From: Perkinsus chesapeaki ATCC PRA-425 | Lineage: Eukaryota > Protista > Perkinsozoa | Direction of reading: 5' to 3' | Assembly (NCBI GenBank): GCA_013115145.1 | Contig: JAAPAO010000043.1 | Coordinates: forward strand, 43,726-107,725 | Length of the DNA stretch: 64,000 bases | Shown here: positions 1 to 64,000 of the stretch, piece after piece | Layout of the letters: each line of letters begins with the position of its first letter | Position numbering within the stretch: the first letter of the stretch is position 1 | Notes under the pieces: model-generated | The model's database searches: none | What the model saw: only the letters and a program-made list of their open reading frames with translations | Told to the model about the DNA's origin: nothing | Program-made: the position numbers and the translations under genes

Positions 1-6
1 TTAATA

Positions 7-971
7 ATGCTTGCATCATCCGTCACTGGTCTAGCAGGATGTATCCTCACTACAGCACAGTTACCCCTCGGCGTCCTACGCCGCAAACTTCGCCGCGATC
101 ACCGCAAGTACCTGATGACCGCCACTGCAGCAGTCCTGTTGGAGTTTTGGGTACTATGGGGTCTTTCCTGTGGTTCTAGCATCCGGGATGTTCGTAGGTT
201 ACTAAAAAGCACGGCGTTCTAGCTGGGCTGGTGGCCGGGGCCCTCCATTTCGTTGGTAGCCGCCTGGTCATCCCCGGTATAACCGGCGGCATTGGTTCGG
301 GCAAGTCAACAGCAGTCGCCTGTTTGCAGGCCAAATATGATGTCCAGTAAAACGCCGTGAAACTTCCTCACTGATGAGCCAATGTTAGGGTCATTGATGC
401 CGATAAAATTGCGCGGGAAATAATGGAGCCTGGCCGCCCGGCGTTCAAGGAGGTGGTGCAGTCTTTCGGGGACAAAATCCTCACTTCTCAGGGACAAATC
501 AACCGACAGAAACTGGGAGAAATAGTAAGGAGCACCTTATTCGCAGTTCGCCTTTATACCTGCGTAATGTAGGTCTTCGCCGACGACAAGTCTCGGGCCT
601 TACTAAACCGCATCACGCACAAGCATATAATCATTACCATGATGTGGCGTTTGTTTTCCTATCGTGTTCTTCCCCCCTATAACAAACCGCCAATGGTGAT
701 GGACGTGCCTCTACTGCTAGAGACGCCTGGTCTACGGTGGGTATGCGACCCTGTGGTTGTCGTTTATGTCGACCCTCAAACTCAACTCGACCGACTTGTC
801 AAGCGATGCCCCACGGAGAGTGTCACTAACTTGACCAACAGGATAAAGGCTCAGATGCCACTCGACCAAAAGGTTGCCATGGCAGATAGGGTTCTGGACA
901 ACCGTGGAGATTTGAAAAACTTAGAGAAACAAGTTGACGATTTATACGAGAAGGAACTAAAGAATATGTAA
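7..971 (+). CDS. DPCK: Dephospho-CoA kinase with hydrophobic N-terminal extension (multi-exon)
   Basis: Spliced reading gives GITGGIGSGKST (P-loop, from 276), VIDADKIAREI, LNRITH, DVPLLLE and RIKAQMP...DRVLDN, all typical of CoaE/DPCK. GT-AG introns at about 348-389 and 526-572. Exon 1 junction is uncertain. Confidence 0.88.
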
Positions 972-1139
972 TGATAATGTAGCTCGCTATTAAATCCTTT
1001 TATCTATCCTACTACCATTCAACACACTTGATTTGTATCTCTGCTTTGTGTCCTTTTACCGGCGTCCCTCACTGCGTCTTGTTGGGTAAATGGGAAGGCT
1101 ATTGCTGGCAGGTTGCAAGCCAATTAACTGAATTTAATA

Positions 1140-1463
1140 ATGGCAAGCCCACAGTATCATCTAAAAGATCCTTCCCCGTGCGTATCATCGATGATGCATT
1201 CATCCGAGTGTTTCAGCAAACTGGCACAGACTGTCACATCTCTCCCCGCTCTATTCCGGTACCACCACAGACATTACGACTCAGTCTACGATGACACCTA
1301 CACGCCTAAGAACTTCGAGCTCGAGCCGCCGTGTCGTCCTATCGGATGGAGCATGGAGGAATGGCAAATCGCTAAAGAGACGGTCGCCATGGGCATAACA
1401 TCGACCATTATAAGAGTTGTGGATCGTCCAGCAAATTCTGCCGCCGCAGTAGCGGGCAAGTGA
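1140..1463 (+). CDS. Hypothetical protein (107 aa)
   Basis: ATG-initiated ORF between recognisable genes; no motif recognised. Confidence 0.3.
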   Translation: MASPQYHLKDPSPCVSSMMHSSECFSKLAQTVTSLPALFRYHHRHYDSVYDDTYTPKNFELEPPCRPIGWSMEEWQIAKETVAMGITSTIIRVVDRPANSAAAVAGK

Positions 1464-1860
1464 TTATATGACCAGCACTAAAGTGATGTCTACGTTTTAT
1501 TTTTATTATTTTATATATTAGTGCGGGGCCGTCGAGGTCCCCGAGTTTAATTATTTCCACGGCGGCCCTCGTGTGCCCAAATGGGTGCTCGCCGGTACGC
1601 CTGACTACTCCATATGGGTGCCGCCTGCCGCGGCGCCTAACATTTTTGTGCGAGTTCTTTCTCCTCGCATAGCGCGCCCGAGCCGCCTTATATCGGATGG
1701 TCAGCCCTCTTTGCGTTGTTATTATGGATATCGATATTGAACAACATGTATTGACCTGCAAATGACTGACGTGCATGTTAGATTGTCCAATACCGCCGCC
1801 TGTTCAGTTCAGTAACCTAAATTCGCCCGGGAGGTATTCCGCGTACCGGAGCTTGTCCAT

Positions 1861-2355
1861 ATGGATCCGACTCGCCGGAAAGCTGTATCCTGCATGATAG
1901 GCATGGTTTTGGTCCATATAGCACTGCTGCTCGTCTGTATTTATCTGCAGGAGAACCACGACATCCCCAAGTACTGTGAGACAAAGGGAGTGGTTTCCAT
2001 ACGAATCACCAGGTCGCTCCGAGTGAGCGTTTATATCGTATTCGGGATGCTATCTGGTTTCGGCGGTCTTCTCGTTTATAACGTAGCGAGGCCGTACGTG
2101 GCCTCCACGCCGCTGTGGTGGATGAAGCACCTTCACAACGCCATGCTGGTGTCTCCTATAGTGGTAATGGTTCCACCCCGATCATTGTGTTATCCTGTCC
2201 CTCTCCAGGTTATGTCGGTTTTGCTTATATTTTCGCGGGCCACGAGCGGGTCGCGCGAAGCAAGCGACTTTTACATCCCCGTAACGGTCGGATCTTCACT
2301 GCTGTTCATCATGGCCAGCACTATCTACTATGTGATACTCTGGACAGCGCCGTAG
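1861..2355 (+). CDS. Hypothetical multi-pass membrane protein (164 aa)
   Basis: Intronless ATG ORF with about four hydrophobic segments. Confidence 0.5.
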   Translation: MDPTRRKAVSCMIGMVLVHIALLLVCIYLQENHDIPKYCETKGVVSIRITRSLRVSVYIVFGMLSGFGGLLVYNVARPYVASTPLWWMKHLHNAMLVSPIVVMVPPRSLCYPVPLQVMSVLLIFSRATSGSREASDFYIPVTVGSSLLFIMASTIYYVILWTAP

Positions 2356-2403
2356 CTTATCACAGGCAAGCAGATACTCTGGTACTGGAGGCATCGCCAG
2401 GAA

Positions 2404-2891
2404 ATGGACATCTTCAATGTGGACGAGCTAGGCATGTTCGGTGACATCCTCAGAGGGCCCGCTCCGATCCTGCGCCGCAAGACGTCCCGAGAGCTGGAGG
2501 ACGTGCTGAATACCTGCACCATCAGCTTGGGGGGCGAGGGGTCCGACGCCCCTCTCCCGGTCGTCATGGGCCATCAGCGGATGATGTCCTCTTGTCCCAT
2601 TTGTCTCGAATCGTTCGTAGAAAAGGCAGGTGATGATGATGAGGGCAGCCAGCGGGATGCAAGAGTTTGTCTGATCACAGTGTGCAAGCATGTGACCCAT
2701 CGCGACTGCCTCAAGGTAGGCTCAAGATTCATCTACACCATTCAGTATTATCTATCCATTAGGACTGGTTTAAGACGAAGAACACCACCCAGTGTCCTGT
2801 ATGCAAGCAGAGCCTCCTCCCCGATAGACAGACCTCTAATCAAGAGCGGTCACATTCTGCTGGAGTGTCATCCACCGAAGGACGTATGTGA
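2404..2891 (+). CDS. RING-H2 zinc-finger protein (putative E3 ligase)
   Basis: CPIC...CKHVTHRDCLK, then intron 2716-2762, then DWFKTKNTTQCPVC, giving the C3H2C3 pattern. Confidence 0.82.
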
Positions 2892-3060
2892 GCCCTCAAA
2901 CATGCTCAAGTGCCTCATTATCGTTGATGTTGAACTGATCACAGCTTGTGTTTGCGAAGTATATGACGATGATGTTCGACTGTATCAAACGCAACTGACC
3001 TCCTCTCGCCCAACTCACACGGCTTCATGACATTTCATTGCAAACGCACACGCATGCTGG

Positions 3061-4869
3061 CTACCCACAGATGGTCGCTTGGCAATCTGGATCGGTCAAC
3101 CCTATCGGCGTGCAAACTTCAAACTGTCCACCAAGAATGAAACGTTCACAGACTTGGCGCCAGCTGCTCTTTTCGAAGACTCGAAGGTCGAAGTTGTCGT
3201 ATCGTCTGAGGTAGTTCTGCATGATCTCGTACTTCTTCGACATGCCGGCGAAGTGCAGAACGAATCCAGTTGTGTTGAGGTCGGCTCGAGGTGTCTTGAA
3301 ATTGATATCTACTTTGCGGGGATCCACAAATTTGATTGATGTGGTCCTTCGAGACCCGAAGGTCCCGGCGAGGCGTTCGAGTTCAGTAAGGACGCAATAG
3401 GTAAGATCGGCCACACTGTGAAGTAGACTTCTGAACGGCAATACTTCTGACAAGCACACGCTGGTGTATAAAGGAGAGACTTTCGACCGATCGGGACGGC
3501 TTTCGGGCAGCCTTTGAGATACCTCATCACTCACATAGTGGAGGACAGTCAGAGCCAAAGCGTCTTGGTCGGCAAATGGCATGCCATAGACGGTTGCGTG
3601 ACCCAACAAGATGTCCAGGAAATGTCGGCCATTGGGGCTGTTACGGACAATGGCGAGGCCACCGTTGAGCTCTGTCCGATCCGGGACATCTCTCAGCACC
3701 ACATCGGCCCCTTCTATGAACTGATGCAAAGGAATGTCGTAACAGGCAAAACTAACAACCATATCGCCCGCATCAGCAACAATCACAGCGTCGAAGTGAG
3801 CGAGCCAACGATGCGCTGCCCGCCACTTCATCCATCCAACAGACGCGGGTTGAGCAACACTAACTTCTCGAGGCCGTCCTGAGGGTCCCATGACGAATCG
3901 GAGAGGCCATACCGCCCTAGGATACCTTACAGTATGCAGGGCATCGTAACCATCGTACTCCTCGGAATCGACAACAACCTCATAGCCATGCCGGCTAGCA
4001 TAGCACCGCCACATCCCTACAGCCGCTCGAGTGAGGGGCGACGCTTCAGTGTTGTAAGCCACCGAAAGGATCAGACCAACCCGAGCAGCTTGTGGAACGG
4101 CTTTGGCGATACCAGACGAAGCAGAGAATCTCGGTCGCCGGAGCGCCCGCTGCTCCGACATGGCGCACCTTCTAGCGCGCTGCTCTCTCCACCAGTAGAA
4201 TGCATACGACGATAAACCCGACCTTGGCATCTGTCGCCTAGACAGCGCCACACTGTCCAGGGCCATGGCCAGACCGGACGCCTGGCTGAAGTACAGCAGC
4301 TGAAGAGCATAGGAACACTTAGAACGAGAGAGACCTCCACGATGACTGTCTGGGCGCCACACGGAGTGCTGCCACCGACGCAGGTACATGCTGGTGCAGA
4401 AGTCGAGAATTTCCAACCTCGCATGCGCGGCATTCCGGCCGACGTCCTCGCACACAGTAGGACTCAGTACACCGGCATCCTCCTTGGTGAACCACTTGGA
4501 AGCTAGGATGTCACACTGCCTGTCATAACGACCCTCCCGTAGAGGTGAACACACTAAAGGAAAGAGTTCTACGATCCTAGGATGGAATGGCGGTGCAGTT
4601 AGAAATGACACCAAGTTGAAATCGGGCAGTCCAGCCTGCCGGATCTCGCCAGCCAGGTCTGCGAAGCCATCGATTGTAACGTTACAGCAGTGTTCTACTA
4701 CAGACCGACCACGCATCGAAATGCAGTCCGATGGGCCGCCTTGGTACCGAGGGTCACAACAATGAGCCCGAAACTCCACATCGTACCAGGCATGTGCACA
4801 CTCTTTGGCCAAAGGCGAAACGACTAGATACGAGACGGATAAAACTGTTCTTGCCAACCATTTGACCAT
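3061..4869 (-). CDS. Intronless GT34 (GMA12/MNN10)-like glycosyltransferase with N-terminal Cys-rich module
   Basis: C-terminal half has YASRHGY, WMKW, a DAGD DxD-like motif, LNGGLAIVRN, DQDAL and FVLHFAG. The first in-frame ATG (4869) is followed by a signal-anchor-like stretch. Confidence 0.7.
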   Translation of the reverse strand: MVKWLARTVLSVSYLVVSPLAKECAHAWYDVEFRAHCCDPRYQGGPSDCISMRGRSVVEHCCNVTIDGFADLAGEIRQAGLPDFNLVSFLTAPPFHPRIVELFPLVCSPLREGRYDRQCDILASKWFTKEDAGVLSPTVCEDVGRNAAHARLEILDFCTSMYLRRWQHSVWRPDSHRGGLSRSKCSYALQLLYFSQASGLAMALDSVALSRRQMPRSGLSSYAFYWWREQRARRCAMSEQRALRRPRFSASSGIAKAVPQAARVGLILSVAYNTEASPLTRAAVGMWRCYASRHGYEVVVDSEEYDGYDALHTVRYPRAVWPLRFVMGPSGRPREVSVAQPASVGWMKWRAAHRWLAHFDAVIVADAGDMVVSFACYDIPLHQFIEGADVVLRDVPDRTELNGGLAIVRNSPNGRHFLDILLGHATVYGMPFADQDALALTVLHYVSDEVSQRLPESRPDRSKVSPLYTSVCLSEVLPFRSLLHSVADLTYCVLTELERLAGTFGSRRTTSIKFVDPRKVDINFKTPRADLNTTGFVLHFAGMSKKYEIMQNYLRRYDNFDLRVFEKSSWRQVCERFILGGQFEVCTPIGLTDPDCQATICG

Positions 4870-5037
4870 TAAATTGTTCCATGCCCTAACAGAAGCCGAT
4901 AACCCAAACACTAACAACACAACTCCAAAAAGTGAATTCTTTCCAGCCAGTATTCCTAGCACCGTTGCAAGAGCCTCAGAGTGCGCCAAAAGAAACTATA
5001 GCTGCGGCAGCGACGTTCACGAAATAGAACTTCACGC

Positions 5038-6071
5038 TTACAACTGGATCTTGGCATCCTCGGACTCGGGAATGATGTTACGGTCAACAGCGGTTCCCTC
5101 CTCGGCGGACTCGGTATGGAGCTCCATCAAGCGGGTGAGATCGAACTTCGGCTTCTTAAGGATCTTAACCTTGCGGATGTAGCAGTCCTTAAGAGGGTAG
5201 ATAGAACGAGTCTGCTTCTCGATCTCGGCACCGATAGATTCGGTGACGAAACGCTTGACAAGGTCGCTCATGCGGCACTTGGAAGCCTCAGCGGACATGA
5301 TCTCAACCATCCTGACATCACAGAAAATAACAGCAATCTATGGGTTCCCGATCATTACTTCTTGCGGATCCTGCGGATCTGGGCACCGCTGGCATAGCAG
5401 TTAGCCTTAACAGACTCCGGGCGCTTCTTAGTGAAAGCAATGGAGAAAAGACGGAGGATGTAACCATCGGTGGTCTTGACGTCAACGTGGGCCTCAATCA
5501 AAGTCTGCCACTTGCGGATGAGAGAGCAGAGCTTATCACGAGTGAAGTCCATGCCGTGGAAGTCGGTAAGAGCGTTGCGGCCCTGAACTTCCTGGATCTC
5601 CAACTTAACCTTACGGAAGGAGTGATCCTCGTTGGAGTTCAAGTCGGCAAGGTTGACTTCGCAGACGCGGCCCTTGAGAGCCTCAGAGGCAATCTAAAAG
5701 CAACGCAAAAATCAAACAACGAACATAGGCTAATGATAAAGTGCGTGTAGGAGAAGAATGCAAGAAAACAGCAGGGGTTGAATATTACCTTGGTACCGGT
5801 GGTCTTGGTGACCAAAGTCTTACCGGCCTCGCGGACGGAGAACATAGTGGGGGCCTTAACCGAGTACCACTCCTTCTTGAGGAAGGGATCTCCCCTACAG
5901 AAAATACAATAATAAATCAAACGATAAGAACAGCAATCAAGGATATAACTTTAGAAATAAACCGACAAGAGATGTGTATCTGGCTTAGCCTCTCACTAGT
6001 GTCCCTTATTACACCTTCTTCTTGCCTCCCTTCTTTCCCTTGGTGAGTCTCTTGTTCTTGCCAACGGCCAT
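5038..6071 (-). CDS. RPS3A: 40S ribosomal protein S3a (eS1)
   Basis: Exons 6071-6013, 5894-5789, 5693-5359 and 5311-5038 splice to MAVGKNKRL...DPFLKKEWY...[14 protein letters not shown]...[21 protein letters not shown]. Confidence 0.98.
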
Positions 6072-6879
6072 GGTGCTGGTGTACGGGGTGGCTTCACTTC
6101 CTCGGCGCGAACTCTTAATCGATCACTTGATCGATTTTAACAGAGCGCGGGCGGAGCGACGGCGCAATTTTTCACCTGCAGTTGGGCCTAGCTTTCCTTC
6201 CTGGTACGCTAACATTACTCATTCATACCATCGCTCAACCGTACAGAAACGCCACAGAGATTTACAGATGCTCATATAGCTAACGTTTGAATTGCTTCTC
6301 GGTTTCTTTACTGTCTGAGAGTCCTTCTAATCAACCCTAATCAGAATTCACTCATGAGCCTCAGTCACGGTTTTCATATCAGCAATGGTTTCGATCAGCA
6401 ATTGTGTATTATTCTGGCAGAGGTGTTCTTAAACCTTTTGCCTGTGTCGAAGCTACCCAGCAGTAAGGGTTGTTGTTGTCGATGGTTTAAGCGGTTTGGT
6501 ACTCTCCAATGACTAACTCAAGTATCATCTAGTAAGAGAATATACTAATAGGACCCTTCGCAACGATAACATCAACAACACTTTGTTTCTATCATCTCTC
6601 CTTTCTTCTTTATCGTCGATCTCCACCATCTCTGCCGCTTCCACGATTGTAGCCACGATCAGTCGAGTAGCGTCGATAATCTTGACGGGAATCAGAACGT
6701 CTTCTGTAGTAGTCCGAGGAGGAACGCCTATGGTGTTAAGACCGCAACAGTAATTTACCTAGTGGTCAAACAGTGCATCTAATACGGTCACGCTGTACCT
6801 GTTCCTGTACCTGCTACCCTACACCTATCTAATCCCGATCCCCCGAACCCCCAACACACCACCACCAGCACGATAACCC

Positions 6880-7730
6880 TCACCTGTCGTCTCTTCTGCT
6901 GCGGTCTCTCGAGTAGGAGCGGCTCCTACTTCTCCGGTCACGAGAGCGATGTCGGCGACTACGGTCTCCATCATAGCTTCGGCTTCTACTCTTCTTGTCA
7001 CCCGAATACGATCGAGACCGTGAGCGTGACGATGACGACGAAGAGCTGTAACCATACCTGACAGGCTTCGTTGAACCTCCACTCCCGTGCCCGAAACGCG
7101 CTCACTTCGCCCTCCGACGCTCCCTGCTTCTACTGCGGCTCGACAGGGCTCCGTAACTTCTCCGTTTTCCATTCCTATTACCATTTAAGTGCGGCCCCCC
7201 CGAGGTACAAAGATTCCAGTACCTATTGTATCCACCACGCTCCCTTGCCGCATATGCCGAGCTGCTGCTCGCTTGTCCACGAGACCGATACTCTGCCTTC
7301 AGCGGTATGCCATTGAGAACGACCTGATAGCAGCGGCCGCTGACCGGGGAGGGCCAAAAGACGGTACCTCTCCGCTATCACAGGCGGCCAGTGCAGCCTG
7401 GGCGCTCTCCGAACGCTCGTAACGAATGTAGGCGGCCATCTCATTACGCTTGTCGACAGGCGGCAACCAGCAAACTGTGATCTGATCCAACAGGAGTACA
7501 GCAGATCGGTGGTCCGATAACGATCTTACATCACCGTATTTTTGGAACACCTGTTTGAGGCCTATCCTGTTGGCTGCCGGCGTCAAACCGGCTACGATGT
7601 CGATGGCGTTCTGTTGGGCATCACGTGGCGCCTCCCGACCGAGGCCTGGACGATACACGGCCATACTGAGAAAATGTGGCGGAGGTAGCAGGAACTGCTC
7701 GAATCGATACGAACCACCAAAACGCGACAT
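6880..7730 (-). CDS. Single-RRM protein with C-terminal RS domain (SR-like)
   Basis: Spliced RRM reads IVAGLTPAANRIGLKQVFQKYGD|ITVCWLPP...AYIRYERSESAQAAL...|VVLNGIPLKAEY, followed by RSRS/RDR repeats. The 3' end may splice further. Confidence 0.75.
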
Positions 7731-7749
7731 GAAATAAGCGAGACCAACA

Positions 7750-9985
7750 ACAACTCATCACACAGGACGTGACGGACGCATGACCCCCTCCGGTCTCGGC
7801 CCCGAGTCCCGAAGGGAGCTCCGGAGGACCCCTGGTGGGCGACGAAACCGTGGCTTCTTGTAGCCACTGGACATCGACCAGGACCACGAGTAGGACGTAA
7901 CAAAGCCCTCCCTCGATCCTCCTTCATCGTCGCTCAATGGCGAGGACTCAGACAGCACATCCACTACCGGTCTGGTATCATGGCGCTCTGGCAGGGAAGA
8001 TACCGACGGTGGGGATCCAATTGTTGGCATTTGATAATAGGCTGACCCTCCTCCTCGCTGCAAGCCCATCGACCTAGCGCAGTGGGACTCCTGTGCGACC
8101 CGGCACCTGCTGAAGAGCAAAGACTACTACTTCACCGTGGAGACCTCCATTTACTCTGAAATGCCATCAAGCCTCTCGCGGAAGGCTTTGAGCTGTTTGT
8201 CTACTTCGAGATGGACCTCTTCATCCCCACGGGGCATCTCCGACCGATTCTTCCGCTCCAGCTCGTCCTCCAACTTCGCTACAGCCGCCTCCAGCAGCTC
8301 GATGTACTCCTTATGATGGCGTCGCTCGCCCAGTAGTCTGTTCAGGCTTGAAGAGAGTTCACCTCCTAACGGCTCTGATGCTTCGCTCCGCCGTAGAAGC
8401 CTGATAAAAGCGTCATCCTCGACGACACCCTAGACTGAATGACGATGCGAATGTGCCCCTCATGTCGGCATTTCTTCGAACCAATTGAAACTCCAATGAA
8501 TACCACCAAATATGTTGCTACGGTGGAATTCTTGTACCACCCTCCAGCCCAGTTTGCCATACACCTCGCTCTCCCTCCTGGAGACACTCAAGCTGTTCGC
8601 CGCCGACACCTCCATCTCTCGGAGTTCCCTCCTCAGCCTTGACATCTCCTCCTCCGCCTCCGCCAGCTTCCTCATCAGATTTTCCTGCCAACCTGTTATG
8701 GCGGCCCAATAAGTAATCACCGACCTTCTCCCGCTCCACTTCCCCCAAAGCGGCTTTCTCCAGTCTAGCCGCTTCTACAGCTTTCCGCATGACTCCGCCT
8801 TCGCTGTCTAAATTGAATATCCCAGCGTCCAACCTACCGCTCCCACCGCCAAGAGCCTCGGCCAGCAACGTCAGCGTGTCCACAGGGTCGCCCTTCGCCT
8901 CCTCGACTACTCGTAAAACCCCCGCGACCTTCTCCTCAGCACTCTGCCTTCTCACCCGTTCCACCTGTAATACAACCGAAGCAGTCCCGACAGAGGCGAA
9001 GCTTCCCGACCCTCAGCTGGCGGGTCGTAGAGCCCAGTCGAGCCACCAGGCGTTCCCGGTCACTTGTCTGTTTATTCAACTCGGCTTGGGTGTCCGCCAG
9101 CTTACAATTGAGAGTTAGTCGCTCTGCGTTCAAGGCTACCGAGACGGTCTCGATCACGTAAGTATCCAGTGCTCACCCTCAATACGCTCGGCAGCAGCTG
9201 ATCCAGGGGACGTGCAGACAACGGCGGTCGTCCTCCTCCTTGGAGTCAGTCTGCAGGACCGGGCTGACAGGAGGGGGGCCGAGCGATGCTATCGAAGAAA
9301 AACACCGATAAGACATATCCGCTATTTTCTGTACCGTTGGCTTTCCCGCTTTATCACGTGCCTCCTCCACCACACCGCAGTCCCCCAGCAACTGGCGCTG
9401 CCTCAGTTTAGTCCTGGTCTGGGCCTCCACGAGACGTCGCTCCAGCTGAGCCACCTCTGCGTCCAGACATGCAGCAGATGAAGCGTAGTGCCGTGAGACC
9501 ATGGGCATGCAAATAACTGGAATAATGATTTCGGTAGGAGCCCCCCTCAGAACTCAAGCGGCGGGAGGCTGCGAGAACCACGAAAGATGCCACGGATCGA
9601 GGGCTTGTCTGGACCAACAGACAATTGTACAATGGAAGAAGATATATTAGGAATCAGCAGCACGGAGGCGAGGTGGCTTGTGAGGGTCGCGTCAGAGAAC
9701 TAGATTCGATACCTGAGAGATAAAGGTGGGGAATGAGTGGCGCAGCCGGGGATGGAACCGGGGGACCACACGGAAGGACAGCACGAGCCTTAACGGACTG
9801 AGCTATCCCACCTCGTCCTCCTCCGCGAATGTCCTCCATGGAGTATTACACCTCATTATGTCGACCCAATCACGCGGCGGATGACAAACGAATTTCAGCA
9901 GATTCTGTCTTCGACAATATTGCAAAATAAAGTACCTGAAATCGGACAGACCATCCAAACTGAACGCCTCAAGCCACGAGGCCAT
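7750..9985 (-). CDS. Hypothetical coiled-coil protein (multi-exon, boundaries approximate)
   Basis: A series of ORF segments with heptad character (LDAEVAQLERRLVEAQ; KLADTQAELNKQ; RKLAEAEEEMSRLRRELREME) bounded by GT/AG sites. Confidence 0.45.
9738..9812 (-). pseudogene. Full-length (75 nt) degenerate tRNA-like sequence at the start of an intron
   Basis: GGTGGGA-TA-GCTCAGTCCGTTAAGGC is a D-arm/A-box remnant and CCCGG-TTCCATC-CCCGG-CTGCGCC-A is a T-arm, acceptor strand and discriminator. The anticodon arm is unpaired and the T-loop G is mutated. Confidence 0.7.
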
Positions 9986-9998
9986 CTCGCCAGGCGTG

Positions 9999-12209
9999 CT
10001 ACTCGGGGATCGAATCTAATGAGGGGGATAGAACGAGAATTCGACTAGATTGATCTGCTATTAAAGCGAACGAAGACATCAGGAAGAATCCTTTTGTGAA
10101 CATATAATGTTCCTCTGTGATGCCACCAACCCAAACCGAATAAGAGTAAACCTTCCAATACGACCGAGAAGAAATGATTCCCCCAAGACTTACAGGATGT
10201 TCCCCACCACCACAGCTCCCACTGTAAAGGCAATCACGGTCCATTCTCCATTAACAAATGGAGCCCCCAGGATGAAACAGATGAACACTGATGGTGGCAG
10301 AAGGAGAATAGTACACCCCCAGAAGCCCATAGGGATCGTATAAGGCCGCCAGATACTCGGGTTCATATACCGCAGGTAGAGGAACGCCGAGAACTCGAGG
10401 AGCTCGGCCAGGCAATACCTGAGATCATTCGATTGGCTTCCAAAGCCGAAAGATCCGATTTCCGCGATCAGGCAACGAAATAAGGAGGCTTTCCGGAGCC
10501 GAGCTTTAACGGCTCCTCCACACAAGTGCTGCTAAGCATTCAGGTATACACCAAAATGGTTCCCATGACCCCCCCAAAACCGCTTACACACAGTTGAGCA
10601 GCTCCACTATGTCCAGGAAGTCCAAGGTGGTGAGACAGAGTATCACACAGAGCTGGAGGCATATCGCGAATGTAGGGGTCTCGTGCTTATTACGGTAAGC
10701 CAGCTTCTCAGGAAGCCACCCATGCTCGGCCATCGCCTAATAATAAATATTAACTTCGGATGCATTTTACAGAGTTACCTGAATCTGATACGAGTCCGAA
10801 GACATCTCCGCATGGTACTGGCCTATATTAGACACGACTGCCGCCAGGACCACCCACCCTCCCAGAAACCCTCCACCGACGTCATAGGCGACCTACGAGA
10901 TCACTAAACGGTCATACAGGTAGCTCACGCTTTACCTTGCCGAGGAAGCCGGCCTGCCAGGAATCGAAGGCTTTATCTCCCTCGAGGGCAAATGAACCAT
11001 CAACACCTGTGGCGATCCCTAAGGGCAATATATACCCGAGACAGGTGAGGCACAGTGCTAGCAACAATGCCTTAGGCATCGCCGACCGAGCGTTCTCAAC
11101 CTGGATGCAGACGTGATGGGTCGACGGATGATCGAGAGCTTACTTCTCCAGCCAGAGTCGATACCGAGTCCCAATAGTTTAAGTTCCAAAACAGCACATT
11201 GAGCCACTTGGTCCATTCCATATCGTGACGTCTAAGCAGCCAGTTGGAGGGGTCCACTTCAGGCACAGCCATAATGATGAAGACGATAAAGGGGGATAGA
11301 ACGAAACACATCATCACCACAGCCAACCACCCAACAACCTGAGGACCCCGATATCTCTCCATACCGTAATCCCCGTAATACCTTTAAGCCTCTGTAATTG
11401 ACATAGGTCAGACATAGTGTTAAAACCACAAGGACGACGTTATTGTACCTGTTCCACAATATTCCTCCCAATCCCAACCCGACCTTCTACTACAGTTTTT
11501 CGTTTAGTACAGGGAACGCTACAGCCAAATAGGTCATTAATAGGTGAGGGTAGATAGCATTATCAGTGGCCCCGGATAACCACGACCAAAAACCCTCCTG
11601 GAATCCCCAGTAGGGCCCGAAGGCTGCTGTCACCCACGAGACATATCTGGCACACTAAACTGCTCGACTGGGACAGAAGACAACTTACCCGCAGTTGCTC
11701 GGGAAGGTGCTGCTCATCTCAGCTGTGACAAGGGCCTCAGGTAGGCACCAAATGAAAGGAAAAATGAGGAACCCAAGCAGTGCCCAGAAGGGCCCACCTG
11801 CCGCTACCGCATCCTCAGTACCAAAGGGGCCACCTGAAGGGATATAACCCAGCCGTCTATTCCCAGTCAACAAGGTAAAGTAAGTGTAATGCACCGTTCG
11901 GAATGAAATTTGATTTCCGTGAAGAGGGATGGGATACTTACCCGAGACGGAGTAGAATATAATGGCCACAGCGCCCCAAAGGGTAAGAGGCTTCTTCCTC
12001 CCCTGCGGCTTAATCATATAGCTCACTGAGGGGGATGTAGGATGCACATTGAGCGGGCTTCGGATCTCCGATTCCTCTGCCAATATTGCCTGAGTCTCCG
12101 CAGCGTCACGTGACATGCTGCGGGCCCTCGGGCCTCCAGATAAGGCCCGATACGATTGCGAACGAGGCCCTTCTATGCCGGCGCCCGTGTGGTCTTCCGT
12201 ATAAACCAT
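9999..12209 (-). CDS. APC-family polyamine/amino-acid permease (PUT/RMV1/POT1-like)
   Basis: [16 protein letters not shown]|[60 protein letters not shown] and [10 protein letters not shown]...RPYTIP match this subfamily. Confidence 0.9.
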
Positions 12210-12930
12210 TACCCTTTATGAGAATGTGTGATGATGTCGGGTGGTGATGCGGTTCCTGTGCTAGTGTGTTGGGTCAAAGAAACAATGACGCTCGCCAAAC
12301 CAAGGGAAAGAAGAGGGCCATGAAACTAACCACGCATCGACATAAGATACCTCTCTACCACAGAAGCAGATACTTTTAATTCACTATGCTACTCGCACCA
12401 TGCAATGTTCAATCAACCATGATATCGATCCTCCCGGTCACCACTGAAAAAGCCGAACGTCGAAAGGTGGACAAATTTAAACTAGAAGGCTGTCCACTTG
12501 TGGCACTAAGAGTTCAATGACAATCTCAATTCGGGACCATTGGCACCTACTGGTGCTCTGAATCCACATAATGCATTTTGATTTCTTGTGGAGAATTGAT
12601 CACGTTGAGAAGTAGCAAGAGTGCAAGATTTACTTCGGCTGGGTGCTACTGATTTCACCGGCCTGTCGAGGCAGCAATTTCCTTCGGACCTTCAGGCCAG
12701 GCAGATGGCATCATGTACATGTCTCCTTCTCACTTAAACTGACCTGGGCCTCGACTTTCCAAAACGGCCATGTGTGCCTCCGTCAGCTGAAGTTTGGTGC
12801 GTAGTTCAGCCAACACGGTTGGCCTAACCCCCGAGAAAATATTGGGGGATGATAGTGAAAATCCGACTACATTTCCACTATACGGGAACGCTCACGACAG
12901 AGAAATACCAAGCAACTTGGTACTAGCAGC

Positions 12931-14640
12931 ATGGGTATAGCTGTTTCAAAAACTGGACCATGTCCACCAGCGTGGCAGCGTTCGGCGATTGTGTTCATGG
13001 ACCCCTACATTCTCGAAATTGACAGACACCTTCTAAAGCTCCAATCCATCCAGAGTCGGGCACTCCGACTCGGGCGAACCGAAGAGGTAAACCTTGAGTG
13101 GGCGCGATCTAGCTTTCATAGCTAGCATGGGTAGCTCTGAGCCTTCATTCTTCCGTCCGGACGGAACGCACATCCATCATGAACATTCCTGGAAGAATAA
13201 TGCCCGCGCTGTTCGTCATTATGCGGTCGGTGTTTTCGCACCATGCTGGAAATTCGGCTGAAAAGAAATCGGCATCGATACCGACAGAAGCGAGAATTAT
13301 TTCCTGCCAGACCTCGCAATGGGACCAACCCCAATCCGGAGCAAAACCGTGCGAGCCACCAATCAAGCGGTAGCGACACATTAACAACCGACGAAACTTC
13401 ATTGTGCTAGGAAATCCCCCGCGAGTCACCAGTGTGATGATGAATGTGCCGCGGAAGTATGGCGTCCGGTAGTGGCAGAGCTGCGCAGTTGAGTTCATTG
13501 CCTGGGCGCCTATCACATCCTTCACTGGGGCTCCAAATTTAGGAGAACTCAAGGCTCGTGATAAGCATCGCGCTGCTATAGAAGCCGATAACCGAAGACT
13601 GCTGCTGGATCTGACTACCATCACTGAAGCCTACGATCAGCTCCAGCATGCCGTAGGCCTCTCCTTTGCTGCGAGAAGAGACAGTTCGCAGGTCAGGAGG
13701 ACTACGCAGGCAGCGGACACGTCGATAGCGATATGGCGGAGGAGAGCCGAACAGGCGGAAAAGAATTTAGAGAAATGCGAACACGAAAAGTTACGATTTG
13801 ACGATAAGGTGGACCGCCGCGCACTTCGCTGATGCATAAATAAGTACGCCTTCCCAACCAAGATACGCAGCCTGCAACAGCGCTCAGCGGTTAGAGAGAT
13901 GAGCTTGAGTGTAAAGGACACATGTTCAATGGGGAATGCTGATAAGCTGCGCCGCAAGGTCAGATACTCTGTAACGGACATGCAAAGATCGGACAATGCG
14001 TTCCTTATTGTTGGTGATGGTCTGTCGCGGTTGGTGTGAACCGGGCCTCAGTATTCTACCGAACAGCATGAGCGGTGCTCGATCATCTGGGGCCGCCTCC
14101 CTCCGTGAAGGACATCTGACACAATGCTTGAGATGGCCTGTGATTTCCCGGCCATGATAGACCGGCCGTAATCATGGCCAGTGGCCATGGCCATGGCCAC
14201 AGTTCTCTTGACCTGAGTCTATGGTTCATGTGCAAGTTGCACAGTGCAACACACGGCACTCCCAGGTAAGAGAGCTAGAGGAAGAGAACGAGGCGCTACA
14301 TGAGCAGAAGGAGGCCTTGGAAGGAACATACCGCCGAGCTTCAGCCTCCATTAAAAAGTAAACCCCAGTGGAAATGTAGGTAGCGTATTTTGTAGGTTGG
14401 AAGCGCAGCGGAGGAAGGATGCTACAGAACTGGAGAGATTGCGAAATGAGAACCTTACTATGCGAGAGAGTTTAGTACTGAAACGTTGTGAAGATGATAT
14501 CAGAAGTCAGCATGGGTGAGAAATGCGAGCCGCGGTAACGACCAGAACTGAGGAGATCGCTCAGAAAGAAAGGGGATGCAAATATGACTGGTGGAGTGCA
14601 AGGAAGGATGATTCCCTGGCCGATGTTTAATGGGCACGAC
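12931..14640 (+). CDS. Hypothetical coiled-coil protein (boundaries uncertain)
   Basis: Exon-like pieces IEADNRRLLLDLTTITEAYDQLQH and ELEEENEALHEQKEALE...|RLEAQRRKDATELERLRNEN with flanking GT/AG. Confidence 0.35.
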
Positions 14641-16091
14641 GAGTCTGACTGATATCTTTGACTCCTATTTCCAGTTTAACAATCGTTGTGTTGTGTCCCA
14701 GCCGAGTAAACTCAGGAGCCTGATAGACTACCGATGGCAATTACCGATTAATCTGCAAGACAATACACACAATCTGATACAACGTACCGAAGGCTCATAG
14801 ATTGCACATCAAATCTTTCACACACGACGCATTCGCGATAAGCCGGAGTAGAGTCTCGTGGCCTCTTCATCATCAGTGACCTCGCAAGTATTCTCAACTC
14901 ATTACTGTCGCTCAGTGAAGGAACTTGGAAAGCTTCGCTAGTACAGTGAGAGCCTAACAGCCCCAGATTATATGAAGAGTCGTGATGCATAGCTCAGTAT
15001 TATCGAGTCAATATGCGCCTGCCGTTGGGCGATGCTGGACTTCAGACAACATCAGGGGTGTTCGCATGTCAGGAAATGTCCAGCGAGACATGAATCCTGG
15101 CTACAAACGGAGCCGAAAGATTAGCCGCGAACCACGATATTCCGAAAGTCTGTCCTCTAAGCGCTCCGCTCCGCACATCTTATGTAGCACAAGTCCATTT
15201 GCGCCAACTGACACACAACACATTGGATGACTATCTATGTGTTCGCCTCCATATATTGGCTAGAGGAGCAGGTCGGAGGAAATTGGCCGAAAAAGAAAAA
15301 CTAAATGGTATTCTTCCACCCCAAGCGTTGGAAAAGGTCACAGTTCATGGAGCTCAACACAGAACACAGACCCCAGCGGTAAAACCATGGAGCAGGAATC
15401 TACTCGGGTTCATACTAACTGCAACGAAAAGAACAGACATAGAAAGCTTTCGGTGCTCAAGATAGTAGCAACGCTAAAGTAGCGTTACAGACCTGCAAGA
15501 TACAGTTTTTGGCGATTTACGGAAATTAGGTGAATCAGACATCTGTTGATAGTATGGTCGCGGTTGGTTCCAGTGAAGCAGTGCTAGAAGAGGGAGCGCA
15601 GCGCAAAAATTGATGAGAACTCGGGATCTGAAGGTCGCAGGTCAAAGCTGGCGAGTGACTCGTGGCTTTGTGAAAATATAAACAGTGATTATTATACACG
15701 CCTGCCAATGTCGTGAATGTGATTTTATCTTCGATCATGAGGCACTCATCGGTACGCAAGCGCGAATTCAAGTCGAGATCAGGCGCCTGTGGGGGCGGGT
15801 TTTGGCTTCCGAAAGAGCAAGTCTCGGTTAGCCCCAGACGAAGACCGACGCGGAGTCATTGGCGAGTCTCGCGAACCGTCCGAGACTGGATACATCGGTC
15901 CCCGCGATCTCGAATCGTTCCACATACTGAAAGAAAAGGTGTAGACAGAACCGGCCTCGTGTTCATGGCTCTGTCGCGATTCAAGTGTGTTTTGCGCGGA
16001 GAACGACTCGGAGGTCCGATTTCTGTGGCCTTGCCTATATACATACACCCTTGCCATCTTGCCAGCTCTTTGCCGCTTCTGAGACGAAACA

Positions 16092-18648
16092 ATGCTCATT
16101 ACTCTCCTACTTGGCTTCCTTCACTGGTCAGAAGCCGTCCACAATTTCACGGATTTCCTTGGCATGTGAGGAGGGATATACTGCGGACATCATCGCGGCC
16201 GTCTTTCTCCAAAAACAACTTGACTTCCATCATATCTTTTGTGTTGCTCAGGCATGCCCCCCTAGAGGACTCTAGCCTCTTGCAGTTGGGCCGCTGGCAA
16301 CGACTGTCTTTTATACAACCGATAGATCACTCAAAAGGTAAATTCGAGCGGGATTATACTGCACACACACCCGGTGTGTCACACCGGGCAAATACCTAAT
16401 GTTATAGCCTGAGCACTGTTGAGTATGGAATATAATACATCGGTCACATGCCTTGGCAGCGTTAATGTAGGTGCCCAGATTCTTGTCTATCACCTAGGAC
16501 TTTCACCAGCAAGTGTGTAACACACCGTGTCCTGGCCGAATAAGACATCACAGCCATTCAAGGAATGCTTCCAATTTACAGGTCCGGAAGCTGGCGCCTT
16601 TTCTCAGCAGTATATGAAAGACTATGATTCTTTCAATCCGAGAAAGCCAGTAAGCCTCGCTGTATTCGCCATCTTGTGAATTGTACTTAGCTACATCTTC
16701 TTGTGTGACCGTCCTGCTTCCAATAGACTTCTCGCAATAATGACATGCGGAATTCTAGAATCTTATCAGGTGTTCTTCCTGGCCATAAGCACTGTGAGTC
16801 TCCCACAGGCATCCGTGCTTGAAATGGAAGGGGCGGCCCGGAGAGCTAGAGCGGCCATGTTCGTACTGGAAAGAAGGCGAGGACAACTCGAATGCATATC
16901 TTGCTTTTCGGAAATCTGAAACCTAGGTACGTTGGTACTAGCTTCCCCACACAAGAATGTTCTACCGAAACGCTCAAGAGGTTGTTTTCGATGGAGCAGA
17001 TTGTCGCTGATGTCGCAGCCTTCGGGAAAGATTTACAGGCTAAGGTGCCTGGAGTGAAGATAGTCCTCTTTGGATGCAGCACGGCCGGGGTACGAATCTC
17101 GCCCCACTCGGTCAAAGCTAAGTCGAACATTTCAGCTCATCGCCGCTCTGGCCCGACAGAAACACCGGGACATCTTCATTGGAGCTGTCACGTCCTCAAC
17201 TGCATTTAAGTTTAAGCTGGCAAACGATGTGTCAGTCAGCCGGGGAGTTCGAGTAGATAGGAATCGGTTACATGTCCGAGTACCTATATAGAGTACATTT
17301 AAAGCTTCATTCAGCCTGTGCAAAGCTCATACAGTTATGACGTCTTGAAGATCGCAATCTATTGAGCTATGTACTGCATGCGTTTCATGACTGAGTCTTC
17401 TTAGGTATTACCCCGTCTTATCCCAAGACTTATCTAACCCAAGTCTGGGAGGTAGTCCACAATGTCTGGCTACGGTGAGTTATAAGATCCTTGGCCGTTA
17501 GGCAGTTTTAGTCTCTTGTAGCTTACCAACGCACACATGGATTTTGCCAACTCCATGGGCACAGCTGGAGGGCGCCGAGAGGTTGAGAAAAAACTTAAAA
17601 TCTGTGATGGACTCCTCGAGGATGTGAACGATCAGATATACACGTAACTAGTAATGCTGCTCCGGTTTCTAACATCATCGACCTTGTCAGCACCACTGAG
17701 GGCAATTTACTGGGGACGAATCTACAGTATAATGATCCTACCTGTATAAAGGATTATTGCAACATAAGGAAGATCTGTGATAGACTTACAAAAGGAAGGT
17801 AAGGTCAAACAACAGTCTCCGATCTCGCCCTTCTTATTCAGTGACGCTGCGCTCGACAAGCTGGCTGACATCTACAATACAAATCAACCCACTGAGCCCG
17901 GATCTTGTCGGAAACGAACGGCAAGAGGATTGATTGATTTGTAATCTACTAGGCTAGTGAACATACAGTTCAAACTTTAATATGTGACTGAAGGGAAGCT
18001 GGATGCTTGCAGATTAAAGAATAGAATGGTGGAGAGCCCACGGAGGCTATCTGCCTTCTACATATGCAACACTCGCGGGCTTCTTGCGGAGTGCAGCAGA
18101 GGAAGCTGTCCTTTCTATACAAATAAAAGCTGGATTGATTTCTGGCTCATGGTGTGTGAGGAAGGCTTCGGGCTGTCCAGGGATGAGGTATGTCGTCGTG
18201 TACGATAGATTACGTGATTTTAAGGTGGCCAGATGCTTAAGAACATCGGAGGCTTTCAGCAGTACGTTGAGGAAAGCTTGAACAAAGCTACAAATATATT
18301 ATCCATTAATGGTGATGCAGATCCTTGGTATCCCTCTTCGATCACTAAAGCGAGAGCGGGCCTCGAAGTTATGTGGGTGAGATATCAGAAATGCTTGAAT
18401 ATGTTAGCCAACTCCAATGCCTCCGGCAGGTGAAAGGCGCGTCACATTGCTACTGGTGTGCTCACTCCGACAAGTAAGTACTGGGAGTTGCTTCTCTATT
18501 GAAACTTCTCCTTAGCGGTCAAGGTTCTGTAATTCTATCACCGGAAATACCTGGAGTTCCTCATTTGCTTACCGTAAAGTTATCCGGTTGTTTAATCAGG
18601 GACGTCGTAGCCGGCATTCTCGAAGTTGTGAATAAGTGGCTTGCCTAG
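16092..18648 (+). CDS. Secreted serine carboxypeptidase, S28 family
   Basis: Signal peptide MLITLLLGFLHWSEA; FIQPIDH; ERRYVGTSFP; EQIVADVAAF; nucleophile region FGCSTAG; INGDADPW; GASHCY; ends VVNKWLA*. Confidence 0.85.
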
Positions 18649-19422
18649 CGAAGCTTTGCATCTCGTGGTCGCAGTCGGTGACGATTAATACCCAGTCGGT
18701 TGCACCGTATCAAGGTGCTCACTTAGCGTCCTTGAGCATCGTGTGCTTATTGTTAACCACTGCCGCTAGTATGAAAGACTCGGCTCTGTTCTACCGTTGT
18801 GGGCCCTGTTTTACGAACCCACTCTCAGCTCGTCAGACATTTAACGTCATTCCGTAGTCAACTGTTACTTGTAGAACAGCTGAGAAGCTTAGTAACCTTA
18901 TCAAACTCAATGTTTGGCGTTTAGAACTAGTGGAGCTCGAAGCTCGGAATGGATACCGCGAGCCAGAGCCTTCGAATCTAGCAAGCTCAATCGAGATGCT
19001 ACCGTCACGTTGCGTGCCTGGATACCGGATGTTGTACAACGCGGTAGAACATTCAACGTCTTAACGTAGGCGAGACAGTAGCACATACGTCTTAGTGCAC
19101 GTAGTTTTTCACGTTCCCAATGTGTGTGCACACTGTACGACTAGTAGCCCAAAACAATAGCCCCAGGAGAGGAAAAACTTCGGGCTAAGTTCATTCACGT
19201 TCAATGCCCTCATTCAAATCAGATGTGGTCGTCATTGAAGTCGCCAACCTCTTTTGTCTTCCTTAACCACCCACACTCACCCGGGAGATTCTGGGCGCTA
19301 TTTGGGAGCGTCGGGTTGATGAGACATGACACGGGTGATGACACCATCTGCGCACGCCTCCGTGACATCTTCGAACCAGAAGGAAACGCGTTGCTAAGGT
19401 TTCCGAGACACTTGCAATTATA

Positions 19423-19857
19423 ATGGCTACCCAAACTAATGTGAGTCTATGGTGCTCAGCCTTGCCGTTGATGCTTATTCTGCTGACTGAGGTGTGCCCT
19501 GTGAATTCTAGTTCGTTACTATCGAGTCGCCGTACCCTTGGTGTTGGGACTTATGTGACGGTTTTGGGCGATAGATCCTACAAGGTGGAAATAACAAAGG
19601 GAAATTACGACGAGGTGCTTGCCAACATGACTTTCACGGCACACGGCGAATCTCGGACCTGTAGGCAATGCAGGTGTCGTGGGTTCGTAAGAGTCTATAA
19701 GTGTAAAGAATGTGAAGGCTCATCTACTTGTCTTTCATCACTGAGGAAGCATGGTAAACTGGATGGGATTTTCCCACTCCAAATCGGAGAAGGTGAAGAC
19801 GGTCAGTTTTATATCATAGTTGGCGGCTTTATCCTACCGTTGTCTACGATTGCATGA
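19423..19857 (+). CDS. Hypothetical secreted protein (exon structure unresolved)
   Basis: Hydrophobic N-terminus followed by a beta-rich, Cys-containing segment. Confidence 0.35.
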   Translation: MATQTNVSLWCSALPLMLILLTEVCPVNSSSLLSSRRTLGVGTYVTVLGDRSYKVEITKGNYDEVLANMTFTAHGESRTCRQCRCRGFVRVYKCKECEGSSTCLSSLRKHGKLDGIFPLQIGEGEDGQFYIIVGGFILPLSTIA

Positions 19858-20435
19858 AATGAACTGGCCTTCAGCGGGGCTATTCAATTGGTCACGTTCG
19901 GAGAGTCCTTCGAGACTAGTTGCCTAGTAGACTCATAGTGACAAGCAGCAATGGGATGTTGCCCTTGACTACTAGTTGGGCTTCATCTCACTGATGTTGC
20001 AAGACACATAGATTTCATACATCTTATTTTTCCCTATTACTCGTCCCAGCGAGACTGAGTTGTGTTGTTAAGAAGTAACCGATGATAAATCGATACTTGG
20101 TACGGCTACGACAGTGACAAGTCGCTTTGTCCCCATATACACCGGGTGGATAAACGTTGGACCAACGCCGAAGACGTGTTTATGATGGGTTCATTCACAT
20201 AGAGTGGAGCCATTGATAATCAGTAGTTTATACGCGAACTCCAGCAACAAACTGTATGACTACTGATGGACCTCAGTATGCTGCTAGCGACATCCATCAA
20301 GAACGGAACACAACCTCACATGACTGCTCATTAATCTGGCATGTAATGATCATGTTACGTAATATCGTATAATAGCCGTTATAAGTAATCTTACGTAATA
20401 AAGTGTAGGGGAACGATGGATAAGCGTTATATTTG

Positions 20436-21680
20436 TCACATAGAAGTGCTTGGATCAAACACTAGATCACTTGATGGGTGGGCAATAGGATAATAGAAAG
20501 GATCATTACCGCAACACCGCTGACGAGTGTAAGTTTCGTCCCAGCAACCGCTGGTTTTCGACTGATCGGCAGTGCAACAATTCTCCTTCAGCTCTTCAGC
20601 GCCGCGATCCCAGCACCAAAGCCTCTCCCATGGACATTCTTCAGGGATAGGCTCGACGACTTGTAATTCGGTTGTTCCCAGTCTAGCAAACATATCAAAG
20701 AGAATGCCGGTGACGGACTTCTCCCACGGTGGAACGTCAAGCAAGCCGCATGTGACTCGCCGAATAAGCTGCGCCCGTCCAAGGGCCTCTGCATCTGCTG
20801 CCTGGGTAGCGTCATAAAGAAGGTATCCAAATGATAAAAGGTAGTTAGCAAGCTCAACAACTGTTGTGTTAGAGTACCAAAGAGCAATTGAATTGAGCTC
20901 GAAGAAGATGCCATCTATTCTCCGCTCAGACAGCAAGCGCCGAGCGCCTTGTAGAGCCCTGAGCTCAAACCCTTCGACGTCGATCTTCAGCAATGTGATT
21001 CGCTTGCCTTCTGGTATAAGATTGTCTAGTGTAGTTGTCAGAGATTGATACGAAACGAATACGTCCTTTGTGGGGTCGGCTAGGTCCCAGGTGCGCTGTT
21101 GCACGTAACCACCATGAAGGTGCCCCGCAGCCATGTGACTGATGGCGAATTGACCATGGCGCGTGGACACCTCGTTGTCTACTCCGGCATGATGGAGCTG
21201 TATGCGTTCTCGGAGCTCAGGATTCATCGCGAAGGACTGCTCGAAGTAGAATCCAGCTGCAGGGTTTGGCTCAACAGCGATAACCTGATCAATGGACAGT
21301 ATTCACCAAAACAGTTGCTCGTTGCTCACTTCATCAGGCAGGCCGGACAGGCCAAGATGTAGAGAGCATGCGCCTATATGAGCGCCGGCATCGACGAAAA
21401 TTCCACCGATAGCGAGGTGCGCACGCCACCAATGCACGAGATCTTCGCACTGAGGCCACATACCGAGTCTCCTTATGGTGCGACCAATAATGTCAGAATC
21501 CTCCGGAGGAAGGCAGACGTTAATTGGAACATTGGAGTTGTTCAAATTGAAGGACAGGAGCTTGGTATCGCAGCGCAGATCGAGACCGGCACCGCCGCCG
21601 GCTGTCTCTGAGGTCACATCGCATGTAGTACTTTTCGCCAGCAGCAGCAGTAACTGGATTCGATGCACGAGCTGCGCCAT
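20436..21680 (-). CDS. FkbM-family SAM methyltransferase with signal anchor and C-terminal Cys-rich module
   Basis: FVDAGAHIGACSL, then an intron of about 45 nt, then VIAVEPNP; TTLDNL; LLKIDVEGFELRALQGA; IFFE. Confidence 0.87.
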
Positions 21681-22063
21681 GGACCAGGTTGACACAATGC
21701 TATTGTTGCAGTTTAGAGATCAACATAGCGCGGCCGCCGAGTCGCTGTATATCATCGAGATGCCTCACCAATACGAACCAAGACGTACGTGTTACGCGTC
21801 CTTGAAGCATGTGGGGTTTGGACAACTCAACATAAAGTGGTTCTTTGCAATTTAATGCCTACCTTCTTACGCGACGTGGTATATTCGTTGTCCATCTCCG
21901 AACTGACTTCAACGCGACACATACCAAATAAGGCATAACTACACACACTATGGCGATACGATAAAATAGAAGAATCCGGCATGCGGACAAGAAGTAGGAA
22001 TTATACACCAAGTACTGCAGCAGCGATGCAGCCACATGGCGGCAGCGGTCGCCAATAATGGAG

Positions 22064-25000
22064 TCAATATGGTGCTGTCGCATGCTTCGGCGAGGAATCA
22101 TTCCCTTCGCCTTTCTTAATTTGTACTTTAATACGTTTACCAACAGGCGTCACGTATCCGTCCATGGTCGAGACCTGAAAAACTGGTAATGAACACTTCA
22201 CCGCTTCAAACGACTCTTCGGACTATTAACGAACACTGCGGCAGTCTCATCTATTGGCAACGCTAATTCCGACACACAGTCGTGGTCGTGTGACACGACC
22301 ACCAAGACCAGACATGATTCCACGTACAGCTCTCGCAGCCGCATCACAGTTGTCGAAGGAAATGAAACCATATCCACGAGACATTCCTGTCTGCTTGTCG
22401 ACAACAACCTGGGAAATATATCAACCACATTTAAGCTTCGCATTGGAGTCACCTTGGCCGAAATGATCCGCCCGAATTGGTCAAAGTGCTGCCGTAGGTC
22501 AGTTTCAGTCCACGCGTCCGGCACAGAAAAGACGAAAATATTAGCACCAGCCGGGCCTGCTGGGATAGCGGTGCCTGATGGTTTGCTCGAATTGCCTCCC
22601 ACCTTTGGCTTGCGGCGCCGTATGCGCGGCTGTAGGGTTCTTAAATTCGATTGGAAGTTCCCATTGGACAGTGTTAGATTGAGAATTGTGGTAGTAGGGC
22701 GTGCCGTCCATCGCGAAATACCTACAACATTCATAATTTCCCTGACAAGGCCAGCAACCCACTCGGTCCAGGCTCCGATCGTTCGCGGCTGCTGACCTTG
22801 AGCACCAGAGTCGGGCGCTGCTGGTGGGGCTGAAATATGCAATACACTTCGTTGTGCAAATTGTCCCACTTTGACCGTATGCCGCGGCGTTAACAAACCG
22901 CGGCTGTCCTTGACTAGGATTGTGGTCGTATCCATTCGAGGCAGGGGACAGCCCTCCATACGAGCTAGGAGGAGGTAACGTATCTTCACAAGACTTCAAG
23001 CGCCACGGACAATTAAGAACGCAATCTACTTGTCGATCGCCTCGCCACTGGTCCCCGACTGGAGGGGTCGGCTAGCTTCACCTCCAGCGCCCGCTGAGAT
23101 CCTTCAACTTGGACTCGTCCGCTCACTTCGCTTATGGCACGTGATGCGTCCTTTTCATCGGTGAATCGGACAAACGCATATCTGACACGCATCTGCTGCG
23201 CGGTGCTATGTCATTAGCCCTGTGGCAGCAGCAGCAACCTACAAAGCGTGTGGCCCTGGCACGTGTACTTCAGTTACTCGGCCGAATGGTTCGAATATGT
23301 TACGTAGTTCAGCTGCTTCAGTAGAAGGGCCCAGACCAGATACGTATAACTTCGTATCTTGACCTGCGCGCAGCAGGAATAATTACAGATACCTTCCGTG
23401 TGGCCCAAAAGGACGCATGCCGACCCTCAAGACTCCAGTAACAAACATTCCTGATAGGTAGTCTATGAATCGGGATAAGGGCGTTGCCTGGCGATTTGAT
23501 GGCCTCAGTTCGAGGCCATAAATAAATCAAAACCTGTCTATATCTTTCACGTGCGAAAAGCTTCCCGATATTAACCGTTAATAATTAACGCCTATTGATA
23601 GTCCAATTATTAATAGGAGATAATACGGACATATCAGACGACTAATAAATTTAGATTTGTCTGTATTATCCCCTATTGTCTTTATTCTGAATCAGAATAC
23701 ACATGAGTGATATTCAGCCACCAGGTTGCTTCTTTTGGATTCCCTAGTACAAGGCACGTGATAAAATACCGGGATGTACGACACGAAAATCGAAAAGTAT
23801 TGCGACTGCCACGACATAAAAGACCTGTCGCAATGTCATGACCGTTTCATGCCCCATTTCGATTATTTGGGCGAGCGAAATAAATTTACGCTGCGCAGCC
23901 GGCCCAAACTGTTATGCAATTTAGCTTTGCGTTGTCTAAATGAGCCGTGGGAAACATCTAACCGACAGTGAGCGTGCTGAGGTAGTCAAGCTCCTTGCTG
24001 CGGGGAAGAAAACGCTTGAGATAGCGAAGGCTCTGAAGCGTGACCATCGCACAGTCAAGGAGTATGTGACGAACCCAGAAAAGCGCTATGTTGGACACAG
24101 CGGGCCAACCAAGACGTCTGTAACGGCTAGGGATAGGACTAAGCTAAAGCGGGAAATGGCGAGGAACCCGCTTGCCACAAGTAAAGAGGTCTTCGAAGGG
24201 GCAGGCGTCGAAATGAGAGCCCGAAGCTCTCGCAACAGGGTACTGGGTCAGCTAGAACAGGTGAAAAAAGCGATAGGAAAGCCCAACCTGACGGCTCGAC
24301 ACAGGAAGAATAGATGGGACTGGGCGAGAGAATATGAAGAGAAACTTCTCCAAGGTCCTGTGGACAGATGAGTGCAGGGCAACCTTGGACGGGCCTGACG
24401 GGTGGGCATCTGGGTGGGCGCTAAGTGGCGCACCGGTACCAGTTCGGATGAAGAGGCAACAGGGGGTTGGAGGTGTGATCATCACACTGTGATGTTCAGG
24501 GCTGGCATGATTGAGGACACTGTGGTCGGCCCCTTCCGTGTAGAGAAGGGAGTTGAGATGGACTCAAAAGCGTAATGCGAATCTTGGAAAAATTCTCTTT
24601 ATTGTTAGCACCAGTTACACTGATTTGTTGGCGAAGTACTTCCTTCCCGGGTACCGCTCGCGCCCTACGAAGTTCAAAAGGGAACTGGTGTTCATGCACG
24701 ATAATGCTCCAGCTCACTCTAGCAAGTTCAGCACCGCTTTCCTTGATAAGAACGGTTTCAAGGCCAACAGGATCATGGAATGGCCTAGCTTCTCGCCCGA
24801 TTTGAATCCCATTGAGAACTATTGGAGCCTGCTAAAAAGGTAATTCCAATCTATTTCGTTCATTTGAAGTACCCTATTATACATCACAGGGAAGTTTATC
24901 GCCAGGGGACACAGTTTGGCTCTGTCGATGATCTGTGGGCTGCTATCGAAGCTGCAGCGAAGAAGATCACTCCAGACGATGTCAAAAAGCTTACATGCTC

Positions 25001-26004
25001 CATGGATAGACGTGTGGAAAGACTGGGGGAAAACCCCAAGTGTCGTGGGGGCCATGTTGGGTCATGAATATATGCTTTTCCGCTAGTCCCTTTCCTAGTA
25101 CAAATAAAAAGTTGAGTTGCATAACAGTTTGGGCCGGCTGCGTAGCGTAAATTTATTTCGCTCGCCCAAATAATCGAAATGGGACAGTAATATAACAGTT
25201 CGGCGATACATTCGGTTTGCCGTTGATAATAGCCAGTTATCCTACTTCTCGTCCCTGGTGCCTCCTTGGGCAATCCGAGGCGATCCGCCTCCCCCTGGGC
25301 GTAGATAACAGTAAGCGGTCTTCCAGACTGAAGAGAACAACAACAACCTTCCAGGCCAACACCGAAACCTGGATCAACCGACCTCGGGAAGAATCTTCCC
25401 ATTGAGTGCGGCTATGGCGCTCTGGCCCTCGGAGAGATCTCGAAACCGGACAAAGGCCAGGCCTAACACACCATAAATTCATTCACATTTCCGCGACCAA
25501 TTCAACATATGTGGACGACGATGAGCGAGTTCCAACACTGTAAAGGGTACACCCGCGCGGCGCCTCATCAACAGTCTTCGATTCTGTCTAATTCATCTGG
25601 TACATGTAATCTTATTACTACTTGCTCTTGAGGAAGGTGCTCAGTCTCGTATAGCTGAACCGTTCAACATGCGAATATAGACATCAGGACTCGCATGATC
25701 GTACAGGCAGATCAGTAAAAGACCAAAACCGACAGAGGTTCTTCAACAAGGTGATCAAGTGCGGAATTCCACCACCCGCCTTCTGCTTACCCCGAGATTC
25801 CTGAGTCTCCCTATCCTTCATAATAAACACTTCCTCGACCCCTCCATACCTGAACCCACTCCTCCAGATGGCCAAGCAACAGCTAAGCTATTACTGTTGG
25901 AATATGCCCAGGATGTCATCTGTAGTGAGAGACTTCGGCAGGCCTCGGACAAATAGCTTGACAGGGCCGCCGCAGGCACCGATGGCCCTTGGTATGTTGA
26001 CCAT
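22064..26004 (-). CDS. CELF/Bruno-FCA-like RNA-binding protein: RRM-RRM-WW-RRM
   Basis: RRM1 KLFVRGLPK...ESRG|LAFVRF; RRM2 TKLYVSGLG...YAFVRF, joined in phase across intron 23364-25245; WW GAWTE|YFAMDGTPYYHNSQSNTVQWELP; RRM3 GPAGANIFVFSVP...SRGYGFISF...KRIKVQIK. Confidence 0.85.
23612..23677. repeat. 66-bp foldback (20-bp arms, 18/20 complementary)
   Basis: AATAGGAGATAATACGGACA (23612-23631) pairs with TGTCTGTATTATCCCCTATT (23658-23677). Confidence 0.8.
23849..25187 (+). mobile_element. Tc1/mariner DNA transposon, DD37E (TRT-like), decayed copy inside a host intron
   Basis: 67-bp inverted repeats at 23853-23919 and 25117-25183 with one mismatch. The right end is followed by TA; the left terminus is degenerate. 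Encodes transposase remnants. Confidence 0.93.
23940..25067 (+). pseudogene. DD37E transposase pseudogene with two spliceosomal introns and two frameshifts
   Basis: HTH region ALKRDHRTVK; catalytic WTDECRATLDGPDGW, FMHDNAPAH and SPDLNPIENYWS, with 37 residues between the second D and the E. A 2-nt deletion lies near 24333, a 14-nt insertion at 24480-24493, and introns at 24572-24614 and 24840-24889. Confidence 0.9.
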
Positions 26005-26377
26005 GATAACGAGAAAGATGACAAAAATAGCTTCAGTTGTGAAATATCTACTCGAGTTGCTACACAGGTCCCTTCCACCAAAGAGGTTCAAAATTCCGCC
26101 ACCACATCCGCCACCAGGTGTTTTTCAACTGTTCCCAAAGCGGAAATATAAAAGTTTTTGGTGAAAATATTTTTCCGATAAAGGGCGAACATCAAGTGCG
26201 CACTATATAGGAAAACCTATCTCTTCTTTCGTGCATTTGGATCCTCTAGAGGTACTCAGAAATAGGCAGGAATTTATCCATTCGAGCCGGCTCCAGTTGC
26301 AAATGATATATTAACAGTGATAACGCAACACTATCAATCAACAACAGTAGAAAACTTAACCGATACTGGTGGCACTA

Positions 26378-27754
26378 TTACAAAGCATGCTCGTCGACAG
26401 CATCCGACGGGCTCATGAGTAACTGACGCACCAGCTTGCGATATTTAGGGGACGACTCTGCCAGTCTCATAATTCGATCCCTATCATGGCGAACAAGGTA
26501 TCTACACAACAGTCGCTGAAACCGATTTCAGCACCTTGCCCCGCTCACTCCACTAACTTGCTTCGCGGTCGAGTAGTTTTCCCTGCGATGCCCATCTGCT
26601 CCATGAACGCCTGATAGCAGCACTTTCACATCTCCCTTACCGTCGTATTACATCGATAACTTCATCACTGGCCTTAGCCTTCTCACCTCCATCATTCTCG
26701 CTCTCAGATGGCTCCGATAGCACCTCTAGTTCTATCACAGAATACGGCACTGGATCCTTAGGGAATGTCGCCAGATCCACGTCGATGTTGATAGACTGCA
26801 CCAATCATATTACAGATATCAGAGCGGTGGCAGCAGAGACCTACCCGACCGTCCTGCTGAGCATGGTATGTCGTTCGATGGCTTGTGAGCTCTGCGAAAG
26901 CTTTGAATCCGCTGGCATCGAGGAGTTCTTGTAGGTCCGAATCCAACTGGTTCGGAAATAGGAACTGAAAATGGCGTTAAGCGTCGACAGAGTCGATTTA
27001 GAAGACTCTTGGCCGTGACTGTACGTCCATGAATTGAACAGGCTATAATAGACTCGATCATAACCATGGTACAGAAGCCTAGTGAAGGGCGGCGCCTCTA
27101 TGAAGTGCACATACGGTTTGTCTTCCGCTTGTGGCCACACTTGAGTTAATAAAACACCAATTTCTACGGTACTTCAACAGAAGACTCGTAGCGCTCCACT
27201 GGCTATCGAAAATCACCACTACACAGCGCTTCCGAGCTCATCATGCTATTCGTTACCCTACCCGAAGCACCCTGCTGTTGCGGGTCAGGAGTCGATTAAA
27301 TGTCGACTCCACCATTAAACAGCTACGTGAAAGAGCCTTTACCCAATCTTATGTGCCGAATACTCCATACGCCTATTTTGATGCAATTGCCCGAGCTCCA
27401 CGAAGGCTGATTTTCCCTAGCCACCGCTCACCTGGCGAACATTAGCCTCTCCCTCGATTTCGTTATAAGTTGTCGAGCCTTCCACCGAGGATCCTTTTGA
27501 ACCCAACCCAGGCACCTTCATCTCCCAGCGACCATTGCGGAGCCTCAGCCATTGATCTTGCCTGATGAGCAACCCTACGACACAAGACCAAGATTAACTT
27601 GCCACCTCACTAGTGTCATTTTATCATCGTCCCAATAGGCATCTTGAAGCACTACATGGCTGACCGCAGCCCCCAAACGAGCTAGGAAAGCGGAGAGGTC
27701 CTTAGGCGGCAAAGATATCTTCCTTTCTACCTCAAGACGTACAGCTGCTGGCAT
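26378..27754 (-). CDS. CYTH-domain triphosphatase, thiamine-triphosphatase-like
   Basis: LEVERK (ExExK), LQDAYWD, DQWLRLRNGRWEMKVP, TYNEIEGE, RTTY, IDVD, YSVIELEV and C-terminal RYLVRHD. Confidence 0.8.
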
Positions 27755-27789
27755 TCTGGTAATAATGAAAAATACTGTGGATACCCAAT

Positions 27790-28400
27790 GAGTCAATAAT
27801 ATACATATAATCTTTAATATCGATATAGCATAAGACCACCTATGATACTAGCAAATGTAATAGTGCAATTTGTTAAACTATATTATACTAATAATAATAG
27901 ATTGAATGTTAGTCATAGTCTTAGCAGCTCATAAACGCTTTACATATAATAATAATACTTACCCATGAACGATAAGGATATACCACGAGGAGGTATCAAG
28001 CGGTTCATAGGTAGTAGTTGTAGCTTTCATATTTTACTTATTAATTATTAACATTCCATATACTATTTTTGATAAAGCGTACTCATTACCATTTAATATC
28101 GGCATAAATGTATTGGTAAATGCACTATAATAGATATAATATAATCTGATTAATACGGTTAAGTCATAAATTATAATAACAGTCATTGAACACATATGCG
28201 TAAGCTCTGTTATTAGCCATACTTTCCTGACTAATTTTAATAATAATATATTTATCCATACTTGACAACATACTCTTCAATAAATTAACTATTGTAACAA
28301 CCCACCACTGGTGATGATAACAGCACCCCCGATAACGCATAATCATATCAACAATACTGGAATACGATAGTAGTAATAACAACAGCATCATCATCATCAT
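27790..28400. other. AT-rich low-complexity intergenic block ending in (CAT)n/(GGA)n microsatellites
   Basis: Visibly A/T-dominated compared with the flanks; no credible coding signal. Confidence 0.6.
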
Positions 28401-28511
28401 AGGAGGAGGAGGAGCTAATACCCACCAACTCAATGATGATCAAACTGCCGCCGACCAGTTTGTCTACCACAATGACCAACAATCAAATGTTCCACGAAAA
28501 ATCCTCATCGC

Positions 28512-30485
28512 TCAATAACGCATCGTAGCGCCAGCAGCAGCACCACCTCGACTAGCACTCGTGCTACCACGGTCGTATCGTTTGATGTCATAATCTTCAT
28601 CACCTGACAATCAAAATTGATGCTGCTGCTGCACTGGAAAGATGAGACATGTACCCTACCTGAGCCCCTCACACCGCTACCCTCGTTCTTCGTGACGTGA
28701 AGACGTTCATTACAACCTTGAATTCGTTTGCCATCTAGAGCCTTAACGACCTCATCAACCTAAGACCGAGGGATCCATCTCCATCGAGAAGAATGGTTGT
28801 TGTTTTTGTCAATCTGATCATCTCGAACGTATGCCAGAAAAAGTAGGAAAGTGAAGTAATAAGAAGGTCCGCAAAACACACATGCTACATAAAAGTACTA
28901 TTATTGGTACAGAGAATATCAAGTGCATTGAAATGTATTATTCAACCACTATAGGGTAGTGAAGATGAAATGCCAACGGTTATTATAACGAAAAGGCAGC
29001 AGGACCAAGTAGCTACTGATGCTGCTCACCTGGGCAGGATCGGTGTACTCGATCATTCCGCAGCACACCCGGCCCTCGCGGAAGGTTCTAGCGAAGGTGC
29101 AGGAGCTGCCATAGTCCTTACCTGACAGAAATAACAAATCAACCCAAACAGAAAACAACAATCCTACCAAGCTGCTTGAGCTCTTGCCAGCTCATATCCT
29201 CCGGGAGATTCTCCAATCTGAGCTGTACCGCCCCTCTCGGAGGGGGCAGAGCGCCATAGCGGTTCGGTCGCGGGGCGTCCTTGTCATCGTAGAAGCTAAC
29301 GGCATCTTCACGACGGCCACTTCCACGACCTCCTTCCTTATCCCAGGAACCGTAGCCATCACCTTTGGAGCGACCAGAAGGAGGGCTGTAACTGAGGGGA
29401 TGATATAGCGAACGGCAAAGCTCAGAGGCTTACTCGGAATACTCCCGACGAGTTTGAACATCCCTGCCATAGTCGTCTCTACGGCCACCGCGATAATCTG
29501 ATAGAATAATAGGAAAAATAACACTATTAAGCTTACCTTCACGATACCACTCATCCCGGCTGCCACCGCCTTTCCTGTTACTGAAGGCTCTCCGGTAGTC
29601 AGCATTATAGCCACCAGTAGCGTTCCATCTAGGCTTCCTCCACTCTCCCCTACCAACAGAGATGGTAAACCTAGCGGTAGCGGTGCAACCTACTTGGCAT
29701 AGGATCCGTGCTGGCGGTAACCGAAGCTGTTCCCTGAGTTATAGGACTGTCTGGTGGCATGAGATACCTGACAAAGAGCCCATGGGAGCGATAGGCGATC
29801 GAGGGACCTTGCCTTGATAGTAAAGCCGCCGAACTTGGTCTGGTCGACGTCTTCGATGGCGTCCGCCGCAGCGTTCTCTGATTCAAACTGGAGGAAAGCG
29901 TAGGTGTCCCGAGTCGACTGGCAGATCTTCACATCGGTCACGCGGCCTGAAACAGCCTTAGGGAAAAGACTGCCATTTGTAGCCTTACCGAACTTGCCGA
30001 ATCTATCTTCGAGCTCGGCCTCACGGACATCTGACGGTAAGCCACCAACCCAGATTCTAGCAGCACAGCCCTCCTCAGGGGCCGCCCTAGCAGGAGTGAT
30101 CTCAGCCCTTCCAGAACGACGGGCCGATCTCGACCTGAGGGCAATATTATGGCAGGCGACAAACGGACATTTACCTTGATCTGTCGCGGCGACCGCCTCT
30201 ACGAATCTCGTCATCATGACTATCATCCCGTCGGCTTCGGGAGCGACTTCTAGGGCGACGGTCAACATCGGAGAGTGAGTCGCTCCGGCTGCTAGTTCGG
30301 GTGCCACGGGACGCGTCCATGCGACCAGTATAACTAGCACAACTCCGGCTGTCCAATGATCGCCCCCTATCACGGGAGTTGGACCGGCTAGCCTCTGGCT
30401 CGGTACGGTCAGCTTCAAGGCCCTTGGGGGAAGGAGGAGGAGGAGAGGACGAGCGGCCTTGATTCGCGAGGGTTTCACCAGCCAT
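28512..30485 (-). CDS. SRSF1/SF2-like splicing factor with N-terminal RS region, RRM1 and pseudo-RRM2
   Basis: RIWVGGLPSDVREAELEDRFGKFG|RVTDVKI...YAFLQF; RRM2 has LENLPEDMSWQELKQ, the SWQDLKD signature. RS/RD repeats lie at the N-terminus. Confidence 0.85.
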
Positions 30486-30770
30486 TTTTAACGTGTCGAA
30501 CAACTCTGAAGCCTGCACGCACATACAACCGTTTTAACATGAGTAAAAACTCTCTAGTAGTGAATACATTACTCAGCGATTATTCAGTGTTGTCGCAATC
30601 GTCTGGTGACTTCCCGTCACGCCTGCCCCGAATTGAAGCCACTAAAAACCCTTGCTCTTCATAAAAAGCATGTTTCCATTACCAAATACGATCGATCTTT
30701 TCCTACGTGAATTCCAGCAGTTCTGCATTTAAATTGATATCGCTCTTCAAGGTTCACTGTCAGTTTATTT

Positions 30771-32522
30771 ATGCTCGGTTGGCGATGCCGTGCCTCTAGT
30801 ATGGGCGGACAGGACCTTCTGCTCCTACGGCTGCTGCCGGGCCATGGCCGTCGACGGAAGCCCCTCCTCGTCGCCTTCTTGATACTAACGGTTTTCGTCC
30901 TACTTCTTCGGCCCGTCGTGGCTGATGAATATACTGGTTATTGCCGGTGGGTTTCCCAAGATGACACTCTTACTAATTATGAAGGTGTCCACGAAGCCTA
31001 CGTCAGTTTCGATAATACAGACCAGACCGCTGGATGGCTCAGCCTCTACGTCGACATGTCCGCTGGAGGCGATCCCTCCACTCGAGAGGTCTACCTTTGC
31101 CAATCTGAATACGCCACAGTTGTGCAAACCTATCCTAACGGATCGTCACCGGTCAGCATTCCGCAAAGCAAAGTGTCGGTAACGTATCACAGTATGAGCC
31201 TCTGTGTCAGTAAGGCCTTCAACTTCATGAAGGATGCTGGACTAATACAGAGGGACACGGCCGACTTGACGTACTTGCTGATAGCTCTGAACGAAACGTG
31301 GTACTAAATGGGACGGAGGGGGCCGGCGCTTGTTCTCTGTAGTGCGTCCGCTCTGTACTCGAGCTCCTATACTAGGGAAGAATTTGAGGGAAAGCCGGTA
31401 GAAAATTTTATATAGTTTGTAACAAAATTGAAGAATTTACGCTACCAAGAAGTCACTGGAATTTAATCGGGAAAATTTTGCAAATTTCCGGAAGTACCCA
31501 GCGAACCTTGTAGTGAGTCGGTGGTATTTTATCGGAAGTGTTTTGCTGTATATAATGGATTCCTGTGAAGAATCTAGAATGTGTGCACTCGATACGATCT
31601 CGACCAGTGTCTCACACGCTCCTCCAAAAGATTCACCGACTGATGGAGGAGGAGCTATCGGTGAGGATGCCAACTGGATACTCATTATAGATTTGTAGCC
31701 TTCCTCAAATGCAATGTTGTGTATGCCTTGTATATTTCATTGCTATAGATGCTGGAAATTGAACGTCTTTTGAACTTCAGGTTCGTCACCGGACCGGATT
31801 CTGCTACCAATCGTTTGCCTCTCTATACAGCCGGTAATCACATTGAGCGATGTTCCAAAAATCGGGACTTTGCAACCCGGCCGATTTCTGGTGTGTATTG
31901 CGGTGTTACCTACAACCTCAATGCATCGAATGCTGATGAATCTCAGCTCGGTGCGCTCGGGGAGGGCTTGTTCGTCACCGACTATGCCCCAGTCATTCAG
32001 TACCATCCATCGATCTATCTCGGCTCATTTAGCTTCGTGGTGGGCACGTTTTGGGGACCGATGAATTTAACATCGTTTGATACCCCCGGGCTGCTGGAGA
32101 CGTCTCCGAGAAATAACCCTCTCACTTATAACATTGACACCCGAGGGAACATTTCGTCGGTGCTGTACTATGACCAAATCTCGGTTTATGTCCGGACGAG
32201 TCTGCTCGACAAAGTCGGGGATGCCCAGAGCATAGCCGTTTCCTATCAGAATCGCTACACTATGCAATTGAGCGCGGATAGGTTATCCTGTCCCGAAATG
32301 TATGGAAGGATAACGGATATAGTGGAGTTGGGCGGCGTTGATGGACCTAATCCTGGCATATTGCCGACGGTAACCGAAGATAAGTGGAAAAATGCCCAAG
32401 GGCTGGTCATTGGGTGCATTGCGGCTCTCATCATGGTCATATTTGGTGTTTGGGCGATAAGAGTAGACAGGCAACACAAAAAGGAGTTTAAGAAGCGCAC
32501 GGCCTTGGTGATACCCTCCTGA
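30771..32522 (+). CDS. Type I single-pass membrane glycoprotein (two exons)
   Basis: Signal-like N-terminus; in-phase intron 31298-31780; several N-x-S/T sites; TM GLVIGCIAALIMVIFGVWAI followed by a basic tail. Confidence 0.7.
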
Positions 32523-32885
32523 TGCTGTAATGAGTGTACTATTGCGCTGCCTTGAAATGGTACTGGGCCATACGCCTGTGAGCTGTCGATGGCTGAGTCG
32601 ATGATCCAAGGCTTGTGATATTACTGTATAATTGATGATAGTCAGAAGTTACCCACCTCGCTGCTGCTGCTGTAGAGGAGGAGGAGGAGGTTGTATATTT
32701 CTTAAGTGATAATGACTGAGGCCCATTTGGTTCCTTCCGAAGTCGCTTTTCTTTCTATATTCCAATGTCGTGTTAACAAATCAATGAGCATTTCTTTGGC
32801 ATAGATGCGGTCGAGTCAAATGGCGGGTGCTTTGCGATAGGAAAACTCCTGGGTAGTAGATACTCATCGCAGTTTTATTAGTATT

Positions 32886-35800
32886 ATGAATGCTGCAGCA
32901 CTCGGAGGTCCAGGAAGAATCGGTGGCCCACTTGAAGGTGGTAAGGGCGGCACACCGGTGTTGAGAAATAGCCTGAAATTTAAGCGTCTCAGTTCATCTC
33001 AAAGCAGCAAGATTTTTTAAGTACTCCTTTCCGCTTCAGGCGGTCCGATAACGTCGTCGGCTACGCCGGAGTCTGGGATTCTATCTTACTTTCCCGAGTG
33101 GCTATCGTCCAACCCCTACTTCGGAGCTGGCTTCGGGCTAGTGGGCGTTGGTGCTGTTATGAGCGTCTTGAGGAACTCAAGTAAGATGTTATATACTCAA
33201 CGAGATAGTGGTCTTTTCAGCGACAACTTTGCAGACGGTCTTCCGGCGAAGAGCGTTGTGCTCATTGGAGATACCCAGCAAGGACTACTCCTACCAATGG
33301 GTGATGCAATGGCTTATTACCAAGAATGGGAAATATACACAGCATATAGGTATGTTGCTGGACGACGCTCGCTTCTGTGGGGTACCTTCACCAAGTGTCG
33401 GAATGCCTTTCGGGTTCCTTCGGCTAGGGTCTCTAGTTCCCTTGTGGAGACCAAGGGACAGAAAAATCGAGCAGAATTTAATTGAATCACCCGGAAATAT
33501 TCATTCGATGGCATTTATATATTTCAACACCAGGAAGGCATAGAGCAGATGACAAGTCCCCAGCAGAATCAAAGTTTATTTTTCCATATCAAACACACTT
33601 GATGCTTCTTTATTGAGAATTTAAACCGTTTTATCTCCGCCTTGGTAACATGATTACCTATCCGAAAGGGTGGCATAGTATGGGCAGCAGTTGACTTATA
33701 TTTTTTCTTACTGTATACGGGTTGATGGGTAAGGTTCCCTCGAAATTCTTACCGAGGGTTAAGAGGCACGAAAGCGTACACGGACTTGACGATTTGCATA
33801 AGCCTCGGGCTCACTCCGAGCAGACTTTGTCGATGTATAGCTTGACAATGTTATATATGGCTTCATCTGATGAAGCCCACGTTATATGTTAGAAATCCAC
33901 CGCTTGCAGCACTGACCAGTGACCAGAGCGATGCTGAGGTTATTTTGGATCAGGCGTGGAGACGACGCACTCGAAAGATGTCGCTGGCAGAATGACCACA
34001 TCGTTCGATTTCGTTCCCAGTCCTGGACGCCACTTCATGAGGTTCAACGGTGGGGTAAGGGAGTCGGGATTAGGCGGAAATGTGGTATAAATAGGTGCAT
34101 GGATGCTGGTTGAAAGGGAACGTAATAACTCGACAGTTGATATAACAACAGGGTCGCCTTGGGAGACTTTAACTCTGACAACTATGGCGTGGAATGCGAC
34201 CAAGTTTGAGGGTAGGTGGCGGATTTGGGGCCGTTGAGGCCCTGATCGACTGGCATGATTATTGCTGGGATATTCTTCGTAGTAGAATCGCAGCATGTAG
34301 CAATATTCCCGTCTCGAACTGTAGTTTATTTTATTAGTGAGTATTATCCATTATCGGGCTCGATGATGACCGAAAACCACAGTGGGAAGTCAAGTCTCGC
34401 CAGTTTGATCTTACCAGGTCGTATCTTCCTCACTAGCCGCCTTCGGTTCCGTGCTTCGAGCCCTCTCCCCTATGGTTCAGCTAGTGCGCGGATCACGAAC
34501 AGTTAGGATCGTTATATAATCTCTTTAACTCATTCGTTCAAAGTAATATGAATCTGTATGCGCCAACGCTGGCATGTCATCCGAAGCCGTACGTCGGCCC
34601 GCTGGCATGAAGGGTAATATTTCCACCGTTGCGGACTCCGTAATATGGATAATCGATTTTACACATAGTCGGTGTTGTTGTTGTTGAGGTGTAACACTGG
34701 TATTCCCTCAGAGCTCCTAACTGAGGCCCAAGGGATGGCGGCCAATAAAGAGGAGGGGAAGACTGTTATATATAATGCAACTGGTCACGAATGGCGACCA
34801 TTCGGCAATCCTAAGACTGTTCGGCCATTCGATTCCGGTAAGGATATGCCCCTCTCAGAGAGATAGCTCCCCCTTTAGAGTTTTCAGATTGTTTCACTGG
34901 CTTCTGGGCGGCTTTAGGGGGTCAATCTTCGAAATTTACTCGTCTGCATTTCTAAATGTTAAGAGATGAAAAATCGACGAAATTTTTCCGGAAGTTTTCC
35001 TCTATGTTTTAGATGCCATCCAACATTGTTCATTTTTACTTAGTCATTCTTGACGGTGCAGCAGCGGAGACCATAGCATCCGATGTTAAGGAGTTCCTGT
35101 CTTGTGGTTCATGGTATCCTTTATAGTGCGCAATAACATTATATCGCTTAATCAGGTATTTAGAACGAGGGATACCTTATCGCCGAGGGTACCTTTTTTA
35201 CGGGCCTCCTGGTTGCGGTAAAACGAGCTATATAATGGCACTGGCGGGACATATACAGTAAGTACGTGCGCTATTGGTAATGGCGTTGGGTGTTATCATT
35301 ATTGGTTGGAGAAGCATTGAGGACAAGTGCATGTAGCACTGTGCAATGTCACAACACACTCCTCATGTGTTGGCCTTTCTTGGACAAGTAGATTAAATCG
35401 ATTGCTTTGCTACTAGCATTTTATTAACAAGGTATAGGTATCAGAATAATATTAGTAAATTATCATAACAATAGTTATAATGGATAAAACCACAATAATG
35501 GTTTCGTATATGATAATAGTAACAGTAGCTCTTATGCGATTGTTCAGGTATAACATAGCTGTTCTCAACCTTGGCGACCCTACCATGTCCGACGATCGCC
35601 TTCAGCGTCTCTTAGCAACTGTACCGCCAAAGTGAGCTTGGTCTCGAGGTGTTGAAATCCTTAGTGCGGTGCAGGTGCTTGATTCTACTTGAAGATGTAG
35701 ACTGCGTTCTACCAGATTACGAGCCCTCTGAGAAGGCTCAGGACCCTCGTCATCAAGGTAGGTTCAGAAATACGGTTTTTCTATCAGAATGTTCCTCGTT

Positions 35801-36436
35801 TAGAAAGTGTTTGTCATTGGGCTCTTCTCCAGGTATAAGGCCAATGACATTCTCTGGCCTTCTCAACGCTCTGGATGGCGTCGGCTCCACCGAAGAGCGC
35901 CTTGTCTTCATGACCACCAATAGGCCGTCACTGTTGCCGCCAGTTCTGGTTCGCCCAGGTTCCTTGCGGTCGGCAACAGTCGTCTTTGTTATTTCTTTGG
36001 ATACCTCAGGAAGAGTCGACGTGAAGGTGCATGTTGGGCTGGCAACGAGAGAGCAGATGCGACGAATGTTCCTTCGATTCTATCCCGAAGCAACTGAGTG
36101 GGCGGACGAGTTTGCGCGGTGAGTTGACGGCCCGCTGAATAAGCTTATCTGGGTTCCTCAGTCAAAGCGTGAAACACCGTGGTCGAATGACCGGAAAATT
36201 TTCTTGCGGAAAAATTATGGAAAATTTTGGGAAAATTTACGTAATTTTCTGTTTTTCTGATCGCCATGATATATAGCAGTGTAGAGAAATTAAGACGTAA
36301 TGCTATCAGGAAGCTGGATGGCACCCCACTGTCCTTGGCTGATATTCAAGGCTACTTCCTCTTCTTCAAGAATGACCCTGAGGGATGCCTGGAGAATGCT
36401 GCAGAGTTCGCAGAGAGGGTCCGAGGCCAAAGGTAG
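32886..36436 (+). CDS. BCS1: Mitochondrial AAA chaperone BCS1
   Basis: [92 protein letters not shown] and VRPGRVD. Confidence 0.97.
36191..36250. repeat. Phased GGAAAATTT(T/A) tracts in the last BCS1 intron
   Basis: Copies start at 36193, 36208, 36219 and 36230; the last three are 11 bp apart. Confidence 0.6.
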
Positions 36437-36849
36437 CACGTTCGATACTATGGCATTATGAAGTGACAATTTTAATCCCCTTTGCGCTTGAATGGCATTT
36501 CTCGATTTCTATCGATGATGAGCGGCTCTGAGTCCTAAAACTAAAGTCGCGCCTTCATTTAGCCCTTGCTCCTTCATCTCGCATATAGCTCCTTGCTCGG
36601 TTGTGGGTTAATTGTATGCTCGATTACAGTATTGCATGATCAAAAGCATACGATATCGAGATCAACGTGGGAGCAGTGTCAGCTCGCACTCTCAGGGGTT
36701 GCGACGCGAAGCTCAACTTGGTGGCCGAGAGCTATACTGTCATCATATCATCTGGCGTTTTCCGGGCTCGTCTCCAGTATTCATTTCAGACCAGAGCTTA
36801 CCGCTGCTCCTGATGAAGAGCGAGCGACGACATCAACCATGCCTACCAA

Positions 36850-39800
36850 GCGGGACGGCAAAGTTGTCAATGAAGAGACTAATGTCAATGTTGCCATGGC
36901 CCGATAACGCGAAGGCGGTTGTGTGCGAAAAATTTGTGTTTCTGACAAGTTTATGGTGCTGGTGTTGTCAATACTAGAGGCGCTTCGCTCCGCTTAAAGT
37001 TTACCAAATTGCTGTAATGTTCCTTTATGGTCATCGTTGAGACACTTCAACCTTTTCGAACTCTCGGGGCAATCCATCTCCGGAAAAAACGTGTACTTGA
37101 AAAACTAGCCGAATCAGGTGGGCCGAGTACGGGACAACCTCGATCGGTGTCAGGCAGCAGCAGCACTATTATAATATCTGCCGGCCTTCCTTGGACCATT
37201 TGACACGCATGACAATAGAAAATGCACAAGGCTGGAGGCATCTGAGCGAAGCCTGTGAATCTTAGGCCAGGCGTGGCGTGCTGGTGAGGATGAGGAATCT
37301 TTCTTGGAGTCCTTAAGACCGAAGAATCCCAAGTGCTTCAAATGCAATCTGGGCATGCAGTGCCCTATGTGCAATAGAGTAAGTTTCGTAATTCTCTATA
37401 CTTTCATGAGATTGTCTTGAGCTGTTCTGGTACGAGGTGACTAGACCATATTTCCTATTAAAAGTTGAGTGGAATATCATCTCATGCAGGCTCTGTAGAT
37501 CTAGTAGAGCTATCTCATAGGATGGTAAATTACTAAACTCGTTTCTAATCATCCCTTAACTGTGATTATACTCCTCCACACGACGTTTATTTTCCATTAT
37601 AACCTACTTCCTGTATCCGACATTTGTTCAGGATGAATGCTTCAAGTGTGGTGCCTATCTCAAGTGCCCAAAGTGCGCTGGGCTCGTTAAAGGCAACAGC
37701 ATTCCCAACGGTGGCACTGGTGGTATGCAAAATGCCTTAGATGGTCGGCGGAGCGAAGCAACGTTTCTGATTTTAGACTCGGAAGTTCGTGGATTTGTGG
37801 AGACCAGGAGCTCTGGAACACAATACAACGAAAGGGATTTCAAAAAGCAGAAGACCAAGGCTCAGCTTAGGGCCGCATTGGGCACTGATCAGGAAGCTGG
37901 TGAGGAGGGGGAGCTAGGGCGCGCGAGAAAATTACAGTATTTTTTGGATTGCGGCTTCCGAATGTTCGTGGAGTGTTGCTTTACTGGCGAGAAGTTGCTG
38001 AACTTTTAATGAATATGGAAGAACTTTCAATTTGGCGTCCTAAGTTAGCGCTCTCCAGTGTAAGATAACTGATGTTCACTAAATTGCATAACGAACTGAA
38101 AGACACTGTAATATTATAAACTATCCTGAGTGGTTTGTGGAGAATACGAAGGATTGGCAATCCTCGATTGCTTCCATTTTTAGAGGAGTTCGGGGATAAT
38201 GAGAAGGACGAGAAGGAACTGAGAATCGAGGAGCTAGAAAAACAGGTTTGCCGGCATCCGCTCCGCCGCGTCGCCGGAAAACCTTGGTCTCAGATTGACG
38301 ACCTCGGTGCAGAGCTAGGACGGGCTGAAGAGGAAAGGGATAGACAGGAAGAGCGCGCTGAAGTTTACCGGGACAAGTGCGGTGGCTAGGGGGTGCGAGG
38401 ATTGAATGGTGAATGGCAGGTTTAACGAGATGCGGAAAGACTGGGACATCGAGCAGAAGAGTCGGGTGAAGCTCGAGGGTAAATTAGCAGACTTTCAGAC
38501 TCAACTGAGGTAAGTACGGAGGGTAAGGAGCGAGATGATGACCTGCTGATGAGTTAGGTATCTTTCGGATGTTGCTGCCATGTATCAGAGCAAGCTGACA
38601 CAGACAAGGATATGGACTATGACCACAATAGAGAAAGGGTAAGGCGACGACTCTTCGTAACGCCTCTGCTGTTCGGGCTTTTGCCCATGGAATCAGCATT
38701 TTATTTCAAGTAGGGCAAGTGCAGCTATATAATCTGATATATGCCATGCTTATGGGGTATATGACACTCTGTAAACAGTAATCGGAAAAGGAGGGCCCAA
38801 CCGTCATCATCTCCACCGGGTCTCTGCACATCGAGCATTATAATGGGAGCTTATTATTAATCTTAGTCTGTGACAGTGCTCCATGAGAAAATTGCGGCAG
38901 GTACGATAAAATGTGGGAGACGTTCTCGAGGTATGGGAAATGCGAAGCACGGGCAATGCGACGGCTTGTTCTGGCTGCATGGAGGAGCGGTATCGCCATG
39001 ATGAAGCTGGACAAGGCTCTTGCGGAATCGGTACGGGTGAAGGGTTATTAAATTATGATCTATTGTGCTTCAGGAAAAAAGATGTAAACTGGTGGAAGCA
39101 GAAAGAGATAAATATAAGGAAGAATGCGTTGAACTAAAGGGGATTATTACCCAGCTGGAAGAGGTGGGGTTTGACTATAACTATTTTACATCGAACAAAA
39201 TATAATAATATCATTTACCTCTAATATAATATAGTATTCACAATAATATGGTTAATTGTCGAAACGCTGTACTCAATGACCCAGTTCAAATCAACGTCAT
39301 CGACGTCTGGAAACTTGTTTCTGGTAGACTGGTATCCTCAGATTCGAGCTGATATGCGTCGTCGTTTGAAGGCTGCTGGAAAGCGAGCTCTGGATAAAGT
39401 GTAAGAGTGTGGCTTACCTTAGTAAACCGATATTCCCCTTCTCTAGGCTTCATAGCAAGCCAGGTGGCCAGATGCTTCAATACTTTGAGCTGTGGAGGCT
39501 GGGTCACGCCGCAGCTGTGGCCGAGAATCGCATGGAGCACGCTGACGATTTGGCAAGAGAGCTCCAAGAGTGGCGCCAAAAGTGAGGGGGTTAACATCTA
39601 GAACTGTCTTCTTGCTGTTGGAGGAGATTGCTGTGACTGTTCAGATTCGAGTCCGCCTTCAAACGAGTTAATGAGCTCACTTGGAAGTTAACGGAAGCCA
39701 ACAGGAAGGTGGCATTGAGAGAAAGAGAAGCGGAAAAGCTCAGACCGCTGGTCTCTGAGGTGAGATGTTCGATTGCCAGCAGTTGCCGAGTCTCATAGTT

Positions 39801-40803
39801 GACTTTCGAAAGCGTTTCCGGAGTGAATCTGCTGCCGCGAACTGAATGGGGATTGATTTTTTTCAGGTGGCGTCGCTGAAGCGGAAATTAATCGAGGTAG
39901 AGGAAGCTAGAATACGACAGATAGCCGAGCGAGATGCTATATTGATTGAGCGAAGAAAGGAGCTTCAGGAGCTTCAACAGGTATCACTCAGAAATCTCCG
40001 CAGTGCGCAAAGATACGCGGCACGTAGGTTATTTTGAATGACGTCCACGCACAGGCCTTGCACGCGCATATATTGCACTTGAATGATAAGATAGAGTAAG
40101 CTTCAGATGGGCTGTAGCTGAGCTTGAACATATCTTGAAAGATACGAGAAGATGCTGCGCATGCGTGCAACCGGTACGGGGTTCCCTCGTAACGCTCCCA
40201 CAGTGGTGGTCTGTATGAACTGCCAGAAGTTGTTGGTTTATCGGAAGAAGGCGAAAATGTCTGTGAAGTGAGAACACAGGCGCGTGGATGGCGTTTCTAA
40301 AATCTGCTTATCAGATCACCGCGGAAAAAGAAGACTTGCAATGAATTCTTGCCGCCGTTGAAGAGCAGCCATCACCATAACGGCTCCGACAGCGAAGACG
40401 GCTTGCACGAAGACTCAACACATAGCGGAGGGAGGCTGGAAAGAGTAAGCCTAAACTGTGGTCAGCGGTGGCACGTAGCGCGGCGTTGTTTCAGTCCCTT
40501 ATGAGCTACAGTAGCGACCCCGAGTCGGAAACATCGGGCTCTATGTCCTTGAAGCCACCTGCAGCAGTCGGCAGCAGTTCACGGTAAGGAGTAGCGCACC
40601 GCTCCGCTTTTGCATCGACTGGTAAAATATACCGGTCCAGTTCGACATCCCATGTATCAAGCGCCTCTCATTTCCTTACCGTGATTCAGTCCACAACGCC
40701 GAGAAGTCACTATCGTGGAGCAGCACTCTAGTGTGCCCAGATTGCCAGTCATCTCCGAAGTCCAAGAAGGTCGCAGCAGTCGAGCTTCCTCAGCTAAACT
40801 GAG
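36850..40803 (+). CDS. Large hypothetical coiled-coil protein with two N-terminal CxxC-x5-CPxC motifs (start uncertain)
   Basis: KCFKCNLGMQCPMC and ECFKCGAYLKCPKC exons, then coiled-coil exons (ELRIEELEKQ; SLKRKLIEVEEARIRQIAERD); ends ...VELPQLN*. Confidence 0.45.
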
Positions 40804-43006
40804 TGCACGATGGCGCATTCCATGACCTTAGATGTTCATAGCATCCATAGTGCCTTATCGTTCTCCATACACTGGGGTGGACAGTGCCGGGCGCGCGCTT
40901 TTTACAACGCGCTGCTGGTTCGGCTTGAATCTCGCCGGTCGAATTTCGAGCGGCCTCATTTCCATGGACTCGGTCGCATTGGATGGCGCGCTGCTCTTCT
41001 AATGGCCTTAACTTTCAGCCATTACCTTTTGTAAATATATTTCCTATTCACAACGGCACCCTGCTGGGCATGTATGCCGCCTTCTACTGGTGGTTGGTAG
41101 GCCATCACAGCCTGGAAAACGGATTTTACGGTTTTTCTATCAGATTTTCCGAGCGGTGTTAGCGGTTGCGCATTCGATGCAGCCCATAACGATAGAGATG
41201 ATTCCCGATGCGATATACTTGCCGGAGGTGGCCAAGAAGAAAGTTGTTGTTTCTCCAGGTTGGACAGCGTGACGCCGTGACGTTCAGTGATCGATTCTCT
41301 CAGCTTCGAGAGAAGGAGCCGAGGTGTACAGAACCCAAGCTGATCTCTTCCACTGGAGAAGACTCGGCTGTTTCAAACTTAGTGAAAACGATCAAGTTGC
41401 CGTTTCGGGAGAGAAGGTCAGCAGGATCATCGAAATCGATAGACGCTTTGTGGTCCGCTGACGCCGAGCCTCATTGTTAGCCGCCTCTTGACTTGGAATG
41501 GTGGGGTAGTTCCTGCACTTAGCCGAGGTTATTGACCATCTCTCTCTGCCAGAGAGATTGTGGGAAGAGAAAAGCCCAGCAGGACGTATATAGAGACTGC
41601 CTGCTAGGACCGAAGGGAAGTACAGACATATAGTTCCGCCTAGGGAAGAATCTCAATGAAGCTTCTTTCTCGTGAAATTCCGTTGATCTTCTCGATGAAG
41701 ATATTTTTGAGCTCAAGTGTGGACAGGCTGAGGCTCTACTGACGATCATAGCGGCCATGGAAATTGAGCTTGCACTTGTTCGTTTTTCCAATCGGTAGCG
41801 TACTGGCTGAACGCGTCACCGCTTCAGGATTGGACAATCAAAGACCGGGAGTGTGTGGCTGCCAAATGTGACTCGGGAAAGAGCGCCGAGGAGACACCTA
41901 AGTGACTTGTATGCGTGGGGCTGACCTTCGATTGGCGGCATCAGGTGCCGATCGGGTTTGCCATTTTACCGCTTTAAGCGTGGAGCTGATTGTAAAGAAG
42001 GAGACTGTCTCGATCTGAGTACATGTCAACTCCGCTGTATGATGAAGGGCATGGATGTGGCTGGGTTGGTGTATTCCAGCCCTATCGATAAGAATCCCGA
42101 TGAGCATCTGTTACCGAACGAATGCAGGTAACAACAACGATACAGCACGCATCACGGCTTTTCGACTGTGTCGTGGACTAGTCGCTATAAAGCATTCGGC
42201 TCATTGTGAAGGTCAAGGGTTAAATCTGTTTTGCTCCACGCTTGCTTGCGACTTGGATGATCTGATCGGAAAGGGAGTCGGGACGTCACCGATTGGGACG
42301 AAGACTAGGTCAAAGCTGGTCACCTGACAATCGGCTGAAAACTAGTTTATTATAATCTGACCGGTGTTTATTGATCGGAAGGGGTATCCGACGGAATGCA
42401 GAGCTCTAGTGGTGACAGCATGGAAAAGCATGGAATATCTTTCGTCTGCCATCCGAAGCTGCTGAAGCTTAATAGTGCCTTTTGTCAGATGTGGAGCATC
42501 ACGGAAGAATCCTATCTGGAATAACTGGCAGCAGAACTCCCTAGGACAGCCACAGTTCGATACTATCGAGTATCTTCTCCCACCTGAAGAAGCTTTAGAG
42601 GTTGATGAGGTAAGGATGGCTACATTCAGATTCACAGCCTAATACATGTCATATCGTCTCACCACTCGACTATGCAAATCATAACCTTCAATGATAACCT
42701 ACTCTTTTTTTCATAAAGGATGCCCCAGAACATTTTTTCTGGCTACAGGTACATTACGTTTTAAGATTTTTTCTGGAATCGTTTTTGAGTACTTTAAATC
42801 ATATTATCATTTTTCCTCTATAGTTGGCTCCTACAATGGATGCCGCAGTGATCGTTATCACACTTAATCATCAATAAGCACTTGTCTAGAGGGAATGTAA
42901 TCGTGCGCTGCTGAATGAGCTAATCGTAATGAGTTACCCCTGCGTGATCGCACTGTTGGGGCTGTCGATGAATGGTGAATAACAGTACAGAAGACTGCCT
43001 GTCTTT

Positions 43007-45376
43007 ATGGTGCAAATACGATTACTATTGTTAGTGTCGATTCGATCTCAGGTAGGATGCTCGGTGGAGATATGGGAATACGCAGACGCCAGAGAGACGG
43101 GAGGAGCGGTACCGAACATGATAGAGGAGCTGAACGCTGATGTACGCGGGAAGGCGGTCAAGAAATATCACACTGGTGATTACATCACAGGCTTGCACAG
43201 TCAAGCCGCAAGTGTTTATCTTTTCCGGTGTTGATTGGTAGTGCAAAGCGCCGATGCACTTTCCTGGTGGTCTTCGCCTCATTGTGGCAACGAACCTCCT
43301 GGGCCTCTCCAGATGATCGATTCAGCGGCATGTGCATGGTTTCAGGATGAGGGCTATCAGCTAGCAGTCGTCCTTGGTATGGCCGACCCGGGAGACATGG
43401 ATGACACAACCGTTGAGGAAGACGACAAGTCGGTTGAATTCCGGTCATGTCCCAATGCTAAAAGTTGGTGGTTAGGCGTAGCAAAGCGGCAGAGACTCGC
43501 AGTAAGACGTGCACTACGAAGAAAGGAATTGGCAAGAGCCTCGCAGAAACGAAGACACGTAAATGAAGTCAAGGAGCGCTTGCATGACTTTGGGCAGGTT
43601 TACGAAGATCATCAACTGGTATAAGAGCGAGGTTGCCGTTCGATAATGATAAGGATGATCACGGAGAGTTATACAGCAAAAAAGTATGGCCAACACACTG
43701 GGACCGGCAAAGATTTCGTTCTCGGACAGACGGCGTGTGAAGGAGTGGTGGAGGATACCGCGTGTTGGAGCTTCGCTATGCAGTCGACTGGTGACTCCAA
43801 GTGCACCGCTGACCAATGGGGATGCTCAATATCATATTTTGAGAAGAACCATCGATCGAAGGTTTGTCAAGATACTCGAGTGAGCGCACAGTGAAGAATC
43901 TTTTCGGCAAAGCGGCGGTTTCAGATGCTTTCCAAGTGTCCAATCACTTGTGGTGTATGTCGGTTATATAACCGGCCGGGTCCGAGAGCAGGGAGCTATG
44001 CAACTTGGAGCGATAACAAAGTGACGACGACCCGACCTGAGCTCTTAATTGTGTATTTACGGTATCTCAGGAACAATCTGGTTTTGTGAGAATACCGTAT
44101 GTGATAGATCGAGGGAACCCTCATATGGACGCCAGTAGAGTTGCTGTTATCGAAGCAGCTACGAAAGCCATGGCTGATAACACTTGTGTAAGACTCAACG
44201 TTAACTTGCCTTTCCTCCTCAACGCCGGTGTCCTCCTTGTCTCATTGTTTGTGATGCTTCACATTTGTCAGATACAATTTTACGAATTCGACGATCGCGG
44301 GCAGCTCCCGAATAAGTTCGTTAAATTCACTGTAAGTGCTTTTTCGTTCTGTCCTACGGCATTTAGCATCTCCTTGTCAACAGGTTGAGACCGGCAGCAG
44401 TGGCGAGCCCGCCGGCTGCTACGCTTCGCCTCCAGGCCACCCCAGCTCTCAGTTCAGTGTGGTTAACTTAGGATCATGTAGAGACAGTAGCCGACTCGGG
44501 AGTGTTATACATGAGCTTGGTCATGTACTTGGAAGTAAGCCTTAGACTGTGCATTTGACTTTGGGTATCTGCTATTCTACTGTCAGTGGTGCACACCCAG
44601 ATGAGGGGCGATCGTGATGAGTATATCGATCTCAATTGGAAGGATATTAAGCCTGGTTCAGAAGCCAACTTCGCAGTGGATCATTACTCGTAGAGAACAT
44701 GAGACAGTTGGTGGCTCGACAAAATGCCTGCTTAGATTCCAGGGCGCCGATGGGGAATATGTACCGTACGACTACGGCAGCCTTCTGCATTACTCCAAGA
44801 CTCAAGCTATGGATCCGTCTCGGTATGACCCTTCTAGGAATCCAGGAACATTCGAAGTGAAATACCCCGTACCGGAAGGTCTGACTAAGGTAAGGTGAAT
44901 CCACGGCAAGCCGATGCCACACGTCTCTGATTAGATCGGCCAACGGGAGCGCTTGTCCGACTCTGACATAACCGAGATTAACAAGCTTTACAGATGCTAC
45001 ATGGGTCTTTCGAAGCAAGAGGGGAAGAGAGAACAGACGATGGCATCTAGCTCGGCAAACTCTGCATTATCCAGCGCTGCAGGTAAAGAGCATTTGTTTA
45101 TTGTTTCGATTGCGTCTCCATCAGGCACGCCTGCTCCTTTGAGCACAGAAGATTTCCAGCTTTCTCGAGCGCAATTTGCCCAGTTGCAGAATAAGAGAAA
45201 AGGAGAGATCGAAACGAACACAGCTAATCTCGTTGGTAGGATTGGCCATTGTCCTCCGTTCATTTGGTCCTCATAGGTTCCGTTGCGCAGTCGATGCAGT
45301 ACGTGGCACAAACGGCAAATGGGGGAAATGGACGTTTAACAGAAGAAGCCACTCAAAAGCTTATTGGGTCCATTAA
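43007..45376 (+). CDS. Secreted astacin (M12A) metalloprotease with N-terminal ShK-like Cys module (3' end uncertain)
   Basis: Signal-like start; ...KCPITCGVC; RIPYVID; spliced HELGHVLGMVHTQMRGDRDEYI; PYDYGSLLHY; IGQRERLSDSDITEINKLYRC. Confidence 0.88.
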
Positions 45377-46786
45377 GGGAATCATTGGAATGTAAGTCAT
45401 GAACGATGGTGTTCAAGTGCCTATATCGGTGTACAGGTTTGAAGATTCAAAGGCTTTGGGTCACATTGTGGACGATTCAAATCGTTATATCTCCAGATGA
45501 GGTGACATGTTCTGCATGAAACAATAGCGATAGTCAATAAACCAGATGTTGTGTTTCAAGTATCATTGTGTACGCAAGTTATCGAACACGAAGATGAACA
45601 AGCAGCGGATCTCAGAGGCTTATAATACGAAAGTGTGGCAATGTCCATTTCCCTTTTAACGCTGTCCGCCTGATGAGTGAATACCGAATTCCGAAGGGCC
45701 GTGCTCCTGTTGTCGGAGTTTGCAACGGGCACCTGCGGAACCATACACGTCTGGTACGGTGTGCAATTGTATACTCATTATTATCATACGTTGTAATATA
45801 CAGTATATTAATAATGTGTAACAACCCAAAAGGTGAAGTAACAGAGAGAATAAGAGTAGCAGTGCTGAGCTAGAAGACAATGGTTAGCAGTCATACGGCA
45901 CCATAGGCCGTAGGTATGACGGTGAACAGAGAATCTTCTTTGATAACCGTTACTTTATAGTAATCATCTTAACATGTATGAAGTAAGTCGAGCAACCAAT
46001 TATGAGTTTGTCACGTGTCTCAAGGAGGAGTAATCGCACCCGCTAGTTCCTTTTTTCATCTACAATCATCATAAGTCTCTGTCAGGTAATCCACTTCACA
46101 GAAGACTTTTATATTCCGCAAGAGGGCCTCCCGTCAAGTAGTCGGTCATGGTCACCTCCAGGCCATTTGATAGCTTATGCCACCCGAGGGTAACAACGGC
46201 GATGCTCACATCGGCAGCGGGCGACTCACACTCATCCTTGTCCGGATATTAGGTGTCCCATAGCGCCAGTGAGCAGGAGCAGCAGATCCGACGTTATCGC
46301 AGTAGTAGACCTTGACACCTTGAAATTACCGTGACCGAGAACCGTCTCGTCGATGCATGTGTGCTCTGAAGGGGTAGTGGCACACACTTACAGCAAGTGG
46401 GTTCAATTCTAAGGAACTTTAGGCATGTGGCCATTTGCCATCACTGGAATCATTCCAGTGGAATGACACAGAGTGAGAATGCTCAAGGTATATTTGGCGT
46501 TGAAATGGTAATCCTAGGACTTGTTAATTCTCGCGAGGAATCTCAGAGACGAGTCGAGTCATGTGAAGATACCTTCGGGTATGAGATTTAGCTTACCATC
46601 CCAACGCCAGTCGTACATACTCGGTTACTGAGCTGTGGAGGGTAAATGGTGTCGATCTCAGGAAATAGCTAATCGCCCTGGAGCCGATAGTATAACTTAT
46701 TAATAACTTGTTTAGTATCAATACTGAAAACACAAGTATTATAGATCACATCGACAACAACATTTAATAAAAATCAATTCCATTCG

Positions 46787-47638
46787 TTAGTCCCTCATCA
46801 CTTTCTGGAGCCTCTTAACAGTGTTATGGAGAAACGACCATAACCAGTCGATTCCAGGGCGATAGCCATTTGCTGGGTGTTGAGCGATAAGTGTGAAAAG
46901 CCTTCTGCAATCATCAACATTGTCCGGAACTAGTTTCTTTATCTCCTCCTTGACAGTGTCAGGCAGTCCAAACAACGGATGATACTTCTTCACATGCTCC
47001 TTACCCTTGAGGGTCACTTGTCCATAACCTTGGTTCAAAACAAATACCTCACTGGAGCTGAGATACAATTGATCGCATTAAAAATTACATCAACGAATAA
47101 TATACTAGTAGCATAATACTACTACATGAAGTAGCAACTTGGGATGACTTACCCGACAGTCAGAAGGTCGACATCTGTTCTGATTTCGAATTTACCCAGT
47201 AAGGATGCCCGCAGGGTTATTGTAGCATCATCGAATCTGCGGCCAAACGGATTCGGCTGATATTTGCATTCGCCGTAGGGCGTAGAGGTGATAGCCCCTG
47301 GGAGCTGGAGACAAACGGCATGACCGACGGGGTTCCTGCCTTGCATTCGAGTGGATTACCTGTATAGCAGATGACTTCACCAGTTCTTCCACTTGGTCCA
47401 TTCTTTCCAGTATTGATTTCTGCAAACTCTGTAGAGAAACCTGGTTTTCGCGGAGTTCTTTCTCCATATCATCTATTCTTGCTGTTAGCTTTTCCATCTG
47501 AAACACATTACATGATCGCTCATCAATCCAGGAGGCGAAGCTGTCGCTATTCGGCATCACCTGAGCATCCCTTGCTGTACGAAGGGCAGATGATAGAATG
47601 GCAGTTGTGAATAATAAAGGGATACGAAATAGGAACAT
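46787..47638 (-). CDS. Hypothetical secreted protein (signal peptide, coiled coil, globular C-terminal module)
   Basis: MFLFRIPLLFTTAILSSA signal; KLTARIDDMEKELRENQ heptads; exons bounded by GT/AG. Confidence 0.5.
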
Positions 47639-48418
47639 TTGTAAAGGTTAACCCAAAGGTAACTGTTACACATGAAGAGGTGGAGGAGTTATTATAGGAT
47701 GAAAAACCTTATAATCACCTGTTGTGGCTCTACCCGACGAAGACCATCGCATTATTAAGTGGAAATATTTATCAACAAAAACGAGACGAGACGTTAAGTG
47801 TGTTTATGAACGAGACGCGACTCTACTCCTCCTCTCGCGACCCCAGCGACTGTCTAGAGTTGGAAAGGTATCGGGTGTTGGTCAGCACACGGTAAGCCCT
47901 GATGCTCCCACCGCAATGCTGACGCGTTCAAACTCCTATAACCTTAACATCCGCACGGCACCGTACACCCGTCCTTTACTGTAGGTACTGCCGCTGCGGT
48001 GTACACCGCCCCGTACGGCGGCCATATCAGCAGACTGCCGGCAGTCACTGCCCAGTCGCTGTAAGGAGTGAACGCCCTCTCCAACACTAGAAAAAAAAAT
48101 AATAATACTGTGCTGACCTGCTTCAGCGTCCTCCCCAGGGCTGCACCAAGCAGGCCCCTTCCCGCCGGCCGCGACACTCCCTGCACATGCAGGAATCTTA
48201 CCTAGCAAACCTCGCTCGCCCACGCCGCTTCGTGGTCCCGCGCTGGCTTGCTCGTGTTCGTCCTAGAACTCGCTCTATGAAACATAGACCTACACGATTA
48301 TTAACAAGTTTACTAAAACCGTTGTACAGGAATGCCGGCTAAACGTTTACCCAATTAACTGCTCAACGCCGCCGAACTTTTAACATTGGAAATGAACGAG
48401 GAACGTTTATATCATTAT

Positions 48419-51242
48419 TCACAGTTCATCAGCGGCTGTCTCGATGATTCCCATGGCCTTCTTAAAGTTGCGCTCCTTCACACCTGTAATCGATTTACCC
48501 TGCCAGACCGGCTTCTTGCCACCAGCACCCTTCGCACCGAACTCCTCTAGCAACTGAGATAATACGGAATGAAAGCAATGAGCAATGACTGGACAACTCA
48601 CCAAGTTTAACATATCCTTGTTTCCTAGAAGTGGAGTACCTTCGTTATAATCGGCAAAGAGGAATGCTGTTGGACAACAAAGCAGAATCTGACGGCAGAA
48701 GAAATAATAATAATAGATTTACTCCCTACTATTGGATCTCATCACTACAAAGGTTGATATATATATAATAATAGTAGCAATCTCATTAGCTTACAGCTCT
48801 CGGCCCTCCTTCGGTCGCTTTATTCTTCTCAACCAAGGCCTTCTCAAGTTGGTGTAAAAACACTGCGTCACAGTCTCTAAAGGTGCCGACTATTTTCTTT
48901 CCAGCGGCATGTGACAGCATGTCAGTAGCAAGGTACTGAATAAGCTCCTCCGTCAAAGCCTTAACCTGAATACAACCGATCTGTCGATAACACGCCCCTC
49001 GAAATTTAACGAGCGCGTAATAGTCCTACCTGTCGATTCGCTACTGTGAGTTGCTGTAGTCTTTGTTGGACCAATTCGGGCAACTTCTCCCTTTTGCAGC
49101 TCAAATCGTTAATCATAGCCGCTTCTCGATCGCAACATTCATCAAAACGGTCTAGAACTCTCTGCCCGACTAGAAACGTCAATGTGAGAATCTTCGTAGA
49201 GCTCTTCCACGAATGACCTGAACGCCGTCAGCGAGCATGACCGCGCGCCACGAAAACATCGCCACTCACCGGTTATTTTAACACACTGGAGCTCCGCAAG
49301 ATTCTCCACGTGAGTTCCTCCGCAGGCGTTCTTTTCGATTCCATCAATCTCTACGATTCGGAAAACATCGCCTTTAACTTTTTTGGGCAGGGCGGAGCGA
49401 AGCATACTAAAATAGGATATTCGTTAAATAGGCCCAACTTCTACTGTTGCTGTTGGCTTACGGGTCCCTATTGCCGTTCTCATCCTCCAACTCACTTCGC
49501 TTCATCTGTCGGTTATATACTGTCCTATGCTCTCTAATAGCTTGATTACAACGATCCTCTAATGTCTTCACACGAGAATCAAGTGTCTCACCTGAACCAA
49601 AAATCTTGAATACCAGCAATTCTGTTATGATTGTAAACAAGCGATTGACGAACTCGGGGTTTTGCATAGCCCATCGAACCTGTCGAATAAACCACCTGCT
49701 GTGTACACGAGACTCATTGAACACTACCAGAATATCGATCGGCTCTCTGAGATTTATGACCACAGCAATACAAATAGAGATAGACTATGTACGACAACTT
49801 TGCTAGTAACAGACTGATACATTAGTAGTTCAGTTGGACAGATACAGAAGAAAACCCATACCGATCCCCTTCTCCCAACTCAGAGACCCGGCGGCAACTC
49901 GCCGACGACGCGTTACCTTCGGGGATGAGATCTAAATTGCATGGTCCAATATCGACCGTGCACGCCTGGCTGCTGAACTCCCAAGAGTCCGTGTTACCGA
50001 ATTCAGGGAATAAGTCGTGTGTCTGAAAACGTTAGATCTTTCCAACCTATATCGACCTCGGAGCTACCTCACACAAAGCGCTGATGAGGTGCTGACCAGA
50101 ATGCTGTTGAGTGTCGTCCCATCGCCTATTCCAGTCAATGCTCACATCTACCTCGCTTCCGACTTCCACCTTGCTGTCGACATAATGGTGAACCTGTCGA
50201 AGAGATGCGATGAATCATTCTTTTCAAAAGCTACTAGAGTGCTGGAAAACACGTCGAAATCATCTAGGTTCGGAATCTCCTATAGATTGCAGCGAAGATA
50301 TAAATATCCTTTCGAATCCGAGGTCTACTTCCCACGACAGAGTCTGGAAGGCTCTGCACGTATCCGATGATATTACAGCACTGCGGACAGATGAGCACGA
50401 CGCTCACTGTAGCCTCGAAACCCTTGTAGAAAATTTCCCAAACGTGTCTCGAAAGACTAAATTCTCTTCGGCAGTTGGATGAGGAATTCTGAGCGCTCAG
50501 ACGAGCAAGGCCGCCAGAAAGTACACCACAGACGGTGCTACTCTCTCACCTCTCCCTCGGAGTCCTTATCAACATACAGTACTCTGGCATTGCCAATACG
50601 GCCAGTATCGGATGGCTGACCGCCACCCTCGGGATATAGTAATGTCTGGTCTAGTGTTACCACAAACTTGGAACCTGAGACCATCATATAGTAGCGATAA
50701 GGCAGCAGGAAGAACGTGCTGAACTGGTGATAATACGGTATTTTATATTAATATTACAAAAAGAGAATACGTAAGCTCATCAGAGACAAAGGGGCCGCTC
50801 AACGAGTAACCGATTTTGTAACCGAGAATCGAGTATCGCAGGAATGCTTTTAACACATGAAAGCGAATTCTAGAATCGGCGATTGTAAAGGCCATAATTC
50901 ACTCAGCGACCGTGGCGTAGATACATGGCAACATGACTAGCGAAATAAACTGAGAGGGTAACATTACTCATATTGATGAGGGTATATAAAAGGCAAGATA
51001 CTATCATCTATATTTCGAGGGAGCTAAAAAGGAATTCAAACCATAGCAACACTGCATTGGAGGCAGTTCCAGTATGAGTGTATAATTGTACATATAAATA
51101 CTATGTCCATGGTGTAATAGGAATGGTTACCTTTAGCCATAGGAGCCACAGGCTTCTTAGGGGCTGCCTCACATGAGAGGACCTTTGCTGTGGTGGAACG
51201 GAGCTTAGGTTGGGCTATACAGAGAACTCGAGTCGCCGTCAT
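48419..51242 (-). CDS. AARSD1: Free-standing alanyl-tRNA editing protein (AlaX/AARSD1-like)
   Basis: TLLYPEGGGQPSDTG, DWNRRWDDTQQHSGQHLISAL (HxxxH) and RIVEIDGIEKNACGGTHV (CxxxH). Confidence 0.92.
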
Positions 51243-52467
51243 TTAATAGAACAGATGTAGGAAATTAACACTGAATAAGAATGTTCGTGGAAGGAGTTCT
51301 TCGTGGGGTCATTTAAGGACAGGCTGGTGTGAAGGGGACAGTCGACACAATCGATCTGCTCAGCTGGGTTGTTCGGCAACATAACGTAAAGTCTAAGTTC
51401 TAATGCATTAGTCTAATGCACTTGTAAATGATAGGTTTCAAGGGCATCCCTCGATTGTTAGGCCTGTTGAGTTCCATGTGATGATTTTCGGACCCCTCCC
51501 ACAACTTAAATCGAATATTAACTGCTACTTTAGAACAACGTTACGTAATGATATTTTGGGAATGCATCTCAAAACTAAAACTCCTCCACAACTCTGTCCT
51601 TTTCCCATGTTCCAGGAGCGGTTGCTACCAGCAAGCCCCTCATCAACACGCGGAGAATTTGGCTCGCCTTGTGCGTTCAACTACTCGGCCATAGAAAATA
51701 ACACTTACTAGACTGCCACTTACAGCTACAACAGCAGCACCAATTAGTGCGTCATAATCTCCTCTGTTCACCCGGCAAGCTCCAGATGCGTAGATCTCCT
51801 ACTATCGCAGGTCAAGGGGTTTCTGCAACTGTGATGTCGGCGGCTTCTGTGAAGCTACCGCTCCCTCTGCTAGGTGTGTGGCGCAACATCGCCTCCCGCG
51901 CAACCCGAGAGCTAGGAGCCTCCAGCCTGAGTCTACACCACTCCAAGAGCGGATCTCTTTAAGAGCTGAAATGAGGCACAGCTTCTTAACTCTACAATGC
52001 ACTGGTATTGCCTGATCAGACTATTGGCCTTGCGAAATGTCGCCAGTATAGCGTTTTTCCAATGTGGCCTGGCTATTTATCAGGTCGGTTACACCTCTAC
52101 AGTCCAGCCATTGTCCCTCGGGCGCGTGAGTGACTCAACCAGCAGCGGCTTTTTCTTAAGAGTTTTCACCAATGAGAGACACGTTCGGTTGTGACGCTTC
52201 CCCAAACAGCTCCCTTATCTGGGCGGCATTCTTTACCTTTTAAAGCTCATTGTAAACAACCACGTTGTGTGTAGTAGGTTGGCCAAGCCCAGCAGTGCAA
52301 GGTTCTCTACCTCCGTGCTGGGTCGCAAGCGCCGCGGGGAAGTTAAGGCTCAGTGATGAGGTATAATCGATTAACCGTTTCATGGGGTGGCATCAAACTA
52401 GACTCAACAGCCGACCCGCCAGCAGGCACATGATGAAACATAAAATTATTAGAAATGTATGACAATT

Positions 52468-55205
52468 TCAATCTTTGCCCAAATACTCATACACACAGCT
52501 GAAGTCCTTTCTGCCGTGCCCTTTATCGCCAACACTACCATACAGCTCCCGACAGAAGGTGGCCACAGGTACCTCGAACTCGACCTCGAAAATATCTTCA
52601 TCCACATGCTAATCCGATCTCAAGCGCTTTAACCCGAATAACTTTACCATGCAATCAACCGCCAGCACATGGGAGGCAAATACCGTGACAGAGAGTGAGC
52701 AAACATGACATACCATCTACCCTTTCATGAGAGAATTTAACGTGAACTCCGAAGCAACCAAGACTTTGTGAAAAATGTTGCGGTACCTCAGCTCCGCAGC
52801 CCTCAGCAGCCGTCTTCGCCAGTCCCAAATCCTTGACCATGAGATCGACCATAAATCCCTATTGAAATCTTAGTCGTTTATGATGGTATCTCCACCTTAC
52901 CCCGCTGTACTCTCTATTAGAGGGTATATCCTTATCTAGGACACCTGGCACTGGATTGTAGGTATCCGAACTCCAGCATCGTCCAGTGGAAGCATTTACT
53001 ATCTCAGCAAAGACTTTTGGATCGACCCCCAGCGTCCTAAACACATACCAGTTACCACTGGTATAGAACAGATGAGCTGAGAACCCTATGCAGGCAATAC
53101 AACCACCGCCGTGATGATCATGACATGCTTCGATCTAAACGAGCATGTTGTTGGACAACAATTACTTCCTATCAGTCCTCCTATTCAGCTCAGCGACCCG
53201 GCATATCTTACCACTACTTAGTAGACATTCGGCTATTTCCGGACAACGTTTTCAAGGTAAAATAATAATAAGGTAAAATAGATATGCCCTTGTGAAGGTG
53301 GTGGCTAAAAGCAGCAGCATACAGCAGCCCATATCCTTTCCTACAGAGAATGCCTCGCTTGCTCGAGTACGTCATGCCCAAACTATCGAGAGAGCCTCTC
53401 TTTCCAACGCGACGGCAACAACTGGTAATGTTAAGCATTACAACCGCTTCGAATGAGGCATTCATAGAAGACCATAGAATTTAGTACCATCAATATGGCC
53501 AGTGATTCCGAGTCGACTTTTGAAACTTTGATGACCGCTACACAAAGTTTCTGTCCCCCTCAATCCAGTCCTCACTTTGCTAATCGGAAGCCCTCAGCGA
53601 CACCAAGCATGCTAGCAGCCAAAATGAGATTATTCGACACCTTAACAGCTTGGCCCATGCCAGCTCCACCGCAGTGCTTTGGATTTCCCATAGGCTTCAG
53701 AATCTCTACAGCGGTTTGGAAGTCCTCGGTACTATCAGCCCCAACCATAAACGTTAAAGTACCTACCGGGGATCGAACCCGCGCCCTTTCGCAGCAGCCC
53801 TACCCGCCCTCGCCGCTGGTACCCCTCCGCTGACTGGGGCGTCCACCATTTTATGGCCTTCGCCTTTAGCTGCAGCTATGACTGATTTGGCTGCTATCGG
53901 ATCGATTGTAGAACAGTCTATCAAGAATGATGACTTCTTCAAAAGGGACAGGATCTGAAGAATTATACTTTGGCATCAAGTTGGCGGCACAAAGGACAAC
54001 AATCCCAAGCACAAAGGGAATCCAGAATTTACAAACCTGCCAAATTTCAATACTAAGAAAATGGAGCCTGAAAAACTTGAGATCGAGTTGATTGAACATT
54101 GCTAGCTCAGGAGCGACCAGAAAAGTGGCAGAACTGACGGCGCTTGGAAAGCAGCAACATCCTGCATGGATCCCATCCATTCCACATTGGGGAATCCCCA
54201 ACCACCATCCACTTTCAAGAGGTCCATAGTTACACCTCTCAGCTGACCCGTTAACCACTCTTCGCCTTCTAACGAGCCTAGTTTGCCCTCCAGTGCCCCT
54301 AAAGCCACGAGAATGTTTCAAGTTTTTCTCAACTGGCGAAATAAGCCTTGTCTAGGGCAACACTCTGGCAGCGGCCCCATTGCCACTGTACCATTCTAGA
54401 AAACGATAGGACGACGAGATTGACGTATAAATATCAGACTACATGTTAAACTATTACGGTATCATTGTTAGCTATTGAGTGTCCAGTGTACTATCTACAA
54501 AATATATTCCACTTACCCCGCCATGGCCGGTATATAAATCAATGACATCTTGACTCCCCGGTACCATCGATATGATAACATCGGATGAAGCACAGAGATC
54601 CTCTAGACCCTCCGCCACTCTAGCTTCTTTGGCAGCTGCCTCTTGGACACCTGCAACACCACGACTATGCTAGCACAGAGAATAGAGTCTAACGGCAAGG
54701 CATCTTCAGAGTGAGGTATAGCGGTACTGTTCTACTGCGTGGAAAAATAACCACGAGAGCCTTTGGCACAGTAAAGATACCACAGACACCGTGAACGAAT
54801 AATGAACCGAGGTTGGGTCAGTTCATTTTTAGAGCTTCAAAGGATAACATCATCCTGCGGCCACAATAACTTATATTAACGGAAGGGACAAGAGTCTCCA
54901 AACTCTGTGACATTATTTGATTCAGCCTCATTCCCCACCTATTCTTGCGAGTATCCTTCAACAATGAGTTCATCGAGGAACTATACAACCACTTCACATC
55001 CTCCCCCGGGGCTGGAAACTGGCGGGCCCACATCACTACCTGCTGATCCAACCATCTTGTCGAACACTACTAAGCTCCTTTCAGCTTTCAGTAAGTTTCC
55101 TGCCATACCCGAGCCCATGTTACCAAGGCCAATAAAGCCAATTGATGCGAATCCTCTTTGGTGAGCACTTCCGAAGACCCTTCTGCAGCCAAGGCGGGCA
55201 AGCAT
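52468..55205 (-). CDS. HIBADH: Mitochondrial 3-hydroxyisobutyrate dehydrogenase
   Basis: [27 protein letters not shown]|[43 protein letters not shown] and [10 protein letters not shown]. Confidence 0.96.
53763..53803 (-). other. 41-nt intron made largely of a sense tRNA 3'-half-like fragment
   Basis: gtagggctgctgcgaaagggcgcgggttcgatccccggtag; removing it restores the conserved [11 protein letters not shown]. Confidence 0.75.
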
Positions 55206-55430
55206 GGTCCGAGCCGAAAAGGGCAAGCTCGAGATACGCCACGCTTGTTTTATCCTACCGCTCCCCCCGAGAAAGCAGCTTCAGCAATACAGAGGAATAC
55301 TGCCAAGAGATTACAACGCAATACCGAGTGACATGAAGAAAATTCAACACAGTCACGCCCCCAGCGACGGGTGAGCACCACCATCGACTTGGCCGATTTT
55401 CGACCTGGCCGAGAGACCTCTCGCAGCAGT

Positions 55431-56026
55431 CTAGTCCGGTGTAGGCTTGTAGCCGTCAACGTAGAAGTTAACAGTAGAAGGCGGCAATTTAACTTCCTGA
55501 CCATCCATGTCTTCTGTAACCTTAACCTGGCATCCAGACACATGAGTTGTGGGAAATATGGTATTATTATTGCCTGACAACCGAGCCTGCTAGTATCCTC
55601 CAGCCCAGGGGCAAGGTCCAACAAATCTTCCTCTTCTTCACAGGGTTCAGGTAGACTATCGTAGAGATCTTGAGATAGTATACAGTGGCACGTCGAGCAA
55701 GCCATCGACTCCTAAACGCTACATGCTGGACCCTCCTACAAGGCTTTCAAAACTACCTCACAAGCGCCCTCCAAATCAATGTCGTTCAAATGTGCAACTT
55801 TCAGCAAGGACCAGCCAATCGGTGCCTTCGCCACTTTCTTGGTCCCGTCGGTATTAACAAAAGTAATGTTAACAGTAGGAAGGCCTTTAGCGGCATTCGC
55901 GTCGGCATGGAAGGATCTAGCGAACCTGCCACCTAAAGGACCGGCGGCCACGGCAGCTATACTGCCCCGGAGGGCAGAGGATGCCGCTATTGGGGCCGCC
56001 ATGGCTCGCATTAAAGATGATGACAT
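55431..56026 (-). CDS. Mitochondrial adrenodoxin-type 2Fe-2S ferredoxin
   Basis: Presequence; DIDLEGACE|[10 protein letters not shown]; [18 protein letters not shown]; VNFYVDG. Confidence 0.95.
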
Positions 56027-56109
56027 TAGTATAACAGTGAATAGAAACTAAAGTACTTCATAGAGAGCATTATCCATTTCTGAAGGCTGTGAAAAAAATG
56101 AAGGAGAAA

Positions 56110-56150
56110 TTCCGCCTGCCGGGATCGAACCAGGGTCTCACTCGCGTGCC
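56110..56150 (-). pseudogene. tRNA 3'-half-like fragment inside a putative 76-nt intron (56087-56162)
   Basis: GGCACGCGAGTGAGACCCTGGTTCGATCCCGGCAGGCGGAA; no matching 5' half found nearby. Confidence 0.55.
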
Positions 56151-56469
56151 AAATTGATATACCTAGTGTCACACTACTAATGATAATGATAAGGGATGAC
56201 GTCACGAAGCTAGCTTGTGGCACGTAATATCCAGCTCCTATTCTCAGAAGGCTAACCAATCGAAAGCTATTCCAATTAGGCACGTCGCTTGGCGCTACGT
56301 GACACGACGGTATTCTAGCTCGTGACAAGTGTATAACACTCCATTTGTGTACACCATGTCATTCTCGGATACAACAAAACAACTGGGAATGATAAAACGA
56401 TGATACGAAGAGGTTCTGACTGCGATTCTGGAACAGATGATATGCCAGAAACAGGGAAGTTGCTCTGGC

Positions 56470-57300
56470 TCAAAATTCCAGCAACAGCTCATCGACGCCG
56501 TGGTTAAGGAGGTTCTCGTCCAGTGGAACAATGTCCCCACGAGGGTAGTGGGGGGGATTCCCCGGGAGAAGTGTCTGTTCCTCGTCCGTAATCCACCACT
56601 CCTTCCACAGAGCGCGGTGCGACTTGTCCGAGCCGATATAGTATAGGACCAACTCACCAACATCCTGCCTTCCGCCTTTAAAAGTCAGTAACATCACAAC
56701 ATCTTGTGTAACGAACATCACGTGCGCTAGAAGACCGAAGACGTCATAACAATCTAGTGTTCGTGGAAAGGGTTGTTCGTCCCACACTGCCAGCCTGGAA
56801 GGTGCATCATCTATGCCGACCACTCTCCATTTTTCAGGCTCCATTTCCACCACGCCGAACCCTCTGAAATCTTCAATGTTTCCTTTCATGAGCTTCACAC
56901 ATTGCCACTTCAACGTCTCGATATCGAGCCGCCAAAGCTCCATCACGCCCTCGTTGGCGGCGTTCACCAGATAAGCCCAGTTCCGGGTGCAAATTGGTCC
57001 CGCAAAGTTAAAGCGAAAAGGCAGGTCGTTGGCAATGACAGACTCCTCACCACCGCGCTGCACCACCCATGTCGCTGGGAAGTTACTCTCTTCGCCATAG
57101 CCTGCTCGAACATACCAGAAACCATCCCTCCCCCGGTGATAGCTTTCGATAGGCTGGCCGAATGAGAATCCCTTGGGGTCTCTACGACCAAGGAACTGCT
57201 TTGTGAATGCGCAAGGGAATGCAAATACACTCCCTTTGCTCAGAAATCGATTGTCGCATGCTCGAAGCTCAAGGGACAAATGAAAGGCACTTGCGACCAT
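56470..57300 (-). CDS. Intronless hypothetical protein (276 aa, beta-propeller-like composition)
   Basis: Long ATG ORF with repeated aromatic/W-containing beta-strand segments. Confidence 0.6.
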   Translation of the reverse strand: MVASAFHLSLELRACDNRFLSKGSVFAFPCAFTKQFLGRRDPKGFSFGQPIESYHRGRDGFWYVRAGYGEESNFPATWVVQRGGEESVIANDLPFRFNFAGPICTRNWAYLVNAANEGVMELWRLDIETLKWQCVKLMKGNIEDFRGFGVVEMEPEKWRVVGIDDAPSRLAVWDEQPFPRTLDCYDVFGLLAHVMFVTQDVVMLLTFKGGRQDVGELVLYYIGSDKSHRALWKEWWITDEEQTLLPGNPPHYPRGDIVPLDENLLNHGVDELLLEF

Positions 57301-58074
57301 AGAGGAGTGGGCAGGAAAACTAAAAGGCAGATGCTATAAATGGCTTATAGAGGATCAGCGATACGCCGGAGTAGCCCCCGCAGCCTAATAACCGTACAAA
57401 GCATTATTTCTATATGTCCCACGTAAGAGCATGAAGCTTGCCCCGTGTGCTCAGTAAGTGTACTGATCTCGATAACGTGCCACAAAGAGTCTCTTTTCGC
57501 CTATTCGTATCAGCAGTGATTGAAGCACTTCCCTACTGTGAGACAGTCAAGGGAAGAGTCTATGAAGGCGAGGTTGCTACGCTCGGTATGGCCCAATGCT
57601 CATTCATTAAGTATAATACCGCGTGCTGGTCAGTACACTGGGAATGTGTCACTCGCAGTCCTTATTTCAAAATGAAACGAAGATCGTCGTTTTTCTTCCT
57701 ACCAGCCAACCCGCCCCAAGCTAGTGCCTAACTCGACTTAGATACGTTCGACAACAGCGAACGTTCGTTGTTGCCCGTCATCTGTGCTGTCTTCCTTATG
57801 TTTCCCTAGGCGTGTCTTCTATCGTAAAGTAAACGCTACGACGTGCGACATCACGCAGTTGGTTCGACGAGAAATATCGCTTGCGCCCCGAGGATAAAGA
57901 GTCTTGATCAAACTTGTATTTCTTCGAGCTCGCATTTCCATTCGAGAACGCCAGCTCGTACTATCGCACAATTGATAGCTGACATTCACTCAGTGATCCT
58001 ATAGGACAGAGTGTAGGAATGTTCTTGTCACCAACTGGCCTCTAAGTTCTCCTTAGGGTAAGTATTATCACACA

Positions 58075-59127
58075 ATGAGACTGCCGTATGTCGTTCTCAT
58101 CAAGCTGCTTCTATTGGTGAAAAATACTAAAGGGGCGACCAATATTGTCGGTGCTTCAAGTTACAGTCATCTTGCTGGAGAATACAAGGGCTCCGGCGAG
58201 TGTGACAAGCTACCGGGTCTTAAAGGGTTTCAAGTACATATCAAGGAGAAGGACTCAGGACTAATGGCCAACATAACTGCTGAAGGCTCTGGCTGGAGTT
58301 TACCGTTGGGGAAGCCAGTGCAGTTGAAGGAGTATCGCTATGAGGCGGTGCTAAAAAGAGTCCACAAATCCACCGAAATCCGCAAACCCACATTCTTTCA
58401 GTTGAAGGATGTATACTATAAAGGGAGGGGGAAAAGTTCAGTTGGTAAATTTATGAAAGACTTGTATGATAGTGTCGGATTCGATTATCAAAAAGTAACC
58501 CTTGCTAGGGATATTGTGATAGCTGAGGCTCCTGATGGAATAATAGTTGGGCTACATCCTACTAGAAATCCATTAAATTATGTTATTGAAGGTCTGATGT
58601 GCAGCTTCTCTTTGCCTAAACTTGGCTCAACAACAACTACTCAAACCTCAACGGAGTCGTCACAGTCTGAGAAACTCGAAAGACTGAAAAAGCGCAAGCT
58701 GCCGTTGGAAGCATCAGAGAGCAATGAGGGAGGGAGCGTAAAAAAACGTAAAACGACGACACCGACAGATTTCCTCCCCGACGGTTCATATGAAACAAAG
58801 AATGTTTGGGGACACTCTGACAAGGCTTTGGTCGATATCTCATCCAAATCGGGGGTCATCTGGTGCGGCATAAGCTTCCATGGCTCGGACAACGTAGATC
58901 TTCCTAAAACTGAACTAGAGCAAAAAGATGATGACTGCATGTATCCCAAGGCACCACCGACCAATGCTGCTGTGAAGACCATCACGTTTGTCTACCAGAA
59001 AGTTACCCCCAGCTGGAGCACACTCCGTATCTGTCGGGGACCTAAGGGAGGCTGGGAACTACAGATGGTGGATTCGTCAACCAGACTGCCATGTATGAAT
59101 TTGGAGCTGGATAGGAGGGGATCCTGA
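58075..59127 (+). CDS. Intronless secreted protein with paired KKRK basic motifs
   Basis: Signal peptide MRLPYVVLIKLLLLVKNTKG; two beta-rich modules joined by a T/S-rich basic linker. Confidence 0.72.
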   Translation: MRLPYVVLIKLLLLVKNTKGATNIVGASSYSHLAGEYKGSGECDKLPGLKGFQVHIKEKDSGLMANITAEGSGWSLPLGKPVQLKEYRYEAVLKRVHKSTEIRKPTFFQLKDVYYKGRGKSSVGKFMKDLYDSVGFDYQKVTLARDIVIAEAPDGIIVGLHPTRNPLNYVIEGLMCSFSLPKLGSTTTTQTSTESSQSEKLERLKKRKLPLEASESNEGGSVKKRKTTTPTDFLPDGSYETKNVWGHSDKALVDISSKSGVIWCGISFHGSDNVDLPKTELEQKDDDCMYPKAPPTNAAVKTITFVYQKVTPSWSTLRICRGPKGGWELQMVDSSTRLPCMNLELDRRGS

Positions 59128-59678
59128 AGGTTCTGTAAGATGATGACGGTCACGTTGTTAGAGCAAAGCCACTAGATGACATGATATTCATTCCTCGAAA
59201 CATTGTTTATCGAATTGATACATTTTACATAATCTTTATAATGTTTTTTCTATATTATTTCTGATAATGTATCAAGGCTTTCAATTTGTATTTTATTATT
59301 TCTATCACGTTCTTGTTGTAATGCTGCTGTTAATGATGTTTAATAGCTATTAATAGCTATCCTATACACCAGCAGTAACAGCTGCCCGTTCATGACGTTC
59401 TCAACTCCTTGTCAGAATGCAAAATATAGATATTCCATCTTCGCACCATTCTTGGGAGCAGCCGCCTGCGCGACGCCGATAAAGGAGGCCTCCTATACTA
59501 GGCAAAGGTTAATCCTTGCCCGGCACGTCTTGCAAAATTTCACCCGCGAGCTCAACGAGACTATCCCATTAACAAAGCAACCGATACTAACATACAGTGT
59601 AAGAAAAGCGTCTTTCACTCGGTTACTGGTAGTGGGACATTAACCGCGTATTGGCCGCCACCGAGAATCGTCATGATG

Positions 59679-61830
59679 TCAGACGCTTGCAGCGTGCTGT
59701 TGTGACTTGAGTTCCGCTTCCTCCTCGTCTCGTTGCTTCTGCTGTTGCTCTTGAAGTCTTTGCTGTCGAAGCTTGAACTGCTTCCGCACACCATCTCGAA
59801 CGCTATAGTGGATCTTGAAGCCGTATACACTGAGGAGAGAGTTGAATAATTAGCAAAACTGGAAAGGACTTACGTGGGCTCAAAGGGTAGGGCCAGTGAA
59901 GTGGGCCGAAGATGCGGATATGCCATCAGAAACATATGACAGAAGGAGCTTGCAAAGTAAGCTCCATCGATAACCTCCAACCTGATCAGAGGCTTATTGC
60001 TAATGTACTGTTTCGTCCAGTGTATTCCAGCTTGTAGCAAAGAGCCTTGACTATCGTCTAGACCAGTGGCGCGAATAGACCGAACAGTGTGTCAAATAGC
60101 AAAACGAATATAATTTTTTACATCAGCTTTCACAATATAACACTTCATTTCTTATACAGAAACTGCTTTTTTCTCCCACCGACTCTTTGCAATGAAATTG
60201 AAATTCACCACGGTGAGTCATGATACGTTCGAATATTTCTGCTATATAGTAGATTTGCCTACCTAGAACACCTACCTTGCTGAGCGAGGGAAGTAAACCT
60301 CATTACACCGCGGGCAGTATACCTTTGTACCGCACTGGCCGGGCCGATCATTGCCGTAGGGAAGCACCTAAAACACGCATGATTCCGAATTCTGTGAAAG
60401 CTCTTACCGGTTGCTTTGCCTCTTCACAATCCGCATTAGGGCACAAACCGTATGTGAACGCCGAGTACTTGTCGAGCATTGCTTGCATGCCCCGACTAGT
60501 TAATAAGAATCTGAAGGTGAAATCTACAATGTCTAAAATCTCATGGATGCCTTCTTCAGCTGTTCCCAGCGATTTCATCGTCGAATGTTGGGAGAGACGA
60601 CTTCGAATAATTTTCTCGAAAAAACGGATGCGACCACAGGCTTACGTTTCAACAATAAGACACTAAAAGCTGCACAATTTGAATCCGGAAGTCAAAAGGA
60701 ATAGCTGATGTTAGGGCACCCAGAAGGAATGCACGAGATGCTTCCTTCAGGTCTAGGAATATATTATCCAGCTAAATTCCCATTAAACCTCTGCAACGAG
60801 GATACTGTTACATCCGCGACGGACACATTTATGTGTGAAGGCTAGATGACCCCCTCTCTCTAATGAACCGACGATGGTCGACCATCTTCGCTGACCGTTT
60901 GGTTGTTGAAGCCCTCAAAACTCCTCTTGGATTGATTAATCCAATCCTCACCTTGCATGAATGAGACCATAAAGCATTTGCGCCGCATTCTCGATTGCAT
61001 CTTCCTTTGCGCTGTCCAACTGACCGCTATCCAGCTCCTCATCCTCTACAGCAATGTTAATGAAATAACGGAGAATACGGTATGAAGGCTCACCAGCATC
61101 TAGTATAACATTGAGTGCATGTTCATAATACGGTACGATATCTCGCAGGCCAGTGAGGTTAAAATCATCAAACACGTAATCTTCGTCAACCTCTACAAAG
61201 TATCTGCCACAGCTGAGAGCTCAACGTCGCCATGAGCACTTGTTGAAAAGATACACACTACAGATGTCTGGAATATATAACGTTTTAATAATACTACTAT
61301 CAAGCACATCAGATATGCTATACAATGTGCGCAAATCTTAGTTATCTCCCGCCGTAGAGCGGTACGGGCTGCAAAAATTGGACGGCAAATGTTCTTTTAC
61401 TAGAACCACGCAATGACATATCGATCACCCGTTTCATGAGCCGTTTCATTATTATATTTGGTACAATATCATTTTATTATTATCGACTCCAAATGCACGT
61501 AAAATATTATATCGTACATTACTTTCCGATACTTTTATTTCTGTGGAACTTCATCATAAACATACACAGCGGAGACCTTAAGGTATCCGTCATTTGGCCT
61601 ATTCCAGAGCTCCAATGTGCGATTATGCGCTCCTTCTCAGTGTTGCCAATAACCGCTTACTCATTTCCTTTGCATCGGCAAAACCATTCAATCCAGCTGA
61701 CTCCTTCATCTTCACTCAACCCTAGCGATGCCTGCCAACAACCAACAATACTCCCCCTACAGAGTCTCATTCACATCACCTCATCTGAAAGGCCCTCAGA
61801 ATCGCTCTTAGACAAGCCACCACCTGAACA
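59679..61830 (-). CDS. CSNK2B: Casein kinase II regulatory subunit beta (start uncertain)
   Basis: [14 protein letters not shown]|[17 protein letters not shown]; [12 protein letters not shown]|FLLTSRGM; CPNADC; and the C-terminal VYGFKIH. Confidence 0.95.
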
Positions 61831-62063
61831 AGCATTCTTATGCCGTCCGATAGCGGCTCATTTCGGAGAATGCCGCCGTTCAGCCAATATCTTTCTAAAG
61901 TGCTGATAGCGCTCGAGTAGGATATGGATTGTAAAGTAAAGAGGTGGCTACTAGTTGCTTGAAGCAAGCATCACAGCTGCCCATTTTCTAACCCTCGATT
62001 GTTTCTAAATCGTTAAAGTATAATTGAAATAACGAATATCGTCCTTCAACTAGTGCCTAACCT

Positions 62064-62621
62064 ATGGCTAGCTACAAGAACGGGGAGAAGGCCTCTCTAT
62101 ACAAGGAGGACTCCATCTTACCTCCTGCGTCTCGAAGAGCCATTATTACAGTGAAATCGAGCAACAGGAAGCTACTGCAAAGGAACTCCGCTAAGGCAAG
62201 CAACTCAACTCCACATTTAGGATCAACAGACACATTGTCGGCACAGCAGTTGAAACTAGAATCTCATTTTCTTGCCACAGCGTGCCGTTGCTCGAGCCTT
62301 CGCCGAAAAACTGATATTCTCGCAGTCAAGAAGGATCACCTACGGATGACCACCATACTTCAACGCTTAGCTTCAAACACAGCATTATATGCCGGAGCAC
62401 CAAAGCAAAAGCTGAATTTCGACGGGAACCCGAATTTATTGGCAGACCACACTCGAAGATTCACTATTGGGAGCAGGACTATGAAAACGTATACGTTGAG
62501 CAACGACGAGGAAGCCGGGAATTCGTCAGAAAACTTAGTCAGCCCCCACCCTACGCCACCATGTGATGAGCACCTCAAGTTGAGATTCAAAACTACCGTA
62601 GATTCTGAATGCCCCTATTGA
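62064..62621 (+). CDS. Possible hypothetical ORF (may instead be antisense to the LRR gene 3' region)
   Basis: 185-aa ATG ORF only; no motif. Confidence 0.2.
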   Translation: MASYKNGEKASLYKEDSILPPASRRAIITVKSSNRKLLQRNSAKASNSTPHLGSTDTLSAQQLKLESHFLATACRCSSLRRKTDILAVKKDHLRMTTILQRLASNTALYAGAPKQKLNFDGNPNLLADHTRRFTIGSRTMKTYTLSNDEEAGNSSENLVSPHPTPPCDEHLKLRFKTTVDSECPY

Positions 62622-62699
62622 AGCTTCCTTGCCATTAACGACAAAGATTGAGGAATCCCTGATTAACTCAAGATGCTTTTACTTAGGAGTCGTCCAGTA

Positions 62700-64000
62700 C
62701 GAGCATCACACCGTCAAGAAGGAGCCCCCACTTCACGTTCATCACCCAGATGAATGTGCTAGAATTGATATAGAAATTATGGGGAACCTCACAAGTTCAA
62801 CCAGGAAGGAAGTCGCCGATCGTCAGCTTCCTAGTGCTACTGCCCCATGCCCTCCCACCTTCAGTTTCCCTTTTCGTGCTGCAACTGCATCCGCCAGGAC
62901 TTCTGCAGATATATCACTAAGTGCATGATTAGCGTTTAGATAGAGTGATTCTAGAGTAGTGTTGTCCTCCTTAAGGACCTGATAGAGGATAAATCCAATT
63001 ATATAATTCAACACCATTAATCCAACATCATAATTGTAGATTATCAAAGCCATGTACTAGATATCAAAACTCTAGCTCTAGCATCTAGTTCATAGGGTGC
63101 AGCAGCGCAGAAGGTAAAGGACGACTTTGCAATTCTTCCCCCAGGGATCTATCCCAGGATCCTGCGCATCCCATTCTGGGCTCTTCACTTCAACAACTCG
63201 GGAAATATACAGCGCGATCCCTGCAGCCAGCTAAGCACCTCATTGCTTAGTAAGCCACCCGATCATGCCAGAACTACGCTGCCTCAGTCTTGAGATGGCG
63301 CCCGCCATAGTGGACAGTTTTTACGCACAGTGGACCCCGCTCTCCAACGAGGTTGCCCCAAGTTCTCAACCATTCACTCAATTCTTTATGTAACGAAATG
63401 CTGCACAGAAAAATCATTCAATATTAGTATACAACTTCTCTAGTTAGTCGGGACTAGTAAAATGTAGCAACGACAATGATTGCTATGATTCCTCTTCTTC
63501 TTCCACTGTTCCCTGCCAGCCCACAGTCACACAGCCAATCATAGGAGAGAAAGCAAAAACGCTCGAAAGGTAATCTGTTAATGAATTATTCTCTTCTTAT
63601 CAAATCCATTCCTCCTTCCACTACAACTGCCTGATACAGCAAGCCCCTCCTCAGCCGCAGACCCTCCTTACCTTGGCCAATTTCGCAACTCCTTGATCAG
63701 TGAATTTATTCTTCCTCATCTCCAACAGTCGCAGCTTATTATTAGTCTTCAACGCCTCAGTAATGGACTCTAAAGAAAGTCGCAATCCAAAGGTCCCGGG
63801 TTCGATCCCCGGTAGTGGCACCTAAACCCTCATCGGTCATATTGACTCCAGATATCAGCAAGGTCTCTAACGGATGACCGTTGCCTGCCCGACCAAGAAC
63901 CTGATAGAGGACTCACCAGTGCAAGTGTGTTACTAGTGATACGGAGGAGGAGATATAATAGAAAGGAGTTTGATAGGAAATATGCTACTAGTGATACGGA
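62700..64000 (-). CDS. RNI-like leucine-rich-repeat protein, partial (5' end outside window)
   Basis: Spliced LETLLISGVNMTDEGL|ESITEALKTNNKLRLLEMRKNKFTDQGVAKLAK|VLKEDNTTLESLYLNANHALSDISAEVLADAV. Confidence 0.8.
63779..63821 (+). pseudogene. tRNA 3' half (perfect T-arm) forming most of a 52-nt intron of the minus-strand LRR gene
   Basis: TCCAA-AGGTC-CCGGG-TTCGATC-CCCGG-TAGTGGC-A-C has a 5/5 T-stem, a canonical T-loop, a 7-nt acceptor strand and a discriminator. Confidence 0.8.
63931..64000. repeat. Direct repeat TACTAGTGATACGGA, 55-bp period, running off the window end
   Basis: Copies at 63931-63945 and 63986-64000, inside an LRR intron. Confidence 0.6.

Follow-up and report, generated by a model that had tools for sequence, protein, structure and literature searches.

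Whether a copy of a complete tRNA gene can become a spliceosomal intron is the question raised by a locus in Perkinsus chesapeaki ATCC PRA-425, a member of a genus of shellfish parasites, where a degenerate tRNA sequence starts on the last base of a permease exon and is followed by a pyrimidine-rich tract and AG. The origin of new spliceosomal introns is an old open question, for which the documented bulk mechanism is the insertion of mobile elements ("introners"). An earlier note on this locus had proposed that an inserted tRNA copy supplied the donor site and became the intron, and that this intron was one of four of such derivation in the window, by which we mean the whole stretch of 64,000 nt that was analysed (contig JAAPAO010000043.1, positions 43,726 to 107,725). 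Positions given here are those of the window.

The host is a PUT/LAT-type amino-acid/polyamine permease gene, encoded on the minus strand and starting at about 12209. Protein searches were made exon by exon, each separately, and exon 9 (10194..10417, minus strand), which ends ..VVVGNI + CT, returned 208 phmmer homologues. These were at most 53% identical and came from environmental or Logan sources, and there was neither a close orthologue nor a transcript-derived Perkinsus protein among them. Other exons gave weak matches to Pfam AA_permease_2, and when the ORF that contains exon 9 was used in a word-based search of proteins it gave no match, in a setting where exon-sized queries cannot reach full-length proteins. 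Intron 9 (9936..10193, minus strand; 258 nt, GTAAGT..TTTCAG) is indicated by an intron at the same place in Perkinsus olseni, where it is 47 nt long, and by the frame join GNI(L)|YFILQYCRR, which agrees with the homologue pattern GNvLY.vLE..RR. Inside intron 9, at about 10004-10022 on the minus strand, there is a weak T-arm-like relic, which at nhmmer E=2.0 is a hint only.

The last long coding exon (9812..9935, minus strand) encodes the C-terminal tail (L)YFILQYCRRQNLLKFVCHPPRDWVDIMRCNTPWRTFAEEDE and ends in phase 0. The C-terminal tails of permease homologues align to 9934-9815 (tblastn, P0061 at E=5.6e-7, P0108 at E=1e-5, and others too), which agrees with the placement, in the earlier note, of the 5' end of the tRNA relic on the exon end. 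The exon is single copy, with no second allele or paralogue found in the same genome beyond the exon itself. A match of the Rfam Hac1/Xbp1 intron model in this coding exon scored 17 bits, below the threshold of 41, and was rejected as chance.

Beyond the exon, the candidate last intron (9713..9811, minus strand) is 99 nt long and in phase 0, with donor GAG|GTGGGA, its GT at 9811-9810, and acceptor ..CTCTCAG|GT at the end of a 25-nt pyrimidine-rich tract (9737-9713) that closes in CAG. The GT donor and the pyrimidine tract plus AG are U2-type signals of the types used in this genome, and the donor GTGGGG is used by intron 6 of the permease orthologue in P. olseni. Introns of P. marinus have been reported from 39 bp upward (PMC3101222). 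Removal of 9811-9713 would join ..AEEDE in frame to a putative terminal mini-exon (9692..9712, minus strand) of six codons only, VSNLVL, followed by TGA. If the unit were left unspliced, an in-frame TAG (9803..9805, minus strand), the one in TAGCTCAG, would end the protein at ..EEDEVG. The loss would be just four residues, and selection in favour of splicing may be weak for that reason.

The element that fills most of this unit is a degenerate whole-tRNA relic of 75 nt (9812-9738, minus strand), in which acceptor, D arm, anticodon arm, variable loop, T arm, acceptor and discriminator A can be followed in order. The strings quoted in the earlier note were all found on the minus strand where it had placed them, namely the D arm at 9805-9787 (one match with 0 expected), the T arm at 9762-9746, the acceptor 3' strand at 9745-9739 and the discriminator A at 9738. 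An A-box-like TAGCTCAGTCCG (9794..9805, minus strand), with an exact A-box 9-mer, and a B-box-like GGTTCCATCCC (9749..9759, minus strand), one mismatch from GGTTCGANNCC, stand at canonical spacing. On a cloverleaf template the relic forms 16 of 21 pairs, five of which are G-U, where dinucleotide shuffles average 9.1 (P=0.0014), and just 0.011% (1.1e-4) of the other 75-mers of the window reach at least 16. We also built a custom covariance model, R1, from 14 real tRNAs of the same genome and ran it with filters off; it produced a full-length match (model 1-73) precisely at 9812-9738, the exact register of the earlier note, with 14.0 bits and an E of about 0.05 under a rough calibration. That match ranks third on both strands of the window, and it lies above the best score outside the window's three tRNA-like sites, 10.0 bits. 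Aligned globally to real tRNAs of the genome, the relic gave 16 with Cys, 13 with Lys and 12 with Ile, where shuffles gave a best-of-set mean of 8.2 (sd 1.9).

Standard detectors were silent on the relic. ARAGORN reported 0 tRNAs in the window, and the Rfam tRNA model (RF00005) gave no match to the relic at gathering score, the curated threshold being 29 bits and the real tRNAs of the genome scoring 55-75 bits; nor did stretches of 501 nt and 131 nt around it yield a match at E<=10. We call the relic degenerate, and not a gene, because ARAGORN and Rfam reject it. Its minimum-energy fold is other than the cloverleaf, and several invariant tRNA bases have been lost (18/19 = CC, 33 = G, 37 = T, 57 = C). 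A search of the genome for a parent found no intact gene that pairs TAGCTCAG..AGAGC with GGTTCGATCC, and no parent tRNA can be assigned because the relic lies about as close to the Cys tRNA as to those for Lys and Ile. The silence of Rfam and ARAGORN, together with a custom-model E of only about 0.05 on that rough calibration, is what would be expected if the resemblance had arisen by chance within a GC-rich stretch. However, chance would have to account for an exact A-box 9-mer and a B box at canonical spacing, for 16 of 21 pairs in the same register that the covariance model finds, and for membership of a family, since a 21-mer made of B box and acceptor strand has 93 matches in the genome at <=3 mismatches and its reversed control has 0; we consider it very improbable indeed. 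The sequence at 9812-9738 derives from a whole tRNA gene, and it is a relic, not a functional tRNA gene.

Comparison with P. olseni bears both on the age of the relic and on whether the unit is an intron. A neighbouring ORF of 642 aa is 70% identical to P. olseni FOL46_002480, the gene order is the same at the syntenic P. olseni locus (L064), and all ten intron positions of the permease gene are common to the two species. Permease exons are 72-85% identical between species (exon 9, 82% over 225 nt without gaps; the last long exon, 80%), and the other permease introns are barely alignable, with identities of 0.10-0.51 over their longer length and large length changes. The earlier note had looked to sister species for absence of the intron at the orthologous position; instead, P. 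olseni has the element too, in the corresponding position and 100 nt long (L064 4753-4852) against 99 nt, with GT and CAG kept and an overall identity of 0.60. The pyrimidine tract and AG that the earlier note described after the relic are there as well, the tract at 0.48 identity but still pyrimidine-rich and with its CAG. The annotation of P. olseni fuses the permease with the next two genes into a protein of 1153 aa, and it is therefore no independent support for an intron.

The B boxes of the two copies each have one mismatch, at different core positions (T to A versus G to C), and at 8/11 their identity is below that of the exons. The G18-G19 positions are CC in the P. olseni copy as well, and under the tRNA covariance model that copy scores at background. 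These comparisons indicate that the relic was in place before P. olseni and P. chesapeaki split and has decayed independently in each since. They also bear on the idea that the relic is in use as a TFIIIC or Pol III site, with its A and B boxes under selection and its intron status secondary. The A-box stretch, with 11 of 12 bases the same in P. olseni, would fit such a use, as would a B box only one mismatch from consensus in each species and a family that keeps the primary sequence of the B box while all five T-stem pairs are intact in only 9 of 46 copies, a count that is biased because copies were picked by B-box match. A selected site would not, however, be expected to differ between species in a core B-box change, to fall below the exons in B-box identity or to leave the P. 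olseni copy at background, and the relic in intron 9 is eroded in both species; selection of this kind therefore seems improbable to us.

Evidence for splicing lies beyond the AG, and it has to be set against another account of the locus, in which the unit is not an intron at all. In that account the permease ends ..EEDEVG at the D-arm TAG, the relic lies in 3' UTR or intergenic DNA, and the pyrimidine tract with its AG either goes unused or belongs to the coiled-coil gene downstream, perhaps as its spliced-leader acceptor. Both the TAG at 9805-9803 and its two preceding codons persist in P. olseni, with only a synonymous GGA->GGG, so that the unspliced ending ..EEDE-V-G-TAG, which is no less viable, is identical in protein in both species. 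Over its first 22 nt the unit is 82% identical (P about 0.008), which exceeds what a donor needs and is left unexplained by the intron reading. The ATG of the next gene is only 204 nt beyond the AG, a family copy elsewhere in the window (56138-56105) likewise sits upstream of an ORF and not between coding exons, and spliced-leader trans-splicing occurs in Perkinsus (PMC3101222). Yet the mini-exon has a P. olseni counterpart, VSSLVL + TGA, in which 16 of 21 bases are the same (0.76) and the five substitutions change one residue (Monte Carlo P=0.02, for a test that covers 21 bases in two species). That these bases keep frame, stop and five of six residues, and that identity then falls to 0.50 over the 92 nt beyond the TGA, is left unexplained if the gene ends at the TAG. 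Conservation runs 13 nt beyond the TAG, which coding cannot explain, and another pyrimidine-AG, present in both species no more than about 20 nt from the start codon of the next gene, would be the more natural leader acceptor. An ending at the D-arm TAG thus seems unlikely to us, if by no means negligible. Because that unspliced reading is conserved too, the candidate intron is probable and not proven: judged from the two genome sequences, 9811-9713 is probably the last U2-type GT-AG intron of the permease gene, in phase 0, and actually spliced. Taken together with the anatomy of the relic, we lean towards reading the unit as the last permease intron with an old, decayed and complete tRNA gene copy as its body.

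The relic belongs to a dispersed family with a common architecture of variable loop, T arm with the GGTTCGATCC motif, 7-nt acceptor strand, discriminator A and, usually, a T run. The core common to the copies is about 30-35 nt, many copies are without the tRNA 5' half, and such relics fill numerous very short introns of the genome. Intron ends in other copies fall at differing points of the tRNA-like sequence; some have an unrelated spacer between GT and relic, and in the shortest (41 nt) the relic spans to both splice sites. An ORF-continuity test of all GT..AG pairs at 65 family copies was uninformative, since it did not tell sense apart from antisense or from random positions. In the target, the discriminator is followed by a 25-nt mixed pyrimidine tract (CTCATTCCCC...) in place of a TTTT T run, and 3' of the acceptor strand neither the target nor the family has anything conserved. 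BLAST of the target's 100 nt against the genome returned only itself.

A search of the window by nhmmer with the family core found the target (E=0.008) and three other copies, so the number of four given in the earlier note can be examined case by case. One copy is indeed an intron of this kind: a 41-nt intron in a 3-hydroxyisobutyrate-dehydrogenase-like gene (53803-53763, minus strand; nhmmer E=2.4e-6, model R1 15.8 bits) consists nearly entirely of a tRNA variable-loop and T-arm relic, and Pfam continuity confirms the intron, NAD_binding_2 positions 71-127 stopping at the donor and the rest, with NAD_binding_11, following after the acceptor. The target is a probable second. The copy at 56138-56105 (minus strand; nhmmer E=3.9e-5), which is followed by a T run and CAG, lies upstream of a ferredoxin-like ORF and not between coding exons; it may represent an intron of the 5' UTR or else part of a trans-splice acceptor. 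The best tRNA-like relic of the window, at 63754-63820 (plus strand; model R1 25.1 bits, E=1.7e-5; nhmmer E=6.5e-8), is 67 nt long with the D arm largely missing and, because it lies near the window end, lacks a clear coding context.

The last exon base is the first base of the tRNA copy, with the pyrimidine-rich tract and CAG following; splicing would join ..AEEDE to the six-codon terminal exon VSNLVL-stop, and the tRNA part is a fossil, full-length member of the dispersed family of tRNA-gene relics. As to how the intron came about, the earlier proposal, in which the donor came from the tRNA copy and the copy turned into the intron, goes further than the sequence shows: the first 7 nt of the relic pair with the 3' strand at only 5 of 7 positions, two of these G-U, and the element is already in both species. 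Against such an origin, the target has no T-run terminator and no target-site duplication except the 4-nt AG|GT that any intron shows. An origin of the intron by insertion of a tRNA copy is a real possibility, which we hold with some doubt. Alternatively, the intron may be older than the relic, a tRNA-gene copy having landed in a pre-existing last intron whose own GT is still the donor; as introns in Perkinsus are pared down to a minimum, the copy would by now take up nearly all of it. The weak pairing of the first 7 nt would suit such a history, as would a clear tRNA part that starts only at T8, six bases into the intron, the varied tRNA points and unrelated spacers at which other copies meet their splice sites, and the relic that lies mid-way within the 258 nt of intron 9 in the same gene. 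Against it, the covariance model, in its best global alignment, starts the tRNA (position 1) precisely at 9812, the base that ends the exon, and the 41-nt copies leave no room for an older intron, since in them the relic reaches both splice sites. We regard a pre-existing intron as rather unlikely, and return to insertion for the wider scheme that it suggests. In this scheme, which is put forward tentatively, Perkinsus would have an undescribed class of introns, in which copies of a tRNA gene with its terminator inserted in sense into exons and survived because tRNA anatomy doubled as splice signals. As donor, the tRNA would offer G-GT at its 5' end or, at the variable loop, GT-AGGTC; the acceptor would be AG together with a T run or a pyrimidine trailer. 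On this view the target is one of the rare full-length copies and records the whole tRNA from which the 3'-half introns, far more common, descend, and some tRNA-built copies may still serve as TFIIIC sites.

Introners and introner-like elements are transposon-derived intron families known from Micromonas, Aureococcus, dinoflagellates and some fungi. Like them, the Perkinsus family places one repeated sequence in many introns, the repeat carries or abuts the splice signals, and the introns are short; unlike them, it has a unit of no more than about 30-35 nt that stems from a tRNA gene and occurs in highly diverged copies. The target differs further in having no near-identical copies, terminal inverted repeats or target duplications, and because the copy is common to two species it gives no sign of recent mobility. 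A literature search found no paper on tRNA-built introners or on Perkinsus tRNA-relic introns. With tRNA-derived SINEs the family shares A and B boxes, dispersal, high copy number and a frequent location in introns, but it lacks both a tRNA-unrelated body and a LINE-like or A-rich tail, and it ends like a tRNA gene with terminator, in acceptor strand, discriminator A and T run. Such SINEs sit inside long introns, whereas here the relic is the whole intron. The target also resembles tRNA pseudogenes and isolated B-box (extra-TFIIIC) sites, in which promoter boxes remain recognisable and there is no functional cloverleaf; in contrast to these, it lies in sense orientation between putative coding exons, with splice signals at its edges. 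Introns can also be gained from filler DNA in break repair, for example those derived from organelle DNA. The likeness there is that a foreign insert in an exon is tolerated through splicing and that AG|GT-like repeats stand at both junctions, but in Perkinsus the filler is recurrently tRNA-gene sequence and forms a family.

To the picture drawn from the back half of the tRNA, the target adds a whole tRNA and a concrete candidate junction, 9812|9712. It also adds a dated, two-species view, in which the relic predates the split from P. olseni and is decaying, with a B box unprotected here, and this decay makes it less plausible that every relic of the kind remains in use. If the tRNA-relic intron family is real, it would add a source of introns different from introners, and it would mean that features of Pol III genes can be read as splice signals.

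The window lacks long open reading frames and is rich in short GT..AG introns, which gives it a eukaryotic look. Homology searches were made exon by exon, each exon singly, and phmmer with exon 9 (10417-10194, minus strand) returned 208 homologues, identifying a PUT/LAT-type permease. The homologues share a C-terminal tail pattern, GNvLY.vLE..RR..W..F...PP...D....TP, and their tails align to the frame at 9934-9815 (E=5.6e-7 for one homologue, P0061), which places the end of exon 9 at 10194, intron 9 at 10193-9936 and the last long exon at 9935-9812 (all minus strand), the latter ending ..TPWRTFAEEDE in phase 0. The upstream exon proposed in an earlier note is thus true coding sequence, and its last base is the first base of a tRNA-like relic. 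A 174-aa ORF (11685-12209, minus strand) runs in frame through permease intron 1, and ORF lists overstate exon length here. Within the coding exon, at 9852-9924 (minus strand), the Rfam model of the Hac1/Xbp1 non-canonical intron matched weakly (17.1 bits against a threshold of 41), which was judged to be chance.

The relic is a 75-nt tRNA-shaped sequence on the minus strand (9812-9738). String searches placed its D arm at 9805-9787 and its T arm at 9762-9746, followed by the acceptor 3' strand (9745-9739) and discriminator A (9738); a GT at tRNA positions 2-3 (9811-9810) and a 25-nt pyrimidine-rich tract ending in CAG (9737-9713) complete the arrangement, all on the minus strand where the earlier note had read them. 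Standard detectors reject a functional tRNA gene at this site: ARAGORN found no tRNA genes in the window, Rfam gave no match at the element at gathering score, and the Rfam tRNA model at E<=10 gave none in either 501 nt or 131 nt around it. The cloverleaf is also absent from its lowest-energy fold. Threaded onto a cloverleaf template, the element forms 16 of 21 pairs, versus a mean of 9.1 in dinucleotide shuffles (P=0.0014), a count reached by only 0.011% of the other 75-mers in the window. A covariance model made from 14 real tRNAs of the P. chesapeaki genome, with which the whole window was scanned with filters off, returned a full-length match at precisely 9812-9738 (14.0 bits; E about 0.05, a rough value). 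This ranked third in the window behind two other tRNA-like relics; the best match outside these sites reached 10.0 bits, so that the score stands narrowly above background. The element is a genuine, badly decayed tRNA copy. Of the real tRNAs, those for Cys, Lys and Ile resemble it most closely, and for this reason no single parent can be named.

The orthologous locus was found in P. olseni on a contig syntenic with the window locus (L064); the adjacent 642-aa ORF is 70% identical to P. olseni FOL46_002480, versus 43% to its paralogue in P. chesapeaki. All ten permease intron positions are common to both species. The exons are 72-85% identical, whereas the introns other than the candidate are nearly unalignable and vary freely in length; intron 9, for example, spans 258 nt in the window versus 47 nt in P. 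olseni (L064 4579-4625). The earlier note had suggested looking for intron absence in a sister species, but P. olseni carries the same element (L064 4752-4826) inside a 100-nt GT..CAG unit. Identity between the two copies is 82% over the first 22 nt (9790-9811, minus strand), an exon-level value, 0.57 over the remaining relic and 0.48 over the pyrimidine tract; the only unusually constant parts are the A-box stretch (11/12) and those first 22 nt (P about 0.008). The latter can pair with relic positions 31-41 in both species, forming a 5' hairpin that would enclose the donor, in which no compensatory changes were found between P. chesapeaki and P. olseni. In P. olseni the copy does not rise above background with the tRNA covariance model, nor with Rfam and ARAGORN. 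The B boxes carry different changes in the two species (GGTTCC.. versus GGATCG..), each one step off consensus, so the ancestor was nearer a canonical T arm, with erosion in both lineages. Intron 9 also carries an eroded T-arm-like piece in both species (about 10004-10022 in the window), which appears to be a second, older-looking relic in the permease gene.

Whether the candidate intron (9811-9713, minus strand) is removed bears directly on the protein end. Splicing at the proposed sites gives VSNLVL and a TGA at 9694-9692, upstream of the next gene's ATG at 9508. Unspliced, the protein would instead gain two codons (V-G) and stop at a TAG (9805-9803) within TAGCTCAG, and this ending is kept in P. 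olseni with one synonymous change, which counts against splicing. Against that reading, the frame after the AG is also kept: the six codons plus TGA are 0.76 identical, with P. olseni encoding VSSLVL and stopping at the same place, versus 0.50 over the next 92 nt. Five substitutions in these 21 bases yield one conservative residue change, a result matched in 2% of random placements, although the test covers only 21 bases in two species. The P. olseni intron 6 donor is GTGGGG, which makes GTGGGA a usable donor here. The kept GT..CAG unit, the six-codon frame and the usable donor favor a real intron, and splicing at 9811-9713 seems reasonably probable. The deposited P. olseni annotation is no help, because its 1153-aa product (L064 2494-8187) joins the permease, a coiled-coil gene and an RRM gene; stop codons and a conserved ATG at the coiled-coil ORF point to an erroneous fusion of three genes.

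The relic is a member of a dispersed family. A 21-mer over its T loop and acceptor strand matches the 41.7 Mb genome at 93 sites (<=3 mismatches), versus none for the reversed control, and no real tRNA genes were among 30 matches fetched. What the copies share is a variable loop followed by a T arm carrying GGTTCGATCC; after seven bases that vary come an A and, as a rule, a T run, the layout of P. chesapeaki tRNA genes plus terminators. Copies occur at up to six per 3 kb, and many resemble GT..AG units of 40-50 nt, in which the donor would be GT-AGGTC (the anticodon-stem end and variable loop) and the acceptor would be formed by the T run together with the AG. In 46 copies picked by B-box match, which biases T-stem counts, all five T-stem pairs are intact in nine and an identical A-C mismatch occurs in 19. 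The permease copy is unusual in retaining the 5' half, including the D arm. On the minus strand of locus L021 (about 950-1030), a possible whole-tRNA-like GT..AG unit running from GTCCGCGGATCAGTTGGTTAG.. to ..TTTTACAG is flanked by open frames and may represent another full-length member. High tRNA gene copy numbers are reported in P. marinus, and agree with the clustered tRNA genes seen in three P. chesapeaki contigs (C2943, C2831 and C1502), where the spacing between tRNA-Arg(TCT) genes ranges from a few hundred bases up to about 1 kb.

In the window, which is an unbiased sample, a core HMM found four copies, about one per 16 kb. The claim of four tRNA-derived introns there held in part: the 41-nt intron at 53803-53763 (minus strand) is confirmed by Pfam NAD_binding_2, which reaches position 127 at the donor and continues past the acceptor, but the copy at 56138-56105 (minus strand) lies upstream of a ferredoxin-like ORF. 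Another copy lies at 63754-63820 (plus strand). Around the confirmed 41-nt intron (53758-53823, minus strand) the tRNA model can stretch an 'acceptor stem' into both exons by using a GGTAC at the acceptor and a palindromic GGTACC in the exon upstream, probably a coincidence, as the exon part encodes conserved residues.

Spliceosomal introns built from tRNAs, in Perkinsus or elsewhere, were not described in literature found by full-text search. P. marinus introns are reported to span 39-1622 bp, the majority <100 bp (PMC3101222). Introners are the nearest known concept, but the Perkinsus family is set apart by where it comes from, by how far its copies have diverged and by showing no signs of recent mobility. 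That the relic inserted into an older, pre-existing intron is a live rival; the element's first seven bases pair weakly, and the sole junction repeat is AG|GT, as in any intron. The proposal that an inserted tRNA copy supplied the donor and became the intron fits the model register and the 41-nt members, in which the relic extends to both splice sites. Since both species carry the copy, it predates their split.

Follow-up and report, generated by a model that had tools for sequence, protein, structure and literature searches.

The window, as we call the whole 64,000-nucleotide (64-kb) stretch of Perkinsus chesapeaki DNA under analysis (the last 64 kb of contig JAAPAO010000043.1, assembly GCA_013115145.1), ends in a minus-strand gene for a protein with RNI-type leucine-rich repeats (LRR), which hosts the intron at 63770-63821 (Table 1). 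The genes follow one another in the order LRR, CK2beta, two unnamed genes, Fer2 and HIBADH, and P. olseni mirrors this arrangement, so that the LRR genes compared below are orthologs. The orthologous proteins of P. marinus (P0002) and P. olseni (P0014) carry ~250 additional N-terminal residues that include a 2Fe-2S ferredoxin-type region; the P. chesapeaki LRR/2Fe-2S-domain gene therefore runs off the contig end. A homolog search for an outgroup returned no ortholog of the LRR gene outside Perkinsus. Tandem Repeats Finder reported nothing for the repeat at the contig end, and for the ORF at 58075-59127, near the LRR gene, no ortholog was found outside P. chesapeaki. In the public annotation, the LRR exons are merged with the casein kinase II beta gene that lies downstream, giving a single product of 385 aa whose start is the ATG of MTDEGL; in P. 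olseni, LRR and CK2beta are two separate genes. The product of a neighboring ORF is named 'hypothetical protein FOL47_007348 [Perkinsus chesapeaki]'.

Inspection of a contig assembled from RNA run X1 reveals that exactly 52 nt are skipped between 63769 and 63822 (CT..AC on the plus strand), and contigs from two DNA runs of the same organism (X3 and X4) retain the segment and are collinear across it. Because the RNA contig skips what the DNA runs contain, 63770-63821 is an ordinary, real GT-AG spliceosomal intron of the P. chesapeaki LRR gene, with RNA evidence for its splicing in the form of one assembled contig from one small run. On the minus strand, the exon ...GGT TTA G is followed by the intron GTGCC...TTTAG and then by the exon AG TCC ATT.... 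Removal of the intron restores the reading frame as ...NMTDEGL / (E)SITEALKTNNKLRLLEMRKNK..., in the correct 28-residue LRR register, which confirms the frame MTDEGL-E-SITEALK proposed in the initial annotation. The same RNA contig contains a second joint, from 62976 to 63670, where 693 nt are skipped. Retention of 63770-63821 as alternative coding sequence is ruled out by stop codons and by the lengths of 52, 74 and 76 nt that this intron takes in the three species.

Table 1. Coordinates, strands and supporting observations for the features of the host gene, its tRNA-like intron and the other B-box relics of the window.
Feature	Position	Strand	Support or remark
Spliceosomal intron, 52 nt, GT-AG, phase 1 (Glu codon split G/AG)	63770..63821	-	RNA contig joint, frame, orthologous introns
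Upstream exon VLGRAGNGHPLETLLISGVNMTDEGL	63822..63900	-	sequence and frame
Downstream exon SITEALKTNNKLRLLEMRKNKFTDQGVAKLAK	63672..63769	-	sequence and RNA joint
Next intron, 693 nt, control	62979..63671	-	RNA joint; no sequence in common with orthologs beyond chance
tRNA-like 3' part: anticodon-stem 3' strand, variable loop AGGTC, T-arm, acceptor-like TAGTGGC, A at discriminator position	63786..63820	+	sub-threshold partial Rfam tRNA alignment
Perfect T-arm CCGGG-TTCGATC-CCCGG, 5-bp stem	63796..63812	+	sole perfect T-arm within 64 kb
Exact Pol III B-box consensus GGTTCGATCCC, antisense to host gene, core of the block conserved in three species	63799..63809	+	
TTTAG, exon-end copy (codons GGT TTA G)	63822..63826	-	orthologs ATTAG, ACTAG
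TTTAG, intron-end copy (acceptor)	63770..63774	-	orthologs GGCAG, GTCAG
Sense-oriented exact B box (53769-53779) in 41-nt putative intron of HIBADH-like gene	53763..53803	-	
Sense B-box relic, then T-run, upstream of Fer2-like gene	56121..56131	-	
B-box-like site, 1 mismatch, in ~110-nt putative intron resembling a decayed full-length tRNA	9749..9759	-	
Fifth B-box-like site, 1 mismatch, 7 nt ahead of putative acceptor AG	10006..10016	-	

Read along the plus strand, the intron has the sequence TCCAA-AGGTC-CCGGG-TTCGATC-CCCGG-TAGTGGC-A-C, with tRNA-like spacing of the B box and T-arm to the variable loop and 3' end. The initial annotation described this segment as an antisense tRNA 3' half with a perfect T-arm. 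The T-arm is indeed perfect and without a second in the window, where Markov simulations average 0.33 such arms and reach 2 at most, but the reading as a whole tRNA fails: ARAGORN with default settings finds no tRNA in the 64-kb window or in the comparison loci L001-L006, and the Rfam tRNA model applied to a 121-nt stretch yields a partial alignment of 17.8 bits, compared with a gathering score of 29. That is to say, with no full cloverleaf by ARAGORN and a sub-threshold Rfam score, 63770-63821 is not a functional tRNA gene. Relaxing the ARAGORN thresholds produces 35 hits at 80% and 236 at 70%, mainly noise. Rfam returns nothing for the whole window, either at the gathering threshold or at E<=10, and nothing for loci L002 and L005.

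An A box and D-arm are absent from the 63770-63821 relic, as the region upstream on the plus strand is a coding exon of the host gene, and the T-arm region is the one part of the relic that is recognizably tRNA-like. The sequence supports derivation of the core from a former tRNA gene, of which it represents the 3' part, oriented antisense to the host gene. At <=3 mismatches, the 34-nt core has a single copy within the window, and a 22-nt word covering the T-arm and acceptor strand has one exact match in metagenomes, which is itself not a tRNA gene.

The route to the orthologous introns led from a 40-aa exon query to the P. marinus ortholog, from there to two P. olseni orthologs and then to their DNA, giving a comparison set of three species (P. 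chesapeaki, P. olseni in two assemblies and P. marinus) that represent two deep lineages. The corresponding intron measures 76 nt in P. marinus (L002:7847-7922) and 74 nt in both P. olseni assemblies (L005:4612-4685). Its position is identical in all, between the first and second bases of the codon directly after ...MTDEGL, with a phase common to the three species, and the antisense B box is present in every orthologous intron, including those of both P. olseni assemblies. At fourfold-degenerate sites of the flanking exons, 2/40 are identical in all three species, and pairwise identities of 17-35% indicate saturation. The intron is old, since the same codon, the same phase and the B box recur in three species whose fourfold sites are saturated; this comparison shows that the intron and its tRNA-like core already existed in the last ancestor common to the three species. 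The initial annotation had pictured a captured tRNA that immediately serves as an intron and had suggested mapping its presence or absence across species. With the intron and B box of P. olseni and P. marinus at this codon and phase as well, hence present in all three species compared, that picture does not hold. Across the LRR and CK2beta genes, all intron positions compared are common to the species, with no turnover.

Inspection of the orthologous introns for shared sequence reveals a longest three-species word of 12 nt, GGGGATCGAACC on the gene strand. In shuffled controls the longest shared word averages 4.05 nt with a maximum of 7, and 0/300 reach 12 nt. Two further introns of this gene, taken as controls and with lengths of 693/241/283 nt and 519/175/261 nt in the three species, share words of 6 nt at most, which is the shuffle level. 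The 12-nt word has thus been kept while other introns and fourfold sites were randomized, which argues that the core is under constraint. The intron alignment contains ~20 nearly invariant positions, AG[GA]TCCC[GC]GGTTCGATCCCC in the tRNA sense, and the orthologs of 74-76 nt have additional unconstrained sequence on both sides of this block. As an unbiased check, exact matches of >=12 nt were collected across 16 kb of P. chesapeaki-P. olseni synteny, with non-coding status judged by eye. Four collinear exact matches fell outside coding exons, and two of them are the B boxes of the 63770-63821 and HIBADH introns.

Some 20 nt centered on the B box have thus stayed nearly constant, whereas the remainder of the intron, the other introns of the gene and the fourfold sites were randomized. 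The P. chesapeaki intron would have shrunk to near-minimal size around its constrained core and so come to look 'made of a tRNA half'. Short introns in the window span 40-52 nt; a block of ~20 nt together with the splice signals nearly fills such an intron, which would produce the tRNA-half appearance.

The P. chesapeaki copy has two further properties, a perfect T-arm and a boundary at 63820, which are not predicted by simple long decay outside the B box. In run X4, two DNA contigs match the locus up to exactly 63820 and then diverge, and depth over 63601-63800 is ~1.45x the single-copy level in both DNA runs, so that the tRNA-like part, up to and including the discriminator position, seems to be present at other P. 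chesapeaki loci too. The copy thereby seems 'fresher' than plain decay predicts, whether through conversion, a wider constraint or chance.

The junctions had been taken as signatures of insertion. TTTAG copies do stand exactly 52 nt apart in P. chesapeaki, as the initial annotation reported, and flank a 47-nt insert, but their interpretation as a target-site duplication does not stand. In the order P. chesapeaki, P. olseni, P. marinus, the upstream exon closes with GGT TTA G, GGA TTA G and GGA CTA G and the intron with TTTAG, GGCAG and GTCAG; the junction repeat in P. olseni and P. marinus is AG only, and the fifth base of the P. chesapeaki repeat is a lineage-specific synonymous base (GGT vs GGA). 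When junction repeats were scored, as had been suggested, microhomology at the seven RNA-supported introns between 58 and 64 kb measured 0, 4, 3, 1, 0, 4 and 5 nt, and TTTAG intron ends occur in 2/7 of them. The TTTAG repeat is within this normal range of 0-5 and not beyond chance.

The donor was likewise attributed to tRNA letters, namely the discriminator A and the first C of CCA. Inspection of the plus strand reveals A-C-C-T at the intron edge, without CCA, and ACC is the complement of exon-G/GT in all three species. The T-loop lies 14 nt from the intron edge in P. chesapeaki, which is tRNA geometry. P. olseni has 19 nt here and P. marinus 21 nt, and their donor hexamers (GTATTA and GTGAGA, respectively) fall outside the tRNA-like part. 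At these distances the donor of the sister species cannot be a tRNA 3' end, and the proposed origin of GT is not upheld. Both the TTTAG repeat and the 'ACC' would be by-products of the splice-site consensus.

Other introns or UTRs of the window contain similar tRNA relics, and GGTTCGATCCC occurs five times at <=1 mismatch compared with 0.95 expected, and 0/100 shuffles reach five. The five matches comprise the places named by the initial annotation, which counted four tRNA-derived introns in both orientations, and one more at 10.0 kb. B boxes at <=1 mismatch are thus present at every named place, but RNA support in this analysis extends to 1/4 of the named introns, that at 63770-63821. Orientation differs among the relics, with 63770-63821 antisense and those at 53.8, 56.1, 9.75 and 10.0 kb sense. 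The P. olseni HIBADH-like gene has an intron at the same codon as that at 53763..53803, with the same B box, and relics matching 56121..56131 sit upstream of the P. olseni and P. marinus Fer2-like orthologs; the pattern of a B box kept and flanks lost repeats at both loci. Rfam does not recognize the relics at 9.7-10.0 kb.

The 3' ends of the sense relics (upstream of Fer2-like genes in all three species and near 11232 of P. marinus L002) bear on the source of the sequence. From tRNA position 74 onward they run into T-runs or T-rich stretches that resemble Pol III terminator trailers, and the encoded CCA for which the initial annotation had proposed to look is absent from all of them. Because the sense relics end in T-runs and not in CCA, their source would be tRNA genes; the evidence points to these rather than to mature, CCA-tailed tRNA or cDNA, and the notion of a cDNA copied from a mature tRNA 3' end finds no support here.

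To place the conserved block at the level of DNA or RNA, the strand, pairing and orientation of its letters are informative. The T-stem retains 5/5 pairs in P. chesapeaki compared with 3/5 in P. olseni and P. marinus, as read off the ortholog sequences, while the B-box letters are invariant. Folding the four orthologous introns gave energies at the level of shuffles (z -0.1 to -0.7). The strand that carries the exact consensus, with its invariant T54, is opposite to the transcript. Because an exact B box faces away from the transcript, stem pairing is not kept and nearby relics are oppositely oriented, the block would act as a DNA site, most likely a TFIIIC-type B box with no Pol III gene of its own. 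The B box comes close to a palindrome: on the gene strand it is GGATCGAACCC, which departs from the consensus at one position, and strand independence consequently speaks less strongly against a role in RNA than it might seem. On balance, we consider 63770-63821 to be probably an ancient intron that houses a selectively maintained B-box relic, with a TFIIIC-type DNA site as its probable identity.

The splicing signals of so short an intron would restrict where such a site can lie. The purine-rich antisense B box would be near the donor because room for the branch point and pyrimidine tract is needed toward the acceptor, and the pyrimidine-rich TTCGATCCCC of the sense relics is 6-8 nt ahead of the acceptor, so that both arrangements would fit a B-box placement limited by splicing signals. 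A branch-point role of the block in 63770-63821 itself is ruled out by its position.

A function of the block in RNA, as a hairpin or T-loop-like module of the pre-mRNA or excised intron (a splicing enhancer, a site for a tRNA-handling protein or a source of small RNA), strikes us as unlikely. The near-palindrome places a similar word on both strands, and in the sense relics TTCGATCCCC occupies the place expected of a branch point and pyrimidine tract, both of which this idea would accommodate. However, the block is purine-rich on the 63770-63821 transcript, its distance to the acceptor is 31 nt in P. chesapeaki and ~45-50 nt in the sister species by a rough count, the hairpin loses two of its five pairs in P. 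olseni and P. marinus, folding is no more stable than that of shuffles, and it is the non-transcribed strand that carries the invariant T at position 54. We assign a similarly low probability to the absence of any local function, with the identity arising either through repeated ectopic gene conversion from many tRNA genes or through a recent overwriting of the P. chesapeaki copy by a tRNA gene. The >500 copies of five tRNA types in P. marinus (PMC3706591) would provide donors, and the fresher P. chesapeaki copy, with its perfect T-arm and the other loci that seem to match up to the discriminator, is as conversion would leave it. Yet a shared identity of 12-20 nt is very short for homologous conversion, which should also restore the stems and acceptor strand, scrambled in P. 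olseni and P. marinus, and the kept B box with lost flanks is found at the HIBADH and Fer2 loci too.

The remaining alternatives concern origin. Recent capture of a mature tRNA or 3' half as a cDNA, made CCA first, with TTTAG duplicated, GT drawn from discriminator and CCA and the insert an instant intron, is highly improbable. It would account for the exact P. chesapeaki geometry (T-loop, 5-nt stem strand, 7-nt strand, A, intron edge) and for TTTAG on both sides of the insert, but it is contradicted by an intron and B box shared at one site among three species with saturated synonymous divergence, by an exon-end TTTAG that needs the P. chesapeaki-specific synonymous base, and by an edge that reads ACC-T without an encoded CCA and complements G/GT in every species. 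The donors of the sister species, 5-7 nt further from the T-loop, the sense relics with T-runs and without CCA, and the occurrence of the 34-nt core only once in the window argue in the same direction. An ancient gain, in contrast, departs from the favored reading in origin only: a tRNA gene or fragment would have been inserted into coding sequence in the Perkinsus ancestor by break repair or as mobile tDNA and been spliced from the start, with later 5' decay around a kept B box. We regard this as possible but somewhat doubtful. Every relic seen turns its tRNA-like 3' end toward the nearest exon boundary: the distance to the donor of this intron is <=1 nt in P. chesapeaki and 6-8 nt in the sister species, and the sense HIBADH and 10.0-kb cases lie 6-8 nt from their acceptors; the 9.75-kb intron resembles a whole decayed tRNA with trailer, and no ortholog outside Perkinsus was found that would make the intron older than the relic. 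However, the limits that splicing signals set in very short introns would likewise be expected to put a relic close to the splice sites, the sister species have no junction duplication, all LRR and CK2beta intron positions compared are shared without turnover, and an intron-less state is seen in none of the sequences compared.

The favored reading, an old intron around a maintained B box, resembles several known systems in part. Extra-TFIIIC (ETC) sites and isolated B boxes of yeasts and mammals are conserved B boxes without a functional Pol III gene in Pol II gene territory. The intron at 63770-63821 has both properties, as its consensus B box has no associated Pol III gene and is itself conserved, and like ETC sites it combines an exact B box with the lack of an A box and cloverleaf inside a Pol II gene. 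Unlike ETC sites, it lies inside a tiny coding-gene intron and is visibly a relic of a tRNA gene. We therefore view it as an interesting variant of isolated B-box (ETC-like) sites, with a putative function deduced from its conservation. Relics of tRNA-derived SINEs (Alu, MIR and B2) in introns reportedly bind TFIIIC, and the candidate resembles them as Pol III promoter-bearing sequence in the intron of a Pol II gene and a possible landing site for TFIIIC. It differs in having no A box, no body unrelated to tRNA, no tail and no convincing target duplication, in a core that is single-copy in the window and in an age far beyond the survival of neutral sequence. Animal tRNA genes nest in introns of protein-coding genes, and here too tDNA occupies a host intron in either orientation, with the differences that the tRNA at 63770-63821 is dead, that the B-box region alone survives and that the intron is barely longer than the relic.

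Introners, or introner elements, are described from Micromonas, Aureococcus and Amoebophrya (PMC7789003). The P. chesapeaki intron shares with them a recognizable non-intronic source and a short direct repeat over the exon/intron boundaries. In contrast to introners, it has no near-identical multicopy family within the window, no inverted repeats and no presence/absence variation among the three species, and its direct repeat is absent in orthologs and within chance. An origin as a SINE or introner is ruled out by architecture, by the single copy in the window and by presence in all three species. Within the genus, P. marinus has Dada DNA transposons, DDE elements of 4.7-11 kb inserted into tRNA genes, and its tRNA genes, which occur in large numbers, are places where DNA is rearranged especially often (PMC3706591), yet the 63770-63821 locus has nothing Dada-like. 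The literature searched contained no description of tRNA-like Perkinsus introns or of a tRNA-derived intron gain like this one, and no paper linking Perkinsus and TFIIIC.

For work on intron origins the locus is a caution, in that a seeming fresh capture of a tRNA half with target duplication proved to be ancient, and its 'insertion signatures' are by-products of the splice consensus. If TFIIIC does bind the conserved intronic B boxes, Perkinsus introns would serve to house architectural sites of the Pol III type, a role not described before, and P. marinus is transfectable, which makes the Perkinsus system easily testable. A broader proposal, which we offer tentatively, is that Perkinsus may keep many dead tRNA-gene tails in tiny introns, in either orientation, as working TFIIIC-type DNA sites that affect chromatin, or the passage of Pol II and splicing, and that this class of introns perhaps began as insertions of tRNA genes in the ancestor of the genus. 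If so, Pol III promoter elements would be linked to both the origin and the maintenance of introns.

The relics considered here are dead tail portions of tRNA genes that retain the Pol III B box, and those that are sense-oriented lie on the same strand as their host gene. Inspection of the sense-oriented relics (Table) places the B box 6-8 nt before the acceptor AG, with endings up to the AG of CGGTAG, CGAGTAG and TGGAGCAG. The pyrimidine-rich T-loop/T-stem strand therefore falls at the place of the pyrimidine tract.

Further tRNA-gene relics occur outside introns in P. marinus. Directly after the stop codon of the leucine-rich repeat (LRR) gene lies a degenerate tRNA-Glu-like sequence, detected by ARAGORN at a relaxed threshold only, and upstream of the TruD gene a tRNA tail presents a perfect T-arm followed by TTTTTT. 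When the 22-nt word spanning the T-arm and acceptor was sought in metagenomes, the only exact match was in a JGI contig (L006), where a tRNA tail is followed by T8 within AT-rich DNA in which ARAGORN called no tRNA. Other eukaryotes may carry similar tRNA-tail relics.

Features and their coordinates (window positions unless a locus is named)
Feature	Position	Remark
Sense-oriented relic	53763-53803	
Sense-oriented relic	10006-10023	
Sense-oriented relic, P. olseni	L005 12360-12378	
tRNA-Glu-like sequence, P. marinus	L002 8815-8885	
tRNA tail, P. marinus	L002 11222-11260	
tRNA tail, JGI metagenome contig	L006 779-800	
17-nt match GTGTTGAATTTTCTTCA	~55334-55350; L005 11039-11055	exact, P. chesapeaki vs P. 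olseni
Fused LRR-CK2beta annotation	59679-63840	minus strand
Last exon of LRR gene	~62259-62339	tblastn
CK2beta exon pair	60952-61179	second version
Very high-copy repeat	63928-64000	inside intron upstream of LRR exon

Within 16 kb of synteny only four non-coding islands are conserved, and one of them is a 17-nt match in the spacer that separates the Fer2-like gene from the HIBADH-like gene. This match is not a B box.

At the contig end, the high-copy repeat has a summed word depth above 200,000 in each of the two DNA runs, versus ~100 for single-copy sequence, and small indels are found at the joins of many contigs within it. The repeat includes the direct repeat CCGTATCACTAGTA, with copies ~57 nt apart; Tandem Repeats Finder gave no report for the last 200 nt of the window. 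This high-copy repeat probably caused the assembly break. In the public annotation a single 385-aa product combines the last LRR exons with the casein kinase II beta (CK2beta) gene, whereas the two are separate genes in P. olseni, and the fusion is likely an annotation artefact due to the truncated contig.

Alongside the reference version of the CK2beta exon pair, a second version with 10-17 differences is present in RNA contigs and in one DNA contig of run X4. It is either an allele that has diverged or an additional copy, which is consistent with P. chesapeaki being polyploid or heterozygous.
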